From Candidatus Saccharimonadota bacterium (GTDB taxonomy: Bacteria > Patescibacteriota > Saccharimonadia > Saccharimonadales > UBA4665): 64,000 bases of DNA. The notes under the pieces are model-generated. The model was not told where the DNA came from. It worked only from the letters and a program-made list of their open reading frames with translations, and did not search any database. The translations under genes and the position numbers were made by a program. The stretch covers positions 1,179 through 65,178 of the forward strand of contig DAHXLE010000012.1 in NCBI GenBank assembly GCA_027371825.1. The letters run 5' to 3'. Below, piece by piece: positions 1-64,000 of this stretch (within the stretch, counting starts at the first letter, position 1; every line of letters starts with the position of its first letter).

Positions 1-666
1 ACGTACCATTTTATGATACATACGCCTTGGTGCGCTGATCAATTGTCGACTAATAGATAACAAACGCATGGTACTTGCCTGTATAGCCTAAAAAATAGAA
101 TCCAAACGAGTTATTCGTATTAACTTTATGACAATAAGTAGTTGTTCTTTCTTTGGCTCTCGAAAATACTCTAGCATGCTCTGAAGAAGTTTTTCTGTTA
201 TCCCCGAGTTTTATACTTCGCATGCTCTAATTATTCTAGCTTAAACACAATAACTTATGCGAATTTTATTTTCGTGCCATGACGCACGACTTTTGATAAC
301 CTACGGTTCTATCCTTCGACACTGTTCAATATAATCAGCCGTGAAACTAACACCGTTTTGATCCACCCCGATACAGTGCAAGGAACTCAAATGGTGAAGT
401 GCCTCCTCCAAGGTTTGTGCATTCGGGTTCCTCTGCTCATCAGTCTCTCGGTACCACTCTCTAAGCTGCTGAAACTTTCTTCTCCAGACATAGCACTAAG
501 CCACATCAAAAAAGCAGGTTCAATCGAGGCTCGTAATCTTCAGATCTTTCCATCAATGATCCCTTCGTATGGTCGCCATTTATTGGTCCCCCCTTCATTA
601 TGAAGTTAGTAACCGGTGATTCGATTATGGTTGCTCTGGTGCTTCCGGTTTTTGCTTGACAAAAAA

Positions 667-743
667 TGGTGGAGCATATCGGATTTGAACCGATGGCCTC
701 TTCCATGCCATGGAAGCGCGCTAGCCAACTGCGCCAATGCCCC
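667..743 (-). tRNA. tRNA-Ala (anticodon GGC)
   Basis: The reverse complement folds as a cloverleaf. The acceptor is GGGGCAT/ATGCTCC with a G3:U70 wobble, the alanine identity element. The anticodon stem is CTTCC/GGAAG with loop A-T-GGC-A-T. The T-arm is ATCGG-TTCAAAT-CCGAT. The ACCA tail is encoded. Confidence 0.9.
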
Positions 744-899
744 AGTTTGATTAAAGTATAACAGCTTAAAAGTATAGTATGAATACGTCTTTATACTATT
801 TGGTAATATTGCGTTAATTTGGCCGATCAAAAAGTATCTCTAGCCGTTTTGCGAACACTACGTACCTAAGCTAGGGACAGAGAAATTGCTAATACTTAA

Positions 900-1049
900 C
901 TAACGCTTTTTGTTAACCGGCAGTTTCACAAAAATCTCGACTGCCTGTCCAAAAAACCTGAAAGCAATGCCAAGCATTACCGTTGTTGCTCCACACCCTG
1001 CTAAGAAAAGAGCCCACGCGATAGGCGAGCTCCAACCCCATACATCCAT
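900..1049 (-). CDS. small membrane protein (49 aa), unknown function
   Basis: An internal ATG of the 900..1109 ORF is preceded by a strong SD (AAGGAGGGG, short spacer). The product MDVWGWSSPIAWALFLAGCGATTVMLGIAFRFFGQAVEIFVKLPVNKKR has one clear TM helix and a basic tail. No family was recognised. Confidence 0.45.
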   Translation of the reverse strand: MDVWGWSSPIAWALFLAGCGATTVMLGIAFRFFGQAVEIFVKLPVNKKR

Positions 1050-1177
1050 AACCCCTCCTTGATTTGTTAATAATATTTTTACAATACATCGCGTTTTACA
1101 TTCATGCAACTAGTTTATGTGGTTTTTTCTGCAGACTAACACACCATATCTTGTATAATGGCAACAGGCCTGTAAGT

Positions 1178-1251
1178 GGCGCTGTGGCGGAGTAGTTACG
1201 CAGAGGTCTGCAAAACCTCGTACGCCGGTGCGATTCCGGTCGGCGCCTCCA
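1178..1251 (+). tRNA. tRNA-Cys (anticodon GCA)
   Basis: The acceptor is GGCGCTG/CGGCGCC with discriminator U73, which is typical of Cys. The anticodon stem is GAGGT/ACCTC with loop C-T-GCA-A-A. CCA is encoded. A TATAAT hexamer lies at 1154-1159 upstream. The T-loop reads TGCGATT (G at position 55) and the D-loop lacks the usual GG, so the elbow is non-canonical. Confidence 0.8.
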
Positions 1252-1421
1252 CGATACTTAAATTATCGCGCATAACAATAATTTGGATGTTTGCTATGCA
1301 TAGCTCCCCATGTTTATGCAGGCATTTATAATAAAGTTGAGTATCGAATCAAGAGCTTAAACGAGTCATTGTCTCGGGGTTATAAAGCGCCTACCTCTCT
1401 GCTATAATTGGATAATGTTAC

Positions 1422-1508
1422 GCGCGGGTGGTGTAATTGGTAGCCACGAGGGACTTAAAATCCCTTGCCTTAATAAGCGTGCGGGTTCGATTCCCGCCCC
1501 GCGCACCA
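1422..1508 (+). tRNA. tRNA-Leu (anticodon UAA), long variable arm
   Basis: The acceptor is GCGCGGG/CCCGCGC followed by ACCA. The anticodon stem is AGGGA/TCCCT with loop C-T-TAA-A-A. The T-arm is GCGGG-TTCGATT-CCCGC. The 87-nt length with a long variable arm marks a class II tRNA. A TATAAT hexamer lies at 1403-1408. Confidence 0.9.
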
Positions 1509-1709
1509 GTTGAAAATATTTCCCAATAGACTACAAACAGGGTTTTTAGGTAGCATGTTGAATTAAGATTCCATATTGGTCTATATATTGATTGCAGCTG
1601 CTATGAAGCGATTAACACTGGTTAATGCAGCAGACAGGAACTTTACTGCACATTATATCCTCTGACCGGCAAAGTCTAAGTGTTGAAACACCGGTATAAT
1701 GATTGGCAA

Positions 1710-2285
1710 TCAGCAGCCTAGATAGCTAGTCGCTCCAACCGGAATGTAGCCGAGTTTCCCGTCTCTATATTGTATTTCGGCGCTGGGCTGATGATCGGGC
1801 CCTTGTAGTCGGATAACCCCCACGGTTGTTAATATATCGCTACCGGGCTGATTTCTAGGCGCAACATAGGGGCTGTTAACCTGTACTTCGTCTATAGCGT
1901 TAATAAATTTAACAACCAAAGAACCTATAGTGGTGCCGGTTTGCTCAATCTCGAAGTAGTCATTCTTGCCGTCTACTCTTTTGGCTATTTCAACTGTCGT
2001 CATACGAGAGAAAGGGCAATATGCGCCGACAGGGCTCCATAGTAGTTGTTTGTCGGGATTAAAAGAGATAGGCAGGTTATTGCGAATTACGGTTGTCATT
2101 ATGTGGGCAATTTCAGTTCCGCTGCGTTGTTGCACGGGTTGTTCCCTGTGGCCGTTTGGAGTATGCGTAATATTAGAAAGAGCCGAGGACAGCACAAGAA
2201 CTGCAGCGAAACGGCTGGCCGAGCTTTTACGATGATCAGTTCTTTTTTCGCTTATCGTTCGTTCGTGATCCCTGCTCATATACAA
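1710..2285 (-). CDS. hypothetical secreted/anchored protein
   Basis: This is a 191-aa ORF. A basic N-terminus is followed by a hydrophobic stretch (FAAVLVLSSALS), which looks like a signal peptide or anchor. No family was recognised. The overlapping plus-strand ORFs 1966..2235 and 2046..2339 look like shadow ORFs. Confidence 0.55.
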   Translation of the reverse strand: MYMSRDHERTISEKRTDHRKSSASRFAAVLVLSSALSNITHTPNGHREQPVQQRSGTEIAHIMTTVIRNNLPISFNPDKQLLWSPVGAYCPFSRMTTVEIAKRVDGKNDYFEIEQTGTTIGSLVVKFINAIDEVQVNSPYVAPRNQPGSDILTTVGVIRLQGPDHQPSAEIQYRDGKLGYIPVGATSYLGC

Positions 2286-2370
2286 ATCGTAGCAGATTTA
2301 AGCCATAATAGCTCTATGGTCATGTCAAAAACGATATAATACACTAATGTGTCATAAAGGGGGATCATAA

Positions 2371-2814
2371 ATGACCAACAACCCGAAGAACTGCCCGTTT
2401 TGTAGTTTTACGGATAGAGTTATTAAAGACAATGCTAGTGCCTACACGATTCTGAGCAATCCCAGAAAAGTTCCAGGCCATTTTTTGGTAATACCAAAGA
2501 GACACACAGAAAAACCATGGGAATTAACGGCCAAAGAAATTCAAGACGTATTCAAGTTAATATTCTTTATAGAAAAAAGCATTATAGGGAAACTGGGGAG
2601 CGGTTGCGATATTAGACAGAACTACCGTCCATTTATAGAGCAGGACGATGTTAAGATGAACCATGTTCATTTTCATGTTATCCCCAGAAACAAAAACGAT
2701 TACATATATTCCGTCTCAGAAAAGTTTGAGGTTGATTTGTTTGCTGAACTGGACGATCTTGAACACCAGGAAGTTGCGAAACTGCTTGATACTAAAGAGG
2801 CTAGCAAAGAATGA
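2371..2814 (+). CDS. HIT (histidine triad) family hydrolase
   Basis: It carries HFLVIPKRH and the histidine-triad motif HVHFHVIP. An SD-like aaaggggga lies just upstream. Confidence 0.85.
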   Translation: MTNNPKNCPFCSFTDRVIKDNASAYTILSNPRKVPGHFLVIPKRHTEKPWELTAKEIQDVFKLIFFIEKSIIGKLGSGCDIRQNYRPFIEQDDVKMNHVHFHVIPRNKNDYIYSVSEKFEVDLFAELDDLEHQEVAKLLDTKEASKE

Positions 2815-3269
2815 AAATAAGTGCCGGTTTGTTGGTGTATCGTCGAGGCGATGAACGGCTTGAGGTTTTACTGACTCATCCAGGAGGCCCGTTCTGGGCA
2901 GGAAAAGACACCTGGTCCATACCCAAAGGGGAGGTTGAGAGCGGAGAGACTAAGCAAGATGCAATGAAAAGAGAATTCTGCGAAGAGACGGGCTTTGAGG
3001 TTCCGGTAGGTGAATTATTGAATCTTGGTCAGGCGAAACAAGGTAAGGATAAAATCAATTACATTTGGGCCGTAGCGGGAGATACTGATTTATCGAGGTT
3101 CAAATGTCGCAGTACCTTTACGTTAGAATGGCCGCCAAAATCCAATAAGCTATTGGAGTTTCCGGAAAACGATAGGGCAGCTTGGTTCAGTATTGAAATG
3201 GCTAAAGAGAAACTTTTTAAATACCAAATTGTGTTTGTGGATCGTTTGGCCGACACGTTTGTCATCTAA
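2811..3269 (+). CDS. NUDIX hydrolase
   Basis: The Nudix box GEVESGETKQDAMKREFCEETGF matches GX5EX7REUXEEXGU. The start overlaps the HIT gene stop as ATGA. Confidence 0.85.
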   Translation: MKISAGLLVYRRGDERLEVLLTHPGGPFWAGKDTWSIPKGEVESGETKQDAMKREFCEETGFEVPVGELLNLGQAKQGKDKINYIWAVAGDTDLSRFKCRSTFTLEWPPKSNKLLEFPENDRAAWFSIEMAKEKLFKYQIVFVDRLADTFVI

Positions 3270-3404
3270 GCCAATAATTCCCCCTGCTTAAATACCGATC
3301 GGCCATCATGAATATCGAACGTTGGGATTAAATTACCAATTTGTGTTGCTGTGATGGCGAGAATTTTATTTTCTCAAATCCATGGTAAACTGTAAGAACT
3401 TAAC

Positions 3405-3561
3405 AATTTTAAATATAAAGAGTGTGGAGAGAGATCTAGCTCGCTGACCCACCGGCAACCTGCATATTTGTTGTAAGGTGCTCCATCTAGCCCGCTATGC
3501 CGGGGATGATGTTTTCGTCTAACGAATCCTTTCTGACCGGTCAAGCAGAAAGGATATTTTT
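3405..3561 (+). promoter_or_regulatory. SAM riboswitch (SAM-I clan) with terminator/SD-sequestering hairpin, leader of metK
   Basis: AAAGAGTGTGGAGAGAGATCTAGCTCGCTGACCCACCGGCAACC...AAGGTGCTCCATCTAGCC...GGGGATGATG tracks the SAM-I core as I recall it (AAGAGAGGUGGAGGGACUGGCCCGAUGAAACCCGGCAACC...GGUGCUAAUUCCAGC...AGAUGAG). CUAG/CUAG replaces CUGG/CCAG as a compensatory pair. The GUGG...CCAC helix is present. P1 would be AAATAT/ATGTTT. An 8-bp hairpin follows (CCTTTCTG at 3528-3535, CAGAAAGG at 3546-3553) and then ATATTTTT. Its 3' arm contains the metK SD. Confidence 0.7.
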
Positions 3562-4689
3562 ATGTCAAATAGTCTAAACGGAACCTCGCTCTTTACGAGT
3601 GAGTCGGTGTGTGCTGGACATCCAGATAAAATCTGCGATGCTATAAGTGATGCAATACTTGACGAAGCCTTAAAACAAGACCATCTATCGAGGGTCGGCG
3701 TTGAGACGGTTGCAGGTGCTAACCAGATTTGTTTGTTCGGGGAAATTAAGACGCGCGCCCAACTGGACTATGAGGCGATTGCTCGCGGAAAAGTCGAAGA
3801 ATTGGGTTATACCGAACCAGCATGGGGATTCTCGCAAGAATCAGTCTTTAGCAACGATATTCATGAGCAATCACCTGAAATTGCCATTGGTGTAGACGAC
3901 GGTGGTGCGGGTGATCAGGGTATGATGTTTGGGTATGCTTGTGAAGAGACGCCGGAATTCATGCCTCTACCAATTATGCTGGCTCATGCATTGACGCGCC
4001 GTATAGATGAAACTCGGAAAAAAAATATTCTCAAATGGCTGCGACCTGACGGCAAAGCGCAAGTTACCGTTCGTTACGATAACCACGTACCCGTAGCTAT
4101 AGAGAAGGTAGTGGTGGCGGTCGCGCATCATGAGGATGCAACGGTCGAGCTTGTTCAGAGTGACGTGATACGTGAAATTATTACGCCCGTTCTCGCGCAT
4201 TATAAGTTCGAATTGCCATCGATGCACAATATTATAGTTAACGGTACTGGTTTATGGCATATCCCCGGACCTGAAAGTGATGCTGGGTTGACTGGACGCA
4301 AAATTGTTGTTGACACATACGGCGGCTATGCTCGTGTTGGCGGCGGTGCTTTCAGCGGAAAAGACCCCAGTAAAGTTGATCGTAGCGGTGCCTACGCAGC
4401 TAGGTATATTGCCAAGAATATTGTGGCGCGGGGTTTTGCGAAACAATGTGAGGTAGGGCTGGCGTACGTGATTGGTCATGCGCGACCGCTTATGCAAACT
4501 ATAGAGACTTTTGGCACGGCTACCGTTAGTGATCGAGCGCTACAAGACTTCAAAGATAAGCTTATCGATACAAGCGTCCGGGGAATCATCGAACGCCTTG
4601 ACCTACGCCGTCCGCTGTACTCACAAACTGCATCCTATGGTCATTTTGGTAAACCCGATCTGCCATGGGAAAAACTTGTCGATATATAA
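3562..4689 (+). CDS. metK: S-adenosylmethionine synthetase
   Basis: It carries the GHPDKICD, GAGDQGMMFGYA and GGGAFSGKDPSKVDRS motifs. The 375-aa ORF is full length. Confidence 0.97.
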   Translation: MSNSLNGTSLFTSESVCAGHPDKICDAISDAILDEALKQDHLSRVGVETVAGANQICLFGEIKTRAQLDYEAIARGKVEELGYTEPAWGFSQESVFSNDIHEQSPEIAIGVDDGGAGDQGMMFGYACEETPEFMPLPIMLAHALTRRIDETRKKNILKWLRPDGKAQVTVRYDNHVPVAIEKVVVAVAHHEDATVELVQSDVIREIITPVLAHYKFELPSMHNIIVNGTGLWHIPGPESDAGLTGRKIVVDTYGGYARVGGGAFSGKDPSKVDRSGAYAARYIAKNIVARGFAKQCEVGLAYVIGHARPLMQTIETFGTATVSDRALQDFKDKLIDTSVRGIIERLDLRRPLYSQTASYGHFGKPDLPWEKLVDI

Positions 4690-4901
4690 CAGCCACACGT
4701 GGCACGCCAAGGCTCGTCGTACGTTATAGAGCTTGCCCTAGAATAATCATCCAAGGCTCCCCTAACAGGCAATCCGTTTACAGCCTGTACGGGAAGCAAT
4801 AATGGTCAAGTTGGGCAGAATGCCAGTCGGTAGGTGTAATGAATCGTGTATAATTTACGTGCTGAAACTCATTTCAACCCAATAAGAGGTAATATAGAAA
4901 G

Positions 4902-6326
4902 ATGAAATATTTTATCACCACAGCAATTCCGTATGTTAATGCCGACCTGCACGTTGGAAATGCGCTTGACTATGTTATGGCGGACGTTTTAGCACGGCGC
5001 GCACGATTAAATAACGAGAAAGTAGTCTTTAGTACCGGAACCGACGAGCATGGGGCGAAGATTGCAGAAAAAGCCAAAGACGCCGGATTGAGCGTGGAAT
5101 CCTTTGTGGGCGAAATGAGCGATAAAGTTAAGGACTTGTTTGGTTTAATGGATATCAGCTACGACCGTTTTACGAGAACGACCGATCAGTCTCATGAAAA
5201 ACGAGCCCAAGCCGTATGGAAAATACTGGGTCAAGACATATATAAAAGCAAATATACCGGCTGGTACTGCGTAGGTGATGAAGAATTTTTCACGGAAACA
5301 GTGGTTAGCCAGAACAATGGGATATGTCCGGATCATAACAGGCCCTACGAGAGGGTTGAAGAGGAGAATTATTTTTTCAGGCTGTCTAAGTATAACGATC
5401 AAATTAAACAGGCCATCACCTCGAACACCTTTAAGATTGTGCCGGCGATAAGGCGCAATGAAATACTCAGTCTTTTAAATGAAGGATTAGAGGATATCAG
5501 TATCTCACGCCCGCTGGATAAGGTATCGTGGGGAATCCCTGTGCCGGGTGATGAAAAACAAGTAATGTACGTCTGGTTCGAGGCCTTACTCAACTATCTA
5601 AGTGTCATAGGATACCCGGACAGTGCAGAATATAAAGAATACTGGCCGGCTGACGTTCAAATTATCGGTAAAGGGATCCTGCGTTTTCATGCCGGTATTT
5701 GGCCCGGTATTTTATTGGCACTTGACCTGCCGTTACCTAAAACTTTATTTGTTCACGGTTACTGTACTATCAACGGGCAAAAAATAAGTAAGACACTCGG
5801 TAACGTTATACTTCCGGCTGATATCATAAAATCCCATGGAACCGATGCATTTAGGTACTATTTGCTGAGACACGTACCGTCTTATGATGATGGCGACTTC
5901 AGCTGGGAGGCTTTTGAAGAAGCTTACAATAATGAGCTTGCCAACGAGCTTGGCAATGCGCTCCAAAGAACCGTTGCCATGATACTGCGATACAGCGAGG
6001 GTGTAATTAAAGAGCTGCCGAAGGTCAATACTCCAGCAGGGTATGATGATGCGCTCGACGATTTTCATTTTGATAGAGCATTGACAATAATTTGGGAAGA
6101 AGTCAGAGAATTAAACCAGTATATCGACATTCAAAAACCATGGATAATTGCAAAAAACGATGACCATCAAAAACTGCAAGAAGTTCTCTCCCATCAAGCA
6201 GCCTCTCTTCTAAATATCGCCAGACTGCTTGAACCTTTTTTGCCTCAAACATCGCACAAGATTATAGAGTCACTGTCATCGGGTCGGGTAAAACTCATAA
6301 CCGGCACTTTGTTTCCTAAAACATGA
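4902..6326 (+). CDS. metG: methionine--tRNA ligase (short form)
   Basis: The HIGH motif appears as HVGN in PYVNADLHVGNAL. The KMSKS motif appears as KISKT in GQKISKTLGN. At 474 aa it has no C-terminal tRNA-binding appendage. Confidence 0.93.
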   Translation: MKYFITTAIPYVNADLHVGNALDYVMADVLARRARLNNEKVVFSTGTDEHGAKIAEKAKDAGLSVESFVGEMSDKVKDLFGLMDISYDRFTRTTDQSHEKRAQAVWKILGQDIYKSKYTGWYCVGDEEFFTETVVSQNNGICPDHNRPYERVEEENYFFRLSKYNDQIKQAITSNTFKIVPAIRRNEILSLLNEGLEDISISRPLDKVSWGIPVPGDEKQVMYVWFEALLNYLSVIGYPDSAEYKEYWPADVQIIGKGILRFHAGIWPGILLALDLPLPKTLFVHGYCTINGQKISKTLGNVILPADIIKSHGTDAFRYYLLRHVPSYDDGDFSWEAFEEAYNNELANELGNALQRTVAMILRYSEGVIKELPKVNTPAGYDDALDDFHFDRALTIIWEEVRELNQYIDIQKPWIIAKNDDHQKLQEVLSHQAASLLNIARLLEPFLPQTSHKIIESLSSGRVKLITGTLFPKT

Positions 6327-6477
6327 GGTGTTTGCTGGCTTAGGCAATGTGTCTAAGGAGAGTTTAAAGAAGTAGTCGGTACTGGCTTTTTGGTTTAATA
6401 CTTGCTTTTGTAGTTGTCTAAGCTTTGCGTAGTCAACGGTTTCAATACCCGGTTGAATCGGTTATTCTAAGACCGAC

Positions 6478-7290
6478 ATGGATTTCATCGATACGCACTG
6501 CCACATACACGAAGCACTGCATACTCCATCACACTTATACGATGGGTATCCGTCTGCTAAGCCCGACTTAATGCTGTCTGCGGCACGATCCATCGGGGTA
6601 ACAAAGGTGATATGCGTCGGCACGACCCTTGCAGATAGCCGGTTGGCGGTTGATTTTGCGCAGGCCAAAGAAGGCGTCTGGTCAGCCGTCGGACTACATC
6701 CACACGAAGCCAAGGTTTATTTTAACGGCTCATCATTAAAAAAGAATGTTATCGAAGAGTTTACTAGCCTGGTGACGATGTCTAAGGTGGTTGCCGTCGG
6801 AGAGTGCGGTCTAGATTATCACTATAATCACTCACCAAAAAGCCAACAAATAGATATTTTAAGGTTTCAGATCGAACTTGCCATTGATCATGATTTACCG
6901 ATTATTTTTCATGTCAGGGAAGCGTTTGTAGACTTTTGGCCCATACTAAATGACTACCCAAATATTAAGGGTGTTTTGCATAGCTTTACGGATTCATCAG
7001 AGAATCTCAGTCTTGCACTGGATAGGGGCCTACTGATAGGAGTGAATGGAATTGCAACGTTTGCTAAAACCCAGGACCGGCTAGAGATTTATCGTTCAAT
7101 ACCGTTAGAGTCGTTATTGCTAGAAACCGACTCACCGTTCTTGACGCCTACCCCATATCGTGGTAGGATGAACGAGCCTAAATATGTGCGGCTAGTAGCG
7201 GAATATTTGAGCGCCATCAGAGGAGAAGATCTAAACACTTTAGCTTCGGTGACTACTAAAAATGCTTTAAAATTGTTTAAAATGGAGTAG
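6478..7290 (+). CDS. tatD: TatD-family metal-dependent DNase/hydrolase
   Basis: It carries the IDTHCHI, GECGLDYH, IFHVREA and LETDSPFLTP motifs. Confidence 0.9.
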   Translation: MDFIDTHCHIHEALHTPSHLYDGYPSAKPDLMLSAARSIGVTKVICVGTTLADSRLAVDFAQAKEGVWSAVGLHPHEAKVYFNGSSLKKNVIEEFTSLVTMSKVVAVGECGLDYHYNHSPKSQQIDILRFQIELAIDHDLPIIFHVREAFVDFWPILNDYPNIKGVLHSFTDSSENLSLALDRGLLIGVNGIATFAKTQDRLEIYRSIPLESLLLETDSPFLTPTPYRGRMNEPKYVRLVAEYLSAIRGEDLNTLASVTTKNALKLFKME

Positions 7291-7295
7291 ATATT

Positions 7296-7607
7296 ATGCC
7301 CACGAAATACGATAGCAATAAAAACGGTACTCCCGAACTAACACAGGATCCGGAAGTAAGGGCTGCTGTTGACGAACGCCTATATGAATTACGCGTGGCT
7401 TTTAGTACCATTCTAAACGTGCTGATTACTAGGCACGTCAAACCCAACGAGGAAGATTCGTCCCGCTCTTTGAATTCCACCGGCGGTAATGAGCCCTCTG
7501 TAAGCGAAGTAGTTGACGACAATCTTCCCTATGACCCCGTTGAGGAGGCTGAGCACATCCTAGAACAAGCTCGTGCTGACGTATCGGCCGCTCGGGAGTT
7601 ACGTTAA
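7296..7607 (+). CDS. hypothetical acidic protein
   Basis: This 103-aa ORF is tightly packed, starting 5 nt after the tatD stop. Its stop overlaps the next start as TAATG. No family was recognised. Confidence 0.55.
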   Translation: MPTKYDSNKNGTPELTQDPEVRAAVDERLYELRVAFSTILNVLITRHVKPNEEDSSRSLNSTGGNEPSVSEVVDDNLPYDPVEEAEHILEQARADVSAARELR

Positions 7608-7978
7608 TGCCTAAATTATTCACTCAGATAAAAGCCCAAAAACAGCTCAACCGCCACGCGGCTTTGCAACGTGAGCTTATTAGACGAGAGGCCAAAATAG
7701 GCGGAGAACTCTTTGGTCCACTCCGCACGAACGGGCGACGAGATTTTTTCTGCTTAGATCGTCATACCTGGGTTTGGCACGAAGAATGGGACGACCAATA
7801 TGGCCAACATCACATAGTTACCACTAATTATGACATTCGGCCCAACGGAATTATTAAGGCCCAAAACGGACAAAACTACAGTTACTTAACGGCTAACGAA
7901 GCCCAAAATCTCTACAAAGCTGTTATGTTGTATAAGGAAAGAGTATTTAGTGAATTATACGGTCTAGCTGAGTCTTAG
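7607..7978 (+). CDS. hypothetical protein
   Basis: This 123-aa ORF is translationally coupled to the previous ORF. It is Trp/His-rich (HTWVWHEEWDDQYGQHH). No family was recognised. Confidence 0.6.
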   Translation: MPKLFTQIKAQKQLNRHAALQRELIRREAKIGGELFGPLRTNGRRDFFCLDRHTWVWHEEWDDQYGQHHIVTTNYDIRPNGIIKAQNGQNYSYLTANEAQNLYKAVMLYKERVFSELYGLAES

Positions 7979-8026
7979 TGCTATACGGTTCAAGGCGAGC
8001 TATAAATTTCATGCTAATGTTTTAAT

Positions 8027-9163
8027 ATGTCTAATATTTATTTGGATTATGCTGCTGCTACCCCTTTAGATCGACGGGTTATGCTGGCAATGAGGCCATA
8101 TTTTTCGAATAACTTCTACAATCCGTCGGGGTTGAGCGTAGAATCTGACGCCGTTCGAAGAGACATAGAATCCGCCCGAGAAACCGTTGCTCGTATACTA
8201 GGAGTAAAAACCAGCGAAATTATATTTACGGCCGGCTGCACCGAAGCCAACAATCTAGCCATTCGTGGAGTTATGGAGAAATACAGCCGAGCCAATGTAG
8301 TTATCAGCGCTATCGAACACGATTCGGTACTGGCGCCGGCCGGACTATATGACAACAAGCAAGTTCCGGTCGGACAAGACGCAGTAGTAGACATAGACCG
8401 TTTAGTTTCTTTAATAGACGATAATACCGTTCTTGTCAGCGTTATTCTTGCTAACAATGAAGTCGGTTCCATTCAACCGCTTCAGAAAATTTCGCAAAGG
8501 TTGGCAGATATCAAAAAACAAAGAACTGCTAGTGGTAATAAGCTGCCACTATTGTTCCACACCGATGCCGCTCAGGCTGGAAATTGCTTAAGTCTTCAAA
8601 TAGACAAACTCGGGGTCGACCTTTTAAGTCTTAACGGCGGTAAAATATACGGGCCTAAACAAAGCGGGGTATTGTTTGTTAGGTCGAGCTTGTCTCTTAG
8701 GCCGTTAATTCTTGGAGGCTTGCAGGAATCGGGTCTCAGGGCAGGAACCGAAAATCCAGCCGGGATCGTTGGCTTCGCCAGGGCTCTTTCGATCGCTCAA
8801 ACCGGGAGGGTATCCGAAGCACAAAGATTATCCGGCCTTACGGATTTATTTATTGAGCAAATTCGGGCACGCCTACCCAAGGCCATAATTAATGGCTCAC
8901 TGGTTAATAGACTGCCGGGCAATGTCCATTTATCAATTCCGGGAACAGACAATGAGCGTCTCATTATGGAGCTTGATTTAAGAGGGGTAATTGCGGCAGC
9001 CGGTTCTGCTTGCGGAGCTCTTAGAGATAGACCCTCTCACGTTCTCTCGGCGATGTCGATTGGTGATGACCTGATTCACTCCAGTTTACGATTTTCAATG
9101 GGTCGTTCAACTACCGCTCCCAAACTCAAACGCGTCATAGAGTTGTTAGTCTCCTTGGCCTAG
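8027..9163 (+). CDS. cysteine desulfurase (class V aminotransferase, NifS/IscS-like)
   Basis: Similarity to the fold type I family runs across the protein. The PLP-lysine region is LSLNGGKIYGPKQSG, where NGGK replaces the usual SGHK. The catalytic Cys loop is AAGSACGA. Confidence 0.85.
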   Translation: MSNIYLDYAAATPLDRRVMLAMRPYFSNNFYNPSGLSVESDAVRRDIESARETVARILGVKTSEIIFTAGCTEANNLAIRGVMEKYSRANVVISAIEHDSVLAPAGLYDNKQVPVGQDAVVDIDRLVSLIDDNTVLVSVILANNEVGSIQPLQKISQRLADIKKQRTASGNKLPLLFHTDAAQAGNCLSLQIDKLGVDLLSLNGGKIYGPKQSGVLFVRSSLSLRPLILGGLQESGLRAGTENPAGIVGFARALSIAQTGRVSEAQRLSGLTDLFIEQIRARLPKAIINGSLVNRLPGNVHLSIPGTDNERLIMELDLRGVIAAAGSACGALRDRPSHVLSAMSIGDDLIHSSLRFSMGRSTTAPKLKRVIELLVSLA

Positions 9164-9195
9164 TCAAAACATAAGCGCTATACTATTTATTAAGT

Positions 9196-10017
9196 ATGAA
9201 TCGTATAGCAAAGGGTATTCTTTTTATACCCATAGTCTGCGTTGTGTTATTGTCTGCTTCGGTAGCCTATGCTCAAGGCGTAGTTACCAGCTATGCTTCG
9301 ACTTCTACGTTGTCGATCGGTACAATCGTAGAATTACAGGACACCAAGAGAAATATAGTTGCAGCGCTGTCTCAAAAGAACGAACAGAAAATGTTCGGAG
9401 TGGTCGTAAACTCAATAGACAGTCCATTGTCACTGTCTGGTACTTCGGCGTCTAATCAGGTTTATGTTGCTACCAGCGGTGATTATAGCGTACTCGTAGA
9501 CAACCAGAACGGTCCCATTAAACAGGGTGATTATATCTCGATTTCTTCGGTTGATGGCATCGGAGCGAAAGCAGCTGTTACCGACTCAACCGTACTGGGT
9601 CGAGCCCTGTCGCCGTTTGAGGGTACGAGTGACAGTATTGGTCAAACGACGATCAATACTTCAGGGGGTGGCAAGGATAACTTGGCTATAGGCAGGATTA
9701 TCGTAAGTATCGCAGTTGGCGCTAATCCCGTACAACAGAATGTTATAATCCCGGGATTTTTGAGAAGTATAGCCCAGACGGTTTCTGCTAAACCCGTCAG
9801 TAGTTTGAGGATATATGTTAGTCTCGTAATATTGCTAGCCGATATGATCGTGGCGGGTGGGATGCTTTACGCCGGCATTAGGAGTAGTTTTATAGCGATT
9901 GGCCGCAACCCGTTATCGCAGAAAAAAATTACCAGGAGTTTAGTGGAAGTCATTTTTACTAGCCTCATTATTTTCATAATCGGGCTGATTGCGGTATATT
10001 TACTACTGAAGTTATAG
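9196..10017 (+). CDS. secreted beta-rich domain fused to an ATP-synthase c-subunit-like helical hairpin (in the atpE position)
   Basis: It begins with a signal peptide (ILFIPIVCVVLLSASVAYA/QG). About 190 aa of S/T/G/V-rich soluble domain follow. The C-terminal two-TM hairpin is ..VAGGMLYAGIRSSFIAIGRNPLSQKKITRSLVEVIFTSLIIFIIGLIAVYLLL, with a c-subunit-type R-N-P loop. It is the first gene of the atpF-H-A-G-D-C operon. Confidence 0.8.
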   Translation: MNRIAKGILFIPIVCVVLLSASVAYAQGVVTSYASTSTLSIGTIVELQDTKRNIVAALSQKNEQKMFGVVVNSIDSPLSLSGTSASNQVYVATSGDYSVLVDNQNGPIKQGDYISISSVDGIGAKAAVTDSTVLGRALSPFEGTSDSIGQTTINTSGGGKDNLAIGRIIVSIAVGANPVQQNVIIPGFLRSIAQTVSAKPVSSLRIYVSLVILLADMIVAGGMLYAGIRSSFIAIGRNPLSQKKITRSLVEVIFTSLIIFIIGLIAVYLLLKL

Positions 10018-10063
10018 CGATAACGGTACCTCAGGAACAAAATATGCTAACGGTGGGAACATA

Positions 10064-10681
10064 ATGAATACATGGTGGTTCTTGGTAATTGTAGTTTCGG
10101 TAACATTTATAGGCGGCGGCATGATCTGGGCTATGGCTAAGATCAATCGTCTGCAGATTCAAAAAGACCATTCTACGGATATAGATTCTACTACCAGAAC
10201 CGACATTGAAAGAATCTTTAACGACGAATTCAGAAGTGAATTAAAAAACCGCGGTCGTCTACATTTTGAGAAAATTATCGGTGAAAATGCCATGTTCTTA
10301 CAACAGGACCTGCGCTTAACGACCTCACAACTTAACGACTACATGAAGCAAGAAATTACCGCCAAGCTCCAGGAAGAGTTTGCCAAATACGAACAGTCCA
10401 TCATGGACGCCAAACAACTTGCCATTGACTCAATAAATAAAACGAACGCTGCGGTCGAGGAGCAGCGCAAGAGTCTGAGTACCGAGTTGCAAAAAGAGAT
10501 TGCCAACGAGAAAAGCCGCATCCTAAAGGAGTTCGAGAAAAACACGACTGCTATCATCAATCACTATTTGTTAGAGGCTATCGGGGATCAAATAGATTTA
10601 AATGATCAATTAGAATATATCCTGAGTTCAATTGAAACCAATAAGCAGGCTATTATTGAGGATATACAAGGTGGGTCCTAA
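10064..10681 (+). CDS. atpF: F-type ATPase subunit b-like (peripheral stalk)
   Basis: It has a single N-terminal TM helix (WWFLVIVVSVTFIGGGMIWAMA) followed by a long charged coiled coil. The call rests on its position between the c-like gene and the delta gene. Sequence similarity to b is weak. Confidence 0.6.
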   Translation: MNTWWFLVIVVSVTFIGGGMIWAMAKINRLQIQKDHSTDIDSTTRTDIERIFNDEFRSELKNRGRLHFEKIIGENAMFLQQDLRLTTSQLNDYMKQEITAKLQEEFAKYEQSIMDAKQLAIDSINKTNAAVEEQRKSLSTELQKEIANEKSRILKEFEKNTTAIINHYLLEAIGDQIDLNDQLEYILSSIETNKQAIIEDIQGGS

Positions 10682-11180
10682 GAAAGAAAAAACAGTTTTG
10701 AACTTACCTATGCAGGTGATTTCACCGGCAGATGTGAGCAGACTGTCCCGTGAGCTGGAATCGCTGGAGGATTTCATGGAGCAATCCGCCATTCGGACCA
10801 AGGGAGTAGGTTTAAAATTACCGGCATCTTCTAAGCTTTTAGATGAATTAGCTGCTTCTAATTCATTTAATTTTCTTCACATTCAAGACCGTAAACTAGC
10901 CAAGGAGTTTCTAGGGACACTGACTAAAACTGCGCCGGTCATCCATCTCAGTTTTGCGTCCGATCCGTCGGCAGCATTCTTATCAAAACTTGTTTCGCGG
11001 CTTAGAGACATTATTCATCCCCAGCTGTTGGTTCGCACCGGGCTAGAACCGTCGATTGCAGCCGGCTGCATACTAAGAACTAATAATCGTCAATTTGACT
11101 TTAGTCTAAGGACTACCCTGTATGCCAAGTCAGACCTGTTAATGAAGGCCCTTAAATTGAATAGCGAGGGACAAACTTGA
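10671..11180 (+). CDS. atpH: F-type ATPase subunit delta (OSCP)
   Basis: The C-terminal part LVRTGLEPSIAAGCILRTNNRQFDFSLRTTL matches the delta/OSCP C-terminal pattern (..dpsliGG..i..g...iD.S....L). The ORF is open from 10632. A GTG at 10671, preceded by GAGGA, is the more likely start. Confidence 0.7.
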   Translation: MGPKKEKTVLNLPMQVISPADVSRLSRELESLEDFMEQSAIRTKGVGLKLPASSKLLDELAASNSFNFLHIQDRKLAKEFLGTLTKTAPVIHLSFASDPSAAFLSKLVSRLRDIIHPQLLVRTGLEPSIAAGCILRTNNRQFDFSLRTTLYAKSDLLMKALKLNSEGQT

Positions 11181-12636
11181 GCGACAACAGACACTTTGAC
11201 CAGCTAGTAAACAACAATCACCCCATTGGAGAAGTTATCGGGGTGGATAAATTTCTTATAAAACTTAGCGGACTGCAGCCGGTCAATACCCATGCTCTAA
11301 TAATGTTCGAAGATGGCAGCAAAGGTTATGTCCATCATGTTTTGCCGGATTATACTCTTGTGTTTCATATGGGGCGAGTACCTATTAGGGTCGGTATGAC
11401 GGCAGTGGTACAACACGACGCATTGGTTAGTCAGGTGGGTAAAGGATTTGTTGGCAGGATAGTAACGGTTAGCGGTGAGCCGCTTGATGGCAAGGGTCCC
11501 ATAGGCGCCGACGGTGTTTGGCCGGTGTTTGCTCAGGCGCCCATGTTATATAAACGGGAACTTCTGGATACACAGCTTGAGACCGGGGTGGCCATTGTTG
11601 ACAGTCTTTTCCCGCTAGTCAAAGGACAAAGGATAGCGATATTAGGAGACAACAAGTCCGGCAAAACGACCTTAGGTCTTCAGACGGCTATAAACCAAAG
11701 AAATACCGACATGATCGTAGTCTACGTTTTGATAGCTAAACGCCGGAGTGATATTGACGATCTCGTTACTCAGATGCAGGCCAACAATTCTCTGGATAAA
11801 GCGGTCATAGTGGTCTCGACAATGTCGGACTCTTTAGTAATGAGTTTTCTTGCTCCTTATGTCGGATGCTCTATAGCGGAATATCTTTGGCAAATTGTCG
11901 GTCAAGATGTCATGGTGATCTACGATGATCTAACCAGTCACGCTCAGATTTATCGTGAGATGTCGCTTCTATCCGGGGTGAGTCCGGGACGTGATTCCTA
12001 TCCCGGAGATATGTTCTATATCCATTCCCAGTTACTGGAACGAGCGGGTAAGTTGGCGGAAAATCATAAAACACTTACTGCTTTGCCGCTTGTTCTAACT
12101 CCCGGTGGCGACATAACCGGTTTCTTGTCTACCAACCTTATGTCTATAACGGATGGGCAGTGGATACTTGATATGAAGACATTTCGTGACACAGTACGAC
12201 CGGCGCTTAGTGTGCCATTGAGTGTTACCAGAGTTGGCGGTCGAGGTCAAAATAAAAGACAAAAAGTTCAGAGTGCCCAGATACTACAAGCTCTCAGCGC
12301 TTACGCGACGGCCGAACAATACTCACATTTTGGAACCGAAATGGGCGGTAATTTACAGCGCGCCGTAGACAGAGGACATGATCTTTATGAGCTCTTTACT
12401 CAAAAGCCCGGCGAAACTTACAGCCTTCTCGCTCAACAACTGATGCTAGAGGTTTTTCTGGGACTGTCACCGGAAGAAACAATAGATATAACGGCCCTGA
12501 AGGCTAATGCGTCCGTTTATGCTGAAAAACTGGATCCTAATGACGAGAAAGGCTTTCAGGCGGTGTCCGATAAATTGAAAAGTGCGTTTCTTGTCAAGGG
12601 TAATACCAAAAAGCTAACTCCTACCAAAGGACAAGC

Positions 12637-12640
<4 letters not shown>
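11177..12640 (+). CDS. atpA: F-type ATPase subunit alpha (divergent)
   Basis: The Walker A motif is GDNKSGKTT (canonical GDRQTGKT). SPGRDSYPGDMFYIHSQLLERA matches [21 protein letters not shown]. The TTG start overlaps the delta stop as TTGA. Confidence 0.9.
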
Positions 12641-15120
<2,480 letters not shown>

Positions 15121-15124
<4 letters not shown>

Positions 15125-16146
15125 TCCACTGCTATATAGTCAAATACCAGTTGTTCCGACGGTCCGGGCGGAGATGGTGTCTCTATACTGAATCCGCTAG
15201 TGGACCGCGTAATGTAATACGGCGTAACTGCCGCGGCTGAACTTAAGGGCGTGATGACCACATCGGCCGCTGAAGTGAACGGTGTATTAAAAGTTACGTT
15301 TATAAGGGAACCGGCGCCGGGAGAAGTTCCTGTGTTGATGGTGACGGTTCCGGCTGTGTCGGAACCGCTTATAGATACGGTACCGCCTGCGCCTATGGAG
15401 CTACCGGCCACGGCGGTCGCCGAGACTCCGCCAGCTTCTATGTGATGTGTTAGTACCAAGTCGCTGTTAAGAGTTAGGCTCTGAGCACTCAGCTGGTTAA
15501 CGGACAAAGAGCCGCCGAAGCTTCCCGACCCAGAAACGCTGAGATTCTTTCCGACGTTTAACTGTCCTTGGATATTGGTGTCTCCGGAAACGGTCAGTTG
15601 GTTGGCGGCAATCTGATTGAATCCACTTGTTCCGGTAACTGTTATGCCGGGTAGATTCAAACTTCCTCCCACCTTGATTACGCCCGCTACGTTAAGATCT
15701 TGTTTCATGAGTACTTGCCCGCCGAATACCGCCGAAGCACCGACCGTCAATATTTGCGACGAACTGCCTACATTAAGATCGGTCCTCGATAATTTATCCA
15801 ATTCGCTCTGGGTAAGGTTCTGTGTGGAGATAACAGGAGCGGAGTTTTTATGGTTTAAGATAATTGCTGCAATGACTATCGCTACAGCTATAAAGAGTGT
15901 CAGCAAAAACAGCAAAAGGTATTTATTAGGGGCAGGAACCCTGATTCGGTGATGTTTGCCGGTGGGCGGCAATGGACCGACCGGAGGTGACGGAGGTTGT
16001 TGAGGTGGTGACACGGTGAGTATGGGCGACGCCATAGGAGCAGTTACGGTTGTCGGATTTTCGATAACCGTGCTTGGTGTCTCAAGTGAGGTATCAGCCT
16101 CTTCGTTGCGCTGATTTTGATTTATCGGATCCATCCCGAGTAACAT
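15121..16146 (-). CDS. type II membrane protein: Pro-rich cytoplasmic tail, TM, extracellular beta-helix-like repeats, C-terminal lectin-like domain
   Basis: The N-terminal 85 aa are Pro-rich (PPQQPPSPPVGPLPPTG). A TM helix follows (LLLFLLTLFIAVAIVIAAIIL). Degenerate repeats follow that (LNVAGVIKVGGSLNLPGITVTGTSG.., QLTVSGDTNIQGQLNVGKNLSVSGSGSFGGSLSV). The C-terminus is VTFNTPFTSAADVVITP...TSGFSI...FDYIAV. Confidence 0.8.
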
Positions 16147-16383
16147 TCTCCCAATTTGTCATTGCTGCAGTCTAACCGCCGTTCTTGCTTATAATATGAT
16201 ACTAAAGTTAAGCATAAACGTAAAATAGCAGATCTAATCAAAAAGTTTACATTTTTGTAATGACCAGACGGCTCAGACAAGGCGGTTATCCCGCGCAGCT
16301 GCTAATCAAAGCCGATAACTATCGTGTCTGTAATTGAGTGTTTTGGAGGGTGGGCCGAGTAGTCAAAAAAAGCATAAAGGCAA

Positions 16384-16412
16384 TTGTCAATTATGTTTAT
16401 CTGGGGCACAAT
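16384..16412 (+). promoter_or_regulatory. candidate sigma70-type promoter of the fibre-gene operon (leaderless or near-leaderless)
   Basis: TTGTCA lies at 16384-16389, a 17-nt spacer follows, and CACAAT lies at 16407-16412. The ATG at 16420 is only 7 nt downstream and has no SD. Confidence 0.35.
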
Positions 16413-16419
16413 ATAACTC

Positions 16420-17190
16420 ATGAAACATTGGAGGCATACCATTGGAGTCGTTATTGTTTGCGGCATACTTTTTGCGATCTCTCCCGTAAGCGTTAAAGCC
16501 GATACTTACGCCTCTCCAAATTATCAGATAAATCAGGTATTTGTCGGCAATGGCGGGTCGCTTAGCCTATCCTCGCCAAACTATTCTGCCCAGGCTTCAG
16601 TAGGAGCGCTCGGTGTCGGACACAGCTCCAGTACTAATTTTCAAGCACAAGCAGGCTATGATACTAACCGATCACCCTATCTTGAACTGGGTGTCACCAA
16701 TAGTAGTACAAGTTTGGGCACGCTAAGTAGCTCAACGACAGCTACCGCTACGGCCAAATTCCTCGTCAAGGCATATTTGGCTAATGGCTATGTGGTTCAA
16801 ACCAATAGTCCGCCTCCTTCCAGTGGCAGCCATACACTTCAACCGTTAGCTACGGCAACGGCGTCGGTGGCCGGCCAAGAGCAATTCGGCATGAACCTAG
16901 TGGCCGATACGAATCCTAGCTCACTGAGTACGACAAGTTCGAATCCTGTCCAAAATCCTGATAATACATTTAGTTTCGGAAGCGTTAACCCTGCTACCTG
17001 TGCATCGGTGAGTAGCGGCTATAATATACCCAATGAATATAAGTATGCCGAAGGTGACGTTATAGCAGCTTCTTGTTTAAGCTCCGGTGAAACAGACTAC
17101 ACGATTTCATATATATTTAACGTTAGCAATACGACCCCCGGCGGGCATTACACATTTAATGATGTCATTGTCGCCACAGCTACTTATTAG
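16420..17190 (+). CDS. secreted fibre/pilin-like protein, short paralog (P1)
   Basis: It has a signal peptide (..ISPVSVKA/DT). Three short repeats follow: SPNYQINQVFVGNGG, SPNYSAQASVGALG and STNFQAQAGYD. It shares with P2-P4 the motifs SVAGQEQFGMNLVADTNP and the C-terminal NVSNTTPGGHYTFNDVIVATATY-stop. Confidence 0.85.
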   Translation: MKHWRHTIGVVIVCGILFAISPVSVKADTYASPNYQINQVFVGNGGSLSLSSPNYSAQASVGALGVGHSSSTNFQAQAGYDTNRSPYLELGVTNSSTSLGTLSSSTTATATAKFLVKAYLANGYVVQTNSPPPSSGSHTLQPLATATASVAGQEQFGMNLVADTNPSSLSTTSSNPVQNPDNTFSFGSVNPATCASVSSGYNIPNEYKYAEGDVIAASCLSSGETDYTISYIFNVSNTTPGGHYTFNDVIVATATY

Positions 17191-17199
17191 ATACCGACT

Positions 17200-18372
17200 A
17201 TGCCTATAATCAAAACATCAAAATCCTTAATTATTTTACTAACTGTCTCTGCTGTCACGGCATGGTTTATCGGATTAACTCCTGGGTACGTACTGGCCTA
17301 CTCATTGGCCACCCCGGATTCTATTACTATGACGAGCTCTATGCCTTCTGCGGTGAACGTGTCCTATGCGGTCAGTTTTACCGCAGCAACTACGGCAACT
17401 CTCCAGGGAATAATCGTCGACTTTTGCTCAAACAGTCCGACACTCGGCGACGTGTGTGACGCCCCGGCCGGATTTTCGGTCGGGACACCGATTGTCACCA
17501 ATGAAGCAGGAATAACATCCAGCTGGTCAGCCTCCTCTCTGGACAGCGATAGGACGGTTCTACTGACTTATCCTACCGGTACGGCTATAACCTCCGGCGA
17601 GAACATATCGTTCAACGTAACTACCGTTACTAACCCGTCCGCTGCCAATACTACATACTATGCCCGGATATTAACCTATACATCTTCGACAGTAGCATCG
17701 GCTTATAGTGTCAGCAGTACCTCGTCGAGTATAGGGGATCCAACCGACGCCGGCGGCGTGGCACTTTCTACTAGTAACAGCATAAGCGTTAATTTTGTTA
17801 TACCAGAGTCACTATCTTTTTGTGTATACACCGGGGCTAACTGCGCGGCAGGGGGCAATTCAATAACTCTGGGGGACTCGCACGGCTATCTGTCGGTTAG
17901 CGGCCCGTTTGTCGACAAGTCCGTCAAATATGATATATCGACCAATGCTTCTCATGGAGCGGTTGTTGATCTGCAGGGTAATACTCTCCGTTACGGTGCC
18001 CAGTCAATCCCGGCACTTTCTACGCCGACCGCCAGTGTTGCCGGTACCTCACAGTTTGGGGTATGCACCTATACATCTGCCGGGTCAAGTCTTGTGCCCT
18101 TTGGGGATTATGATGGCAATGCAGGTAGCGGTGGGACGGCCTGCCAAAACGTCGCACAAAGCTCAGGCGGGAGCGGTCCGGGGAGCGGGGGCGGAGTTTT
18201 ATGGTACTTCAATCTAGCACAGATTTCTTCCGCATATGGTGATGAAATTGCCTCGATACCTTCAAGTACCACCAACACGGGTGTTTTGGCCATGATGGCG
18301 AATATTTCCACTACTTTGCCGAGCGGAATTTATACTACCAGTCTTGATCTGTTAGCAACGGGCACCTATTGA
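17200..18372 (+). CDS. secreted fibre/pilin-like protein, two-domain paralog (P2)
   Basis: It has a signal peptide. Its motifs include VDFCSNSPTLGDVCDAPAGFSVGTP, GGVALSTS, SLSFCVYTGANCAAGGNSITLGD and GTSQFGVCTY. The C-terminus is SGIYTTSLDLLATGTY-stop. It has three Cys pairs. Confidence 0.88.
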   Translation: MPIIKTSKSLIILLTVSAVTAWFIGLTPGYVLAYSLATPDSITMTSSMPSAVNVSYAVSFTAATTATLQGIIVDFCSNSPTLGDVCDAPAGFSVGTPIVTNEAGITSSWSASSLDSDRTVLLTYPTGTAITSGENISFNVTTVTNPSAANTTYYARILTYTSSTVASAYSVSSTSSSIGDPTDAGGVALSTSNSISVNFVIPESLSFCVYTGANCAAGGNSITLGDSHGYLSVSGPFVDKSVKYDISTNASHGAVVDLQGNTLRYGAQSIPALSTPTASVAGTSQFGVCTYTSAGSSLVPFGDYDGNAGSGGTACQNVAQSSGGSGPGSGGGVLWYFNLAQISSAYGDEIASIPSSTTNTGVLAMMANISTTLPSGIYTTSLDLLATGTY

Positions 18373-18495
18373 GTTTAGGAGGGTGTGGATAAGTGTATTG
18401 CGAGATATTAATTTTCGTATTAAACTAATGCACAGTTAGGTTTGTTTCACACATAGGTGTCATAATAGATAAAGAACTCCGAAAAAAATAAAACC

Positions 18496-19698
18496 ATGAA
18501 AATTGTTCAGCATTTTAGAAAGATAACGTACATGATAGCCTCGCTGGTGATGCTATCGGGTACGATCAGTTTCATAGGTGCTGAAGCGGTACACGCCTTT
18601 CCTCTATACGGTGAGGTGCAGTCTCGTTCGATCGAAATGAGTACATCCGTGCCGGGGGCTGCGGCCACCTATCACGTTACCTTTACCGTTGCAACTACAG
18701 CCTCGGTCGGTGGAATCGTAGTAGATTTTTGTTCCAACGATCCAATTCTCGGCGATACCTGTACTGCCCCGACGGGTTTAAGCATCGGCACACCAACGGT
18801 TAGCGGTGCCAGTACCAATCTAACAGGTACTTGGACTGCCGCAAAAATTGCCTCTAGTGCGAGTACGCTTGGATATACAACGGCTACACCGGTGGCATTA
18901 ACCGGGGGCACATCGATTGTCTATTTTGACATAACCTCAATGACTAACCCGACGACAACCGGTAGTTTGTACGCCAGGCTGTATACCTTTGATACCGCAA
19001 CCGATGCCGGCAGTTACACTGCAACCGGAGCCGATACGGGGTTGATAGACGGTGGTGGTGTTGCTCTCTCGACAAATCCAACCTTGAATGTTACGGCCAA
19101 AGTGCAGGAAGAGTTAACCTTCTGTATCGATACGAATAGTGCCGCTAACTGTTCGACCGCATCCGGCAATTCCGTGGCTTTAGGTGATAGTCATGGTGTT
19201 TTATCGAGCCAGGGGGCGTACGTAGACAAAACCACGCAATATATCGTACAAACCAATGCCAGTGTCGGTGCGGCGATCAGAATTGAGGGTAATACGCTAT
19301 CGTTTGGATCCAATCAGATTGCTGCTGCATGTTCAGGATCGTGTCCGGGGGCCACTCCGGCTACGTCGGCTGTTGGCACTTCTCAGTTTGGTCTATGCAC
19401 ATATGACTCAGCAGGTGCTGCTACCATAACGGCTGCCGCAACATACAATGGCGGGGCCGCCGGTAAATGTGCCGGTACTACTCAGACTGCCGGTACTACT
19501 ACCCCTGGCGGAGATAACGGCGCATCGTTTGGTCTGAATACGACGCTGACTAGCGGGACATATGGCGACACACTTGCTAATGTGGTAGCCGGTGCTCAGG
19601 CTACCGGCACTTTGGTGTTTCTCGGCAATATATCCGTAACCCAGCCAGCCGGAATCTATACTACTGCTCTCACGCTTGTGGCAACCGGTACATATTAA
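18496..19698 (+). CDS. secreted fibre/pilin-like protein, two-domain paralog (P3)
   Basis: It is collinear with P2. Its motifs include VDFCSNDPILGDTCTAPTGLSIGTP, GGVALSTNP, LTFCIDTNSAANC..VALGD and GTSQFGLCTY. The C-terminus is AGIYTTALTLVATGTY-stop. It is preceded by a 123-nt gap containing a CATAAT hexamer. Confidence 0.88.
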   Translation: MKIVQHFRKITYMIASLVMLSGTISFIGAEAVHAFPLYGEVQSRSIEMSTSVPGAAATYHVTFTVATTASVGGIVVDFCSNDPILGDTCTAPTGLSIGTPTVSGASTNLTGTWTAAKIASSASTLGYTTATPVALTGGTSIVYFDITSMTNPTTTGSLYARLYTFDTATDAGSYTATGADTGLIDGGGVALSTNPTLNVTAKVQEELTFCIDTNSAANCSTASGNSVALGDSHGVLSSQGAYVDKTTQYIVQTNASVGAAIRIEGNTLSFGSNQIAAACSGSCPGATPATSAVGTSQFGLCTYDSAGAATITAAATYNGGAAGKCAGTTQTAGTTTPGGDNGASFGLNTTLTSGTYGDTLANVVAGAQATGTLVFLGNISVTQPAGIYTTALTLVATGTY

Positions 19699-19710
19699 GG
19701 GACATCCTTT

Positions 19711-20787
19711 GTGCGACACGCACTACGTCGATTTTCGATAAAGTTTTTAACGGCAATTAGTCTTTTGCTGATTTCGACCGTTTCGACACTGCTGATTAAT
19801 ACTCCCGGTGTATATGCCACTACATTGTATGTATCGAATCGTACCGATGAACTATCGACCTCGACAGTGAGTGCTACGGCAACCCATATAATCTCATTTG
19901 CAATGACCGACACCACGGATCCTTTAGGTTCGATCAGACTTGAATTTTGTTCCAATGATCCGATTCCTGAAGACAGCTGTGTTGCGCCGGCAGGGTTAAA
20001 TCTATTGGGTGCATCGCTCGGGAGCCAAAGCGGCAATACGGGCTTTGTAATAGCCACCGCGACCGCGAATGAAATATTGCTGAGCAGGTCATCAGATCAG
20101 GTACCAAACAGCAGTCTTAATAGTTATCAGATAATTAATGCCATTAATCCATCATATTTAGGTACATTTTATCTTCGCCTGTATACCTATTCGTCGATCG
20201 ATGGCAGCGGTACTCAAACAGAAGAAGGGGGCATAGCCCTTAGCACAAATACCGGTGTCAATGTTACGGCCCAAGTACCCCCCTATTTGGGTTTTTGTGC
20301 CGGCGCAACAATCACCGGACATGATTGTTCTTCCGTCTCGGGGTATTACCTGAACTTCGGTGATTTCAGTAGCCTGAAGCCGTCTGTAGCTACTTCACAG
20401 TTTAGCGTAGGCACTAATGCCGGTAACGGCTATAATGTTACAATCAACGGAAGCACCCTAACTTCCGGTAATAATGTTATTCCGGCCCTTGCCAACCCAA
20501 GTCCGTCAATTGCCGGAACAAGCGAGTTTGGTATAAATTTGGTTGCCAATACTTCGCCTTTGTCGGGAAGTAATCCTGTCGGACCTTCAGATGTCGATGG
20601 TCGGGTAATGCCGCCCTACAATGTACCCAACGAGTTTTTGTTTAATACCGGGGGTGTAGTCGTCAGTTCAATAACCAGTAGCAACTATCAAATATTTACC
20701 ACCACCTACCTCGCCAATGTTAGTAATAGCCAGGCTGCAGGAGTTTATACCTCGACCATAACTTATGTTTGCCTAGCTAATTTTTAA
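19711..20787 (+). CDS. secreted fibre/pilin-like protein, two-domain paralog (P4)
   Basis: It starts at a GTG after AAGGGA. Its motifs include LEFCSNDPIPEDSCVAPAGLNLLG, GGIALSTNTGVNVTAQV, LGFCAGATITGHDC..YYLNFGD and GTSEFGINLVANTSP. It shares YNVPNEF with P1. The C-terminus is AGVYTSTITYVCLANF-stop. Confidence 0.88.
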   Translation: MRHALRRFSIKFLTAISLLLISTVSTLLINTPGVYATTLYVSNRTDELSTSTVSATATHIISFAMTDTTDPLGSIRLEFCSNDPIPEDSCVAPAGLNLLGASLGSQSGNTGFVIATATANEILLSRSSDQVPNSSLNSYQIINAINPSYLGTFYLRLYTYSSIDGSGTQTEEGGIALSTNTGVNVTAQVPPYLGFCAGATITGHDCSSVSGYYLNFGDFSSLKPSVATSQFSVGTNAGNGYNVTINGSTLTSGNNVIPALANPSPSIAGTSEFGINLVANTSPLSGSNPVGPSDVDGRVMPPYNVPNEFLFNTGGVVVSSITSSNYQIFTTTYLANVSNSQAAGVYTSTITYVCLANF

Positions 20788-20811
20788 TGAGATAGTGTTA
20801 TAATAACGCAT

Positions 20812-21801
20812 ATGTTAAGAGCTCACTTTCCAAGCTCAATGTCCCTGAGGGTGTTGCTGCTGCCGGTTATATTAATACCTATCGTTTTGTTGCCATCGGT
20901 TAAAGCGGCGGCTGCCGGCGTGGCTAACGGATTTCTTATCTCGCCAGTTACGGAGTATCTAACCGTTAACAAGGGCACTACTCAGACAGTTGATATTGCC
21001 GTTCAGAATCCAACGAATTCATCTGTGGTTGCTCAAGCTGTGGTTAATGACTTTATTGCAAGCGGTAATGAAACCGGAGTGCCGAGGGTGTTACTAAACG
21101 GCAGCGCAGTACCGGCTAATAACTTCAGAACTTTGGTTTCCCGTATACCCAATACCATATTAACCCCTGGCGAAAAACAGTACATTCCGGTTACCATTAC
21201 CGTTCCTAAAAATGCTGAATCCGGAGGTTACTACGGTGTTGTGAGGTTTACTCCCGCCACTAACGGTCCGTCATCAGGAGCAAATGTCGGGTTAACCGCG
21301 AGTGTCGGCACACTGTTTTTGGTAACTGTTCCCGGAAACTTATCGAAAAAGATTGAGTTGGTGCAGTTGTCTGCTGCAAACTCCAAAGGTAGCCCATCGA
21401 GTTTTCTAAGTTATGGTAACGTATCGGTGATGGTTCGCTTAAAAAACATCGGTAATGTTTATGCGCAACCGTTTGGAACGGTACTTGTTAAAAATATGTT
21501 TGGCTCGACGGTTGCAAGCTATCAGTTTAATAACACTACCCCAAGAGCTAGTGTTCTACAAAATAGCATCAGGAAGTTTATTAATCCGTTGCCCCAAAAA
21601 AGCTGGTTTGGCTACTATACTATTAATGCCAATATCGCATACAACACCGGCGGAGGTAACATCATAATTGCCAATGCGTCGTTTTGGTACATTCCGTGGT
21701 GGTCTTGGTTAATTCTGGCGGCCGTAATAGCTCTGCTGGGTATCTTGGGCTATTTCATTAGAAACAGAAAATATCGCCATCACAGAAAACATAAAGGTTA
21801 A
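20812..21801 (+). CDS. membrane-anchored two-beta-domain protein (CscA/DUF916+DUF3324-like architecture); putative fibre assembly/anchor factor
   Basis: It has a signal peptide and two all-beta segments (FLISPVTEYLTVNKGTTQTVDIAVQNPTN...; ...VMVRLKNIGNVYAQPFGTVLV...). A C-terminal TM helix (WWSWLILAAVIALLGILGYFI) and a basic tail (RNRKYRHHRKHKG) follow. Confidence 0.85.
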   Translation: MLRAHFPSSMSLRVLLLPVILIPIVLLPSVKAAAAGVANGFLISPVTEYLTVNKGTTQTVDIAVQNPTNSSVVAQAVVNDFIASGNETGVPRVLLNGSAVPANNFRTLVSRIPNTILTPGEKQYIPVTITVPKNAESGGYYGVVRFTPATNGPSSGANVGLTASVGTLFLVTVPGNLSKKIELVQLSAANSKGSPSSFLSYGNVSVMVRLKNIGNVYAQPFGTVLVKNMFGSTVASYQFNNTTPRASVLQNSIRKFINPLPQKSWFGYYTINANIAYNTGGGNIIIANASFWYIPWWSWLILAAVIALLGILGYFIRNRKYRHHRKHKG

Positions 21802-21891
21802 AGGTGGTGGGTTTTTGTGTCGGTTCAAATGACCTACACGGAGAGGCGCATTGCTAGTAGCATTTTTTAATCCTAATAAAGCAACACAACC

Positions 21892-22809
21892 ATGAACAGT
21901 CGCAGCAGTGCCGTAGAACTAAAACGCCGTCTTAGGCTATTCTTCGCTGCGCTATTTGCTGCTTGTATTGTCAGCTTGGGCGGGTATTATTCGAGCGCTT
22001 CGGCTCTCAGTATGACCCAGAATGGCTCGATTGGGTTGCAGGGTACGGTCAGCTCACCGCCACCAACCACGCCGGCTAATATTACTACACCAGGCAACGG
22101 ACAAGTTCTAACAAACGGTCTAGTGACGGTTGGGGGTCAGTGCACTAATGGTTTGTTAGTGGAAGTTTTTTCAAATAATGTCTTTGCCGGGTCGACAAAA
22201 TGTAGCGGAGGAACATTCAGCATACAGGCCAGCTTGTTTAACGGCACCAACCAACTGGATGCTAAAGTGTATGATGCTCTAGGCCAATCTGGTCCTAATT
22301 CAAATACCCCGATAGTGCAATATAGTAGTGCTAAATTTTCTTCTCTAGGGCCTTTATTGACCTTGTCAAGCATCTATGCGACGCAAGGAATCAATCCAGG
22401 CAATCTTCTAAGTTGGCCGATTACTATATCCGGTGGCTCTGAGCCTTACAGTTTGAGTATAAACTGGGGTGACGGTACGCCGCCACAGTCCCAATCGGCT
22501 CCGTTTTTCGGAAATGTTATGCTCTCTCATACGTATCAAAATGCCGGTACGTATAATATCAGCGTTAAAGCCACCGACGTAAATGGTGAAGTTGCATTCC
22601 TGCAAATGGTCGGGGTGGCCAACGGAGCTGTACCGCAATCTGCGTCGACGACAAATAACAGTCAACCAACAAGCAATACCGCTTATCTGGAATGGTGGCC
22701 CGCTATGGTAATACTGCCTTTGTTGCTGGTGGCATTCTGGCTTGGCGGTGCCCATAGGATTACCTCTTTAAAAAAGAAATTGGATAACGGTAACGACAAT
22801 CTCAAATAG
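21892..22809 (+). CDS. surface protein with Ig-like and PKD domains and a C-terminal TM anchor
   Basis: It has an N-terminal signal or anchor. The Ig-like segment runs ITTPGNGQVLTNGLVTVGGQC...GTNQLDAKVYDALGQSG. The PKD signature is INWGDGTPPQ...HTYQNAGTYNISVKATDVNGE. The C-terminal TM helix is WWPAMVILPLLLVAFWLGG. Confidence 0.85.
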   Translation: MNSRSSAVELKRRLRLFFAALFAACIVSLGGYYSSASALSMTQNGSIGLQGTVSSPPPTTPANITTPGNGQVLTNGLVTVGGQCTNGLLVEVFSNNVFAGSTKCSGGTFSIQASLFNGTNQLDAKVYDALGQSGPNSNTPIVQYSSAKFSSLGPLLTLSSIYATQGINPGNLLSWPITISGGSEPYSLSINWGDGTPPQSQSAPFFGNVMLSHTYQNAGTYNISVKATDVNGEVAFLQMVGVANGAVPQSASTTNNSQPTSNTAYLEWWPAMVILPLLLVAFWLGGAHRITSLKKKLDNGNDNLK

Positions 22810-22859
22810 TTTATAAAAAGGTGCGACTACTAAGGATAATTTGCTAAGATAGTAAAGCT

Positions 22860-23939
22860 ATGTCGAAAAATATATTTGTTGGCTTGTCGGGAGGCGTGGA
22901 CAGTTCTCTTAGCGCTGCTCTACTAAGAGACAAGGGCTATAACGTATCGGGCGTATATATGAAGAATTGGAGTCAGGATCTACCGGGAATGAAATGTCCC
23001 TGGCAGCAAGACTATACCGACGCCAAAAGAGTGGCGGTGCAACTCGGTATACCGTTTTTCATGTATGACTTCGAGAAAGAGTATAGACATCTGGTAGTAG
23101 ACTATATGTTGAATGCCTACAAGTCCGGCTTAACTCCCAATCCGGATATTATGTGCAATCAGGAGATTAAATTCGGCCTGTTTTTAGCAACCGCTCTAAG
23201 AAATAACGCCGACTATATTGCTACCGGTCACTACGCCAGGGTTATAAAATCTAAGAATGGCAACATCGAATCATACGGTCTCTACGAGGCAGTCGACAAG
23301 GACAAAGATCAGTCATATTTTTTGTATCGTATCAACCGTGAGTTGTTGCCTAAGGTAATAATGCCTATAGGTGAGCTTAGCAGCAAGAAGGTGGTCAGAA
23401 AATTAGCTTCGGACTACAAACTGGTTACTGCTGACAAAAAAGATAGTCAAGGAATCTGTTTTGTCGGCGAAGTAGGAATAAAAGATTTTCTCCAAGCTAC
23501 GTTGGGTACTCAAAAACCGGGCAAAGTTCTCGATCAAAATGGTCGGGTGGTCGGAGAACACGAAGGAGCTATTTTCTACACCATCGGACAACGTCACGGC
23601 CTCAAGCTTGGTGGCGGTTTGCCATATTACGTTACGTTTAAGAATATGGATAAAAATGAAGTCTATGTGACCACGGATTTAGGGGATAGGCACTTATGGA
23701 GTCACGACATCAATATAACCAGTCTTCACTGGCTGGTTGATGATATTAAACTGAGACAAACAGCCGACAATTTATCCGTCAGGGCGCGTTATAGGGCGAC
23801 AAAAGTTCCGTGCAGTTTAACCATAAAACATCAATCCGCAACTCTTAAACTCCAAACTGAAATCAGGGCGGTTACCCCAGGCCAATCAGCGGTGATTTAT
23901 CAAGGTGAGCAAGTGCTCGGAGGGGGCATAATATGCTAA
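22860..23939 (+). CDS. mnmA: tRNA-specific 2-thiouridylase
   Basis: It carries the PP-loop GLSGGVDSS, NPDIMCNQEIKF, ATGHYAR and DKDQSYFLY. Confidence 0.95.
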   Translation: MSKNIFVGLSGGVDSSLSAALLRDKGYNVSGVYMKNWSQDLPGMKCPWQQDYTDAKRVAVQLGIPFFMYDFEKEYRHLVVDYMLNAYKSGLTPNPDIMCNQEIKFGLFLATALRNNADYIATGHYARVIKSKNGNIESYGLYEAVDKDKDQSYFLYRINRELLPKVIMPIGELSSKKVVRKLASDYKLVTADKKDSQGICFVGEVGIKDFLQATLGTQKPGKVLDQNGRVVGEHEGAIFYTIGQRHGLKLGGGLPYYVTFKNMDKNEVYVTTDLGDRHLWSHDINITSLHWLVDDIKLRQTADNLSVRARYRATKVPCSLTIKHQSATLKLQTEIRAVTPGQSAVIYQGEQVLGGGIIC

Positions 23940-24135
23940 ATCTCTCGGTTTTTAATATTACCGGCAACTCGTCTATTAGAAAAACCGACCGGCTGTTTTA
24001 TACTTAGATGCAGGTAGGATTTCAGGAATAAAATTTTACGTAAAGCATAAGGACTAAATAGCTTGCATCAAGGTAGCTAAGGCGCTTATTTTAAGTGACG
24101 GTTTATATCTTGAAGCGAAAAAGTGATCGAACATA

Positions 24136-25719
24136 ATGCCCAAAGTACAAAGTAAAAAACGATTATCTATTGTTAACGCCGCAACTCTCTTGATAGGTTC
24201 CGCTATGCTGGGACAAATATTGGGTCTATTTAGGACGCGCTTGGTCAACGCCAATTTTCCCGCCAAAGGACCGGGTAGTACCGATGCTTACTTTGCTGCT
24301 TTTAATATCCCGGATTTTTTCTTTTTCACTTTAGCCGCAGGTGCTTTAGGCGTAGCTTTTATGCCGGTACTCGCGGATCGTCTTCACAAAGGAGACAAGC
24401 GTGGGATGTGGGACATATCTACCAGTCTACTGAACTTGTTAATGTTGGTGATGGCAGTTGTGGGGGTTCTAATGTTCGTTTTCGCGGAACCGCTAGTCCA
24501 TTACATTATTTCTCCCAACTTAACACCGACTCAACTGCATAATACCGTCACAATAATGAGATATATTTCCTTCGATCCTTTGCTGTTTACTATTTCCGGT
24601 GTTCTTACCGCCGTACAACAGACTCTCGGGCGGTTTTTCTTCTATGCACTTGCTCCTCTTTTATATAACTTCTGTATTATCGCCAGTATCTATATTTTTA
24701 GGCACAACATAGGTCTGACGGGGCTGGGAATCGGAGCTTTGGTTGGTGCCATTTTACAGCTGGTCGTTATCTCAATGGGTCTTTTCGGTACTCATTTTCA
24801 TTGGAATCCAAAAATATTGTGGAGAAGCTCGGAGTTTCGGACGATTCTACGCCAGCTACCTCCTAGATCGCTAGACCAAGGAATTGATCAGGTGGAGTCG
24901 ATCGTAGAGACTCATTTTGCCCGTCGATTAGGTTCAGGATTTATTAGTTACTACAATAACGCCTATACGATGAGTACCGCCCCGGCCTTGTTGATCGGCA
25001 CCGCCATCAGTACCGCAGCATTTCCTCATCTTAACAATCGCTTGTCACAAGGGCGCCCCGATTTATTCCGCAAAGAGTTCCTTCAGATCGTCCGTTTTAT
25101 GATATGGATATCTATGCCGGTGGTGGTGCTTTGTTACTTTACTCGCGGTTATCTGGCACGCCTAATATATGCCAATAATGCCCCGGAAATAGCTTTGATC
25201 TTTGGTTCATTAGCGCTTTCAATCTTTTTCACTACTCTTTACACCATAATCTCAAGGTGGTTCTATTCCCATAAAGACACCAAGACTCCTCTATTTGTTT
25301 CTGTCTTTACCATCTTTTTTGACATAGTCCTGGTTTCTATTTTGGCCCGTCCTACCGTGTATGGTGTCAGCGGACTTGCCATAACCCAGTCTATAGTAGC
25401 TATGGTCGAGGTACTCATTTTATCCGTCATTATGCTTATTAGGGACCACAAGCTTTTTGATGTGAACTTCTGGGCTAATGTCGGTCGAATCATATCGGTT
25501 ACCGGCTTTAGTATGGTAACGGGATATATTATGGTGTCGTTATTGCCGCTAGAGGCAGCCGATAGGGGTATCGTTACGCTTGGAAGCAAACTTTCTCTAA
25601 TCGTGGGAGTCACTATGGTGGTGCATATAGGCGTCTCATACCTATTCGAACTCAGTGAAGTCCAACCAATTTTCAATCGCTTACGCAAAATCCTAAAACC
25701 GACCAAACCCTTGTACTGA
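24136..25719 (+). CDS. murJ: lipid II flippase MurJ/MviN
   Basis: It is a 527-aa polytopic protein. The N-terminus AATLLIGSAMLGQILGLFRTRLV..DAYFAAFNIPDFFF is typical of MurJ. Confidence 0.88.
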   Translation: MPKVQSKKRLSIVNAATLLIGSAMLGQILGLFRTRLVNANFPAKGPGSTDAYFAAFNIPDFFFFTLAAGALGVAFMPVLADRLHKGDKRGMWDISTSLLNLLMLVMAVVGVLMFVFAEPLVHYIISPNLTPTQLHNTVTIMRYISFDPLLFTISGVLTAVQQTLGRFFFYALAPLLYNFCIIASIYIFRHNIGLTGLGIGALVGAILQLVVISMGLFGTHFHWNPKILWRSSEFRTILRQLPPRSLDQGIDQVESIVETHFARRLGSGFISYYNNAYTMSTAPALLIGTAISTAAFPHLNNRLSQGRPDLFRKEFLQIVRFMIWISMPVVVLCYFTRGYLARLIYANNAPEIALIFGSLALSIFFTTLYTIISRWFYSHKDTKTPLFVSVFTIFFDIVLVSILARPTVYGVSGLAITQSIVAMVEVLILSVIMLIRDHKLFDVNFWANVGRIISVTGFSMVTGYIMVSLLPLEAADRGIVTLGSKLSLIVGVTMVVHIGVSYLFELSEVQPIFNRLRKILKPTKPLY

Positions 25720-25777
25720 TAGGGGGACTTATTTGCTGGAAATTTCTATCTGTTATGCTCTCAGTCAGGTATGACTT

Positions 25778-26272
25778 TTACTTAAGAAGCGTTTCTAACT
25801 TATCGTTTGTTGCTTTTATTAGTGCTTTTAACTGTAAAGTTTTTTCTTCGGAGTCTTGCATCATAATTTGATGTATCAAGTCCATAGATTTTGACAGATC
25901 GACCTTGAGTTCCATGAATTTTTTGGCATGAGCGGTTTTATGTTCCCACACCCTCTTAATCTCTTCACCGGCATGCTCGGCTTCTTTTTTACCATCTTCG
26001 GTTAGCGAGTAGATTTTTTTACCGCCTTGTTCTGTGCTGGTCACAAGGTCCTGATCTTCCAGTAGCTGAAGATTCGGATAGACGGAACCGGCGCTGGGGC
26101 GCCACATGCCATAACTTTTCTCCTCAAGCTTGCTTATAATCTCATATCCGTGCATAGGATTTGTTTTAAGCATTGCGAGTATGATGGGCCTCATGTCACC
26201 GCGACGGGTACGATATCCATTGCCCCATCCCTTAAGCCCACCGTGAGTCGTCCAATTATCATTATTGTACAT
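25778..26272 (-). CDS. PadR-family transcriptional regulator
   Basis: The winged-helix signature is ILAMLKTNPMHGYEIISKLEE...SAGSVYPNLQLLEDQDLV. It has a C-terminal coiled coil. Confidence 0.9.
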   Translation of the reverse strand: MYNNDNWTTHGGLKGWGNGYRTRRGDMRPIILAMLKTNPMHGYEIISKLEEKSYGMWRPSAGSVYPNLQLLEDQDLVTSTEQGGKKIYSLTEDGKKEAEHAGEEIKRVWEHKTAHAKKFMELKVDLSKSMDLIHQIMMQDSEEKTLQLKALIKATNDKLETLLK

Positions 26273-26310
26273 AAATAACTACCCCTTTCTTAACGAAATA
26301 TCCGTAAGCA

Positions 26311-26340
26311 AGTATAGTTAACGACATATCGGTATGTCAA
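26311..26340 (-). promoter_or_regulatory. padR promoter with overlapping palindromic operator
   Basis: On the minus strand the sequence reads TTGACA (26340-26335), an 18-nt spacer, then TATACT (26316-26311). An AAAGGGG SD and the ATG follow. A 16-bp perfect palindrome GACATA-TCGG-TATGTC (26323-26338) overlaps the -35 and the spacer. Confidence 0.55.
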
Positions 26341-26523
26341 GCATAATTACCGATCTATCTAAAACCGTCGAATAAGTCGGAGCGTTTGGCGGTATTGATA
26401 TGTATCGTTGTCGGGACTTTTTGTTAACCTGATTCGTATTCGTACTTAAAGAAAGGGGATATAGCTAAATTATGGGAGTCTTTTGCGGCTCATAAGATAT
26501 AATTGCATGAAAGGGGTAAATTA

Positions 26524-28305
26524 GTGGATCAATCGACAATTCGTAATTTCTGCATAATAGCCCATATTGACCATGGTAAGAGTACGCTCGCGGACAGGCT
26601 ATTGGAATTAACGGGTACGGTCAAATCCAGAGATATGCGTGCTCAAATTCTCGACAAAATGGAGCTGGAACGGGAAAAGGGTATAACCATTAAGCTAGCA
26701 CCCGTCAGGATGAGGTATCGAGGCTTTGAGCTGAATCTCATAGATACTCCCGGACATGTGGATTTTTCGTACGAGGTGTCACGAAGCCTAGCGGCGTGCG
26801 AGGGGGCGGTTTTGGTTGTTGACGCTACGCAAGGGATACAGGCCCAGACTCTTGCCAATGTCTATCTGGCGATCGAATCGGATCTTACTATCATCCCGGT
26901 TATAAACAAGATTGATCTTCCGGCGGCTGACATAGAAAAGGTGGTCGGCGAGATCGTGAACCTGCTCGGTTGTTCGCCCGCGGACGTTCTTAGTATTAGC
27001 GCCAAAACGGGTCTTGGTGTTGATCTTCTCCTGGATAGGATAATAAAAGATATACCTTCCCCGAGGGGTAGTGTAAGCGCCGCTACCAGGGCTCTTATAT
27101 TCGACAGTTACTATGATGATTATCGTGGTGTCATATTATATGTTCGTGTTGTTGATGGACGGATTGAAAAGGGAGCTAATATAAAAATGCTAGCGACACA
27201 GGTTACGGGTATGGCCTTAGAGGTAGGGTACTTATCACCGGACATGAAATCTTCGGGTAATCTTTCGGCCGGAGAGATAGGCTATATCGTGACAAACCTT
27301 AAAACTGCTCGTGAGGCAGGTGTAGGAGACACGGTTACAATTTCTAAAGATCAAGGTGTAGTGGCGCTAGCCGGGTATAAAAACGTCAGGCCGTTTGTTT
27401 ATGCCGGGTTCTTCCCTGACTCCAGTGATAATTATCAAGAGCTAAAAGAGGCTATCGATAAACTGTCGTTGAGTGATTCATCTCTGCAGTTTGAACCTGA
27501 AAATTCACCGGTTCTTGGACATGGGTTTAGGATCGGTTTTTTGGGCCTTCTCCACATGGAGATAGTCCACGAGAGACTCGAACGTGAATACAATCTGTCA
27601 TTAATTGTTACCAATCCGAGTACTGACTATAAAATAACTCTCGTAGGCGATGAACAATTAGACATACGATCCGCCTCAGAGCTACCAGACATTAGTCGTG
27701 TTCGTGAGATCAAGGAACCATGGATAGGCGGTGAGATAGTTGCTCCCAAGGAGTATGTCGGAGATTTAATCAGCTTAATAGTGAACAGGAGGGGATTGAG
27801 TAAGAGCATAAGTTATGTCGACGACAGATTAGCAGTAATTAGCTTCGATGCACCACTTGCCAATCTACTGACTGGGTTTTATGATCAACTTAAAAGTCTG
27901 ACAAGCGGATATGGTTCATTCAGTTACGAGCTTACGGACTACAGGGCTGAAGATCTAGTCAGGGTTGACTTTTACATAGCGGGCGAAAAAGTCGATGCCC
28001 TATCTCTTATGACGCATCGCAGCGAGTCTCTAAGACTTGGCAGAGAAATCGTGAGTAGCCTGAAAGAAGTCATACCTCGACAAAATTTTCAAGTTAGTCT
28101 TCAGGCTGCAATTGGTGCTAAGTTCATAGCGCGTGAAGATATTAGCGCCTACAGAAAAGACGTTACGACCGGTCTATACGGCGGTGATGTTAGCAGAAAG
28201 AAAAAAGTACTGGCTAAGCAGAAAAAGGGTAAAGCTCGCTTAAAGCGCTTCGGCAAGGTAGATATACCGCCTGAGGCTTTTACGGTACTTCTGCGACAAA
28301 ATTAG
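26524..28305 (+). CDS. lepA: elongation factor 4 (LepA)
   Basis: It carries IRNFCIIAHIDHGKSTLADRLL (G1), DTPGHVDF and NKIDL. The LepA C-terminal region is GGDVSRKKKVLAKQKKGK. The ORF is open from a TTG at 26503. A GTG at 26524, preceded by AAGGGG, gives the usual N-terminus. Confidence 0.95.
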   Translation: MDQSTIRNFCIIAHIDHGKSTLADRLLELTGTVKSRDMRAQILDKMELEREKGITIKLAPVRMRYRGFELNLIDTPGHVDFSYEVSRSLAACEGAVLVVDATQGIQAQTLANVYLAIESDLTIIPVINKIDLPAADIEKVVGEIVNLLGCSPADVLSISAKTGLGVDLLLDRIIKDIPSPRGSVSAATRALIFDSYYDDYRGVILYVRVVDGRIEKGANIKMLATQVTGMALEVGYLSPDMKSSGNLSAGEIGYIVTNLKTAREAGVGDTVTISKDQGVVALAGYKNVRPFVYAGFFPDSSDNYQELKEAIDKLSLSDSSLQFEPENSPVLGHGFRIGFLGLLHMEIVHERLEREYNLSLIVTNPSTDYKITLVGDEQLDIRSASELPDISRVREIKEPWIGGEIVAPKEYVGDLISLIVNRRGLSKSISYVDDRLAVISFDAPLANLLTGFYDQLKSLTSGYGSFSYELTDYRAEDLVRVDFYIAGEKVDALSLMTHRSESLRLGREIVSSLKEVIPRQNFQVSLQAAIGAKFIAREDISAYRKDVTTGLYGGDVSRKKKVLAKQKKGKARLKRFGKVDIPPEAFTVLLRQN

Positions 28306-28323
28306 TAATCGTTAAGAAAAAAA

Positions 28324-28447
28324 GGCGTGTGGGTTGTTGGTTGTATAGGGGAGAAAAAAGATTGGTTTTGTCGTAGGGATGTGCCCTTTGTCGGCGGCAC
28401 CAGAGATTTTTCTCGTTAGTTTGTTACCCTATAACTACTCACACGCC
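28324..28447. other. 124-nt three-tier nested inverted repeat (possible structured RNA)
   Basis: There are three perfect nested stems. GGCGTGTG (28324-28331) pairs with CACACGCC (28440-28447). TATAGGG (28344-28350) pairs with CCCTATA (28427-28433). GAGAAAAA (28351-28358) pairs with TTTTTCTC (28407-28414). An apical AGGG..CCCT hairpin sits inside. No convincing ORF is present; the 28379..28561 ORF looks spurious. Confidence 0.3.
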
Positions 28448-28486
28448 ACAGATATACGGTTGCTCGTCTACACTACCAGGCCTTTT

Positions 28487-28516
28487 GGCTATGGTTATAG
28501 ACAATTAACCATAGCC
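28487..28516 (+). terminator. candidate intrinsic terminator downstream of lepA
   Basis: An 11-bp perfect stem (GGCTATGGTTA/TAACCATAGCC) closes an 8-nt loop. A moderately T-rich tract, GTTAGGTTTGTTGGTT, follows. Confidence 0.35.
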
Positions 28517-28581
28517 GTTAGGTTTGTTGGTTCCATGGGTTTTTCTGAGGCAATGATCTAGAGGCGCCCTGCCTACGGATG

Positions 28582-28773
28582 TTAGTCTGTCTGTGGCCGG
28601 TAAATTTTTCTTTGCATCAAGTTGTTTTTGGCGACAAGACGCAACAATACAGCCAGAACACTTGCGGCAGCAAACAAAAGGAGAGCTTTTTCGGGCGCTC
28701 CCTCTATTAACTTTATGACAGAGAAGATTAGCGCCAGACTACAGAACACGAACCCTAGGGCGACATATCGCAT
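28582..28773 (-). CDS. small two-TM membrane protein, unknown function
   Basis: The 63-aa ORF reads MRYVALGFVFCSLALIFSVIKLIEG..ALLLFAAASVLAVLLRLV. It has two hydrophobic helices. No family was recognised. Confidence 0.45.
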   Translation of the reverse strand: MRYVALGFVFCSLALIFSVIKLIEGAPEKALLLFAAASVLAVLLRLVAKNNLMQRKIYRPQTD

Positions 28774-28924
28774 AATGTATTCTCCCCGATGGATAGAACG
28801 AGCCTTCGTCTATCTGACGAACGCGTATGACTATATTCTAGAGCGATTATATTGTCAAAGATTCTGTTAGGGGTATGAAAACTTTATTTATAACGGTATA
28901 ATTTGACTTAAATTACTAAACTAT

Positions 28925-30832
28925 ATGCCTATATCATCTCAGGAAGTACGAAAAAAATACCTGGAGTTTTTTAAACGCCAAAACCATGAGGTTATCCCAA
29001 GATCACTGTTGGTTCCTCAAAATGACCCGACAACTCTTTTTACCAGCTCGGGTATGCAACCGCTTATTCCCTATCTTTTAGGGCAGGTTCATCCTAACGG
29101 CAAACTCTTAACAAATAGCCAAACATGTTTAAGATCACAAGACATAGAGGAGGTGGGGGATAACCGGCATACCACGTTCTTTGAAATGTTGGGCAATTGG
29201 AGTCTAGGAGACTACTTTAAGCGTGAACAGCTTAATTGGTTCTTTGAATTCCTAACAAGCGAAATTAAGTTAGATCCGAAACGAATCTATGTCAGTTGCT
29301 TTATAGGCAATGAGGAGGCTGGCATACCTAAGGATACCGAAAGTGCCGATATATGGACTCAGATATTCACGTCCGCCGGAATTGATCACGATCAGATAGA
29401 CATAGGAACGGAAGAAAACGGGGCAAGAATTGGAGGAGGCGACAAAAGGATTTCATTCTACGGGGACAAAAACTGGTGGTCTCGCTCCGGTAAAGCCAAG
29501 GATATGCCGGTTGGTGAACCGGGAGGACCGGACAGTGAGGTATTTTATCTCTTTCCTAACGTATTGCATAATCCAGAATACGGAGATAAATGCCACGTTA
29601 ACTGTGACTGCGGACGGTACATCGAGCTAGGTAATTCGGTCTTCATGGAATATCTAAAGACCGAGAGTGGTTTTACGAAACTTCCCAACAAAAACGTCGA
29701 CTATGGGGGTGGTCTTGAACGGATATCTGCGGCTGCAATCGACAGTTCGGATGTTTTTAGGATTTCCCTTCTGTGGCCCATTATACAAAAATTGGAAGAG
29801 TTATCGGGTAAAAAATACGACAGCCATACGGTTGCCATGCGTGTCATAGCCGACCATATAAGGGGAGCAACATTCCTGGCTGCCGACGGAGTAATACCAA
29901 GCAACAAGGAACAGGGTTACGTCATGCGTCGACTAATCCGACGCGCCATACGTTTCGCATTTGAACTGGGGATAGAGCAGAACTTTTTAGAAGATGTCAC
30001 TCGCGTTATACTCGGGCTCTACGGCGAAGATTTTCCCGATGTAAAGCAAAACAGCGAGCACGTCATAGCCACTTTGGCACGCGAAGAAAAAATATTTCGC
30101 CAAACGCTCAAAAAAGGTCTGTTTGAGTTTGACAAGATGTATCTAAAAGGCACTAACGAAGGTCACCAACTTGTTTTAGACGGATATGGCGTATTCAAAC
30201 TTTATGATACCTATGGATTTCCCTGGGAGCTTGTTGTTGAAGAAGCCTATCGACGAGGGGTTGGCGTGACGCCTGAATGGAAGAAAGATTTTGATAATGC
30301 CATGGAAGAACAACGATCGCGCTCTCGTACGGCTACCAGGGGAGAATTTAAAGGCGGATTGGCAGATCATAGTGAAATCAGCACCAAATACCACACCGCT
30401 ACTCACCTTATGTATCGGGCTCTTCGGATGGTACTTGGCGATCACGTAATCCAGAGAGGCAGTAATATAACGGCCGAGAGACTCCGTTTTGACTTCAGCC
30501 ACCCAGAAAAGATGACTTCCGAACAAATTCAAAGAGTAGAAGATATAGTAAACGAACAAATCAAAAAGGACTGGCCGATGAGCTGGCGAGAGGAAAATAC
30601 CAACGAAGCATTAGCAAGCGGAGTCATGGGCGCGTTTGGAGATAGATACGGCGATAGAGTCAAGGTTTATACGGTAGGCGACCCCGAAGGAGAATATTAC
30701 AGCCGAGAAATATGTGGCGGTCCCCACGTTGATCATACCGGGCAACTATCCGACGGAGGCAAAAAGTTTAAAATTATTCACGAAGAGAGCTCTTCGGCAG
30801 GCGTGCGACGCATTAAGGCGGTCCTTAACTAA
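28925..30832 (+). CDS. alaS: alanine--tRNA ligase (catalytic and editing domains, no C-Ala domain)
   Basis: It carries FTSSGMQPLIPY and RHTTFFEMLGNWSLGDYFK. The editing-domain motifs are HTATHLMYRAL and CGGPHV. The ORF ends at 635 aa, right after the editing domain. Confidence 0.93.
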   Translation: MPISSQEVRKKYLEFFKRQNHEVIPRSLLVPQNDPTTLFTSSGMQPLIPYLLGQVHPNGKLLTNSQTCLRSQDIEEVGDNRHTTFFEMLGNWSLGDYFKREQLNWFFEFLTSEIKLDPKRIYVSCFIGNEEAGIPKDTESADIWTQIFTSAGIDHDQIDIGTEENGARIGGGDKRISFYGDKNWWSRSGKAKDMPVGEPGGPDSEVFYLFPNVLHNPEYGDKCHVNCDCGRYIELGNSVFMEYLKTESGFTKLPNKNVDYGGGLERISAAAIDSSDVFRISLLWPIIQKLEELSGKKYDSHTVAMRVIADHIRGATFLAADGVIPSNKEQGYVMRRLIRRAIRFAFELGIEQNFLEDVTRVILGLYGEDFPDVKQNSEHVIATLAREEKIFRQTLKKGLFEFDKMYLKGTNEGHQLVLDGYGVFKLYDTYGFPWELVVEEAYRRGVGVTPEWKKDFDNAMEEQRSRSRTATRGEFKGGLADHSEISTKYHTATHLMYRALRMVLGDHVIQRGSNITAERLRFDFSHPEKMTSEQIQRVEDIVNEQIKKDWPMSWREENTNEALASGVMGAFGDRYGDRVKVYTVGDPEGEYYSREICGGPHVDHTGQLSDGGKKFKIIHEESSSAGVRRIKAVLN

Positions 30833-31131
30833 GAGGCCGATATAACTTATAGTGCCTCCAAAACGTCGGGCGCGATAACATTCATGAAAAATAGTATGAT
30901 TCCCCCAAAGACCTTAAATATAACCTGTATTTATGTTCATTGAGAGCCTAATGACCTGTAGTCCTATACGGTCGTACGATGACTTGACTGGCACGAAACT
31001 TAACAAGCAACTAAGTTTATAGTATGCTCGTAAACATCATAGATTTAACTAGGGTTGACATTTTATTGACACGACAGAGAAAGAATAAAAAACCATCTAT
31101 GGTGACAAAAAACATACAACTAACGGGCATC

Positions 31132-31167
31132 TTAAAGACGGTTTACATGATATAATTAAAGACGGTT
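31132..31167 (+). promoter_or_regulatory. 12-nt perfect direct repeat pair flanking a TATAAT hexamer upstream of the ftsA-like gene
   Basis: TTAAAGACGGTT occurs at 31132-31143 and again at 31156-31167, a 24-nt period. TATAAT lies between the copies at 31151-31156. Confidence 0.3.
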
Positions 31168-31199
31168 ATGTCTATAAAAGAATAATAATTGGTGCTAAA

Positions 31200-32579
31200 T
31201 TGAACGACACAAAAGCAATACTGGATAAATTCAAAACCATCAGCCAAAACCTGGCTAGTATGGCCGCGAAGCACGCCACAAAAGCTGCTCAATCAGCTAA
31301 GCAGAGTGTCGCCCGGAAGGCTAAAACCAGAGCAACAAAAGTAGATAACAGTGAATTCATAGTTGCTCTAGACATCGGGACTGAATTCGTTAAAGCACTT
31401 ATCGGCAAAGTAGGAGACAAGGGTAATGTGGAGATTGTTGGTGTAGGCAGAGTGCACCAAAGTTTAAATGATATGCAGGCTGGAGCTATATCTGACATTG
31501 CCGGTGTGGTAGAAAACTGCGACAAAGCCCTTAAGCAAGCTGAGGATCAGGCGGGTGCCTCGCCGAGGATGGCCGTCATAGGGATCGCCGGTGAGCTGGT
31601 CAAGGGCACAACCACAACCGTTCGGTTTACGCGCAAGAGTTCTGAAAATCCTCTAGATATAGAAGAAGTTGAACGAATAGTCCGACTGGTTCAGGAAAAA
31701 GCCGAAGATCATGCTAAAACTCAGCTTTCACTAGAGCTTGGCGGCAAAACCCCGGATGTTAAGTTGGTAAACTCGGCGCTTGTGAGTATTGACATAGACG
31801 GTTATAAAGTTACCAACCCGATAGGTTTTCAGGGCAAGGAAGTGTTGGTTCAGCTATATACCGCCTTTGCTCCGCTTATTCACATAGGGGCTCTGGAAAA
31901 GACAGCTCAAGAATTAGACCTGGATTTGTTAGCCGTAGCTGCTGAGCCTTTTGCCGTTTCCCGTGGTGTCATTGGCGATGATCCCAACGCTACTATGAGC
32001 GCTATATTAATGGACGTAGGTGGTGGCACTACCGATATCGCCGTTATAGACGAGGGCGGCGTACAAGGTACCAAGATGTTCGGCATAGGCGGCCGGGCTT
32101 ATACCAGAGCCGTCGAAAGAGATTTGGGCGTAGACTTTACCCAGGCTGAACAGTATAAGTTAGCGCTTGGTTCGTCAATGCTATCTCAAAACAAAGTGCC
32201 GGCTGTCGAAAAAGCTTTGCAAAAAACACTCGATGTATGGATAAGTGGAGTCGAATTGGCACTATCGGAATTCGATAAACTTGACCAATTACCCCACCAA
32301 GTTCTTTTGTGTGGCGGCGGATCCAGCCTGGAAATGCTCATGGATGAACTACAAAATACCAGCTGGTATAAAGAGCTCCCCTTTACTCGAAAACCTATGG
32401 TACGACATATAGCACCGGATCAGGTTGTCGGCATTGTCGACTCTACCGGCAAAGCCAATGACCACACCTTTATAACAGCCATGGGACTCTTAAGAGTAGG
32501 GATGGATACTTTGCAACAATCAGGAACATCTCAGACAGATTCAGTCCGCGAGAAGCTAGATAGGATGCTGAGGGTATAA
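31200..32579 (+). CDS. ftsA: FtsA-like actin-family ATPase
   Basis: The phosphate-binding motifs are VALDIGTEFVKALIG and MDVGGGTTDIAVID. It also carries LCGGGSSL. The start is TTG, followed by a basic N-terminal extension of about 50 aa. An alternative ATG lies at 31261. Confidence 0.8.
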   Translation: MNDTKAILDKFKTISQNLASMAAKHATKAAQSAKQSVARKAKTRATKVDNSEFIVALDIGTEFVKALIGKVGDKGNVEIVGVGRVHQSLNDMQAGAISDIAGVVENCDKALKQAEDQAGASPRMAVIGIAGELVKGTTTTVRFTRKSSENPLDIEEVERIVRLVQEKAEDHAKTQLSLELGGKTPDVKLVNSALVSIDIDGYKVTNPIGFQGKEVLVQLYTAFAPLIHIGALEKTAQELDLDLLAVAAEPFAVSRGVIGDDPNATMSAILMDVGGGTTDIAVIDEGGVQGTKMFGIGGRAYTRAVERDLGVDFTQAEQYKLALGSSMLSQNKVPAVEKALQKTLDVWISGVELALSEFDKLDQLPHQVLLCGGGSSLEMLMDELQNTSWYKELPFTRKPMVRHIAPDQVVGIVDSTGKANDHTFITAMGLLRVGMDTLQQSGTSQTDSVREKLDRMLRV

Positions 32580-32584
32580 TAATT

Positions 32585-34357
32585 ATGGCTGAGCCCACCA
32601 GAGAGACCGTTTACGTAGACGTTGATGACGAAATCACGACCATTATAGATAAAGTACATGGCGTGCAGGCTAAAATAGTCGCCTTGGTTCTACCAAAACG
32701 AGCAACCGTGCTACAGAGTAGCGTAAACATGAAATTGCTCAAGAAAGCCGCCGATTCATCTAGAAAAAGAGTAGTGCTAATAAGTAACGAATCGGGGTTG
32801 TTGCCTTTAGCTTCGCTGGTTGGTATGTATGTGGCGTCTTCTCTCCAGTCTAAACCGGAAATACCATCGATCAGTGCCGATCAGACTGATTCGGAGATAG
32901 AAGAAATCGCTGCCGATCCCGAACCTTTGAAGCCCAAAAAAGACTTCAGCCCAAAAACGGTTGCCGATAAGACGGTCGGGGAACTCGCCGACGAAGAGCC
33001 ACTACAGCCACAGACAGCAGCTCAAAAGGCCAAGCCAGAACTTACTCCTATGGCAATCCCGAGGCCTAAAGACAGCGACGAGGAAACTATCGCACTGGAT
33101 GACGTAGGTCCCGATAACGAGGAGATAGCTCAAGATAGCTCGGTGGCCGAAGCGGCTACCAAGCCTAAGAAGAAAGACAAAAAAACGAAAGTCCCGAATT
33201 TCGAACGATTCAGGTTTCGTTTAATCCTCATGATCGTTGTGATAATCCTATTGGTAGTCGGCTTTATTTTTGCTAATTCTATCCTACCGAAAGCTACTAT
33301 AGATATTGCCACAAAAATGACCGGGGTTAGTATTAACCCAACCCTTAATTTAGCTCCCGGTAACAAAAAGTTGGACCTTTCTACTCTCAGCGTGCCGGCT
33401 ACGGTCCAGTCGACTCAAAAAACGGATTCCGGGCAAGTTAATACGACCGGTCAGCAGAATAACGGTAGCGCAGCAACCGGAACGGTTACCATGACCGCTC
33501 AGGAATGCGCCCCCAATATCGGTAATCCGAATGATGTGCCTAAAGGCTCTGGAGTGGTTTCAAACGGCTTAACTTATATTACCCAAAGCAATACCAGTTT
33601 TACTTATGCTGGCGTTGGGGGTGGTAATTGTGTTAACTTTCAAGCCAACCAATCCACTCCCATAATAGCCCAAAACGGTGGTTCTAATTACAATGTTTCA
33701 AACGCAACATTTACGGTGTCCGGCCGCTCCGACGTAACAGCCACCGGATCAGCCACCGGGGGTAGTGATAATATAGTTCAGATAGTTACGCAGACGGACA
33801 TCAATAACGCCACGGCAAAACTCACGGCTCCACCGACCGGACCCATAAAAACAGCTCTGTCGAATAGTCTAAAGCAGGCGGGATTGTATCCCATACCGGC
33901 AACGTTCAATGCTACAACGCCGACTATTACGCAGAGCGCGAATGTAGGTGATCAGGCAACCACCGTGACAGTTACACAGTCTATAACGTATACAATGCTA
34001 GGAGTTAGTACAAATGACATGGATTCTCTAATCACCGCACAGATCGATCCGAAAATTCAGCCTTCCGAGCAAGCTATTACTTCGACCGGTTTGAATAATG
34101 CTTCATTCAATATTATTAGCAACTCCGGCTCAACGGGCGCACAAGTAGCAATGCAGCTTACGGCATCGATCGGGCCTAAGCTTAATATTACTTCAATAAA
34201 GCAACAAATAGCCGGCAAGAAGACCGGTGATGTAGAGAGTTTGATTAATGCCCTACCGGGAGTAACCGGCGTAACGGTCCATTATAGTCCATTCTGGGTG
34301 ACCTCTGTTCCTAATTCTGTAAATAAGATTACTATCCAAGTTCAGAAAAGTTCCTAA
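32585..34357 (+). CDS. bitopic membrane protein, unknown function (cytoplasmic N-domain, acidic linker, TM, large T/S/N/G-rich ectodomain)
   Basis: It is 590 aa. The TM helix is FRLILMIVVIILLVVGFIFANSI, near residue 215. It starts 5 nt after the ftsA-like gene. No family was recognised with confidence. Confidence 0.8.
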   Translation: MAEPTRETVYVDVDDEITTIIDKVHGVQAKIVALVLPKRATVLQSSVNMKLLKKAADSSRKRVVLISNESGLLPLASLVGMYVASSLQSKPEIPSISADQTDSEIEEIAADPEPLKPKKDFSPKTVADKTVGELADEEPLQPQTAAQKAKPELTPMAIPRPKDSDEETIALDDVGPDNEEIAQDSSVAEAATKPKKKDKKTKVPNFERFRFRLILMIVVIILLVVGFIFANSILPKATIDIATKMTGVSINPTLNLAPGNKKLDLSTLSVPATVQSTQKTDSGQVNTTGQQNNGSAATGTVTMTAQECAPNIGNPNDVPKGSGVVSNGLTYITQSNTSFTYAGVGGGNCVNFQANQSTPIIAQNGGSNYNVSNATFTVSGRSDVTATGSATGGSDNIVQIVTQTDINNATAKLTAPPTGPIKTALSNSLKQAGLYPIPATFNATTPTITQSANVGDQATTVTVTQSITYTMLGVSTNDMDSLITAQIDPKIQPSEQAITSTGLNNASFNIISNSGSTGAQVAMQLTASIGPKLNITSIKQQIAGKKTGDVESLINALPGVTGVTVHYSPFWVTSVPNSVNKITIQVQKSS

Positions 34358-34358
34358 A

Positions 34359-34787
34359 GTGGTTTTTATGTCGACAGATGCACATACTAAGATTCTGGGT
34401 CTGGATATAGGCGCTGTCAGGATCGGGGTTGCAATAGCAACTTCGGGAGTCAATATCGCTAGTCCTCTGATGACCATTGACAACTCGGACGAAGTTATAG
34501 ATAAGATAAGGAAATTAATAGAGGACAACCATGTCGACATTGTAGTAGTTGGGCTTCCACGCGGGCTGGAAGGACAAACAACCGCCCAGACCGAATACGT
34601 CCTAGAGTTTATAGATAGATTAACCGCTGCGGGATTAAATATCCGTTCCCAGGACGAGGCTCTAACTTCTGTCAAAGCCGAGGATGAACTAAAGGCACGA
34701 AGAAAAAGGTATAATAAGGAAGACGTTGACGCTTTGGCGGCAACATATATATTAGAAGATTATCTAAACGAACAAGTTAGAGGCTAA
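34359..34787 (+). CDS. ruvX: YqgF/RuvX putative pre-16S rRNA nuclease (Holliday junction resolvase-like)
   Basis: It carries ILGLDIGAVRIGVAIA, VVVGLPRGLEGQ and DEALTSV. The start is either the GTG at 34359 or the ATG at 34368. Confidence 0.88.
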   Translation: MVFMSTDAHTKILGLDIGAVRIGVAIATSGVNIASPLMTIDNSDEVIDKIRKLIEDNHVDIVVVGLPRGLEGQTTAQTEYVLEFIDRLTAAGLNIRSQDEALTSVKAEDELKARRKRYNKEDVDALAATYILEDYLNEQVRG

Positions 34788-34790
34788 TGC

Positions 34791-35864
34791 GTGAAATTGT
34801 TAAGGCGTAGGATCCGATATCATATAGGTCAAATGAGTGGTCGCAGAAGAAGAATGCTAAACTTCGGCGTGTTCGTTGCGTGTGCTTTAGCCATACTCAT
34901 TATTGCCACTATTGTTATCTACCATATATATGACGTTAATCTCGAAGCGCCAAGTACCAGCCAGAAAAGTCAGATAGTGATAATCAAAAGCGGTGAGTCT
35001 GTCAATGCCATTGCCGACCAGCTACACAATGCCAGATTAATTAAGAGTGCTTGGTCGTTTGAATGGTATGTCAGAGCGCAAGGAGTAAGGGGTAATTTGG
35101 AAGCCGGTACGTACTCTTTTACACCGTCACAAGACGTTGAAAGCATTGTAAGTACACTGACTCAAGGAAGGGTGGCCACAAAACTGGTGACTATATTGCC
35201 CGGACAGAGACTGGATCAGATACGGTCGACCTTAATTAATGATGGCTTTACTCCCGCCTCGGTTGATGCAGCGCTTCAGCCCGGGCAATACGCTTCGTTA
35301 CCTGCCCTGGCGGATAAGCCGGCCGGAGCTAACCTGGAGGGGCTACTCTATCCCGACTCATTCCAGAAGGATGCCAACACAAACCCGAAACAGATTATAA
35401 GCGAGTCACTACAGGAGATGGGTAATCACTTGACGCCGTCCTTGCAGGCTGCCTTTGCCAGCGAGGGGTTGACTACTTACCAGGGAATTATTTTGGCTTC
35501 GATAGTTGAGCAGGAGGTGTCAAAGCCTTCCGATCAGGCACAGGCTGCACAGGTATTTTTGTCTCGTCTCAAAGCTAATATGCCTTTAGGTTCGGATGTA
35601 ACAGCCTATTATGGTTCGATAGTGGCCGGCCAAGCACCAAGCCTGACCTATGATTCACCCTACAACACGCTCATACACACGGGACTCCCGCCCACTCCTA
35701 TTAGCAATGTCAACGAACAAGCTTTGAATGCCGTAGCTCATCCTGCCAATACTAACTGGCTGTACTTTGTGACCGGAGATAATGGCACTACATATTTTGA
35801 AACTACCGCTCAGCAGCATCAGCAGGACACAATTAACTATTGCCATAAGCTCTGCTCGCAATAA
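34791..35864 (+). CDS. mltG: endolytic murein transglycosylase MltG (YceG family)
   Basis: It has an N-terminal TM helix. Its motifs include LEAGTYSF, ILASIVEQE, GLPPTPISN and WLYFVTGDNGTTYF. Confidence 0.88.
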   Translation: MKLLRRRIRYHIGQMSGRRRRMLNFGVFVACALAILIIATIVIYHIYDVNLEAPSTSQKSQIVIIKSGESVNAIADQLHNARLIKSAWSFEWYVRAQGVRGNLEAGTYSFTPSQDVESIVSTLTQGRVATKLVTILPGQRLDQIRSTLINDGFTPASVDAALQPGQYASLPALADKPAGANLEGLLYPDSFQKDANTNPKQIISESLQEMGNHLTPSLQAAFASEGLTTYQGIILASIVEQEVSKPSDQAQAAQVFLSRLKANMPLGSDVTAYYGSIVAGQAPSLTYDSPYNTLIHTGLPPTPISNVNEQALNAVAHPANTNWLYFVTGDNGTTYFETTAQQHQQDTINYCHKLCSQ

Positions 35865-36189
35865 CTTCTATTTTATATACCGCTAAATCATAACGGTAGA
35901 TGACCCTAAGTCCTGGTGCTCGTCTTGTACATACTAATCCTTATTTGCTAAACTTTATAATACGTGCGGCGGTAACCGAGCTGGGTAATACCTCTAAAAT
36001 TTGCGTCTTTTTGTCCGAAACTCGGTAAGCATCCATAAAGCACCACAGTGAACATGACAATAAACACGGAGGCTATTTACAATTCGTAGCGTATCACAAG
36101 TTGCCGAAGTCGGACTGGACTTACTCCATCCGAAGCAACAAGCTCGTAAGTGGAAGAGTTGGTTCTATGCAAAGTCTACGCATAGTCGA

Positions 36190-37170
36190 GTGATCAAATG
36201 GTCGCTCGTCATTGCTAACTTCGTGGTTATTTTGGCGGTAACTCTTGTAGTTCTTAATTGGCATTCACAGAATCAGAGTTCCTCGTTGGCCTTGAATCTA
36301 AACGGCTCAGGTAGTGCGGTATCGGGATCGTTGGATCAGCTCTCGTCTGCGGACATAGCCGCCTCACTAGCATCGATAGCTAATATGCCCGAAGCGACGG
36401 CGGCTCGTAACCAGGCCGAAACTGTTGCTGCTCAGCTGGCAGTGCCACCGGCTGAAAGTACGATTGCTGCGGAACCTCAGGTTGTAGCTACGGCTCTTAA
36501 AAGTCGACAAGATATCGCGGACTACGTAGTTAGGCCCGGTGACACGATAAGCTCACTGGCGGTCAAATTTAATGTAACATCAAACAGCATCAAATGGTCA
36601 AACGATCTGGTTACCAACACTCCTCCCGTCGGTACCAAATTAATAATCCCCCCTATTAACGGCATAGTATACACGGTCAAAAGCGGAGATACGGCAGCAA
36701 GCCTTGCGAGCACATATAATTCCAATGCTCAATCGATCACTCAGTTTAACGACGCGGAATTATCCGGTCTTACTCCTGGTGAGCAAATTGTCATACCGAA
36801 CGGTCAGCCCCCGGCAGCACCTGTCTATAGTTTTGCGCCTAGCTATGGGTTTAACGGCTATGATTACGGATTCTGTACTTGGTACGTCGCTAACCAGATT
36901 GCAGTACCGACTAACTGGGGGAACGCCATCAGCTGGGCTTACTATGCGCGGTTGAGCGGCTGGAACGTTTCAACTACTCCCACCGTCGGATCGATCGCCC
37001 AAACTGCGAATGCTGTCGGCGGCGAGGGTCATGTGGCGGTTGTTGACGGAGTAACGGATGGCGGGCAAGAAATTGAATTTAAGGACATGAACGGTTTAGC
37101 TGGCTGGGGGAGGATCGGTCAAAGCGGTTGGGTTCCATCAACAATGTTTCAGTACTATATAACCCATTAA
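36190..37170 (+). CDS. LysM-LysM-CHAP peptidoglycan hydrolase
   Basis: It has an N-terminal TM helix. The two LysM repeats are YVVRPGDTISSLAVKFNV and YTVKSGDTAASLASTYN. The C-terminal CHAP-type motifs are GFCTWYVANQ and GHVAVV. The start is GTG. Confidence 0.88.
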   Translation: MIKWSLVIANFVVILAVTLVVLNWHSQNQSSSLALNLNGSGSAVSGSLDQLSSADIAASLASIANMPEATAARNQAETVAAQLAVPPAESTIAAEPQVVATALKSRQDIADYVVRPGDTISSLAVKFNVTSNSIKWSNDLVTNTPPVGTKLIIPPINGIVYTVKSGDTAASLASTYNSNAQSITQFNDAELSGLTPGEQIVIPNGQPPAAPVYSFAPSYGFNGYDYGFCTWYVANQIAVPTNWGNAISWAYYARLSGWNVSTTPTVGSIAQTANAVGGEGHVAVVDGVTDGGQEIEFKDMNGLAGWGRIGQSGWVPSTMFQYYITH

Positions 37171-37297
37171 AGTTTTACGGGGCGTTGTGCCGATATTACC
37201 GGTGGCAGAGGACAGGATTTTTGAGGTCACCCGGCCGGGTATTAATTCGGTGGTCTGTTAAGAGAAGATCAAAAGATATAAACTATACTTTAGATAT

Positions 37298-38584
37298 ATG
37301 AGTTTCGTAGATAAGGCAGATGTTGAAATTAAGGCCGGCACCGGTGGTAACGGCTGTATAAGTTTTCGCAAGGAAAAATTTATAGATCATGGCGGACCGG
37401 ATGGTGGCGACGGAGGACGTGGTGGTGATGTTATTTTTGAAGCCAATAATAACGAAGATACTCTTGCGAATTTTCGTTATCTTAGAGAGCTGGCGGCTAA
37501 AAACGGAGAATCGGGCGCACACCGTCGCCAGCACGGTAAAAACGGGTCTGATCTAGTGGTAGCGGTACCGACCGGGACAATTATCCTGGGTGACGGCGGT
37601 AAGGTACTAGCCGATCTGTCATCCGATCATTCCAGGGCTGTTATTGCCAAAGGCGGCGACGGCGGGTTTGGAAATGCTCACTTTGTCAGCTCTGTTCGAC
37701 AGGCTCCTAAGATGGCCGAGAAAGGCGAACCGGGAGAAAAACTGCGTGTGACGCTAGAGTTGAAGCTGATAGCTGACGTTGGTCTGGTGGGCCTGCCGAA
37801 TGCCGGAAAGTCAACTTTTCTGAGCGTTGTATCGTCAGCCCGTCCCGAGATAGCCGATTACCCGTTTACCACCCTAACTCCAAATTTAGGTGTCAGTGAT
37901 CTCTCCGGAGGTCCCAGCCTTCTTATAGCCGATATCCCCGGACTCATAGAAGGAGCCGCCGAGGGTAAAGGTCTGGGTGATGAATTCCTCAAACACATTG
38001 AGCGCACTCTTGTAATTATCCATATAATCGATGCCTACAACGATGATGTCGCGAAGGCTTATAAAACCATAGAAGCAGAGCTAAAGGCCTATAGCTCAGA
38101 CTTAACAACTAGACCACAAGTAATAGCTCTCAACAAAACCGAGGGACTCGATACCGATATTATCGAGGATTTGATTAAACAAATAAAAACTGTTGCGCCT
38201 AAATCATCGAAAGTTATGCCAATATCCGCAAAATCTTTAGCAGGGATTAAAACACTTCTTGAGCAAGTAGGGTCTATGGTTATGAATGCTAAAAAAACGC
38301 TAGATAATTATGCCAACGAAACTATTGATCAGATCCCCGTGTTGACGCTTACGGATACAGGCGAAGCGTTTAATGTCGAGAAACGCGGTGACGGCGGCTC
38401 TTATCTAGTTACTGGCAAGAAGATAGAAAAATTTGCGGTTCGTACCAGTCCCGGAAGTGAGCAGGGTATCAGAAGACTTAAAGATATCATGAAAAAGATG
38501 GGTATAACTCATGAGCTTGCTCGTCAAGGTGCAGTTGCCGGGTCGATTATAGATATTGGTGGCATCATCAAGTTCGGACTATGA
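37298..38584 (+). CDS. obg: GTPase Obg/CgtA
   Basis: The Obg fold is FVDKADVEIKAGTGGNGCISFRKEKF with Gly-rich repeats. G1 is GLPNAGKST. It also carries DIPGLIEGA and has a C-terminal OCT-like domain. Confidence 0.95.
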   Translation: MSFVDKADVEIKAGTGGNGCISFRKEKFIDHGGPDGGDGGRGGDVIFEANNNEDTLANFRYLRELAAKNGESGAHRRQHGKNGSDLVVAVPTGTIILGDGGKVLADLSSDHSRAVIAKGGDGGFGNAHFVSSVRQAPKMAEKGEPGEKLRVTLELKLIADVGLVGLPNAGKSTFLSVVSSARPEIADYPFTTLTPNLGVSDLSGGPSLLIADIPGLIEGAAEGKGLGDEFLKHIERTLVIIHIIDAYNDDVAKAYKTIEAELKAYSSDLTTRPQVIALNKTEGLDTDIIEDLIKQIKTVAPKSSKVMPISAKSLAGIKTLLEQVGSMVMNAKKTLDNYANETIDQIPVLTLTDTGEAFNVEKRGDGGSYLVTGKKIEKFAVRTSPGSEQGIRRLKDIMKKMGITHELARQGAVAGSIIDIGGIIKFGL

Positions 38585-40023
38585 TCAACAGTTTCTTTTT
38601 TTACGATCTTGAAACAAGCGGGTTTGACCCAAAAGAAGCCCGTATTATGCAATTTGCGGGGCGCAGAACGGATATGGATCTTAAATACATCGGAGACCCT
38701 ATCAATGTTCTTATGCGTATGACGGATGACGTGTTACCGGACCCTAGCGCCATTTTATTAACAGGAATAACCCCTCAAAAAACAATCCAGGAGGGTATTA
38801 CAGAGGCAGAGTTTATGAAACTTTTCTATCAACAGATTGCAATAGCCGGTACGATATTTGTGGGGTTTAATTCCGTTCGTTTTGATGATGAGTTTATGCG
38901 TTACCTTCATTATCGTAACTTCTATGATGCTTATGAATGGCAGTGGAAAGATGACCGCAGCAAGTGGGACATATTAGATGTTGCACGTATGACAAGGGCC
39001 CTGAGACCAGAGGGAATAAATTGGCCGGTCGGACGAGACGGGGTGGCTGCTAACAGATTGGTAGATTTATCGGCAGCCAACAGCTTAGACCATCTTTCGG
39101 CTCACGACGCTTTAAGTGACGTGGATGCCACGATCGGGGTTGCTCGATTAATTAAAGTCAATCAGCCCAGGTTATTCGAGTATCTATTGAACATGAGGAC
39201 CAAAAAATCGGTTGAAAAATTAGTGCAAAGCGGCCAGCCATTCGTCTATACAAGCGGTAAATACGACTCGTTGTATGAAAAAACCTCAGTGGTAGCAATG
39301 GTTTCAAAACACCCTAATCAAGAAGCTGCTTTAGTTTATGATTTACGCTTCGACCCAACCCCTTTTTCGGAGCTTTCGCCCGAAGAGTTAGCCGATGCCT
39401 GGTCGTGGCATGATAATATTACCGATTCCTTAGTTTTACCCGTAAAGACCCTTAAGTATAATCGTTGTCCAGCCGTCGCACCTTTATCCGTACTTGATAA
39501 AAACAGCCTGAAAAGATTACGGCTACGGACGGAAACCATAGAAGAAAACCACAAAAAACTAGATAACCTTACTGATTTCCCCGAAAGATTACAAAGAGCA
39601 CTTGCTATCATGGATAAAAAACGTGAATCAACAGCCGCGCGGTACGACACTTTCGTTGACGGTATGCTTTATACCGGGTTTGTGTCTCCTGAAGATAAGA
39701 AAAAAATGTCGATGGTTAGGGCGCTAACGACTAATAACTTTAACGCCACTAATATAGTCTTTAAGGACGAGAGATTAAATGAACTCTTGCTACTTTACCA
39801 GGCCCGCAATTATAGGACATCGTTGAGCGATGAAGCTCGTCATGCGTGGGAAGCGTATAGATTTAAAAAATTGACGACCGGCGGCAATAGCAGTCGCATA
39901 ACCCGATTTTCTATTGCACTGCAGAGCGCATATAAAAATCCTAAGTTATCCAGTCGAGAGCGAGCTATTCTGGAAGAGTTACAGCTTTATGCGGAGAGCA
40001 TTATGCCTGCAAACGACGACTAG
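38581..40023 (+). CDS. sbcB: exodeoxyribonuclease I
   Basis: The DEDDh motifs are FFFYDLETSGFDP..QFAG, FNSVRFDDEF and HDALSDV. At 480 aa it has the ExoI length. The start overlaps the obg stop as ATGA. Confidence 0.88.
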   Translation: MINSFFFYDLETSGFDPKEARIMQFAGRRTDMDLKYIGDPINVLMRMTDDVLPDPSAILLTGITPQKTIQEGITEAEFMKLFYQQIAIAGTIFVGFNSVRFDDEFMRYLHYRNFYDAYEWQWKDDRSKWDILDVARMTRALRPEGINWPVGRDGVAANRLVDLSAANSLDHLSAHDALSDVDATIGVARLIKVNQPRLFEYLLNMRTKKSVEKLVQSGQPFVYTSGKYDSLYEKTSVVAMVSKHPNQEAALVYDLRFDPTPFSELSPEELADAWSWHDNITDSLVLPVKTLKYNRCPAVAPLSVLDKNSLKRLRLRTETIEENHKKLDNLTDFPERLQRALAIMDKKRESTAARYDTFVDGMLYTGFVSPEDKKKMSMVRALTTNNFNATNIVFKDERLNELLLLYQARNYRTSLSDEARHAWEAYRFKKLTTGGNSSRITRFSIALQSAYKNPKLSSRERAILEELQLYAESIMPANDD

Positions 40024-40189
40024 CGCGGAAAAATACCACAATTAGCAGTAAAGTCCGGACAAAGTGACGACTACGAATAAATCTAATCAGGAGCCAGCAG
40101 GTCAAACAGATTGTTCCGATGATCCATGTCGCAAAAGTAATTTGAATATGGGTTCCCGGTATCAACCCGAGAACAATAAAACTGTCCAT
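40001..40189 (-). CDS. small hydrophobic protein, unknown function
   Basis: The 62-aa ORF has two hydrophobic segments (FIVLGLIPGTHIQITFATWIIGTICLTCWLLI). It overlaps the sbcB 3' end by 23 nt in convergent orientation. Support is weak. Confidence 0.35.
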   Translation of the reverse strand: MDSFIVLGLIPGTHIQITFATWIIGTICLTCWLLIRFIRSRHFVRTLLLIVVFFRASRRLQA

Positions 40190-40316
40190 TGTAATATTGA
40201 CCTACCTGCCCTAAATATTTAATTCGGAATATATACCCAAGTAGCATAATTGTCAATATGATAGTATAAATGCTTAAGCCTATTATATTTGTTATTTTAG
40301 GATTACAATAATATTA

Positions 40317-40958
40317 ATGGTAAGGCAATCGGGCGGTCGTCGACATTCAATATATAACTCAGTCAGCGCCTGCCGCAATGTTAACTTTGAAAATAAGAAT
40401 TTACAAGATTTTGTCAACGGAGTTGGTCGGGGAATTGCCGGCACGGGAATTACGTGTTCGCTTGGCTCTATGTCGCTAAAACTCATGGAGTCTATAGAAT
40501 TTGAAGGGCTATTAGCTCAACTGACTCCCTACGTCCAAAATCATGTTGATACCAGAGATCTGTGCGAAGAACTAAACGCTGTACTTGCCAATAGGCCTCC
40601 TAAAATAGACCTAGTCTCTGACGGAATTGGACTGTTCGGCGAAAGGCCTGCCAGGAGGAGCTATCTAGACGCTAGGTTAGGTTTCCGGGCTGTACTCGGT
40701 TCAAATCCGGAGCTTGTTGAAGATCTTAATAGCATCAACAACGTACTGAGTAACAATAACCTCGGCACCCTAGTTACGGCTTCACGGCGAACGCTACGCT
40801 TAACTTTCGCAAATGTCAGTACTGAGCGCATCACGAGAGGTCAAGGAGAAAATCCTCATTTGTTAATTCCTTCCGGAGCGGTCATACCCGGTGAAATTGC
40901 TTTAGAGGAAGCATACTCATTCAATCTATCTCCTAACAACCTAAGAGTATGGCTCTAG
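40317..40958 (+). CDS. hypothetical protein
   Basis: The ORF is 213 aa. The true start may be an internal Met near 40470 (MSLKLMESIEFEG..). No family was recognised. Confidence 0.5.
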   Translation: MVRQSGGRRHSIYNSVSACRNVNFENKNLQDFVNGVGRGIAGTGITCSLGSMSLKLMESIEFEGLLAQLTPYVQNHVDTRDLCEELNAVLANRPPKIDLVSDGIGLFGERPARRSYLDARLGFRAVLGSNPELVEDLNSINNVLSNNNLGTLVTASRRTLRLTFANVSTERITRGQGENPHLLIPSGAVIPGEIALEEAYSFNLSPNNLRVWL

Positions 40959-41011
40959 AACAAAAAGTCTGTGACCTCCTACTATAGATTTTAGACTGAT
41001 TTTGGCGTACA

Positions 41012-43840
41012 ATGTCTCAACTTATGGCGGAGAATATAGTCGTTGTTGGGGCAAGAGAACATAATCTCAAAAACATCAGTGTTCAGCTGCCGCGCGAAAA
41101 GTTAGTCGTTATTACGGGATTGTCTGGTTCCGGCAAGTCATCTCTGGCCTTTGATACTATCTATGCCGAGGGACAGCGTCGTTATGTCGAAAGCCTTAGT
41201 GCTTACGCCCGGCAGTTCTTGGGGCTGATGGAGAAACCCGATGTTGATCAGATTGACGGACTAAGCCCGGCAATTTCCATTGATCAGAAATCCACTAGTC
41301 GTAATCCCAGAAGTACCGTAGCAACCGTTACCGAGATATACGATTATCTTCGACTCCTCTTTGCTCGTATAGGTATTCCGCATTGCCCTATTTGCAATAA
41401 AGAAGTGAAGCAACAAACAGCCGCCAACATCATAGATCAGATAGCTACGATGCCTAAAGACAGTCGCGTGATGATTCTTGCGCCGGTTGTTGTCGACAAA
41501 AAAGGAGCATTTGAACACATCCCGGAGCAATATCTAAGAGCCGGTTTTGCCCGATCGAGGGTAGATGGCGTGGTTTATGCCCTAGACGAATTTCCCGTTC
41601 TTGACAAAAACTTTAAGCATAATATAGAAATAGTGGTTGATCGATTGGTTATTAATGAAGAGAACCGCAGTCGCCTGGCTCAGAGTATAGAACAGGCTCT
41701 AGAAGTTGCCGGAGGTAAACTATCGGTACTAGACGCCGACTCATCGATATTAAATAGCTACAGTTTGATGTATGCATGCGTTGACCATCCGGAGATTGCT
41801 ATACCGGAGCTGGAACCTCGAACTTTCAGTTTTAATTCACCCCATGGGGCGTGCTTAGTTTGCACCGGTATTGGCTCCAGGCTGGAAGTTGATCCGGAGC
41901 TTGTTATCCCAAACGGTAAGTTAACCATCAAAGAAGGTGCTATCAGACCGTATAATAGGGTTAACGTCGATAACTGGTACATGAAAAAACTTCAAGCAGT
42001 GGCCGATCGTCACGGTTTTTCCCTGAGTGTTCCTACTTCGCAACTTAAGCCGTACGATATCGAGAAAATTATGTATGGTACGGGTAATGAAACCTATAGT
42101 ATTTCTATTGGCAATGGCCGGATGTTTCAAACTACCTATAGCGGAGTAGTGGCCAATCTTGAGAGGAGGCACAAAGAAACCGACAGCGATTTTATCAGGC
42201 GGGATATTGAGCGCTTTATGCAAGAAAAACCATGCTATGCCTGCAAGGGCTTACGGCTAAAACCAGAAGTTCTGGCTGTGACCATTGCCGGTAAATCAAT
42301 TATGGCGATCTGTGAGATGTCGATCGATGAAGCCATATCATTTTTTGCGTCACTCAAACTAAGTGATAGAGACACGGTTATTGCTCAACAGGTGCTAAAA
42401 GAAATTACCGCCAGACTGAAGTTTCTTAAAGACGTCGGGCTTAACTATCTAACACTTTTAAGGGGCGCCAAATCGTTAAGCGGTGGCGAAGCGCAGCGCA
42501 TAAGACTGGCGACACAAATAGGGTCTGGCTTAATGGGTGTTTTGTATGTACTGGACGAGCCCAGTATCGGGTTGCATCAGAGAGACAACGCCAGATTAAT
42601 CTCAACCCTTAAGTCGCTCAGAGATCTAGGCAACAGTGTTATAGTTGTTGAGCATGATGAAGAAACCATAAGGACTGCTGACTATTTAGTGGACATCGGG
42701 CCCGGTGCGGGCATTCACGGAGGAGAAGTAGTGGCCAGCGGGACCCCCGATGAGGTTATGAGGATAAAAGGATCAGTTACTGCCGAATATCTAAGGGGCG
42801 AACTCGTTATAAAAACTCCCAAGAAACGTCGCATCGGAACCGGCAAAGCATTGGTGATACGCGGCGCCAGAGAAAATAACCTGAAAAACATAGACGTTAG
42901 TATCCCCCTCGGAAAGTTGGTGGTGGTTAGCGGGGTGTCCGGGTCGGGTAAATCTTCGCTTATTAATGACATTTTAGCCAAAGAGCTTCTTGCCAGGTTG
43001 CATCGAGCCGCATCGGTGTCAGGTCGCCACGACGACATAGAAAATGTTAAGGAACTAGACAAAGTTATCATAATCGATCAATCACCCATAGGACGCACTC
43101 CTCGATCCAATCCGGCGACTTACACCGGTATGTTTACGCCTATACGAGAACTGTTCGCGCAACTACCCGAGGCCAAATTGAGGGGATACACCGCCGGACG
43201 ATTCAGCTTTAACGTCAAAGGTGGAAGGTGTGAAAATTGTGCTGGTGATGGAATTATTAAGATAGAAATGCATTTTTTGCCGGATGTGTATGTGCCGTGT
43301 GAAGTATGTCATGGTAAGAGATATAACCGTGAGGCTCTGGAGATTCACTACAAAGGCAAGACAATATCCGATGTTCTAGGCATGACGTGTGAGCAGGGGT
43401 TGGAGTTTTTTGCCAACATACCGGCTATTGCTCGTAAACTTCAAACGCTAGTAGACGTAGGTCTCGGGTATATTTCATTGGGGCAACCGGCTACTCAGTT
43501 GTCCGGCGGAGAAGCGCAACGCATCAAACTCGCCAGTGAACTGTCTAGGCGTCCAACAGGCCGGACTTTGTATATATTGGACGAACCGACGACCGGGTTA
43601 CATATGGCCGATGTCAGTAAGCTTTTAGATGTGCTACACGCACTCGTTGACGCCGGTAATAGCATGGTTGTTATTGAACACAATCTGGATGTTATAAAAA
43701 ATGCCGATTGGTTAATAGATATGGGGCCAGAAGGCGGTGATGCTGGCGGACAAGTCATAGCAGAGGGTACGCCCGAGCAGGTGGCTCGAGTAATCAGTAG
43801 CTATACCGGCCAGTATCTTAAACACGTTCTGGCTCAATAA
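41012..43840 (+). CDS. uvrA: excinuclease ABC subunit A
   Basis: It is 942 aa. The two ABC modules carry [14 protein letters not shown] and [13 protein letters not shown]. The signature motifs are LSGGEAQR, present twice. The Zn-finger Cys pairs are CPICNK and [14 protein letters not shown]. Confidence 0.97.
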
Positions 43841-44041
43841 CTTCCCGTATTAGATGGTTCTTGCGGCACAAAATCTTGTCAGGTTGTTCTGAGCTACAGT
43901 AGACCCATTGTATTATGAACTTTCCTTTTTACCGGTATATTCAAAAACACAAACTTAATGTATAATTACTCTAACTTACAACACATAGCTTAAGAGTGCA
44001 TTGTTAGTATCAATGTAAGGCGAAGGAGAGCCAAGAATATT

Positions 44042-44770
44042 ATGTCTGAAGATGTTAACCTAACCCTGGAAACACGCGATGTCGTCGGCAAGGCAGTTAA
44101 GAAGCTGCGCCGCGAAGGTTTTTTGCCCGGCGTAATTCATGACCATGGCAAAACATCGATTGCGGTTGTGGGCAAGTACAACGAAGTTCTTAAAGCCTAC
44201 CAGGAAGCCGGTAAACATCATCCAATCAAGGTAAAAATCGGGAACAAAAACTATACCACGCTTGTTAAAACTGCTACTTACGACCCCAAGGCTAACGTCC
44301 TAAATCACATAGTCTTTGGCGCCGTACAGGCTAATGAGAAAGTAACGACCGAGATACCCATCAAGTTAAGTGAAGATATCCCCGCCGAGCGCGCCAGTTT
44401 GATAGTTATCATTCAGCTAGATAGCGTAGAGGTAGAAGCATTGGCCAGTAGTCTGCCGGACGAGTTGTTAGTAGACGCTTCCGGACTAGTAGAGATCGGG
44501 GATAAATTAACGGTTGCAGATATTAAAGCACCGGAGGGTGTTGTTATTCTGACCGAACCGGAGCATGCCATTGCTACGGTCTATGAGCCGGGTGCTTTAG
44601 CTGCTGCTAACGATGCAGCAGGTGGTGACGCCGAACCAGAAGAGGCCGAAAATGTCGAATCCGAGCACGATAGTAGCGCGGTAGAGGGCACCCAAGCAGA
44701 TGAAATTCGCCCAGGCGGTAAAGAACAGCTAGAGAGCAAAGACCAAGGACGAAATCCGGAGAAAAAATAA
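44042..44770 (+). CDS. rplY: 50S ribosomal protein L25/general stress protein Ctc
   Basis: The N-terminus is LETRDVVGKAVKKLRREGFLPGVIH. It has a two-domain Ctc-type body and an acidic C-terminal tail. The SD is AAGGAGAG. Confidence 0.9.
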   Translation: MSEDVNLTLETRDVVGKAVKKLRREGFLPGVIHDHGKTSIAVVGKYNEVLKAYQEAGKHHPIKVKIGNKNYTTLVKTATYDPKANVLNHIVFGAVQANEKVTTEIPIKLSEDIPAERASLIVIIQLDSVEVEALASSLPDELLVDASGLVEIGDKLTVADIKAPEGVVILTEPEHAIATVYEPGALAAANDAAGGDAEPEEAENVESEHDSSAVEGTQADEIRPGGKEQLESKDQGRNPEKK

Positions 44771-45084
44771 TCGTCAGCCTCGATGCCCATTCAACCAGAA
44801 TTCTCTTTAATTGATGTGCCAATAGTTTTTACAAATAGACTGCTATGTTTGTGTGGTTTTGTGATGAGTGATTCGTATATATTCTGACTATACCCGAAAA
44901 TAATATTTCCGTTATATTATTGTCGTTGTTATCTTGAAATGCCGTATTAGCTCCGGATATTCAAGTATTTTTCTTGATTAAAAACTTTGCAGCTATGCTG
45001 TTAAGGTACAAGAATTATGCCAAACGTGGCAAGAAATTTTAAGAACTTCTTGCTAAAATGTAATTTAGCTAAGAAGTATTTGCT

Positions 45085-45621
45085 TTGAAATACAAACCAC
45101 CAATAAACGTAGACATCTCTAATAATCCCTGGAACGAAGGTCATGTTTTGGGAGTTGTTTTATCGCCGAGGGTAGTTATCCCGGAAACAGCAAGCGCGGG
45201 AACGGAGTGGGAAGTTAGCTCTTATCTCCAAGAAGCCAAAGTTAACCTAGGCATTACACAATATCCAGATGGCGCCAAGCCTTCAATGACGATACAGCAA
45301 TGCTTGAGCGTTGTTGCTCTTGACCTGACTGAATACGATCTTCCGACCTATCGCCCCGAATTTGAGCGACTGGTTGGCCTAGCCCTTGACCAAATACCCG
45401 ATCGACCAACCCATTTGAATGCTACTATTAACACAGCCGAACAGCTTAGCAACATGACAACCTTAGCTAGATATCTCGGTAGAATGTGCGGCACTGATGC
45501 TAAGGCAGAAGATTTTTTCCCGTCAAACGATTATGAAAAATACTGGTTATTACACCAGCGGAATGTTCTTGTGTCATCCGGGCATCAATTCACTATCCCC
45601 GAACACGCCTTGAGCATATAA
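45085..45621 (+). CDS. hypothetical protein
   Basis: The ORF is 178 aa with a TTG start. It follows a 314-nt AT-rich gap. No family was recognised. Confidence 0.5.
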   Translation: MKYKPPINVDISNNPWNEGHVLGVVLSPRVVIPETASAGTEWEVSSYLQEAKVNLGITQYPDGAKPSMTIQQCLSVVALDLTEYDLPTYRPEFERLVGLALDQIPDRPTHLNATINTAEQLSNMTTLARYLGRMCGTDAKAEDFFPSNDYEKYWLLHQRNVLVSSGHQFTIPEHALSI

Positions 45622-45631
45622 TAAGCGGTGA

Positions 45632-47161
45632 ATGCTGAGCCCTGTTATAGAAGCAAAACTTAAGGATCTACCTAAAAACCCCGGAGTCTATTTTCATAAA
45701 GACGCACGAGGCGAAATTATTTATGTTGGTAAAGCCGCGGTACTGAATAGTCGCGTCAGACAGTATTTTCAAAAATCCCGGAATCGAGATCCAAAAACCG
45801 ACAGTCTCGTAGCCGAAATAGCCGACTTTGATTGGATGGTAGTTGATTCTGAAATGGAGGCACTGTTCTTAGAGGCTGAGATGATCCGGCGCTACATGCC
45901 CCGCTTCAATATTTTATTGCGGGATGACAAAAGCCTTAGCTTTATAAGGATAGATTATGCCAGCGATTTTCCGACTGTCAGTCTAACGCGACGACCGCTA
46001 GATGACGGCGCAAAATACTTCGGACCTTTTCTAAGCGCTTTAAGTGTTCGTCAGGCGTTAAGGGGGTTAAGGAGAGTGTTTCCGTATGCTACGCACCGTA
46101 TACCGGGCCAAAAAAGAGCTACGCTACAGTATCATCTCGGCCTGGACCCGGGGCTTGAGGACGGCCGAACAACACTCCGTGATTATCGGGCGAATTTAAG
46201 AAAACTGATGGCTGTTATTCAGGGTAAGACAAAATCGGTAGAGAACGATCTGGAAGCCGAGATGAAGCAATTAGCTAAAGCCGCTGAATTTGAAAAAGCT
46301 GCCAAGATTCGAAATCAACTTTTCGCGCTTAGAAATTTAAACCGTCAGATAATTTTTAGCGATAAAGAATTCCTGGATATAAGCAAGGATCATGCGCTTA
46401 ATGAGCTGGTAAACCTACTAGGATTATCACAATTCCCGCGTCGAATAGAGGGCTATGATATCAGTCACATGAGCGGTAGTGATGTCGTTGCGAGCATGGT
46501 TGTATTCTCGAACGGAGTTAGTGACAAAGGACAATACCGAAAATTTAAGATGAAACTACAGGTCAACAATGACTTTTTAAATATGCACGCAACAATAACC
46601 AGAAGGTTCGGCGACAAGAACATGAAACTCTGGTCCAAGCCTAACCTGGTGATCATAGACGGCGGTAAAGGACAGCTTGAGAGTGCTATAAGAGCTAGAA
46701 ACGCGATGGGGTACGAGAATATTCCATTTATGGGACTCGCCAAAAGAGAGGAGCAGATAGTACTCATGAAAGATACCAAAATCCCGGGCTCCAAGCTTAC
46801 CCTAGATAATCAAACTCTCCAAAAGCTGGGGGGCTTTTACTCAGAAAGCAATGATTTTATAGTGATTAATCTGCCGCATAATACAAATCTTATTAAACTG
46901 TTACAACGTATCAGGGACGAGAGCCACCGATTTGCTGTTAGCTACCATTCGGTGCTCAAGCGTAAGAGACAAACCAATTCTGTTTTAGAAGACATTCCAG
47001 GGGTAGGATCAGCAACAAAAAAGAAGCTTCTTAGGCATTTTGGATCCCTAAAGTCAATTACCGTCGCCGATCCTGCCGAACTTGCCTTAATTGTCGGTCA
47101 AAAAAAAGCCCACGTAATTAGCGAAACGCTATCTTTTGAGTCGGGCAAGACTACGCCTTAA
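45632..47161 (+). CDS. uvrC: excinuclease ABC subunit C
   Basis: The GIY-YIG motif is PGVYFHKDARGEIIYVGKA. The UVR domain is AAEFEKAAKIRNQLFALRNL. It has an endonuclease domain and a C-terminal HhH2 (IPGVGSATKKKLLRHFGS). At 509 aa it is compact. Confidence 0.93.
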   Translation: MLSPVIEAKLKDLPKNPGVYFHKDARGEIIYVGKAAVLNSRVRQYFQKSRNRDPKTDSLVAEIADFDWMVVDSEMEALFLEAEMIRRYMPRFNILLRDDKSLSFIRIDYASDFPTVSLTRRPLDDGAKYFGPFLSALSVRQALRGLRRVFPYATHRIPGQKRATLQYHLGLDPGLEDGRTTLRDYRANLRKLMAVIQGKTKSVENDLEAEMKQLAKAAEFEKAAKIRNQLFALRNLNRQIIFSDKEFLDISKDHALNELVNLLGLSQFPRRIEGYDISHMSGSDVVASMVVFSNGVSDKGQYRKFKMKLQVNNDFLNMHATITRRFGDKNMKLWSKPNLVIIDGGKGQLESAIRARNAMGYENIPFMGLAKREEQIVLMKDTKIPGSKLTLDNQTLQKLGGFYSESNDFIVINLPHNTNLIKLLQRIRDESHRFAVSYHSVLKRKRQTNSVLEDIPGVGSATKKKLLRHFGSLKSITVADPAELALIVGQKKAHVISETLSFESGKTTP

Positions 47162-47340
47162 CTCCCAAACTAGCCCTCAGATTAATCCGGAGAGGCTAAA
47201 ACCGAATGGTTAAACCGTACAGCTTCGGGCGTTTTTTCAACAAAAAAATCGGCTAATACGGAGAATGCATATCTGTTGGGTTATGCATTAAGTAGCATAT
47301 TAGGGTAAAATCAGAGGTGGCAATTTTTACGGAGAATCAG

Positions 47341-48552
47341 ATGGGTTTATTTAAGCAAGACTTCTTTATCGGGAACCGACGCCGTTTGCGAGAACTATTC
47401 GTTGGCACTGCTCCTATTTTGGTTACCGCCAATGGGCTGCTGCAGCGAACGGGTGACATTAATTATCCATTTACCCAAGATGCAAACTTCTGGTATCTAA
47501 GCGGACTGGATATTCCGGACTCCATGCTCCTACTCTATAAAGACAAGGAGTACGTAATTATTCCAGAAGTCAACGAATATTCCGATACTTTCAATGGCGG
47601 CGTCAACAAGGATAAGATCAAAGAACAGTCCGGGATCGATACTATTTTGGAAGGGAAGGAGGGAGACAAGTTAATAGATGCAATACTTAAAAAATCGAGA
47701 CATGTTGCTTCCTTGGCGCCTCCCAAACCTTATCTGAGTACTTATGGTATGTATACAAATCCGTCTCGCGCTGCTTTGATACGGCGTATTCGTAATACTG
47801 CCCCGCATATTGAGATATTAGATCTGAATGAACATTTGACGACGATGAGATTCGTCAAACAGTCCCCCGAAGTCGAAGCCATCAAAAACGCAGTGGGAAT
47901 AACTGCTAAAACACTATCGAACGTCCATAAGCGCCACTACGATTATGAATATGAACTTGAAGCTGACATCACTCGCAGGTTTAGGATAAGCGGCGCCGTC
48001 GGCCATGCCTATGATCCGATTGTGGCCTCAGGAAAGAATGCCACGATACTGCATTATGCCGATAACAACTGCAAGATAAATGACGGTGCATTAATTCTCG
48101 CAGACGTCGGAGCTCAATACGACCATTACGGAGCCGACATAACCAGAACTTGGAGCCAATCTAAAGCTACGCCCAGACAACAAGCCGTACTTTCAGCGGT
48201 TAACGACTCGGTGGAGTATTGCTTGTCTGAATTAAGAGCCGGTGTGGTCTATTGGGATGTGATGCAAGACCTGAGGAGATATGTAGGTGAAAAATTAAGA
48301 GAACTGGGACTTGTCAAAACCATCGATGAAGAATCCGTTTCAAGGTATTACCCTCATAGTTCGCACTATCTAGGATTAAATACTCACGACGTCGGTGATT
48401 ATCGAGCGCCGTTGTTGGCCGGAGTTGTCTTAACTATCGAACCCGGCATCTATATTAAGGAAGAGTCCATAGGAGTTAGGATAGAAGAGGATGTTTTAAT
48501 CACAGAAGACGGATATGAGAATCTAAGCGCTAATTTACCCCGAGAACTCTGA
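47341..48552 (+). CDS. pepP: Xaa-Pro aminopeptidase (M24B)
   Basis: The metal-ligand blocks are DVGAQYDHYGADITRT, HSSHYLGLNTHDVG, LTIEPGIY and RIEEDVLIT. The ORF is open from a GTG at 47317. The ATG at 47341 has the better SD (GGAGA). Confidence 0.88.
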   Translation: MGLFKQDFFIGNRRRLRELFVGTAPILVTANGLLQRTGDINYPFTQDANFWYLSGLDIPDSMLLLYKDKEYVIIPEVNEYSDTFNGGVNKDKIKEQSGIDTILEGKEGDKLIDAILKKSRHVASLAPPKPYLSTYGMYTNPSRAALIRRIRNTAPHIEILDLNEHLTTMRFVKQSPEVEAIKNAVGITAKTLSNVHKRHYDYEYELEADITRRFRISGAVGHAYDPIVASGKNATILHYADNNCKINDGALILADVGAQYDHYGADITRTWSQSKATPRQQAVLSAVNDSVEYCLSELRAGVVYWDVMQDLRRYVGEKLRELGLVKTIDEESVSRYYPHSSHYLGLNTHDVGDYRAPLLAGVVLTIEPGIYIKEESIGVRIEEDVLITEDGYENLSANLPREL

Positions 48553-48565
48553 TACAATAAGGCTT

Positions 48566-48940
48566 ATGCAGACTTTTCTTCATAAAGCATACGTTCGTTT
48601 TATTATGCGATGGCTGGCCTGTAGTTTGGGACTATGGATATCTGCTGCTGTTTTGTCCAAAGATCTGTCGTATAACAATAGCGCCATAGTTATTGTAATT
48701 GGCGGAGCAGTACTGGCTTTAATAAATATATTGATTCGGCCCGTGGTGGTAGTATTGTCTCTTCCGGCGGTGTTATTTAGCCTGGGTTTGTTCATGGTGG
48801 TCATAAACGGTTTAATGGTCCTTTTGGCATCGACTCTGTATAAACCGCTGCATGTTACGGATTTCTGGGCAGCTATAGTTGCCGGAATGATCATAGGACT
48901 GGTAAACTATCTAGTGACAACTATAGTCGAAGGCCTATGA
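48566..48940 (+). CDS. small four-TM membrane protein (YvlD/DUF360, 'phage holin 4-2'-like family)
   Basis: It is 124 aa with four hydrophobic helices. The family assignment comes from remembered architecture and sequence feel only. Confidence 0.6.
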   Translation: MQTFLHKAYVRFIMRWLACSLGLWISAAVLSKDLSYNNSAIVIVIGGAVLALINILIRPVVVVLSLPAVLFSLGLFMVVINGLMVLLASTLYKPLHVTDFWAAIVAGMIIGLVNYLVTTIVEGL

Positions 48941-49149
48941 ATATTTGGAATTACATAACTATCGGATCAATGCTGCTAATGGTGCTTTTAATATTGGTCC
49001 AAACTCGCGGCGCATCGCTCGGAGCCGGTCTGGGCGGTAGCGGCGAAGTCAATATGACGCGTCGTGGCAGCGATAAAACACTTCACGAAATGACGATTAT
49101 TACCGTTGTGGTATTCGCGGCCTCTCTGGTTCTCGGAATCATCGCATGA
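48937..49149 (+). CDS. secG: preprotein translocase subunit SecG
   Basis: It is 70 aa. Two TM helices flank a Gly-rich loop, QTRGASLGAGLGGSG. The start is an ATGA overlap. Confidence 0.75.
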   Translation: MNIWNYITIGSMLLMVLLILVQTRGASLGAGLGGSGEVNMTRRGSDKTLHEMTIITVVVFAASLVLGIIA

Positions 49150-49214
49150 AGTATTAACCATCTAACAACCTTTGAGAGAAGGCAGAGAGAGGGTCTTATC
49201 GCGAGCAACAAGTT

Positions 49215-50990
49215 ATGACCGTCCATATAACCAAACAGCATTTACGTCGCCAAATTCTGAAGGGAAGGGCCCAAGTTGACAGCATCAGCAAAAAGGCCGG
49301 ACGTAATATTGATCGAAATCTAGTCAATAGACTGGAAAGATTATTGCAAATCAAGCTATTTCTGATCAGCTGGATTATGCTGATAGTGTTGTTAAGTGGC
49401 GCGGTTCTGTCTCAAACCTATGGCCTAGGTAACTACTACTTGAAGTTTAGCAGTGTGCCGGGGGGCATATATTCCGAGGGAATACTCGGAGATTTTACTA
49501 CCGCTAACCCGATCTATGCTGCCAATCCCGTAGATGACACTCTAGCGAAACTGGTTTTTGGGAGCCTTTTTACCTATAACGCCAACAATCAGTTAGTAGG
49601 GGATCTTGCCAGCAATTGGACTGTCGATTCGACCGGACGCGTTTACACGGTGACTCTAAAACCGCATCTTACATGGCAGGACGGGAAGCCACTAACCGCC
49701 AGCGATGTAGTTTTTACTTATAAGACAATTCAGAATCCCGATGCCCAGTCAGATTTAAATAGCAGCTGGCAAGATGTTAGTGTGTCCGAGGTAAACCCGC
49801 TAACAGTTAAGTTTACGCTTGGTAATCCGCTTAGCTCGTTTCCTTATTCTTTGACAACCGGCATCATACCGCAACATATCTTAGGGAATGTGCCGCCAAG
49901 CGAGCTCCGATCAAACAGTTTCAACACCGATACCATAGGGTCGGGACCTTTTATTTGGAAATCTCTGGAAGTTGCCGGTGATACTCCCCTGACTCGAGAA
50001 GAACAAATTGTACTTACACCTAATCCGCGATATGTCGGAGGCGAGCCGAAGATAAGCGAGTTCATTATTAGGGCCTTTCATAACAAAACTAACCTAATCA
50101 ATGTATTTAAAAGCGGCAATCTGTCGGCAGTAAGCGGTCTGAACTCCATTCCTTCAGGCATGGATAGTTCCGCTCTTTATAGCTATTCGATGCCATTAAC
50201 GGCTGCCGAAATGGTGTTTTTCAAGACCAGTGCCGGCGTTTTGGCGGATCAGTATGTGCGTCAGGCTTTAGTGCAAGGGGCAGATGTCAATAAGATCATA
50301 AATGGCTTAGGGTATCCGGTAATACCGGTAAGGGAGCCACTGCTCTTTGGCCAACTCGGTTACAATCCTGCTTATGTTCAGCTTGGATATAACAAAGCGG
50401 CTGCCGCTAGAGAGCTTACACAAGACGGTTGGATTATGGGTAAAAACGGGATTCGATATAAAAACGGATTACCACTATCTTTTGGTCTATATGCTCCAGA
50501 TACCAAAGACAGTCGATATATAACGACCCAATTAAGTAACGAGTGGAAATCTCTGGGCGTCAACACACAAGTTCTATTACAGAGCGCTTTGGACCTACAA
50601 GATACGGTATCGCTGCATAACTATGATGCATTGCTTTATGGTATATCTATCGGGGTTGACCCGGACGTATTTGTGTATTGGGACAGCACGCAAGCAAATC
50701 CCTCATCACCTACCAGACTAAATTTCTCAGAGTTTAAATCAGCGACTGCCGATGAGGCCCTAGAAGGTGCTAGAACGCGTTCGAACCCAGCACTCAGGGC
50801 CGTTAAATATCAGCCGTTTTTAAAGGTTTGGCAACAACAGGCGCCGGCGCTAGGACTATATCAGCCTAGGTTTTTGTATATATCCAGGGACAAGATATAT
50901 GGTTTAAACGAGCACAAAATCAATACCCTAACGGATATATATAACAATGTTCAGAATTGGGAGATAGATACTGCCTGGGTGAAAGGCTAG
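49215..50990 (+). CDS. ABC transporter substrate-binding protein, family 5 (Opp/Dpp-like), membrane-anchored
   Basis: It is 591 aa with an N-terminal TM anchor. Its size and blocks match SBP_bac_5 (VTLKPHLTWQDGKPLTASDVVFTY; GSGPFIW). No permease or ATPase genes lie adjacent. Confidence 0.8.
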   Translation: MTVHITKQHLRRQILKGRAQVDSISKKAGRNIDRNLVNRLERLLQIKLFLISWIMLIVLLSGAVLSQTYGLGNYYLKFSSVPGGIYSEGILGDFTTANPIYAANPVDDTLAKLVFGSLFTYNANNQLVGDLASNWTVDSTGRVYTVTLKPHLTWQDGKPLTASDVVFTYKTIQNPDAQSDLNSSWQDVSVSEVNPLTVKFTLGNPLSSFPYSLTTGIIPQHILGNVPPSELRSNSFNTDTIGSGPFIWKSLEVAGDTPLTREEQIVLTPNPRYVGGEPKISEFIIRAFHNKTNLINVFKSGNLSAVSGLNSIPSGMDSSALYSYSMPLTAAEMVFFKTSAGVLADQYVRQALVQGADVNKIINGLGYPVIPVREPLLFGQLGYNPAYVQLGYNKAAAARELTQDGWIMGKNGIRYKNGLPLSFGLYAPDTKDSRYITTQLSNEWKSLGVNTQVLLQSALDLQDTVSLHNYDALLYGISIGVDPDVFVYWDSTQANPSSPTRLNFSEFKSATADEALEGARTRSNPALRAVKYQPFLKVWQQQAPALGLYQPRFLYISRDKIYGLNEHKINTLTDIYNNVQNWEIDTAWVKG

Positions 50991-51050
50991 CTGAGTTGAA
51001 AAACAAAACCAAAACAGATAAGCTAGAGCATATAAACTAATAATTTATAT

Positions 51051-51137
51051 GCCGCGGTGGTGAAATTGGTATACACGCTAGCTTCAGGTGCTAGTGGAGG
51101 CGACTCCGTGGAGGTTCAAGTCCTCTTCGCGGCACCA
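51051..51137 (+). tRNA. tRNA-Leu (anticodon CAG), long variable arm
   Basis: The acceptor is GCCGCGG/TCGCGGC followed by ACCA. The anticodon stem is CTAGC/GCTAG with loop T-T-CAG-G-T. The variable arm has a GGAG..CTCC stem. The T-arm is GGAGG-TTCAAGT-CCTCT. Confidence 0.9.
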
Positions 51138-51295
51138 GCAGATTTTTTATTACACGTTGTAGAAATATTGACGGGTTCAGGTCCTATAAGGGATGGTCAG
51201 GTGGGATAAGTTACGTGTATCCAAGCGACGGCTAAGCTGCAGGGACCAGTCAAACTGTATACCATCTTGGCTCTAGTGCGTAGATGCGACTACGG

Positions 51296-51742
51296 CTATT
51301 TTCCTGGCTTAGAAGAGGTTGTGGGATGAACCATCGCAGCAGAGTCAGAACCCAACACATCGAACCATACCGAGTCCTGAGACTCCGGCCTACCGTTGTA
51401 ATTGAAGGTTATTTCTTCGCCAGCCGTAATCTTACTTAATGCACGCACGGTGATTGTGAGCTTGTCGAAATCTGCTTTGTACACAGAGTTTGGGTTATAG
51501 GAGTGGTTATAAAAACATCCAAGTCCCTGAGCAAGCGCAGCGTCTTTGTTGTGCCAATTGAAATAGTGATCATACAACAGTGTTTGATCGAGAGCCGGTC
51601 GCTGAGCGGCAGGGACAACAATTACCGGGCATACTTCAATCACATCATCGGGTTCAAATGCGTGCCGCGCAAATACGCCCCGTCCAGATATACTAGACCG
51701 TTGCAGCTGCACACCATCCGATAAGGCGATCACATTTTTCAC
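51296..51742 (-). CDS. SET-domain protein (putative protein-lysine methyltransferase)
   Basis: It carries GRGVFARHAF, FYNHSYNPN and GEEITFNY, in a minimal 148-aa SET fold. Confidence 0.85.
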   Translation of the reverse strand: MKNVIALSDGVQLQRSSISGRGVFARHAFEPDDVIEVCPVIVVPAAQRPALDQTLLYDHYFNWHNKDAALAQGLGCFYNHSYNPNSVYKADFDKLTITVRALSKITAGEEITFNYNGRPESQDSVWFDVLGSDSAAMVHPTTSSKPGK

Positions 51743-52045
51743 TCAATCAAGTCTATCTCAAGCAACGAACCGTGACAACTCGTTCTTTCCATTACCCGTA
51801 ACTAACGGGTTAGTCACATTGCCGTCTTTCCGGCATACGCCTTGCTGGCTCGTCGAGGCAACAAACGGTGACCTCTTGAGTGCGATGTTGTAAAGCATAT
51901 AGAACGAACACCTTGAAAGTGACCATGGTTCGCGCTTTACAATCTGGTGGAGCTGCGGAGAATTGAACTCCGAACTGATCAATGCGAATGATCTGTTATG
52001 CCGTTTAACTACAGCCCCCAAGCTTAAGGTCAAGTATACCCCAGG

Positions 52046-52939
52046 TTGACTACATATGCTGCTACAATACTAGACGTGGCCGAACGACAAATTGCTAATG
52101 AACTTAGATTAACACACAAACAGACTGTTTTAGCGATCGTACTAACGGGTATAGTAGTCTTCGCGATTGTCTCTTATTTTGGCTGGACTAAGGTGTACGA
52201 AAATCCGGCAAGAGTGTTTTGGGATGGAATTGCCAATGATTTAGCAACTTCGCAGGTTATCCGTCAGATAAATGAACAATCTACCGGTACGACTCTGAGC
52301 GAGACAATTCGGCTTAATCTCTCAGGAGGTGATTTAGCACAGGCCAATACGACACTCACTAATTTAGGCTCAAGCATATCTACTGAAACTATAGGCACGC
52401 CGTATGCTGACTATGTGAAATATACAGATATTATAGACAAAGCACACAACCAAAAGGTCATACCTCTTAGTCTGAGGAGCCTAATAGGAGTATGGGTTAA
52501 GCACTCACCAGGAACGCTCAAGTCTCCCTTAACGCATCTTTTGGGACAATCTATCCTTGGTGTCGTACCAACAGCCTATATTCCAGAGCCCCAGCGCCAA
52601 GCACTTATGGTACTTGCTCACAAGGCCTTTAAGCCGGATCTTTCAACAGTAAGCACCAGAACGATTAATGGTAAAAGGGCATACGTTTACAGGGTCAAAA
52701 TATCTGCAGTCAATTATGCTGAGTTTGTCTCGACTTTTTGCAGTGACGAAGGTTTTGGCAGGCCAGCATTCTTACGCCCCGGTAACTTCTCCGCTGGGTC
52801 GACCTATGATCTGCAGTTTTCAATTAATCCACAATCGCATGAAATACTACAGATAAACTATGGTCATGGGCATGTTGAAAACTATAGCGGATATGGGGTA
52901 CCAACATCAATAACAATACCCACCCATACGAGTAAATAG
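52046..52939 (+). CDS. hypothetical membrane-anchored extracytoplasmic protein
   Basis: It is 297 aa with a TTG start. A single TM helix (LAIVLTGIVVFAIVSYFGW) lies near the N-terminus. No family was recognised. Confidence 0.65.
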   Translation: MTTYAATILDVAERQIANELRLTHKQTVLAIVLTGIVVFAIVSYFGWTKVYENPARVFWDGIANDLATSQVIRQINEQSTGTTLSETIRLNLSGGDLAQANTTLTNLGSSISTETIGTPYADYVKYTDIIDKAHNQKVIPLSLRSLIGVWVKHSPGTLKSPLTHLLGQSILGVVPTAYIPEPQRQALMVLAHKAFKPDLSTVSTRTINGKRAYVYRVKISAVNYAEFVSTFCSDEGFGRPAFLRPGNFSAGSTYDLQFSINPQSHEILQINYGHGHVENYSGYGVPTSITIPTHTSK

Positions 52940-53047
52940 ACGTTAGCGATAAAAATAAGAAAAACCTCGGCAAACTATCAATAGTCCGGTTGACATATTT
53001 TTTAACAAAGTTAAACTTAAGAAGTAAACAATTACATATAAAATAAA

Positions 53048-55162
53048 GTGTCAACCATTATCGAAGCACCAACCGAAATGCTCCCGGAGGAATTACCTCT
53101 AGGGATAGCGGATTCTGCTAGTACAAATAATGGTACAGTGCAACCGGACGCTTTGAATGCTATAGGCGAATTTCCACAAGGAGCATATTTACCGCCCGTG
53201 GCGAGTGGTGATATTATTGCCAGCTCAACGAATGAACAGCCAGCGGATTTGGCTATCGAAGTTATTGGCGATGGTCCTTCGTCTACCCCCAAATCTAACG
53301 TTCAGGCAATATCGCCACCTGAAGTAGTCGGAGGTGGCCCGCCTGTTGATGGTATGTCAACGTCGCTAGGCACCGAACAACCTCATGCACCAGAATCAGA
53401 TGATGTTGTTGTGGCTGAGAGAATTCACGACACTAGCCCAACAACCGAGAGTCATCACAGAATTGATCGAGCCCCGGAAGATAACGGAAGTTCCGAGGAT
53501 GACGCTAATGTACATATGGAAGACCTGCCCGTTAGCTTACCCCCGGAATTATCCGATCGATTCAATAAGCTGCAAGCAAAAATCTATAAAAACGGCACAC
53601 ATCATATATACGGCGTAGACGAAGAAGGTAAACGGACACATTTAAGAGGAAACGATGTCTTACAAGCCTTTGGGTATAAACCGCGTAATGAAATGACCGC
53701 AGCCGAAATTGCAAGCTATGACGATGATCCAGAATCTTCCGATGCGATCTCCGAAACACTCAATAGAATTTCTGATCTTGAAGAAAAGGTTGCGGGTATC
53801 AACGAGAAACTTGATACTCTGCTTGCGGAACCTAGAGAACTTACGGAAGAAAAACCTCCAGTTGAATTGTCAAGGATCCTTCCCGATGGTTCATTGGACG
53901 AAGAGACAAAAGAGGCTGACCGTAGACTTACAGAAAAACAGGCCGATAACGATCTAGACGATGCCATAAAGCAATATGCTAATGCAAGCAATTATAGCGA
54001 GAGTATTTTATCTAATAAAGAAGAGCGTACTCAACGTTTAGCAGAAGCAACGACAAGGCTAAGAGAGGCCCAAGAAAAAGTGTTAGACTTTCAGGTCAAA
54101 ACAATACTATCGGCCGACAAACAATTAATCTACTTAAACGAAGACGCCGTAGCAGCTATTGATGAAGCCGAAAAGACTTTGGAAGAGTTATATTATAAGC
54201 GAGATTTAGCAGGCGTAGATTATGATGGAAGCCTAGACGAGCAGATTAAAAAAAGAAATATGGATGTTGCAAATGCAATATTATGTCTTGATCTAGTTGC
54301 AGAAAAAGTCCAGAAACGAGTCGGTGAAATTCAAGAATTTAGGGTCTCGCAAACATTACAACTGGCAAAACGTATCGAAGATGAAAAACTTAGGCTTAGA
54401 GTCGAACAGCATCCACGCTTAGCCAAAATTAATAACTGGATACAAAAGCATCCAAAAGCGCGTTTGGGTGTTGGGTTAGGGTTAGCGGCCATGGGCGTAG
54501 TCGGTACAGCGACATTCAATGCGCCTCTTGTCGGACTGGCAGTTGCCGGTGGAAGTGCATTAAGAGCATATGGATCGTACAACTTCGTAAGAGGCATCGG
54601 TGATGTTTTAGCCAATCATAAAATGAAAAAGGCCGATATTGCGACCGTTCAAGACTTACTTGATATAACTAATGAACAAACAACTACCAGAAGAAAAAGT
54701 AAGAGAGGCGCCTTAGCGGTTGCTACGGTGCTGGCATTAACGCCCGTAGTAGCTAAATTCCTAGAAGCATCACAAACCGCATCTAAGCCCGGTGTATTAA
54801 GTAGACTGCCCGGTAGTCGAAGCGCCCCACCAGGATCATCGTCCACTGCCCATCCAATTCCGTCAGGGCCTCCCGCTATTGATCATAATATTCTCCCGGG
54901 CCCATCTCCCGCTAATCATGGATTGTCTATTATTGCGACCCATGGCAACATGCTTCCTTGGACTTATGCAGAACAATTTCTTCACACCAACATCTCTAAT
55001 CCGGCAGTCTTAGAAAAATTGACTAACAATAATTTGGGAATAAAATTTATCGGAAATGGCCAGAGTGGTGGACTGGGAGCTATTAATAGCGTGGTAATAA
55101 ATGGACAGTCGTATTCCGATATTGGACACATTAACGGAGCAATATCGGCCATTTTAGGCTAG
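53048..55162 (+). CDS. large hypothetical protein (disordered acidic N-terminus, coiled coils, hydrophobic hairpin, C-terminal globular part)
   Basis: It is 704 aa with a GTG start. It has long E/K/D-rich helical segments. A bilobed hydrophobic stretch, LGVGLGLAAMGVVGTATFNAPLVGLAVAGGSAL, is followed by a second hydrophobic segment, ALAVATVLALTPVVA. Confidence 0.75.
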   Translation: MSTIIEAPTEMLPEELPLGIADSASTNNGTVQPDALNAIGEFPQGAYLPPVASGDIIASSTNEQPADLAIEVIGDGPSSTPKSNVQAISPPEVVGGGPPVDGMSTSLGTEQPHAPESDDVVVAERIHDTSPTTESHHRIDRAPEDNGSSEDDANVHMEDLPVSLPPELSDRFNKLQAKIYKNGTHHIYGVDEEGKRTHLRGNDVLQAFGYKPRNEMTAAEIASYDDDPESSDAISETLNRISDLEEKVAGINEKLDTLLAEPRELTEEKPPVELSRILPDGSLDEETKEADRRLTEKQADNDLDDAIKQYANASNYSESILSNKEERTQRLAEATTRLREAQEKVLDFQVKTILSADKQLIYLNEDAVAAIDEAEKTLEELYYKRDLAGVDYDGSLDEQIKKRNMDVANAILCLDLVAEKVQKRVGEIQEFRVSQTLQLAKRIEDEKLRLRVEQHPRLAKINNWIQKHPKARLGVGLGLAAMGVVGTATFNAPLVGLAVAGGSALRAYGSYNFVRGIGDVLANHKMKKADIATVQDLLDITNEQTTTRRKSKRGALAVATVLALTPVVAKFLEASQTASKPGVLSRLPGSRSAPPGSSSTAHPIPSGPPAIDHNILPGPSPANHGLSIIATHGNMLPWTYAEQFLHTNISNPAVLEKLTNNNLGIKFIGNGQSGGLGAINSVVINGQSYSDIGHINGAISAILG

Positions 55163-55175
55163 AACAGGATATCTC

Positions 55176-55499
55176 ATGAACAAGGATGATTTGATTAAAA
55201 AACTAAAAATCGAAGACGTAACCAAGGAAAATCAAGCTATAATTCTAGAGAATGTTGCCAATGTAGTCTCGACCAGAATCATGGTACTTATAGCCGAGAA
55301 ATTAAACGATACAGATTTAGATGAACTTAATAGGTTGGTTGACGAGCAGAAAGATGATGAAGTAGAATCATTTATTAAATCCAAATTTGAGAATTATGAC
55401 CAATTCGCGTCCGAAGTTGAAAATCAGGTTATTGAGGAATTAGCAAACAGTAATGAACATTTAATTTCAGCTGTCAATGCATCAGACGACAATAGTTAA
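55176..55499 (+). CDS. small acidic helical protein, unknown function
   Basis: It is 107 aa, highly acidic and predicted helical. It starts 13 nt after the previous gene. Confidence 0.6.
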   Translation: MNKDDLIKKLKIEDVTKENQAIILENVANVVSTRIMVLIAEKLNDTDLDELNRLVDEQKDDEVESFIKSKFENYDQFASEVENQVIEELANSNEHLISAVNASDDNS

Positions 55500-55559
55500 T
55501 TCCTGCGTTTTCAAGCCCTAAAAAAGTTACCATGTGACGTATAATCTAATTACAACAAC

Positions 55560-56312
55560 ATGCAAGTTATCGTAGACGGACTACTCACAAACTATAGCCG
55601 AGAAGGAAAAGGCAAGATAGTTATAATCCTGCATGGTTGGGGAGATGACCTGCGTAGCTGGCGATTTGTGTCTGAGTCGTTATCGAAAACCTATCAAGTC
55701 ATTTTGTTAGATCTTCCCGGGTTTGGTGGAACACAGTCACCTAATAGCCCGTGGGGGCTGAGCGACTACGCTTCTTTTATCGCAGCATTTTTGCGAAAGT
55801 TGGACGTTAATGATTTATATGCCGTTATAGGACACAGCAACGGTGGAGCGATTGCTATAAGGGGCTGCGCGGATGCCGAACTTAAACCCGAAAAGCTTGT
55901 TTTAATATCTTCAGCCGGCTTGAGAGGAGAATATAACGGGAGAATTAAGGCTATGAGGATGGTTACGAAAGCCGGTAGGGCTATAACTAGTCCGTTGCCA
56001 AAGTCCGTCAAACAAAAACTCAGAAAGCAAGTTTACAAAAGTATTGGCTCCGATATGCTGGTGGCCGAGCATCTACAAGACACTTTCAAAAAAATCGTCA
56101 CGGATGACGTTAGAGACGACGCCACTAGGATTCAAGTACCGACTTTGTTACTTTACGGAGCACAAGATGAACAAACGCCACCTTATTACGGGCAAACTTT
56201 CAAGGATCTCATCAGAGATTCCAGGCTGATTTTATACTCAAAAAGCGGACATTTTTTGCAAATTGACCGTCCTACTGAAATAATTAAAGCCATAAGGGAA
56301 TTTATATCATGA
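55560..56312 (+). CDS. alpha/beta-fold hydrolase
   Basis: It carries ILHGWGD, the nucleophile elbow GHSNGG, and a C-terminal SGHF (His) region. Confidence 0.85.
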   Translation: MQVIVDGLLTNYSREGKGKIVIILHGWGDDLRSWRFVSESLSKTYQVILLDLPGFGGTQSPNSPWGLSDYASFIAAFLRKLDVNDLYAVIGHSNGGAIAIRGCADAELKPEKLVLISSAGLRGEYNGRIKAMRMVTKAGRAITSPLPKSVKQKLRKQVYKSIGSDMLVAEHLQDTFKKIVTDDVRDDATRIQVPTLLLYGAQDEQTPPYYGQTFKDLIRDSRLILYSKSGHFLQIDRPTEIIKAIREFIS

Positions 56313-57769
56313 AGAAAAATTTCAGAAAATTCTGCGAATCCATCGGTATTTTTTATAGTCCTAGATTTATCACCACTATTGTTTATATGCTCCAAAACAC
56401 AGAATATGACGTGGGCTCATATTTGAAATGGTTCTGGCGTACCCAGAATTTTTCCAATGTAATTGTCAGACGAACGTTGGATAAGACGAAAGTTGCGCGG
56501 CAATTAATACTTGGTCTTTATGTTGGCATGGGTATCCAGATATTGGCCGGTCTCTATGTGTTATATGCCGGTATTTTTCAGGATTTATACGGCGGTATAT
56601 ATTTTGGTTTAGCGCTGCTATTGTCGTATCCGGTGGTCTGGGCTCATCTTGTGGTAGTCCAGCTGGAACTAGGGCGTATCTTACTGGTCAACCCTAGACA
56701 AAAAAGTCTTATTCTTGCCTCGGAGCAGATATTTAAAAACCACCCCGGAATTAAGATTGCCGTTGCTGGAAGCTATGGTAAAACAAGCATGAAGGAAATA
56801 CTGAAAACGGTTCTTTCTGAGGGTAAAAAAGTCGCTGCTACTCCGGCCAATAAAAACGTTGCCGTGTCCCATGCTGAGTTTGCGCGGTCACTGAACGGTA
56901 ACGAGGACATATTGTTAATCGAATACGGTGAAGGCAAGCCTGGAGACGTAGAAGCATTTGTGCGCAATACTCACCCTACCCACGGCGTTATAACCGGCCT
57001 TGCTCCGGCACATCTCGATCACTATAAGACTCTTAAGGCCGCCGGTAGAGATATTTTTGCTCTGGCCGGTTCTTTAAAGGCTCAGCATGTTTTCGTCAAC
57101 GATGAGTCAGAAGAAATAAAACCGTTCATAAAACCCGGATATCAAAAATATAATCAAAACGGAGCAATGGGATGGAAAACCAGCGATATCGTAGTATCTT
57201 TAGACGGAACAAGTTTTATTCTCAAAAAAGACGGCCACGAGCTAAAGCTTAAAAGTTTACTTTTGGGAGCTCATCAAGTAGGACCTTTGTCTCTCGTAGC
57301 CGCCTTATCGCATTCTCTGGGGTTAAGCGACGACGAGATCGTAACAGGAATTAGCCGCACCGCTCCATTTGAACACCGCATGCAACCCTACCCATTAAGT
57401 GGCGGCTGGGTCATCGACGATACGTACAACGGGAATATCGAAGGCATACGAGCCGGTACTGCTCTTCTTAAGGCATTGTCGGCAAAGCGTAAACTCTACG
57501 TTACTCCAGGACTGGTTGATCAAGGGTCCGAGACCGAGGCCGTACATATAAAAATGGGCGAGTTAATTGCGTTATCGGATGCCGATATAGTTGTGCTGAT
57601 GAGAAATTCTGTTAGTGGTTATATTATGAAAGGGCTTCAGAATGTTTCCTATAAAGGAGAGGTGCGCGTAGAAGATAATCCTCTACGATTCTATAATAAT
57701 CTTGGCGAATTCGTGGCGGTTGGAGACGTAGCGATGCTCCAAAACGACTGGCCCGATAATTATGCTTGA
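56309..57769 (+). CDS. murF: Mur-ligase family protein, MurF-like, with N-terminal transmembrane region
   Basis: The P-loop is AVAGSYGKTSMKE. It also carries ITGLAPAHLDHY and DDTYNGN (compare MurF DDSYNANP). The first 125 aa or so contain hydrophobic helices (LILGLYVGMGIQILAGLYVLYAGI; IYFGLALLLSYPVVWAHLVVV) in place of the usual soluble N-domain. It is followed by ddl and alr. Confidence 0.75.
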   Translation: MKKNFRKFCESIGIFYSPRFITTIVYMLQNTEYDVGSYLKWFWRTQNFSNVIVRRTLDKTKVARQLILGLYVGMGIQILAGLYVLYAGIFQDLYGGIYFGLALLLSYPVVWAHLVVVQLELGRILLVNPRQKSLILASEQIFKNHPGIKIAVAGSYGKTSMKEILKTVLSEGKKVAATPANKNVAVSHAEFARSLNGNEDILLIEYGEGKPGDVEAFVRNTHPTHGVITGLAPAHLDHYKTLKAAGRDIFALAGSLKAQHVFVNDESEEIKPFIKPGYQKYNQNGAMGWKTSDIVVSLDGTSFILKKDGHELKLKSLLLGAHQVGPLSLVAALSHSLGLSDDEIVTGISRTAPFEHRMQPYPLSGGWVIDDTYNGNIEGIRAGTALLKALSAKRKLYVTPGLVDQGSETEAVHIKMGELIALSDADIVVLMRNSVSGYIMKGLQNVSYKGEVRVEDNPLRFYNNLGEFVAVGDVAMLQNDWPDNYA

Positions 57770-57802
57770 TATGTCGGCACATCCAAAAGCGACCGGCGTA
57801 TT

Positions 57803-57819
57803 TTCACTATAGCCAAAAA
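57803..57819 (+). repeat. 17-nt exact repeat, copy A (TTCACTATAGCCAAAAA)
   Basis: It lies 34 nt after the murF-like stop. It is identical to the 17-mer at 60257-60273, and the upstream flank is loosely similar (CCAAAAGCGACC vs CCCAAAGACCACC). Confidence 0.6.
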
Positions 57820-57884
57820 TTAAATGCGGGCCTTAATTGTAGCTAATAATTGTAAATAGACTACTTAGGCCTATAATTATTGGT

Positions 57885-59054
57885 ATGGATACGGTTGCGG
57901 TAATATTCGGGGGTCGCTCGGCCGAGCATGATGTGTCTATCGTGACGGCCATATCAAGTATTATAAAACCGCTCGAACTGACCAGGAGATATAAAGTAGA
58001 GGCGGTCTATATATCAAAGGATGGAGCATGGTACTGGGGGGAAGAACTTAAGCATATATCGTTGTTCTCTACTGGTAAAATAACGGATTATATACGGAAG
58101 ACTAATCCCGTGAGCGTGCAGCTGGATGGCGGTATGACCTTAATAAAATCGAGTGGAATTGCCGGCAGAAAAACAGCGAGAAAAATTGACCTGGTATTTC
58201 CGTCGATGCACGGCACTTACGGTGAAGACGGAGCACTTATGGGTCTGTTGGATCTAGCCGGGATACCATATGTTGGTTGCGGGGTCAGTGCGTCGGCAGT
58301 AGCTATGAACAAGCTTCTGTCTAAACAAATCGTTAGTGCTTGTGGAATGCCGACAACAAAATATCTGTCATTAACAAAAAATGAACTTGAACAAAATCCG
58401 GCTCAAGCTGTGAAGTCGGTTATCGGTACGCTTAAATTTCCTCTATTTATCAAGCCGGTACATCTGGGTTCAAGTATCGGTATTACTAAGGCCGAAAACG
58501 AGTCAGAACTCAGAAACGGCCTTGAGGTTGCCGCTCATTATGATGATACCGTTATAGTAGAAGAGGCTGTTACTAATCTGATCGAAGTGACATTGCCGGT
58601 TATGGGAAACGATCAACCGGTAGCAGCGCTTTTAGAAAAGCCACTAACCAAATCCGAGGACTTTTTTGATTTTGACACTAAGTATCTGGGTCAGGGCAAG
58701 GGTGGTAAAAAGACGTCGACCGGTAAACGCGGCAGCCAGGGATATAGTGAAGTGCCTGCTAAGTTGCCGAAGGATTTGTATGCCAGGGCCGAGAGCATGG
58801 GGCTGAGTGTATACAAGGCTTTGGGTTGTAGCGGTATTGCAAGGGTTGATATGCTGATTGATGCCAAAACCGAAAAAATATATTTCAACGAAGTTAATCC
58901 TTTGCCGGGAAGTCTTTATGCCCATAATTGGCGAGCCGCCGGTTATAGCAATGTTGATTTAGTTGAAAAATTAATCGTTTACGCAAAAGAAAGATATATG
59001 CAGCGAAAATCTCTGGCAACTAGCTTTAATACCAATTTTCTTCAACAGTTCTAA
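57885..59054 (+). CDS. ddl: D-alanine--D-alanine ligase
   Basis: It carries VAVIFGGRSAEHDVS, ATP-grasp blocks and a C-terminal FNEVNPLPGS. Confidence 0.93.
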   Translation: MDTVAVIFGGRSAEHDVSIVTAISSIIKPLELTRRYKVEAVYISKDGAWYWGEELKHISLFSTGKITDYIRKTNPVSVQLDGGMTLIKSSGIAGRKTARKIDLVFPSMHGTYGEDGALMGLLDLAGIPYVGCGVSASAVAMNKLLSKQIVSACGMPTTKYLSLTKNELEQNPAQAVKSVIGTLKFPLFIKPVHLGSSIGITKAENESELRNGLEVAAHYDDTVIVEEAVTNLIEVTLPVMGNDQPVAALLEKPLTKSEDFFDFDTKYLGQGKGGKKTSTGKRGSQGYSEVPAKLPKDLYARAESMGLSVYKALGCSGIARVDMLIDAKTEKIYFNEVNPLPGSLYAHNWRAAGYSNVDLVEKLIVYAKERYMQRKSLATSFNTNFLQQF

Positions 59055-59066
59055 ATCTTTGTTTAT

Positions 59067-60233
59067 ATGCTTAATGGACTGGCCCGCAAACATATCACTG
59101 CCTATAAAAGGTATATATCGCACAAGTATAAAGCTCTAAACACTATTGAGCTGAAACGTTCAGCGCTACTGTTTAACGTTCAGCTGTATAAGTCGATAAA
59201 TTCTGACATAGACATTATCCCGGTCCTCAAAGCTAATGCCTATGGTCACGGGTTGAGGGAAGTGGCAGAGATTCTGAACGATACAAAATGCCTATTCCTG
59301 GCGGTAGACGGTTATTTTGAAGCAGCTCGTATTTCTCATATTTCCAAACATCGTATTTTAGTCCTCGGGTATATTGATCCTGTAAATGTTAATCTGCTTG
59401 CAACGAAGCGTTGCTCATTTGTAGTTCAAGACATAAGTATGCTCCGGGCATTAGGAAACTTAGGTAAACCCGTCAAGGTACATATGGAATTAAACACCGG
59501 CATGAATCGTCTCGGATTATCACCGGCTCAGGTCGGCTCGTACTTAACCGCCATCAAGCAATATAAAAACATCGAGCTAGAGGGTGTCATGACCCATCTG
59601 TCCGATGCCGACAACCCACGCTCTAAGGACGTCATCATAGAACAGATCAGACGCTTCGATCAGCAGATAGAAAAAATACTCAAGTCCGGTATACGCCCCA
59701 AGTATTTTCACGCCGCTAACAGTGCCGGAATCATCAAGGTTCACAGTAAATATATGAATGCTGCGCGCGTTGGGCTGGGTCTTTACGGAATAAGTCCGCT
59801 ACAAGACATAGATGAATATAGCCATAGATTCAACGACCTACAGCCCGTCCTGGAACTTAAAAGCACTATAATAAAGACCATAGACTTAAAGGTAAATGAA
59901 CGCGTTAGCTACAACGGGACATTTGTTGCCAAAAAACCGACCCGTATAGCCGTATTACCGCTCGGTTATTATGAGGGGGTACCAAGAAGTCTGAGCAACA
60001 GAGGATATATAACCTATAAAGACAAGGTTTTTCCCATCGTGGGACGAGTCTGCATGAATCATACGATGATTAATCTGGGTAAAGAAAAACTTGCAGTCGG
60101 AGATGAAGTCGTAGTTATCAGCAGCGACAAGAACGATCCCAATTCTATTGCATCTATCTCAAAGAACTTGGGTGAATTCAGTTACTCTACTTTAGTCAAT
60201 TTGGATGCCACGGTAAGACGAATAGTTGTTTGA
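59067..60233 (+). CDS. alr: alanine racemase
   Basis: The PLP-lysine motif is PVLKANAYGHG. It also carries THLSDAD and PLGYYEG. Confidence 0.93.
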   Translation: MLNGLARKHITAYKRYISHKYKALNTIELKRSALLFNVQLYKSINSDIDIIPVLKANAYGHGLREVAEILNDTKCLFLAVDGYFEAARISHISKHRILVLGYIDPVNVNLLATKRCSFVVQDISMLRALGNLGKPVKVHMELNTGMNRLGLSPAQVGSYLTAIKQYKNIELEGVMTHLSDADNPRSKDVIIEQIRRFDQQIEKILKSGIRPKYFHAANSAGIIKVHSKYMNAARVGLGLYGISPLQDIDEYSHRFNDLQPVLELKSTIIKTIDLKVNERVSYNGTFVAKKPTRIAVLPLGYYEGVPRSLSNRGYITYKDKVFPIVGRVCMNHTMINLGKEKLAVGDEVVVISSDKNDPNSIASISKNLGEFSYSTLVNLDATVRRIVV

Positions 60234-60256
60234 TACCCAAAGACCACCTAACGGGC

Positions 60257-60273
60257 TTCACTATAGCCAAAAA
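60257..60273 (+). repeat. 17-nt exact repeat, copy B (TTCACTATAGCCAAAAA)
   Basis: It lies 24 nt after the alr stop and is identical to 57803-57819. A 7-bp inverted repeat, AGCCAGG...CCTGGCT, follows. Confidence 0.6.
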
Positions 60274-60382
60274 GAAGATATACAGCCAGGGCATCATGCT
60301 ATGTTTTTTAGCCTGGCTAGTAACCTATCATTACGAGATTATCTGTGACCGGCTATGACACGATTAGTGATATTATAAGAAT

Positions 60383-60955
60383 ATGACTGATGCAAATGTT
60401 AATACGGGTAATAAAGCTTTGGTTGTAATTGACCTTCAGAAAGCTATAGTGTCGCGTCCATGCATGCCTTATGATTCTCAGACTGTTGTGTCAAACGCTA
60501 AGCTTTTAGCCGATGCCTTTCGCGGTAAAGACATGCCGGTATTTTTGGTGCACGTAGTCCGGTCGGCCGATGGTAAAGATGCCCTGCACCCACCGTCCGA
60601 TAATAGCGGTTGGTCGAGTCCAATGACGCCGGACGGTACGGATTTTGTGTCGGAGCTGGGCCAAGTACCTTCTGACTTTGTTATTTCAAAACGTCAGTGG
60701 GGAGCGTTCTATGGCACGGAGCTTGATCTACAACTCAGACGTCGCAGTATAGACACTATTGTTCTGTGTGGAATTTCAACCGATATAGGCGTTGAAAGTA
60801 CCGCTCGAAATGCCTATGAACTTGGTTACGGTCAAATCTTTGCCGAGGATGCTATGAGTGCGATGTCCAAAGAAGAGCATGACCACACGGTGCAGAAGAT
60901 ATTCCCGCGCATTGGGCGAGTCTTGAAAACACAGGATATTGTAAACTTGCTGTAA
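60383..60955 (+). CDS. isochorismatase-family cysteine hydrolase
   Basis: It carries ALVVIDLQKA. The catalytic Cys block is IVLCGISTDIGVESTARNAYELGY. Confidence 0.88.
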   Translation: MTDANVNTGNKALVVIDLQKAIVSRPCMPYDSQTVVSNAKLLADAFRGKDMPVFLVHVVRSADGKDALHPPSDNSGWSSPMTPDGTDFVSELGQVPSDFVISKRQWGAFYGTELDLQLRRRSIDTIVLCGISTDIGVESTARNAYELGYGQIFAEDAMSAMSKEEHDHTVQKIFPRIGRVLKTQDIVNLL

Positions 60956-61002
60956 GACACGATCGTAAGCTAATCATATTCCTCTCTGATATACTTATAT
61001 CC

Positions 61003-63480
61003 GTGAAACGATACAACCCTAAAGTAATAGAACCAAAATGGCAGCAAACATGGGAATCTGAGGGCATATACAATTCCACCGACGATTCCACTAAGCCGAA
61101 GAAGTATATACTAGAATATTTTCCATACCCGAGCGGAGCCGCCATGCACGTCGGTCATGTTCGTAACTATACTATCGGCGATGTTATGGCCAGATATGCC
61201 CGTATGCAAGGTTATAACGTCCTTCACCCCATGGGATGGGACGCGTTCGGTCTACCGGCGGAGAATTATGCGATCAAAAATAAAATCAGTCCCAAGATAG
61301 CCATAGAACAAAACACAACTCGCTTTAAGCATCAACTGCAACAGATGGGCTTTAGCTACGATTGGACCCGAGAGATTAATAGTACCGACCCACGATTTTA
61401 TCGCTGGACTCAATGGTTTTTTCTGCTGCTATTTAAAAAAGGATTGGCTTATCAGAAAGAAAGCTTGCAGTGGTGGTGTCCGTTTGATAAAACCGTCCTT
61501 GCCAATGAGCAAGTAGAGAATGGTCGGTGCTGGCGGTGCGGTAATACCGTAGAAAAGAAAGCATTGAAGCAATGGTTCTTTAAAATTACTGACTATGCCG
61601 ACAGATTGCTTGAAGATCTTGACGATCTTGACTGGCCGGAAGCTATCAAATCTATGCAGCGTAACTGGATAGGGCGCTCGACAGGAGCTGAGATCAAGTT
61701 TGCAATCGTCGATCATGACACCAGCATAAATGTCTTTACCACCAGACCGGATACAATCTTTGGCGTTACTTTTCTTGTCGTAGCTCCTGAACATCCGTTA
61801 TTAAAGACGATTACAACAAAGGCACACGCTGTACGTGTCGATGAGTATATTAAAACTTCCCAGGCTAAGTCAGACATAGAACGGCAGGAAACTACTCGAA
61901 AAAAAACAGGGGTGTTTACGGGATCGTATGCTATTAACCCGATCAATAATGAAATAATACCCATTTGGACTGCGGACTATGTTCTTATGGGTTATGGTAC
62001 TGGAGCCATAATGGCGGTACCCAGTCATGACGACAGGGATTATGAGTTTGCCGAGAAGTTTGGTTTACCGAAAAGACCGGTAATAGTATCACCCGACGAC
62101 ACGATCGAAAATCCGACTTCCCCACAAAACACCCCAACCCTTAGTTCCGAAGGCCTTATGATAAATTCCGGCAAATATAACGGATTAGCGTCAGCTGTAG
62201 CCCGGGACAACATTGTTTCGGACTTAGAGAAGCAAAAAGCAGGGAAATTAAGAGTTAACTACAAAATTCGTGATTGGCTTATAAGTAGGCAAAGGTACTG
62301 GGGCGCTCCCATACCGATCGTTCATTGTGAAAAAGATGGAGCAGTAGCGGTTAATGAAGATCAGTTGCCGGTACTTCTGCCGGAGATTGAAAACTACGAA
62401 CCAAGCGGTGAAGGAAGAAGCCCGCTGGCTAAAGTTCCGGATTTTGTTAATACTTCCTGCCCCCTGTGTGGCGGTCCGGCCCAAAGAGAGACTGACACCA
62501 TGGACGGTTTTGCTTGTTCCAGCTGGTACTTTTTGAGATTTGCCGATCCCCACAATGACTCCAAGCCGTTTGATGAGCGCTTGGCTGAGCAGTGGCTCCC
62601 GGTTGACGACTATATAGGTGGTGCTGAGCACGCCGTCATGCATTTGCTCTATGCAAGATTTTGGACAAAAGTCATGTTTGATGAAGGGCTAATAAAGTTC
62701 GAAGAGCCTTTCTCGGCACTCAGAAATCAGGGTATGATCCTTGCTCCGGATGGTCAAAAGATGAGTAAGAGCAAAGGCAACACCATTGAACCCGATAATC
62801 TCATAGGACAGGGTTACGGTGCTGATAGTATACGGATTATGGAGCTGTTTATTGGTCCATGGAACCAGGCGGCTAACTGGAGTGTCGACGGCATGGGAGG
62901 TGCTTTTAGATTTTTACAACGCACTTGGGTTCTTGTTCAAGAGTTTATTGAGTCGAAAACAAATAAGCCTGACGCCGGCCGGATAACAGACAGTCAAGTT
63001 ATGCTTAGGACGGTTCATTCGACAATCAAAAAAGTTACTGATGACATCGAATCGTTAAGTTTCAATACCGCTATCGCAGCCCAGATGGAGCTTATTAACG
63101 GACTATATAAACAAAAAGCCAAAGATCGGTTTTCGGATCAACAAATCTGGGAATATGCCATAACGACCGCAGTGAAACTATTGGCCCCATTCGCGCCTCA
63201 TATCAGTGAAGAGTTATGGCATATGCTCGGAAATAATTCTTTTGTCAACCAGAGTGAATGGCCAAAATATGATCCTGCTTACTTACTGCCTGAGAAGGTG
63301 ACCATAGCGGTACAAATAAACGGCAAGTTACGCGATGTCATTGAAGTTAAGCCCGGTAGCGTGCAATCAGAAGTCGAGTCTATGGCCTTAAGTTCCGACG
63401 TGGTCAAAAAACTTGTCGGTGACCAAAAGATCAAAAAAACGATCTTTATCCCGGATAAGCTAATAAACTTTGTTATCTAG
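61003..63480 (+). CDS. leuS: leucine--tRNA ligase
   Basis: The HIGH motif is GAAMHVGHVRNY. The KMSKS motif is KMSKSKGN. A CP1 editing domain is present. It is 825 aa with a GTG start. Confidence 0.96.
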   Translation: MKRYNPKVIEPKWQQTWESEGIYNSTDDSTKPKKYILEYFPYPSGAAMHVGHVRNYTIGDVMARYARMQGYNVLHPMGWDAFGLPAENYAIKNKISPKIAIEQNTTRFKHQLQQMGFSYDWTREINSTDPRFYRWTQWFFLLLFKKGLAYQKESLQWWCPFDKTVLANEQVENGRCWRCGNTVEKKALKQWFFKITDYADRLLEDLDDLDWPEAIKSMQRNWIGRSTGAEIKFAIVDHDTSINVFTTRPDTIFGVTFLVVAPEHPLLKTITTKAHAVRVDEYIKTSQAKSDIERQETTRKKTGVFTGSYAINPINNEIIPIWTADYVLMGYGTGAIMAVPSHDDRDYEFAEKFGLPKRPVIVSPDDTIENPTSPQNTPTLSSEGLMINSGKYNGLASAVARDNIVSDLEKQKAGKLRVNYKIRDWLISRQRYWGAPIPIVHCEKDGAVAVNEDQLPVLLPEIENYEPSGEGRSPLAKVPDFVNTSCPLCGGPAQRETDTMDGFACSSWYFLRFADPHNDSKPFDERLAEQWLPVDDYIGGAEHAVMHLLYARFWTKVMFDEGLIKFEEPFSALRNQGMILAPDGQKMSKSKGNTIEPDNLIGQGYGADSIRIMELFIGPWNQAANWSVDGMGGAFRFLQRTWVLVQEFIESKTNKPDAGRITDSQVMLRTVHSTIKKVTDDIESLSFNTAIAAQMELINGLYKQKAKDRFSDQQIWEYAITTAVKLLAPFAPHISEELWHMLGNNSFVNQSEWPKYDPAYLLPEKVTIAVQINGKLRDVIEVKPGSVQSEVESMALSSDVVKKLVGDQKIKKTIFIPDKLINFVI

Positions 63481-63952
63481 CATCCGGGTTCTTGACAACA
63501 CTCGGAGGAACTTCTAAAGAGTAGTAAAAATGCGGTTGTTGCCCGTTAGGGTTTTGTGTGGGCTTCATGTAGACGGTGTTAGTAGCAGTAGGCCAGTTGA
63601 GTCTTTCGAGCACAAGAACGTATGCCCCTAAACTACACTTTACGTTTGCTAGATTGTTTCGAATGGTTGATTCTGCTATTTGGCTTAACGGTTGGGGCAC
63701 GCCTTCGGGATCGGCCGGCACAATTATCATTCTAGTAGGACTACTGTCGTTCACGACACAATCTAAAGAGGCGGGACGTGTCGGTGGATGCTGGAGTGCC
63801 GTAACTTTTTTTAAAGGAGTTATGGTTGTTGAGAATTCTTGTATAGACAGTAACGATACCCCCACCACTACAGTTCCTGCCATTAAGGCGGTCATTAAGC
63901 GTTTCTCGCGGGTCTTGTAATAGTCTTCTTCAATCTTGGCCATGGTTGGCAT
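63473..63952 (-). CDS. hypothetical membrane-anchored protein
   Basis: It is 159 aa with one TM helix (LMTALMAGTVVVGVSLLSI). Its 3' end overlaps the leuS stop region by 8 nt. No family was recognised. Confidence 0.55.
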   Translation of the reverse strand: MPTMAKIEEDYYKTREKRLMTALMAGTVVVGVSLLSIQEFSTTITPLKKVTALQHPPTRPASLDCVVNDSSPTRMIIVPADPEGVPQPLSQIAESTIRNNLANVKCSLGAYVLVLERLNWPTATNTVYMKPTQNPNGQQPHFYYSLEVPPSVVKNPDAR

Positions 63953-64000
63953 AAAATGATTGGAAATTCTTTCCTCGCCCGGAGAAAGGTTACAGGCCTC

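Follow-up and report, generated by a model that had tools for sequence, protein, structure and literature searches.

Rotation in all characterised F-type rotors is, to our knowledge, coupled to ion flow through the carboxylate of the c-ring and subunit a. We know of hairpins without this carboxylate only in mixed or V-type rings, where they make up half of a fused double hairpin (for example c1 of A. woodii), and of no ring in which such a hairpin is the sole component. The c subunit (AtpE, PF00137) consists of two antiparallel helices of about 35 residues, with the termini outside and an R-(Q/N)-P loop in the cytoplasm that touches gamma/epsilon; it forms a homo-oligomeric ring beside subunit a, and its gene lies directly upstream of those for b, delta, alpha, gamma, beta and epsilon.

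A described departure from this scheme is the Type 3 F1-like X0 ATPase of Mycoplasma (MSC_0618-0624 / MMCAP2_0575-0581), an ATPase rather than a synthase, with a non-canonical membrane sector, which serves an extracellular process. One of its proteins has a signal peptide, followed by ectodomains and, at the C-terminus, two TM helices (PMC12994834), and the enzyme is needed for extracellular function, powering the MIB-MIP system (PMC12994834; PMC3369863). Genomes with this Type 3 enzyme also encode a canonical (Type 1) F1Fo, which is essential.

Here we analysed a window of 64 kb (the whole stretch of DNA under study) that carries an F-type operon headed by a c-like protein, c'. The variant operon and the Mycoplasma Type 3 cluster share a paralogous or derived F1 (alpha, beta, gamma and epsilon) in a reduced, host-dependent bacterium, and c' has the architecture of Mycoplasma Protein 5 (MSC_0620 / MMCAP2_0577), namely a signal peptide, an ectodomain and two C-terminal TM helices. 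Whereas the seven-gene Mycoplasma cluster encodes a 12-TM protein and a small cytoplasmic protein but neither b nor delta, the variant operon encodes delta and a b-like protein but no 12-TM protein; its gene order is canonical, that of the Mycoplasma cluster rearranged. The ectodomain of c' is a different domain of 17 kDa, compared to about 80 kDa in Mycoplasma, and no sequence similarity was detected between c' and Protein 5 (no NCBIfam match for c'). The variant alpha and beta subunits also resemble canonical F1 more than they do the MSC_0618/0619 models. N-ATPases differ in gene order (atpDCQRBEFAG) and have AtpQ/AtpR and a Na+-type c. Membership in the N-ATPases or in Mycoplasma Type 2/3 was ruled out by gene content and model scores, the alt_F1F0 models scoring lower than atpA and atpD on the variant alpha and beta. 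Literature searches returned no paper describing the variant operon.

An F-type operon without atpB

The features of the locus are as follows.

9155 to 9184, + strand: promoter-like site TTGGCC-18-TATACT, 12 nt upstream of the c' start codon; weak, as a consensus scan gave no excess of such sites over shuffles
9196 to 10017, + strand: c' (c-like protein), 273 aa, with signal peptide, ectodomain and C-terminal hairpin (from the ORF, homologues and AF2 model)
9196 to 9273, + strand: signal peptide, aa 1-26, with a hydrophobic segment at residues 8-26 and a cleavage site between AYA and Q
9274 to 9753, + strand: beta-rich exported ectodomain, about aa 27-186, pLDDT >90, with a phage decoration / fibre-anchor (gpD/DUF2190-like) fold
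9754 to 9786, + strand: short amphipathic helix, aa 187-197, ahead of TM1 (DSSP on the AF2 model)
9802 to 9906, + strand: hairpin helix 1, aa 203-237, with a small-residue face (A/G/S) every 3-4 positions or so
9901 to 9912, + strand: cytoplasmic loop G-R-N-P, aa 236-239, invariant in 81 of 81 unique hairpins
9910 to 10011, + strand: hairpin helix 2, aa 239-272, with E251 (+14) at 9946-9948 and L257 (+20) at 9964-9966
10064 to 10681, + strand: b-like subunit, 205 aa, an N-terminal TM helix followed by a long helical region; named from position and architecture only
10632 to 11180, + strand: delta/OSCP homologue, 182 aa if begun at a TTG codon, or 174 aa with the start at 10656 that gene callers use
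11177 to 12640, + strand: F1 alpha, 487 aa, divergent (ATP-synt_ab, E = 4e-65)
12637 to 13497, + strand: F1 gamma, 286 aa (PF00231 over its full length, E = 6e-30)
13494 to 14801, + strand: F1 beta, 435 aa, divergent, with a short C-terminus (atpD model match)
14798 to 15124, + strand: F1 epsilon, 108 aa (PF02823, E = 1e-12, residues 31-105)
15121 to 16146, - strand: type II membrane protein, 341 aa, convergent and co-conserved with the operon; candidate partner

The genes for the c-like, b-like, delta, alpha, gamma, beta and epsilon proteins follow the canonical atp order (E-F-H-A-G-D-C) without atpB. As the initial annotation had described, the first ORF sits in the position of atpE and encodes a signal peptide, a soluble domain and a C-terminal helical hairpin, all of which were recovered in the ORF and in its AF2 model (pLDDT = 84). 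The same operon was present in all 80 loci fetched, with c' always as its first gene. The full-length fusion has 1,133 homologues or protein clusters of about 275 aa each and spans 169 GTDB species. An assembly artefact or frameshift joining two genes was ruled out: three independent assemblies carry the fusion, which is therefore neither a frameshift nor a misassembly, and the fusions are intact in 80 species.

Alpha, beta and gamma all fall under the NCBIfam equivalog cut-offs; alpha scored 379 bits where the curated cut-off for canonical alpha is 554, and beta 417 bits on atpD, with a cut-off of 463. Alpha keeps the P-loop and the Arg finger. In beta, the motifs [11 protein letters not shown][IV]RE and PADD as well as the Walker A motif and the catalytic Glu were found in 68 of 68 orthologues, and ENELSPAD takes the place of DELSEED. 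Epsilon is a beta-sandwich alone, without the C-terminal helices. Judged by these strictly conserved catalytic residues, the F1 looks catalytically competent.

The delta family profile matches OSCP/delta chains in the PDB (E = 3.5e-4), with a weak Pfam OSCP match; at the level of sequence this confirms the gene in the delta position as a true OSCP homologue. The b-like protein matched neither ATP-synt_B nor any PDB b subunit significantly. Its assignment as a true b was set aside for want of significant sequence support, and we keep the term b-like on account of its position.

The c' hairpin and its likeness to c subunits

The signal peptide is the least conserved region of c' (pairwise identity 0.23) and ends, in the family alignment, in A-x-A followed by a nearly invariant Q27. 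As this peptide is cleavable, the N-terminal domain lies outside. The AF2 model and the charge distribution (five K/R in the loop region versus two before TM1) place both termini of the hairpin outside and its polar loop in the cytoplasm. The amphipathic helix ahead of TM1 carries a conserved PGFL motif. The two long helices measure 35 and 34 residues in the AF2 model, lengths like those of a c subunit, and are joined at G236-R237-N238-P239, a loop that aligns with the R-Q/N-P (RQP/RNP) loop of c subunits. Helix 2 ends on the outer side in GLxAVYLLL(K/R), nearly invariant in the family. The GxGxGxG packing motif is absent from helix 1, which instead shows A-G-S ... A-G ... S-S ... S-x-G.

Counting from R237, the initial annotation had assigned L257 to position +20, E251 to +14 and D216 to -21. 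This count is correct, and the matches it listed to spinach c (K-I at +7/+8, G-L at +26/+27 and the L-L tail) are present. The non-acidic residue at +20, the site of E. coli D61, recurs in relatives together with the fusion: the position is hydrophobic in all 81 unique hairpins (Leu in 37, Ile in 14, Val in 12, Phe in 11, Met in 5, and Cys and Ala in one each). The two acidic residues that had been singled out occur here but are not fixed in the family. Position +14, the only polar site and one near the cytoplasmic face, is Gln in 43, Glu in 32 and another residue in 6 of the 81 hairpins, and D216 is unique to the window sequence, relatives having Ser, Thr, Ala or Cys. A functional carboxylate at +14 or -21 was rejected on these grounds, and the TM segments of the 81 hairpins contain no acidic residue other than the one at +14. 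A 57-aa product from an internal start had also been suggested; as the Met of ADMIVAGG is Leu, Ile, Ala or Val in relatives and thus unconserved, such a product is not a family feature.

Foldseek superimposed 68-69 residues of the hairpin on whole F-type c subunits with TM-scores of 0.85-0.91 and rmsd values of 1.1-1.5 Å (target-normalised TM-score up to 0.91, at an rmsd of 1.1 Å). The targets (9itt_I, 9itm_H, 4bem_A, 2wie_A, 6fkf_G and 5fl7_R) gave matches to c subunits of C. aurantiacus, A. woodii, Spirulina, the chloroplast and Yarrowia, and sequence identity to the Chloroflexus c was 20%. Because the fold is simple, this likeness in three dimensions is supportive and short of decisive. When the hairpin profile was searched against PDB sequences, the sole match was the A. 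woodii c2 subunit, in register. Aligned with six c subunits in hhalign, the profile scored 20.05 locally and 14.86 globally (P = 0.003), a score reached by none of 150 architecture-preserving column shuffles (mean 10.6, sd 2.3; z of about 4). The initial annotation would have been refuted by the lack of any significant profile or structural match to c, and these results do not show such a lack.

Standard family searches gave a different result. The PF00137 (ATP-synt_C) search that had been called for produced no match at E <= 10 for any of 31 hairpins, our own HMM of six c sequences scored c' at -0.2 bits, no NCBIfam family matched c' at E <= 1, and searches of the full protein against PDB sequences and PHROGs were without match. 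The hhalign probability was below 10%. The c-subunit reading is partly supported, by the fold and by the profile score against shuffles, whereas homology of the c' hairpin to c subunits is not established by standard criteria. Compared to a c subunit, c' additionally has a signal peptide and an ectodomain of about 160 aa before helix 1, and it lacks the mid-membrane Asp/Glu, GxGxGxG, a Pfam match and an a-subunit partner.

This weak sequence similarity bears on a different origin, in which the hairpin derives from AtpZ/AtpI or an unrelated protein, and c' is an assembly factor, a regulator or a membrane tether of a soluble F1-like ATPase instead of a rotor ring. Many atp operons begin with the gene for AtpZ/AtpI, a small membrane protein that has at least two TM helices. 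The canonical operon of Saccharibacteria is among them: that of Southlakia begins with a 2-TM AtpZ/AtpI (SEML1_0349), so that position alone cannot separate Z from E after a deletion of B and E. The PDB is rich in c subunits and has few if any AtpZ structures, and Foldseek is therefore skewed towards c. However, AtpZ has no ectodomain and no detectable similarity to c'; PF09527 (AtpZ) left the c' hairpin unmatched at E <= 10, in line with the empty NCBIfam search. The R-N-P loop, the in-register global alignment, the helix lengths and the topology fit c better, and the similarity score lies above all the shuffles of c that preserve the architecture. We consider an origin from AtpZ/AtpI or an unrelated protein unlikely.

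What holds of the initial interpretation of c', and is conserved in the family, is its descriptive core, i.e., the signal peptide, the ectodomain, the c-shaped hairpin, the atpE position and the lack of a mid-membrane carboxylate. The c' hairpins may form a ring, which would display the domain on every protomer.

Subunit a and canonical synthases in Saccharibacteria

In the 64-kb window, a c HMM run on all ORFs and Pfam run on all multi-TM ORFs (MurJ, a holin-like protein and SecG only) detected no atpB or atpE. No a subunit was found in the window or in the 80 loci, and within 10 kb on either side of these loci there was no second alpha or beta (tblastn) and no canonical c (c HMM on ORFs). 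These flanks, free of canonical atpB and atpE, amount to 1.43 Mb, in which about 1.4 operons would be expected if one were randomly placed in every genome, so a distant copy is possible. A homologue search with the nearest canonical beta, plus representative and cluster searches, reached only betas of the Microgenomates type of Patescibacteria. Canonical operons were found in other Saccharibacteria, namely Southlakia, which has the canonical operon only and no variant operon, and rhodopsin-bearing lineages.

The F1 genes of the variant operon could pair with a and c encoded elsewhere in a split canonical synthase, with c' an unrelated surface protein that shares the transcription unit. Some other bacteria have their atp genes split between operons, the ATP-synt_C HMM does not match c' significantly, and F-type ATPase modules have been reviewed as common in environmental Saccharibacteria (PMC11659515). 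Several observations speak against such a split. The linkage of c' to the F1 genes holds in 80 of 80 species, and the best conserved part of c' is the cytoplasmic hairpin loop (pairwise identity 0.69) and not the ectodomain, which one would not expect if c' were a simple anchor. The TM helix of the b-like protein, whose canonical role is to bind subunit a, is missing in 26 of 82 orthologues, a loss that is hard to square with binding to that subunit. Alpha and beta fall under the curated canonical cut-offs, and in the Saccharibacteria that do have a and c, both genes lie inside a complete operon with its own b, delta, alpha, gamma, beta and epsilon. A split synthase therefore appears quite improbable to us.

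The operon could also be the remnant of a decaying ATP synthase, in which a and the c carboxylate were lost and the rest is drifting in a reduced genome. Patescibacteria often have minimal ATP synthases or have lost them (PMC10656485), and the ATP synthase of Southlakia is dispensable (PMC10633639). In contrast, the ORFs of the variant operon are intact and in the same order in 80 species, the catalytic motifs are invariant in every one of the beta orthologues, the GRNP loop is likewise invariant and GLFAVYLLL is kept, a folded ectodomain has been gained and conserved, and the c' family comprises more than 1,100 clusters. Together, these observations point to strong purifying selection and gain of function instead of decay, and we regard decay as highly improbable. 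The best explanation is that the variant operon derives from the F-type ATPase, is specific to its lineage and occurs widely in environmental Saccharimonadales (TM7).

A candidate machine at the cell surface

The ectodomain resembles phage structural proteins in fold, at sequence identities of 14-24%. Against the PDB, Foldseek retrieved the capsid decoration proteins of Sf11, BB1 and TW1 and lambda gpD (best E = 1e-4), and against BFVD preneck appendage, capsid fibre, Mtd N-terminal and DUF2190 proteins (E down to 3e-9); a weak Pfam match to XM1_gp53_minor_capsid (E = 3.5e-4) was also obtained. Such decoration or fibre-anchor domains anchor trimeric beta-helical fibres or cement capsids. Unlike the phage domains, the c' ectodomain belongs to a cell: a signal peptide exports it, and it forms one protein with a membrane hairpin encoded in an ATPase operon.

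The convergent gene downstream of the operon encodes a protein whose Pro-rich cytoplasmic N-terminus is followed by one TM helix, a bactofilin-like beta-helix and, at the C-terminus, a domain resembling a lectin or fibre tip. It adjoins the operon in 63 of 84 loci, and most loci without a match end too soon. The protein has 924 homologues, many with PF04519, and in one genome (locus L070) its gene is duplicated together with a second c' gene. As AF2 and Foldseek gave only weak, sub-threshold matches to tailspikes, pyocin fibre tips and H-type lectins, we treat the likeness to lectins or tailspikes as a lead and not as a finding. We consider the convergent fibre protein a candidate partner of c'.

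On balance, we lean towards the view that the variant operon encodes an ATP-driven, non-ion-translocating F-type motor acting on the cell surface, with the Mycoplasma F1-like X0 ATPase as its analogue. In the mechanism we propose, the c' hairpins would assemble into a c-like ring, with the GRNP loops docking the gamma/epsilon foot. Lacking both a carboxylate and an a subunit, this ring would have no ion path, and without an ion path the enzyme would be limited to ATP hydrolysis; the machine probably burns ATP for mechanical work at the surface instead of making ATP. Torque or a conformational change could be relayed via the ring to an outer crown of the phage-fibre-anchor-like domains, and this crown may act on, or together with, the membrane-anchored beta-helix/lectin-like fibre protein. 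A process at the cell surface would thereby be energised by ATP and independently of the PMF; that this process is attachment to, or manipulation of, the host surface is our guess.

A more far-reaching proposal is that the operon represents a new class of rotary machine, in which F1 turns an ion-blind ring whose crown holds or drives the fibre, so that ATP powers the rotation or pulling of an adhesin without PMF. We hold this to be rather doubtful at present. If true, it would be an ATP-powered counterpart of the motors of the MotAB/ExbBD/GldLM type, in an epibiont with little PMF of its own.

If the proposed surface motor is real, the F-type architecture has been put to a mechanical use across the membrane by a second reduced, host-dependent lineage. 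Mycoplasma being the first, the case of the Saccharimonadales would be convergent. Research on rotary motors would have in it a natural example of a ring without ion coupling. For metabolic reconstructions of Patescibacteria, it would mean that calls of an F-type ATPase as present may be wrong for many genomes, since bearers of the variant may be unable to make ATP from PMF, or PMF from ATP, with this enzyme. For the Saccharibacteria themselves, the operon would offer a candidate for a machine at the surface that is tied to a lectin-like fibre and might matter for their epibiotic lifestyle.

The c-like protein and its hairpin

The first gene of the F-type ATPase operon encodes the c-like protein, c':

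9196-10017, + strand: ORF of c', 273 aa

Hydropathy analysis placed an N-terminal signal segment at residues 8-26 and two TM segments at the C terminus. The AlphaFold2 model of c' (40 homologues as input, mean pLDDT 84) consists of a beta-rich ectodomain (residues about 30-176, pLDDT >90), a short helix (187-197) and a pair of long helices running antiparallel (203-237 and 239-272) with the junction G236-R237-N238-P239. Counting from the loop arginine, R237, the initial annotation had reported Leu at the canonical carboxylate site (+20), Glu at +14 and Asp at -21, as well as matches to spinach c (K-I at +7/+8, G-L at +26/+27 and the L-L tail), and all of these were confirmed in c'. The fusion is not an assembly artefact, as contigs from three independent assemblies (ENA ERZ27237304, 87.7 kb; Logan SRR13203278; ENA ERZ27237200) all encode this exact protein. 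We conclude that this description of c' was correct; the interpretation attached to it is plausible and only partly tested.

The missing carboxylate extends to the whole family. Among 81 unique hairpins from 80 species, G-R-N-P is invariant and position +20 is never acidic (L/I/V/F/M in 79, otherwise C or A). Position +14, which is only about four residues deep in the membrane on its cytoplasmic side, is Q in 43 hairpins, E in 32 and S/T/K in 6, and neither TM segment contains any other D/E. Asp at -21 is peculiar to the window protein, as is the Met that had been considered a possible internal start. Within c', pairwise identity is highest in the cytoplasmic loop (0.69) and in helix 2 (0.64), and lower in helix 1 (0.50) and the ectodomain (0.49). 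Judged from these alignments, the pattern would be unexpected for a passive anchor and is consistent with the loop docking a cytoplasmic partner. A further stretch stood out:

9964-10011 (aa 257-272): outer-leaflet end of helix 2, G-L-F/I-A-V-Y-L-L-L-K/R, almost invariant in the 81 hairpins

Conservation here exceeds that of canonical c subunits at the corresponding place, and an a subunit that could account for it is lacking.

The proposed likeness to c subunits held at the level of structure but not in family searches. Foldseek aligned the hairpin of the c' model to whole F-type c subunits in the PDB, with Chloroflexus c giving a TM-score of 0.85-0.91 (rmsd 1.1-1.5 A over 67-69 residues, 20-21% identity) and A. 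woodii, Spirulina, chloroplast and Yarrowia c subunits as further matches, although the hairpin is a simple fold and c subunits are abundant in the PDB. In contrast, 31 isolated hairpins gave no match to PF00137 or PF09527 at E <= 10, full-length c' matched no Pfam family except for a weak phage capsid match on the ectodomain, and NCBIfam gave no match. The sole match of the hairpin profile at E <= 10 among 177,635 distinct PDB sequences was the Acetobacterium woodii c2 subunit (E = 1.2), aligned in register (37-74 to 37-74). When the 81 hairpins were compared with six c subunits by hhalign, the local alignment was loop-centred and scored 20.05 (P = 0.0033), and the global alignment, with few gaps, scored 14.86. 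These scores were reached by none of 150 shuffles preserving the TM-loop-TM pattern (local mean 10.6, sd 2.3; global mean 3.4, sd 2.8), by none of 60 full shuffles and not by the reversed alignment. As in F-type c subunits, c' has an exported N terminus, a K/R-rich loop inside, helices of the usual lengths (35 and 34 residues) and the same operon position. Position alone does not separate an AtpE from an AtpZ origin, because canonical Saccharibacteria operons also start with a two-TM AtpZ/AtpI gene. Together with the empty family searches this leaves some room for a hairpin of other ancestry serving as a tether or assembly factor, which we regard as rather unlikely given the hhalign and structural matches.

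Distribution and gene content of the variant operon

A search of 5.8 billion proteins returned 1,133 homologues of c', essentially all of 250-330 aa, the named ones originating from Candidatus Saccharimonadales. Scanning one genome per GTDB species identified a relative in 169 species. The 80 fetched loci are almost all from Saccharimonadales/Saccharibacteria MAGs and include the complete genome CP023991.1. In tblastn searches, every sufficiently long locus showed the order c'-b-delta-alpha-gamma-beta-epsilon, i.e., the canonical order minus atpB, and metG-tatD-x-x-nifS synteny lies upstream in most. Operons of the Saccharimonadales type also occur on contigs labelled 'Nevskiaceae bacterium' (L037, DATLCF010000001.1, 562 kb) and 'Candidatus Parcubacteria bacterium' (L048, JAEWBQ010000005.1); these MAGs are probably mis-binned or mislabelled. 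Our literature search found no paper describing this operon, and we conclude that it is a real, conserved and undescribed F-type ATPase variant.

Neither atpB nor atpE is present in the 64-kb window, where the c-subunit HMM had no match and the only multi-TM ORFs encode MurJ, a holin-like protein and SecG. Likewise, no second alpha/beta and no ORF matching the c HMM occurred in 1.43 Mb of flanking sequence, a span in which only about 1.4 canonical operons would be expected even if each genome had one. Other Saccharibacteria do have canonical operons, with the order atpZ-B-E-F-H-A-G-D-C in Southlakia epibionticum, where only seven genes are annotated as ATP synthase and every one is dispensable (PMC10633639), and atpB-E-F-H-A-G-D-C in rhodopsin-bearing Saccharibacteria (PMC9296517 Table S1). 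Against this background, a canonical enzyme split between loci, with c' as an unrelated neighbour, appears quite improbable. Southlakia retains the metG-tatD-x-x-nifS synteny, but nifS is followed by YdcF; therefore, the variant operon is a separate locus that is missing from some lineages. The two genes between tatD and nifS are:

7296-7978, + strand: pair of small conserved ORFs (103 aa, 123 aa) without a Pfam match

Since Southlakia carries the same pair (SEML1_0662/0661, essential or growth-defective by Tn-seq), it is independent of the ATPase operon.

The F1 part is intact. In beta, [11 protein letters not shown][IV]RE and PADD are kept in 68/68 full-length orthologues, and in alpha a P-loop and the Arg finger, RPA(V/L/I), are retained. 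None of alpha, beta and gamma reaches the curated NCBIfam cut-off for its canonical counterpart (alpha 379 bits vs 554; atpD 417 vs 463), and epsilon is a beta-sandwich alone. With catalytic motifs preserved to this extent, decay of an ATP synthase is highly improbable. The closest canonical relatives of the variant beta are ordinary Patescibacteria betas (Levybacteria and Woesebacteria, 44% identity), which points to a probable origin inside the Patescibacteria radiation.

The stalk genes are arranged as follows:

10064-10681: b-like, 205 aa, single TM helix at the N terminus plus a long helical region
10632-10681: b-like/delta overlap, 50 nt if delta begins at TTG 10632 (public calls: 10656, 174 aa)

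The delta ORF (182 aa) has a weak OSCP match, and its family profile matches OSCP/delta chains in the PDB (E = 3.5e-4), identifying a true delta; it may start at the TTG at 10632 or at 10656. No significant similarity of the b-like protein to b was found. Its TM helix is present in 56 loci and absent in 26/82 (L025, L027-L031, L039, L041, L042, L048, L049, L051, L053, L056 and others), where the proteins are longer (227-298 aa) and start with MGLFQ... Hairpin position +14 is mostly E in the TM-less clade and mostly Q in the TM-bearing one. The canonical job of this helix is to hold subunit a, and its loss is consistent with a machine lacking that subunit.

The ectodomain, its candidate fibre partner and neighbouring genes

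Foldseek matched the ectodomain to phage capsid decoration proteins in the PDB (Sf11, Borrelia BB1, TW1, lambda gpD; best E = 1e-4) and to preneck appendage, capsid fibre, Mtd and DUF2190 protein domains in BFVD (E down to 3e-9). Phages use such domains as capsid cement or as anchors for beta-helical fibres. A surface fibre gene is co-conserved with the operon and, at one locus (L070), a related pair occurs separately:

15121-16146, - strand: convergent fibre-like gene, 341 aa; downstream of the operon in 63/84 loci, most others being too short
L070:2235-5229, + strand: second gene for a c'-like protein (285 aa; hairpin AMGRNPLARRS...) and, immediately downstream of it, a 725-aa fibre paralogue

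The convergent gene has 924 homologues, many annotated as bactofilin. Its product has a Pro-rich N terminus, a single TM helix flanked N-terminally by K/R, and a beta-helix; the C-terminal domain is folded with confidence and shows sub-significance likeness to tailspike/pyocin-fibre tips and H-type lectins. The L070 genes adjoin each other and have no F1 genes near them, so the pair was duplicated together. This joint duplication is the best evidence that c' and the fibre protein work together.

Further features of the window are:

16420-22809, + strand: four paralogous secreted S/T/G/A-rich proteins (256/390/400/358 aa, C-termini ...ATGTY / ...LANF), no Pfam match
3410-3515, + strand: SAM-I riboswitch preceding the gene for S-adenosylmethionine synthetase (3562-4689); score 52.9 bits
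48566-49149, + strand: four-TM 'mycobacterial phage holin superfamily IV' protein (PF04020, E = 5e-22), directly 5' of secG and overlapping it

Behind the secreted array comes a gene whose product combines a weakly matching WxL-interacting peptidoglycan-binding domain with a TM helix at the C terminus, and then one for a PKD-domain membrane protein; the region resembles a gene cluster for cell-surface proteins. At two other loci (L003 and L004), genes for similar secreted proteins also lie downstream of the variant operon.

A possible surface-directed ATPase

The concept closest to the variant is the Mycoplasma Type 3 'F1-like X0' ATPase, whose X0 has among its components a protein that carries a signal peptide and ectodomains and ends in a pair of TM helices (PMC12994834) and which is needed for the extracellular MIB-MIP antibody-cleavage system (PMC12994834, PMC3369863). 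Unlike the variant, the Mycoplasma cluster has a 12-TM protein, no stalk and another gene order, and no sequence similarity between the two was detected. For the Saccharimonadales operon, with its c-shaped, ion-blind hairpin fused to an exported domain, we lean towards a model in which c' hairpins would form a ring docking gamma/epsilon through GRNP. The enzyme would then act as an ATPase only, and torque or conformational work may be passed on to an extracellular crown and its fibre partner at the cell surface.

Follow-up and report, generated by a model that had tools for sequence, protein, structure and literature searches.

Four consecutive genes in an uncultivated Saccharibacterium (class Saccharimonadia) encode secreted-looking proteins with paired cysteines, and the question is what these proteins build. 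We analyzed them within a 64,000-nucleotide stretch of DNA (hereafter, the window). Based on paralogy, family membership, domain architecture, synteny, and the fold and homology of the chaperone, the region is very probably the structural core of a Pam pilus operon. The Pam pilus is a thin surface fiber of ultrasmall parasitic (CPR) bacteria [Troman et al., bioRxiv 2026; 10.64898/2026.03.03.709456]. Cryo-EM has shown filaments and donor-strand exchange for PamA and PamB of Candidatus Mycosynbacter amalyticus (10.64898/2026.03.03.709456; PDB 25PZ / 25QA), which are orthologs of the window proteins and not the window proteins themselves. Thus, a first-pass annotation that took the genes for subunits of a surface fiber with a chaperone-usher-like build was largely right, while its claim that such a system is undescribed is outdated, given the 2026 preprint and the matches here to NF058578, NF058579, and NF058581.

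Table 1. Genes of the putative Pam pilus locus and their positions in the window
Feature	Position	Strand	Basis
Divergent 341-aa membrane-anchored protein	15121..16146	-	Position and orientation shared by most of 80 related loci
P1, PamT, single-domain putative tip subunit	16420..17190	+	NF058579, NF058581, hhalign, operon position
P2, two-domain putative shaft pilin, PamA/PamB class	17200..18372	+	NF058581, identity to P3
P3, two-domain putative shaft pilin, P2 paralog	18496..19698	+	blastp to P2, P4-family profile
P4, conserved single-copy two-domain pilin, PamE position	19711..20787	+	NF058581, AF2, synteny
P5, membrane-anchored two-Ig-domain putative assembly chaperone, PamC/PamD class	20812..21801	+	AF2, Foldseek, PF06030, hhalign
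P6, PamR, RbmA-like putative anchor/terminator	21892..22809	+	NF058578, PKD Pfam match

The open reading frames of P1 to P4 (256, 390, 400, and 358 aa; P4 starts with GTG) are the same four that the ENA gene calls give for the source contig. Sequence comparison confirmed their paralogy at a level far above chance. By blastp, P2 and P3 are 40% identical over their full length (E 4e-75), P4 matches P3 (E 1e-36) and P2 (E 2e-23), and P1 is 37% identical to P4 across the C-terminal ~147 aa (E 1e-18), with weak matches to P2 (7e-4) and P3 (5e-3). A P4-family profile detected P3 (1e-47, both domains), P2 (4e-40), and, in the C-terminal domain alone, P1 (4.5e-25), with no further match in the window, and hhalign aligned the PamT family with the P4 family at 99.9% (E 2e-32, 159 columns). 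The motifs (V/L)(D/E)FCSN(S/D)P, GG(V/I)ALST, and FC...C...GD are collinear in P2 to P4; (A/V)G(T/Q)(S/E)(Q/E)FG and N(I/V)S...G.YT...(Y/F)-stop are collinear in all four, each of which closes with a conserved beta strand whose last residue is aromatic. Threonine, serine, glycine, and alanine together account for a fraction of 0.42-0.53. Most cysteines occur in pairs. P1 has one pair (194/219) and a further cysteine within its signal peptide, P2 three pairs, P3 four, and P4 two (80/90 and 196/206) with C354 left unpaired; C80, C90, C196, and C206 of P4 are invariant in 62 orthologs. All four have signal peptides, read directly from the sequence, with a basic n-region, a hydrophobic core, and an A-x-A-like site, and we propose that all six products (P1 to P6) are exported by Sec. 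ORFs, blastp, profiles, and motif positions thus bear out the adjacent paralogs, signal peptides, cysteine pairs, and motifs of the first-pass annotation.

Family membership is given by NCBIfam, in which P1 and P6 pass the trusted cut-offs of equivalog models: 275.4 bits to NF058579 CPR_pilus_PamT (cut-off 240) and 349.4 bits to NF058578 CPR_pilus_PamR (cut-off 300), the latter also matched by all 60 P6 orthologs tested. The Pam pilin C-domain model, NF058581, matches all four pilins (P1, 149.9 bits; P2, 71.2 bits; P4, 150.7 bits), with P3 at 54.3 bits, 0.7 bits under the cut-off of 55. In P1, the signal peptide precedes an N-terminal segment of ~60 aa that carries an FG.GG.L motif, and the Pam C-terminal (acceptor) domain at ~85-256 aligns with the P4-family C-terminal domain at 99.9% (hhalign); PamT opens the operon in at least 53 loci. 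In P2, a GGVALST linker (aa 185-191, nt 17752-17772) connects the N-terminal beta-sandwich to the C-terminal acceptor domain, and it recurs in P3 (GGVALST, aa 187-193, nt 19054-19074) and P4 (GGIALST, aa 173-179, nt 20227-20247). In the AF2 model of P4 (pLDDT 93.2), a helix spans residues 2-29 at the N-terminus, followed by a beta-sandwich (42-178) and a beta domain (193-356) joined by a linker of lower confidence (181-190). By size, position, and the NCBIfam domain model, P2 and P3 are tentatively placed with PamA and PamB, and P4 with PamE, the suggested proximal adaptor, whose place P4 would take.

Which strand is donated? The first-pass annotation saw the pilin-like element in the C-terminal strand, but in the solved PamA and PamB the inter-domain linker is the donated strand and the C-terminal domain accepts it (10.64898/2026.03.03.709456). 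Here, the GG(V/I)ALST linker, one of the best-conserved stretches (frequency 0.8-0.9), probably serves as the donor strand. In P6, a signal peptide and two Ig/PKD-like domains (PKD match in Pfam) are followed by a TM helix at the C-terminus (aa 268-286), and the sequence NGSIGLQGTV (aa 44-53, nt 22021-22050), conserved at the N-terminus of the mature protein, is similar to the pilin linker. The PamR N-terminal consensus SGSVGLEGTISSPPP is conserved in 71 sequences, and its G-[GS]-[VI]-x-L motif resembles that of the linker. Linker conservation and the similar PamR motif agree with Troman et al., who state that conservation is highest in the donated linker and the site that binds it (10.64898/2026.03.03.709456).

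The fifth gene, which the first-pass annotation had already counted with the pilins, is co-conserved with them and encodes the putative chaperone. The AF2 model of P5 (pLDDT 88.5, pTM 0.78) has two Ig domains and a TM helix (aa 296-325), with a long conserved strand, NVGLTASVGTLFLVTVPGNL (aa 158-177), after a low-confidence loop. Its top Foldseek matches are 9i1y_A and 9i25_C (EfmWxLIP1, E 4e-11), followed by RbmA and by the chaperones CfaA, CsuC, and EcpB (E 1e-9 to 1e-6 for the last three). PF06030 matches 58 of 60 P5 orthologs, PF11797 none, and hhalign aligns P5 with a Paenibacillus WxLIP over both domains (96%, E 4.5e-9). P5 is thus a homolog of the Firmicute WxL-interacting protein (DUF916), a point absent from the preprint (10.64898/2026.03.03.709456).

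This homology bears on the Csc/WxL analogy of the first-pass annotation, which has substance in P5. WxL/Csc clusters of Firmicutes (PMC9772566, PMC10599100; PDB 9i1y, 9i25) comprise a small WxL protein, a large WxL protein, a WxLIP (DUF916-DUF3324-TM), and an LPXTG protein. P1 to P4 might likewise form a wall-associated complex rather than a fiber, each subunit held by WxLIP-like P5 and completed by one P5 strand with no subunit-to-subunit polymerization, as proposed for those clusters. The homology of P5 to WxLIP extends over both Ig domains, the two proteins share the C-terminal TM helix, and the layouts are parallel (PMC10599100; Paenibacillus locus L001): a small domain-only protein, larger proteins bearing that domain C-terminally, and a TM-anchored two-Ig protein whose strand is predicted to complete the subunit beta-sandwich. 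The Pam C-terminal domain, which may be a WxL-type domain lacking the tryptophans, also gave a local hhalign match to the WxL domain (P~1e-3), and nine of 60 PamR orthologs weakly match the EF2685/EF0750 LPXTG family of WxL loci. However, the profile-profile similarity is not significant: hhalign probability does not exceed 22%, the control in global mode fails, shuffles of 25-column blocks reach the score of the real alignment in 16 of 150 trials, and cross HMM searches are not significant. Moreover, the 116 Pam proteins scanned contain no PF13731 (WxL) match and no W-x-L motif, the Pam cluster has the PamR TM anchor in place of an LPXTG protein, and the orthologous PamA and PamB form long filaments in cryo-EM. 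We consider a non-fibrous WxL-type complex very unlikely. A WxL relation and a fiber could nonetheless be compatible, with WxL clusters themselves using donor-strand chemistry; we found no literature report of WxL proteins forming filaments.

It is highly improbable that P1 to P4 are instead monomeric MSCRAMM-like or S-layer-like adhesins, that is, non-polymerizing two-Ig ligand-binding proteins duplicated in tandem by chance. Their Ser/Thr/Gly/Ala content is high, and the top full-length Foldseek matches of P4 are ClfA, ClfB, SdrD, FnBPA, Cna, and Als (E 3e-6 to 1e-3), but these and the other matches (integrins, PapG) are generic two-Ig adhesins with TM-scores of only ~0.2. There is no sortase, and P1 to P4 have no LPXTG motif or wall-spanning repeat region and end in the conserved strand and aromatic residue; the chaperone-like and anchor-like partners are dedicated and strictly co-conserved, and the defining NCBIfam models derive from a filament system.

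An archaic chaperone-usher (Csu/SCPU-type) pilus, the primary comparison of the first-pass annotation, is scarcely credible: P5 matches CsuC-CsuA/B and CsuC-CsuE complexes in Foldseek (E ~3e-8), the pilin C-termini superficially resemble CsuA/B, and one of 62 P4 orthologs matches SCPU (E 0.16), but membership is effectively refuted by profiles (no PF05229 match at E<=1 in P1 to P4, and ortholog matches at noise level), by the lack of an usher-sized gene between the ATP synthase genes and mnmA and of an outer membrane to hold an usher in monoderm Saccharibacteria, by a TM-anchored chaperone that by sequence groups with DUF916 and not PapD, and by two-domain subunits with an internal donor strand in place of the Csu N-terminal extension. 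Pfam matches to PapD, fimbrial, or SCPU families were not found beyond noise level in Pam proteins or their orthologs. The Pam pilus does share with chaperone-usher pili (Pap/Fim, CFA/I, Csu) an Ig-like subunit groove filled by a neighbor's strand (shown for PamA/PamB), a two-Ig-domain chaperone fold, and tip, shaft, adaptor, and terminator subunits from one operon, in an order that is putative here. Unlike those pili, its fiber is extended and not coiled.

For the Pam pilus, we infer the subunit order, chaperone mechanism, PamR anchoring, and host binding as follows. P1 would be the tip subunit, having an acceptor domain only; P2 and P3, whose C-terminal acceptor is a truncated Ig-like domain, would form the shaft; and P4 would lie at the cell-proximal end. 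P5, its C-terminal helix in the cytoplasmic membrane, would use its own strand to cap the open groove in subunits that have just been exported, and the fiber would grow by donor-strand exchange as the linker of an incoming subunit displaces the chaperone strand from the groove of the previous one. Membrane-anchored P6 would give its linker-like N-terminal strand to the last pilin, ending growth and tethering the fiber. The system has neither usher nor outer membrane. The fiber would likely serve long-reach host cell contact; host attachment, also suggested in the first-pass annotation, is the role proposed for the pilus.

The M. amalyticus parts (PamA, PamB, PamE, PamT, PamC/PamD, and PamR; NF058578/NF058579/NF058581), with a PamT-PamA-PamE-PamD-PamR gene order, correspond closely to the window in parts list, domain architectures, Sec signals, paired cysteines, and conserved linker. 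In the preprint, pilins have two domains, a linker donor strand, and paired cysteines, PamT is single-domain, chaperones are TM-anchored and PapD/FimC-like, PamR is TM-anchored and RbmA-like (the roles of these last two derive from AlphaFold), and ATP-synthase and tail-fiber-like genes are neighbors (10.64898/2026.03.03.709456); the TM-anchored chaperone and PamR and both kinds of neighbors recur here. The window differs in having one chaperone rather than two, PamB-sized P2 and P3 in the PamA position with no ~55-kDa PamA-sized pilin, and no pilin or chaperone downstream of PamR.

Across the 54 complete loci of our synteny set (Saccharibacteria species representatives; 80 related loci overall), the recurring order is atpA/D/C, the divergent 341-aa protein, PamT, one to five shaft pilins, one P4-type pilin, chaperone, PamR, and mnmA. 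Constant elements are the P4-type pilin, the chaperone, and PamR; in 52 of the 54 loci, a single P4-type pilin gene lies immediately upstream of the chaperone gene. The module is larger than the four pilins plus one gene envisaged in the first-pass annotation, also including PamR and the divergent gene. A promoter/terminator scan of the locus did no better than shuffles. Pro-rich at its N-terminus, the 341-aa protein has one TM segment and an ectodomain that is repetitive and beta-rich, with 56 orthologs (median identity 46%) and a single weak Pfam match, Bactofilin (E 0.0055). It corresponds to the tail fiber-like protein that is a central conserved neighbor of pam operons (10.64898/2026.03.03.709456).

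The six consecutive genes P1-P6 are, by family membership, architecture and synteny, an orthologous copy of the Pam pilus system of CPR bacteria, which was described in 2026 and is already modelled in NCBIfam. Against the NCBIfam release 20 models, P1 is a PamT equivalog (NF058579, 275.4 bits; cut-off 240) and P6 a PamR equivalog (NF058578, 349.4 bits; cut-off 300), and the PamR model matches all 60 PamR orthologues tested. The Pam pilin C-terminal domain (NF058581, cut-off 55 bits) is found in P1 (149.9 bits), P2 (71.2) and P4 (150.7); P3 scores 54.3, which is 0.7 under the cut-off, yet it shares 40% identity with P2 along the whole protein (blastp, E 4e-75). The AF2 model of P4, made from 62 orthologues (pLDDT 93.2), has two beta domains (residues 42-178 and 193-356) joined by a lower-confidence linker, and P2 and P3 align with the P4-type profile over both domains, so that all three have the two-domain pilin architecture. 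P5 is modelled from 60 orthologues as two beta-sandwich domains and, at the C-terminus, a TM helix (residues 296-325; pLDDT 88.5, pTM 0.78); none of the NCBIfam Pam chaperone models matches it at E<=1. The first-pass annotation had proposed that P1-P4 build an undescribed surface fibre. The functional guess was a good one. The claim of novelty falls, since the pilus has been described (bioRxiv 10.64898/2026.03.03.709456) and NCBIfam models exist; thus, the operon is not a new kind of system.

The published system is that of Candidatus Mycosynbacter amalyticus, from which thin filaments were isolated and their structures solved by cryo-EM at 2.8 and 3.6 A (Troman et al., 10.64898/2026.03.03.709456); the three NCBIfam models used here derive from the same work. 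The filament pilins were identified as PamA and PamB, both with paired cysteines, and neighbouring subunits are joined by donor-strand exchange, in which each C-terminal domain is filled by the linker of the adjacent subunit. A third two-domain pilin, PamE, is encoded in the pam operon as well, together with PamT, the proposed tip, which has no domain other than the C-terminal one; PamC and PamD, chaperones that resemble PapD/FimC and carry a C-terminal TM helix; and the RbmA-like PamR, which also has a TM helix and whose N-terminal strand is proposed to insert into PamE and so anchor the fibre (10.64898/2026.03.03.709456). The gene order in M. amalyticus, taken from the accession series, is PamT-PamA-PamE-PamD-PamR-PamB...PamC. 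By position in this order, P4 would correspond to PamE and P5 to PamD, with P2 and P3 in the PamA slot; however, PamA is 55.3 kDa and PamB 38.7 kDa, and P2 and P3 (390 and 400 aa) are PamB-sized, not PamA-sized. Filament formation and donor-strand exchange have been demonstrated for the PamA and PamB orthologues only, and the window proteins would behave likewise by analogy. We also infer the subunit order, chaperone mechanism, anchoring and host binding of the pilus encoded here. Pam pili rank second and ninth in protein abundance in the single cultivated organism that has been studied, and they are a candidate first-contact organelle of parasitic and epibiotic CPR bacteria. Recognizing the operon from raw sequence opens the way to its annotation in thousands of Saccharibacteria MAGs.

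Genes, gaps and sites of the pam region (window coordinates unless marked aa)
Feature	Position	Strand	Remarks
atpA, atpG, atpD, atpC	11177-15124		upstream of pam genes
341-aa membrane-anchored beta-rich protein	15121-16146	-	divergent; between atpC and P1
P1 (PamT)	16420-17190	+	256-aa ORF
P1-P2 gap	17191-17199		9 nt
P2 (P2/P3-type shaft pilin)	17200-18372	+	390-aa ORF
P2-P3 gap	18373-18495		123 nt
P3 (P2/P3-type shaft pilin)	18496-19698	+	400-aa ORF
P3-P4 gap	19699-19710		12 nt
P4 (P4-type pilin)	19711-20787	+	358-aa ORF
P4 Cys354 codon	20770-20772		last beta strand
P4-P5 gap	20788-20811		24 nt
P5 (membrane-anchored two-Ig chaperone)	20812-21801	+	
P6 (PamR)	21892-22809	+	two genes 3' of P4; NCBIfam PamR
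MurJ	24136-25719		
GG(V/I)ALST linker	P2 aa 185-191; P3 aa 187-193; P4 aa 173-179		

The four ORFs P1-P4 lie exactly where the first-pass annotation placed them, in coordinates, strand and length, and the gene calls of the source contig, ENA ERZ27237304 (k141_727824, 87.7 kb), agree with them exactly. They are true paralogues, as proposed: besides the P2-P3 match, blastp links P3 with P4 (E 1e-36) and P2 with P4 (E 2e-23), and P1 aligns with P4 over the C-terminal ~150 residues only (37%, E 1e-18). A P4-orthologue profile run across the 64-kb window matches P3, P2 and P1 and no other protein. Every motif quoted for the four proteins was found, at collinear positions, and T, S, G and A together make up a fraction of 0.42-0.53 of their residues. 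Cysteines are mostly paired (P1 has one within its signal peptide), and the P4 pairs 80/90 and 196/206 are invariant across 62 orthologues. P4 has in addition an odd, unpaired fifth cysteine, Cys354, near its C-terminus (...YVCLANF); cysteine is the majority residue at this site in the P4 family (consensus ICLANF) and is absent there in P1-P3. This conserved, extracellular cysteine might be a candidate for an intermolecular bond.

Pfam and PADLOC gave no matches for P1-P4, and neither P1 nor P4 had a tblastn match in the plasmid collection. Sequence searches of a PDB set that lacks PamA and PamB (25PZ, 25QA) returned nothing relevant, whether run with P4 itself or with the PamT or WxL profile. 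Sub-threshold matches to Pfam DUF2808 (PF10989) occur in 18 of 62 P4-family members (alignment A1; best E 1.7e-4), in the N-terminal domain at about aa 110-160, around the NPS..G.YY.R..TY motif; these may point to a distant non-CPR relative of the N-terminal sandwich of P4. Of the intergenic gaps, that between P2 and P3 is the only one with room for a regulatory element, and a scan for consensus promoters and terminators scored no better than shuffles.

To place the window among its relatives, GTDB species representatives were scanned with the P5 family, which gave 218 loci; in the best 80 of these, which do not include M. amalyticus, ORFs were called and compared with the window proteins by blastp. 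Almost all of the best 80 are labelled Saccharibacteria or Saccharimonadales. The closest is only 64% identical, so the window's genome is not itself a GTDB representative. The conserved pam neighbours named in the preprint, ATP synthase genes and a 'tail fibre-like' gene (10.64898/2026.03.03.709456), are present in the window and stand in the same order in most of the best 80 loci. The 'tail fibre-like' neighbour is presumably the divergent 341-aa protein, which adjoins PamT in 56 related loci. This protein has a single TM segment, an N-terminus rich in proline, and a beta ectodomain that is repetitive and rich in Gly, Ser and Thr; it matches Bactofilin weakly (E 0.0055). It is followed by P1-P6 and then by mnmA, MurJ, PadR, LepA and AlaRS, which places the operon in the core chromosome. 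Nearly every locus long enough to show it has the gene order of the window.

What stands out first is the variable-shaft, constant-base organization of the operon. Among 54 complete loci, P2/P3-type pilins number one in 30, two in 19, three to five in four and none in one, whereas the P4-type pilin is present in exactly one copy in 52 and always lies immediately 5' of a chaperone. Of these loci, 49 have a single chaperone and five have two. By these counts, the window represents the common form with two shaft pilins and one chaperone; more generally, the common operon combines one chaperone with one or two shaft pilins of PamB size. Copy number varies in the shaft pilins, which also diverge faster; the P4-type pilin, the chaperone and PamR stay constant. 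Such a pattern would be expected of a host-facing shaft. In six loci (L039, L040, L041, L043, L047 and L070), two chaperones are interleaved with pilins, for example PamT-pilin-chaperone-pilin-P4-chaperone-pilin-PamR, a layout nearer to the two-chaperone operon of M. amalyticus than the window's. About a dozen genomes carry a second, larger PamR-like gene (331-386 aa) 3' of mnmA (loci L024, L028, L056-L058, L061, L065, L072, L073, L076 and L078); in the window, MurJ occupies this position.

The first-pass annotation took the C-terminal strand of P1-P4 for the pilin-like element, but the strand donated in the homologues of known structure is their inter-domain linker. By correspondence to the PamA/PamB linker, the donor strand of the window pilins would be the GG(V/I)ALST stretch between the domains. 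This linker is among the best-conserved stretches of 94 P2/P3-type sequences, where DAGGVALST reaches frequencies of 0.8-0.9, and likewise of 74 P4-type sequences. The second point that stands out is a donor-like motif at the mature N-terminus of PamR, where a conserved, linker-like sequence (NGSIGLQGTV in the window; consensus of 71 sequences SGSVGLEGTISSPPP) fits, by sequence resemblance, what the preprint's model of PamR insertion into PamE would require. PamT has an FG.GG.L motif ~40 residues N-terminal to its acceptor domain. In P5, domain 1 ends, after a low-confidence loop, in a long and highly conserved strand, NVGLTASVGTLFLVTVPGNL (aa 158-177). Judged by sequence resemblance, its position is analogous to that of the donated G1 strand of PapD-type chaperones and to that of the hairpin which AF2 predicts the Firmicute WxL-interacting protein (WxLIP) to insert into WxL.

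Several other kinds of surface structure were considered for P1-P4. One is the archaic chaperone-usher (Csu) pilus: the first-pass annotation had likened the subunits to SCPU pilins (PF05229), and P5 has fold-level similarity to CsuC, CfaA and EcpB by Foldseek. Against this, P1-P4 have no PF05229 match at E<=1, and their orthologues give none among 54 PamT and a single one among 62 P4 sequences (E 0.16). No ORF of usher size or type lies between atpC and mnmA, and an outer membrane is lacking; P5 is held by a TM anchor, and the donor strand would be internal. P5 has no PapD match in Pfam and groups by sequence with DUF916. Sortase-assembled pili are rejected because P1-P4, which end in ...ATATY, ...ATGTY, ...ATGTY and ...CLANF, have neither LPXTG nor a hydrophobic tail, and the operon has no sortase ORF. 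MSCRAMM-like adhesins are suggested by Foldseek matches of full-length P4, which at TM ~0.2 reflect generic tandem Ig domains. TasA/camelysin and defence-system readings were discarded for want of any family match or defining motif and of any defence-system match, respectively.

The chaperone P5, of the PamC/PamD type, is homologous to WxLIP (DUF916/PF06030). P5 itself scores 22.1 bits against PF06030 (WxL-interacting protein PGBD), under the gathering score of 27.3, and the same model matches 58 of 60 P5 orthologues at E<=0.01 (best E 1e-9); PF11797 (DUF3324) does not match P5. NCBI gives several orthologues the name DUF916 or 'WxL protein peptidoglycan domain-containing'. In the plasmid collection, the best tblastn match of P5 is a DUF916 protein of Paenibacillus urinalis, whose gene lies immediately 5' of those for two WxL proteins, a small one and a large RCC1-WxL one, and hhalign aligns the P5 family with this WxLIP over 219 columns and both domains (96% probability, E 4.5e-9). 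The top Foldseek matches of P5 are the Enterococcus faecium WxLIP structures 9i1y (free) and 9i25 (bound to long WxL), at E 4e-11, ahead of RbmA and of the chaperone-usher chaperones. A WxL cluster comprises a small protein with only the WxL domain, large proteins with a C-terminal WxL domain and a TM-anchored two-Ig protein, a strand of which is predicted to complete the WxL sandwich (PMC10599100, PMC9772566); this layout parallels that of the window operon. The terms 'WxL' and 'DUF916' are absent from the Pam preprint (10.64898/2026.03.03.709456), and our literature search found no paper linking Saccharibacteria with WxL or WxL with filaments. Membership of the chaperone in DUF916/WxLIP ties a CPR organelle to a widespread and poorly understood surface system of Gram-positive commensals and pathogens, for which it suggests an assembly mechanism that can be tested. 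The third point that stands out is therefore the possibility, opened by this homology, that Pam pili and Firmicute WxL clusters share a common origin and mechanism.

The first-pass annotation had seen a likeness to WxL proteins, and a WxL domain in the pilins is not borne out: PF13731 matches none of 116 Pam proteins at E<=10, and the subunits contain no W-x-L motif. For profile comparison, a narrow WxL profile was built from 19 Paenibacillus homologues and a broad one from a search of 1.84 billion representative proteins (293 matches). With the narrow profile, hhalign aligned signal peptides alone. The broad profile aligned with the PamT and P4 families in a 'GGxL' N-terminal stretch (53%, 7 columns) and a C-terminal hairpin (11%, 44 columns). 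When the profiles were combined and trimmed (201 Pam, 157 WxL), the score was 26.9 (P 9e-4, 22% probability), driven by the C-terminal hairpin; none of 150 shuffles in 12-column blocks reached this score (z 3.0), and reversed decoys scored ~10. The by-eye impression of an end-to-end collinear match was rejected as unproven, because 16 of 150 shuffles in 25-column blocks reached the score and the real pair fell below decoys in global mode. Cross HMM-sequence searches between Pam and WxL were not significant, and the long-WxL chain of 9i25 is missing from the top 50 Foldseek matches of P4.

Altogether, we consider it possible, if rather unlikely, that Pam pili and the WxL/Csc clusters of Firmicutes descend, as two branches, from a single ancient donor-strand system of monoderms. 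In its fuller form, this reading would make the Pam C-terminal domain a WxL-type domain minus its tryptophans. PamT would then be the counterpart of the small WxL protein, the large WxL proteins would have theirs in the two-domain pilins, and PamR would match the CscD/ElrB-type anchor. If true, Pam pili would not be exclusive to CPR at the system level, and enterococcal, listerial and lactobacillar WxL proteins would perhaps also be assembled or tethered through donor-strand complementation or exchange, instead of just binding peptidoglycan.

PamR gives a further pointer to such a link, a hint and no more. NF053819 (EF2685/EF0750) weakly matches 9 of 60 PamR orthologues (alignment A6; best E 6.7e-5, well under the cut-off of 47 bits), over PamR aa 12-64, which is part signal peptide and part mature N-terminus. 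EF2685/EF0750 is a family of small, sortase-dependent LPXTG surface proteins of enterococcal WxL loci; the window pam cluster encodes no LPXTG protein, and PamR has a TM anchor. In the P. urinalis WxL cluster (L001; plasmid NZ_CP118110.1, 7908-12840), the small WxL proteins lack the second tryptophan and end in ...AGTY.S.FTYTATSGI; thus, the WxL family already has members without part of the W-x-L signature. Two surveyed loci contain unusually long pilin-class ORFs, a P2-type one of 939 aa (L052) and a PamT-type one of 533 aa (L079), which may be fusions or carry extra N-terminal domains, reminiscent of the 'large WxL' architecture.

Follow-up and report, generated by a model that had tools for sequence, protein, structure and literature searches.

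A Probable Single Pam Pilus Assembly Chaperone, Remotely Related to WxLIP Proteins, in a Saccharimonadia Bacterium

Gene Organization of the Locus

The window (the whole stretch of 64,000 nucleotides of DNA that was analysed) carries six closely spaced co-directional genes, which according to the NCBIfam models are arranged in the order PamT, three Pam pilins, P0001 and PamR (Table 1). P0001, the fifth gene, is an open reading frame of 329 codons running from ATG to stop, as given by the list of open reading frames and the translation. The pilin encoded directly 5' of it is PamE-like. The pilins of the window end in ...TGTY or ...LANF, and the conserved C-terminal pattern of these proteins is ..G.Y.[ST]T......[FY]. 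The product of the last gene, PamR, ends in a transmembrane (TM) helix and a charged tail. A scan of the operon for promoters and terminators returned sites no more numerous than those in shuffled sequences.

Table 1. Features of the Pam operon in the window and of the P0001 protein.
Feature	Coordinates	Strand	Description and basis
PamT (tip pilin), first gene of the operon	16420..17190	+	NF058579, 275 bits (cut-off 240)
Pam pilin, presumed client	17200-18372	+	NF058581 Pam_pilin_C, 71 bits
Pam pilin, presumed client	18496-19698	+	NF058581 Pam_pilin_C, 54 bits
Pam pilin (PamE-like), presumed client	19711-20787	+	NF058581 Pam_pilin_C, 151 bits
Chaperone gene P0001	20812..21801	+	329 aa; PamC-type sequence in PamD position; open reading frame, homologues, synteny, model and tree
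Predicted signal peptide region, residues 1-33	20812..20910	+	Hydrophobic segment; low-confidence N-terminal helix 11-21 in the model
Domain 1, residues ~38-148	20923..21255	+	Beta-sandwich; divergent DUF916/WxLIP_PGBD; ends in the invariant GGYYG..RF strand
Residues 149-165 (..NVGLTASVG)	21256..21306	+	Conserved, low-confidence; candidate donor (G1-like) strand or hairpin
Domain 2, residues ~166-294	21307..21693	+	Ig-like beta-sandwich; first strand is the conserved hinge strand LFLVTVPG
C-terminal TM helix (residues ~297-316) and basic cytoplasmic tail (317-329)	21700..21798	+	Hydropathy, tail composition and model
PamR (RbmA-like, TM-anchored), last gene of the operon, presumed terminator/anchor	21892..22809	+	NF058578, 349 bits (cut-off 300)

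Two hydrophobic segments are found in P0001 by hydropathy. Segment 12-30, followed by VKA/AAAG, is signal-peptide-like, and segment 298-316 corresponds to a TM helix, after which 10 of 14 residues of the C-terminal tail are K, R or H. Together with the basic tail, these segments predict a type I membrane protein, most of which would lie outside the cell while the tail faces the cytoplasm. Translation may actually start at the second ATG (M10, position 20839), judging from the more typical signal peptide that it would give. The open reading frame, the hydropathy and the structural model thus agree on the 329-aa product with a signal peptide, a C-terminal TM helix and a basic tail that had been described in the original prediction, and all the peptides quoted there are present in the translation.

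The host genome (614 kb) is 71% complete, and its relatives are all metagenome-assembled genomes of Saccharibacteria/Patescibacteria. The usher domain PF00577 has no match across this 71%-complete genome. Neither a sortase nor an LPXTG tail is encoded among the proteins of the locus, the single sortase gene of the genome being located on another contig. The earlier observation that the locus is devoid of usher, sortase and LPXTG elements therefore stands. NCBIfam has no naming model for the chaperone. NF058580, the accession of which lies between those of the Pam models, was considered for this role and turned out to be an unrelated lipase.

The Pam System and Its Distribution

Filaments of PamA and PamB from Ca. 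Mycosynbacter amalyticus have been solved by Troman et al. (bioRxiv 2026, PMC13278184). PamC (WP_260763277) and PamD (WP_260763284) of this bacterium were proposed in the same work, from AlphaFold and Foldseek results, to be FimC/PapD-like chaperones with a C-terminal TM helix, which would drive donor-strand exchange without trans-envelope machinery or an usher. The proposed role rests on AlphaFold predictions, including those of PamC and PamD complexes. PamT was suggested to be the tip of the fibre, and PamR its terminator and anchor (PMC13278184). P0001 is encoded in the same operon context (PamT, Pam pilins, PamR) in a member of the same bacterial class, and it shares with PamC and PamD the signal peptide, the two PapD-like Ig domains, the C-terminal TM helix and the absence of an usher. 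The operon of the window differs in having one chaperone, whereas M. amalyticus has two.

Chaperones, pilin C-terminal domains and PamR were mapped with HMMs built from the window's own proteins in 79 loci, all of them in CPR genomes, with one genome scanned per species. The order of genes is near-universal: PamT (~250 aa), one to five pilins of ~400 aa, a pilin of ~355 aa, the chaperone (~330 aa) and PamR (~300 aa). The chaperone gene has a pilin gene ending less than 400 nt before it in 74 of the 85 testable cases and PamR starting less than 400 nt after it in 61 of 88. The apparent exceptions to this synteny still have a pilin nearby, and some of them contain a small inserted gene. Locus L023 is reduced to a minimal cassette, in which a single pilin gene comes after the chaperone.

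In an even sample of the class (301 genomes), the chaperone profile was found in 170 genomes and Pam_pilin_C in 143. Cross-reading of the two tables by eye places Pam pilins in about 130 of the 131 genomes of this sample with a strong chaperone match (E < 1e-30), and the only strong-chaperone genome without them is 71% complete. Since nearly all strong-chaperone genomes possess Pam pilins, the family is not independent of the fibre genes. Independent occurrence, which had been named in advance as a possible argument against the chaperone reading, was not seen; instead, the co-occurrence is tight.

In about 39 genomes the chaperone profile finds nothing better than weak matches, and Pam pilins can mostly not be recognised there; one genus contributes all of its 18 sampled species to this group. 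In three of four weak-chaperone genomes examined, chaperone-like genes form tandem arrays beside genes for other secreted proteins, which end in a similar aromatic-terminated strand. Such arrays suggest that this chaperone superfamily serves other kinds of pilin as well.

PamC Type or PamD Type

The PamC and PamD labels were assigned by gene order, by accession order and by the insertion described in M. amalyticus. The layout of M. amalyticus (T, A, E, chaperone, R, B, second chaperone) is found in eight loci and agrees with the order of accessions in PMC13278184. In a maximum-likelihood tree of 93 chaperones, a long-stemmed clade with 100/100 support is formed by the pre-PamR chaperones of these loci, i.e., the PamD type, together with the 'early' extra chaperones of five other loci. 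All single-copy chaperones, including P0001, fall outside this clade, as do the chaperones located after PamR in the PamC position. P0001 is 32-37% identical to PamC-position chaperones versus 25-28% to those of PamD type. The PamD type also carries a Cys-containing insertion of ~20 residues in domain 2, which P0001 lacks.

The tree, the identities and the missing insertion make P0001 PamC-like in sequence, though it occupies the slot of PamD. By these sequence characters, P0001 is thus assigned to the PamC type, located in the PamD slot between the PamE-like pilin and PamR. The PamB-PamC module that follows PamR in M. amalyticus is absent from the operon of the window, and mnmA is found there instead, followed by murJ. 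No second chaperone of PamD type was found in the genome; given its 71% completeness, such a gene could be unassembled. Most simply, all four pilins would depend on one general chaperone, and PamD, a divergent extra paralogue, would be a derived specialist.

Sequence Family of P0001

Residues 50-147 of P0001 match PF06030 (WxLIP_PGBD, formerly DUF916) with an E-value of 1.6e-4 and 22.1-22.9 bits against a gathering cut-off of 27.3. The same Pfam model matches 43 of 45 homologues at E <= 0.01 (the best at 2.7e-9). The first search yielded 273 homologues, the majority of which have a precomputed PF06030 match, and some are named by NCBI as DUF916 or 'WxL protein peptidoglycan domain-containing' proteins. 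At E <= 1e-3, a search of metagenome clusters (50% identity) retrieved 19,672 representatives, which makes this a large family. PF11797 (DUF3324, WxLIP_HBD) has no match in the genome at E <= 1, nor in the 45 homologues at E <= 0.01. PF00345 (PapD_N) is likewise unmatched at E <= 1, and it is not reported by the Pfam scan.

Searches in the reverse direction gave a similar result. The two best matches of a broad profile of CPR chaperones (A3) among PDB sequences are chains of EfmWxLIP1 (9i25_C, 9i1y_A; E = 1.5e-4), with an alignment that spans domain 1 and covers EfmWxLIP1 residues 25-133. No chaperone-usher chaperone is present among the PDB sequence matches of the CPR chaperone profiles; searches of PDB sequences with the single sequence and with a narrow profile (A1) produced chance matches only. 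The 100 nearest language-model clusters that carry a name include 33 Bacillota clusters with PF06030 and PF11797 and none that is PapD-like.

Conservation within the family is concentrated in two peptides, A.[SA]GGYYG[AV][IV] in the last strand of domain 1 and [LI][FV]L[VI][TR]VPG[ND]L at the hinge. The invariant columns of domain 1 are G138, Y140, Y141 and G142. Domain 1 of P0001 is regarded as a divergent DUF916/WxLIP domain. The profile searches proposed in the original prediction gave, for DUF916, a match of P0001 below the cut-off and matches in most homologues, and were negative for both DUF3324 and the PapD family.

Predicted Fold and Structural Matches

The AlphaFold2 model of P0001, built on 45 homologues (pLDDT 86.5, pTM 0.77), consists of beta-sandwiches at about 42-148 and 166-293 and a helix at 296-328, which bears out the two beta-sandwich-like halves anticipated earlier. 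Foldseek places WxLIP structures 9i1y and 9i25 first (E = 1.6e-11), followed by CfaA, CsuC, EcpB and RbmA. With VIA, the best matches over both domains are again WxLIP chains (9i25_C, Z 15.2 with 233 residues aligned; 9i1y_A, Z 14.9), and CfaA comes behind them with Z 11.2. VIA matches that extend over both domains are limited to WxLIP and CfaA. The other high VIA scores concern domain 2 alone, which resembles Ig domains of many glycosidases and transglutaminases (Z about 11-12).

The likeness to Ig-like chaperones and CscA-type proteins that had been expected is consequently present. The DUF916+DUF3324 architecture of CscA was recovered in part: its DUF916 half is supported by the PF06030 matches, the leading WxLIP structures and the profile match to EfmWxLIP1, whereas DUF3324 is undetectable by sequence and the agreement there is in structure only. 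The relationship of P0001 to WxLIP/ElrE is remote but genuine. With chaperone-usher chaperones P0001 has the overall fold in common, while standing outside their sequence family.

Comparison with ElrE and with Chaperone-Usher Systems

ElrE, a protein with DUF916/DUF3324 and a TM helix, is encoded in the elr (WxL) operon of E. faecalis (Sleutel et al., bioRxiv 10.64898/2026.10.17.759780). According to this study of October 2026, pull-downs, mutants and cryo-EM identify ElrE as a donor-strand chaperone, which nucleates the polymerisation of the WxL pilin ElrD. The work experimentally revises the 'WxLIP platform' model proposed by Hassan et al. in 2023, and the Elr system is reported in it as confined to Bacillota (10.64898/2026.10.17.759780).

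ElrE and EfmWxLIP1 (PDB 9i1y, 9i25) have two Ig domains, a C-terminal TM helix and a domain 1 homologous to that of P0001; EfmWxLIP1 is the best two-domain structural match of P0001 (Z about 15). They are also encoded beside fibre subunits that polymerise by donor-strand exchange, as the pilins adjacent to P0001 would by analogy. The identity of P0001 to these proteins is, however, about 13%, and the PF11797 signal is absent from it. The client pilins differ in having no detectable WxL domain and in possessing an extra N-terminal domain. PamR, a TM protein, is the presumed anchor of the Pam fibre, in place of a sortase/LPXTG protein. The hosts differ too, P0001 belonging to a CPR bacterium and Elr systems to Bacillota.

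CfaA, CsuC, EcpB and PapD/FimC resemble P0001 in the two-domain boomerang Ig fold and in the presumed donor-strand complementation of aromatic-ended pilins. In contrast to them, P0001 lacks PF00345 and an usher partner and is membrane-anchored instead of being soluble in the periplasm. The notion of a PapD/CsuC-type chaperone tethered to a single membrane, as put forward in the original prediction, fits the description of PamC and PamD, the ElrE experiments and the fold matches to CfaA, CsuC and EcpB.

The possibility that the partners of P0001 are WxL proteins found no counterpart in sequence. Pfam reports PF13731 (WxL) neither for the window's four pilins nor for 46 pilins of PamE-like type and a diverse set of 42 C-terminal domains, and a profile of the pilin C-terminal domain has no match among PDB sequences. 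With Foldseek and VIA, the model of the PamE-like pilin (pLDDT 89.5) retrieved only two-Ig adhesins of a generic kind and hits to its N-terminal domain. Of the 100 named language-model clusters nearest to the pilin C-terminal domain, 82 are WxL, with scores of 0.88-0.89, too low to be taken as more than a lead.

An even chance may be given to a broader reading, in which Pam pili and the WxL/Elr pili of Bacillota and their Actinomycetota relatives are two branches of one ancient single-membrane pilus system with a DUF916-type donor-strand chaperone, the Pam pilin C-terminal domain perhaps being a divergent WxL-type domain. The chaperone half of this reading is founded on Pfam, the reverse profile match, the structure and the language-model neighbours, and the sole source of the pilin half is the weak language-model lead.

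Proposed Mechanism and Alternative Explanations

P0001 is probably the single Pam pilus assembly chaperone of this Saccharimonadia (CPR) bacterium, acting by donor-strand complementation. Outside the membrane, its pair of Ig-like domains would make up a cleft resembling that of PapD. Pilins arriving from export (PamT, both ~400-aa pilins and the PamE-like one) would probably be captured in this cleft: the C-terminal Ig domain of a pilin is incomplete, and its groove would receive a strand donated from the end of domain 1. Bound in this way, the pilin would stay competent to polymerise, and the following pilin's linker strand would later take the place of the chaperone by donor-strand exchange. 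An usher would not be needed because there is no outer membrane. PamR would then end and anchor the fibre.

Strand donation by P0001 is suggested by analogy with ElrE and by the AlphaFold complexes for PamC and PamD. The candidate donor strand could be formed by residues 149-165 or by residues 138-148. Segment 149-165 lies between the GGYYG strand and the hinge and has an alternating hydrophobic pattern, in which A163 is invariant and V159, L161, S164 and V165 are near-invariant. Despite this near-invariance, the pLDDT of residues 151-160 is 52. Conservation combined with low confidence is as expected of a strand that becomes ordered only upon partner binding. In ElrE the donor strand (141-152) is situated at the end of DUF916, the position to which segment 149-165 of P0001 corresponds.

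P0001 could alternatively be a static anchor or adaptor without a role in polymerisation: domain 1 would bind the cell wall and completed subunits, and the protein would tether the fibre, or bind host surfaces through domain 2. This would be in line with the WxLIP model of Hassan et al. (wall/WxL-binding by DUF916, host-binding by DUF3324), with the placement of domain 1 in the DUF916 family and with the permanent membrane anchorage of P0001. Such a function is unlikely, since polymerisation requires ElrE, which binds monomeric pilin in pull-downs by donor-strand complementation, since PamR is already available in the operon as a dedicated TM-anchored candidate for anchoring, and since the PF11797 'host-binding' signature is missing from P0001.

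It is very improbable that P0001 merely travels with the pilus genes as an Ig-fold surface protein unrelated to them, be it an adhesin or a wall-associated protein. Ig-like domains are indeed common, and domain 2 alone matches many of them; the constant placement of the gene immediately behind a pilin gene in most of the 79 loci and the near-perfect genome-wide co-occurrence with pilins nevertheless argue against it, as do the restriction of two-domain structural matches to chaperone-type proteins and the strictly conserved strand motifs at the domain 1/hinge region, where chaperones donate strands. Derivation from the true PapD/FimC/CsuC family of Gram-negative bacteria by fusion to a TM helix can be regarded as extremely improbable, even though the two-domain fold resembles those of CfaA, CsuC and EcpB and PamC/PamD were named after FimC/PapD on structural grounds (PMC13278184). 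PF00345 is unmatched even at E <= 1, the CPR profiles reach WxLIP and no chaperone-usher chaperone in PDB sequences, WxLIP outscores CfaA over both domains, and the 71%-complete genome has no usher match. A donor-strand chaperone of Pam pilins thus remains the preferred function of P0001.

Significance

P0001 is a member of a kind of chaperone already described in 2026, and the homology of Pam chaperones to WxLIP is absent from both founding papers. The Elr paper does not mention the Pam system and PMC13278184 does not mention the Elr/WxL system; among the papers searched, none relevantly joins WxL or DUF916 with Patescibacteria/Saccharibacteria.

Pam pili are thought to give ultra-small parasitic CPR bacteria their first contact with hosts, and P0001 is the only candidate for an assembly factor in this operon. 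The locus of the window indicates that one PamC-type chaperone can serve a whole four-pilin operon, the PamD type being an optional derived paralogue. By analogy, the kinship with ElrE/WxLIP would extend the experimental evidence for donor-strand chaperones to a CPR system. It also suggests that usher-free pili assembled with membrane-tethered chaperones are much older, and occur far more widely, than the founding papers state.

Genes Upstream of the Pam Locus and the Chaperone Start Codon

Conserved neighbours of pam operons are reported to include the F1 ATPase genes (PMC13278184). The four ORFs preceding the pam locus (table below) agree in size with these genes and may correspond to them. 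Two codons, at window positions 20812 and 20839, are candidates for the start of the chaperone gene, and no obvious Shine-Dalgarno sequence precedes either of them. Initiation at 20839 gives a shorter and more typical signal peptide than initiation at 20812.

Coordinates of the genes and loci discussed (window, or locus in another genome)
Feature	Location	Coordinates	Remarks
Four co-directional ORFs, 487/286/435/108 aa	window	11177-15124	upstream of the pam locus
One gene	window	15121-16146	minus strand; between the four-ORF block and PamT
PamD-type chaperone	L063	6563-7621	pre-PamR position
PamD-type chaperone	L084	3563-4645	pre-PamR position
PamD-type chaperone	L068		pre-PamR position
PamD-type chaperone	L079		pre-PamR position
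Minimal cassette	L023	9926-12339	one Saccharibacteria genome
Two or three tandem chaperone-like genes	L098	8220-13128	genome G200, Saccharimonadia
Two or three tandem chaperone-like genes	L099	6820-12353	genome G033, Saccharimonadia
Two or three tandem chaperone-like genes	L100	346-8401	genome G118, Saccharimonadia

PamE-Like Pilin

In the PamE-like pilin encoded at window 19711-20787, directly before the chaperone gene, an almost invariant VPP.L.FC motif (residues 189–196), which follows the low-confidence linker joining the two pilin domains, could be the donor (linker) strand that the pilin itself provides. WxL-domain clusters, mostly from Actinomycetota, account for 82 of the 100 nearest named language-model clusters of the C-terminal domain (residues 200–358), followed by SCPU and DUF4402 clusters, which resemble archaic chaperone-usher pilins; sequence and structure searches did not confirm this likeness.

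Chaperone Variants

The PamD-type chaperones form a long-branched clade. Their domain 2 carries an insertion of about 20 residues with conserved cysteines, and a second, short insertion follows the hinge; the window chaperone contains no cysteine. In four cluster representatives (P0121, P0138, P0141 and P0148; 637–802 aa) the chaperone profile finds two matching regions, and these proteins appear to be fused tandem chaperones.

The minimal cassette consists of a chaperone gene followed by a gene for a single 414-aa Pam pilin, with neither PamT nor PamR found within 10 kb.

Chaperones and Their Possible Clients

Genome G021 of the same class (100% complete) has three Pam_pilin_C matches, and the chaperone profile finds nothing in it with a cut-off as loose as E<=0.01. 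Either its chaperone is very divergent, or its pilins are independent of a chaperone.

The tandem chaperone-like genes match the window family with E-values of 1e-13 to 1e-33 and are adjoined by genes for secreted proteins of 225–355 aa, on most of which the Pam pilin models fail. In one genus, each of the 18 species sampled has matches of this weak type only. Among the C-terminal motifs of the secreted neighbours are ..DYSDILTIVAAGNF and ..TLTYTATTAN. These neighbours look like additional pilin types, clients of the same chaperone superfamily.
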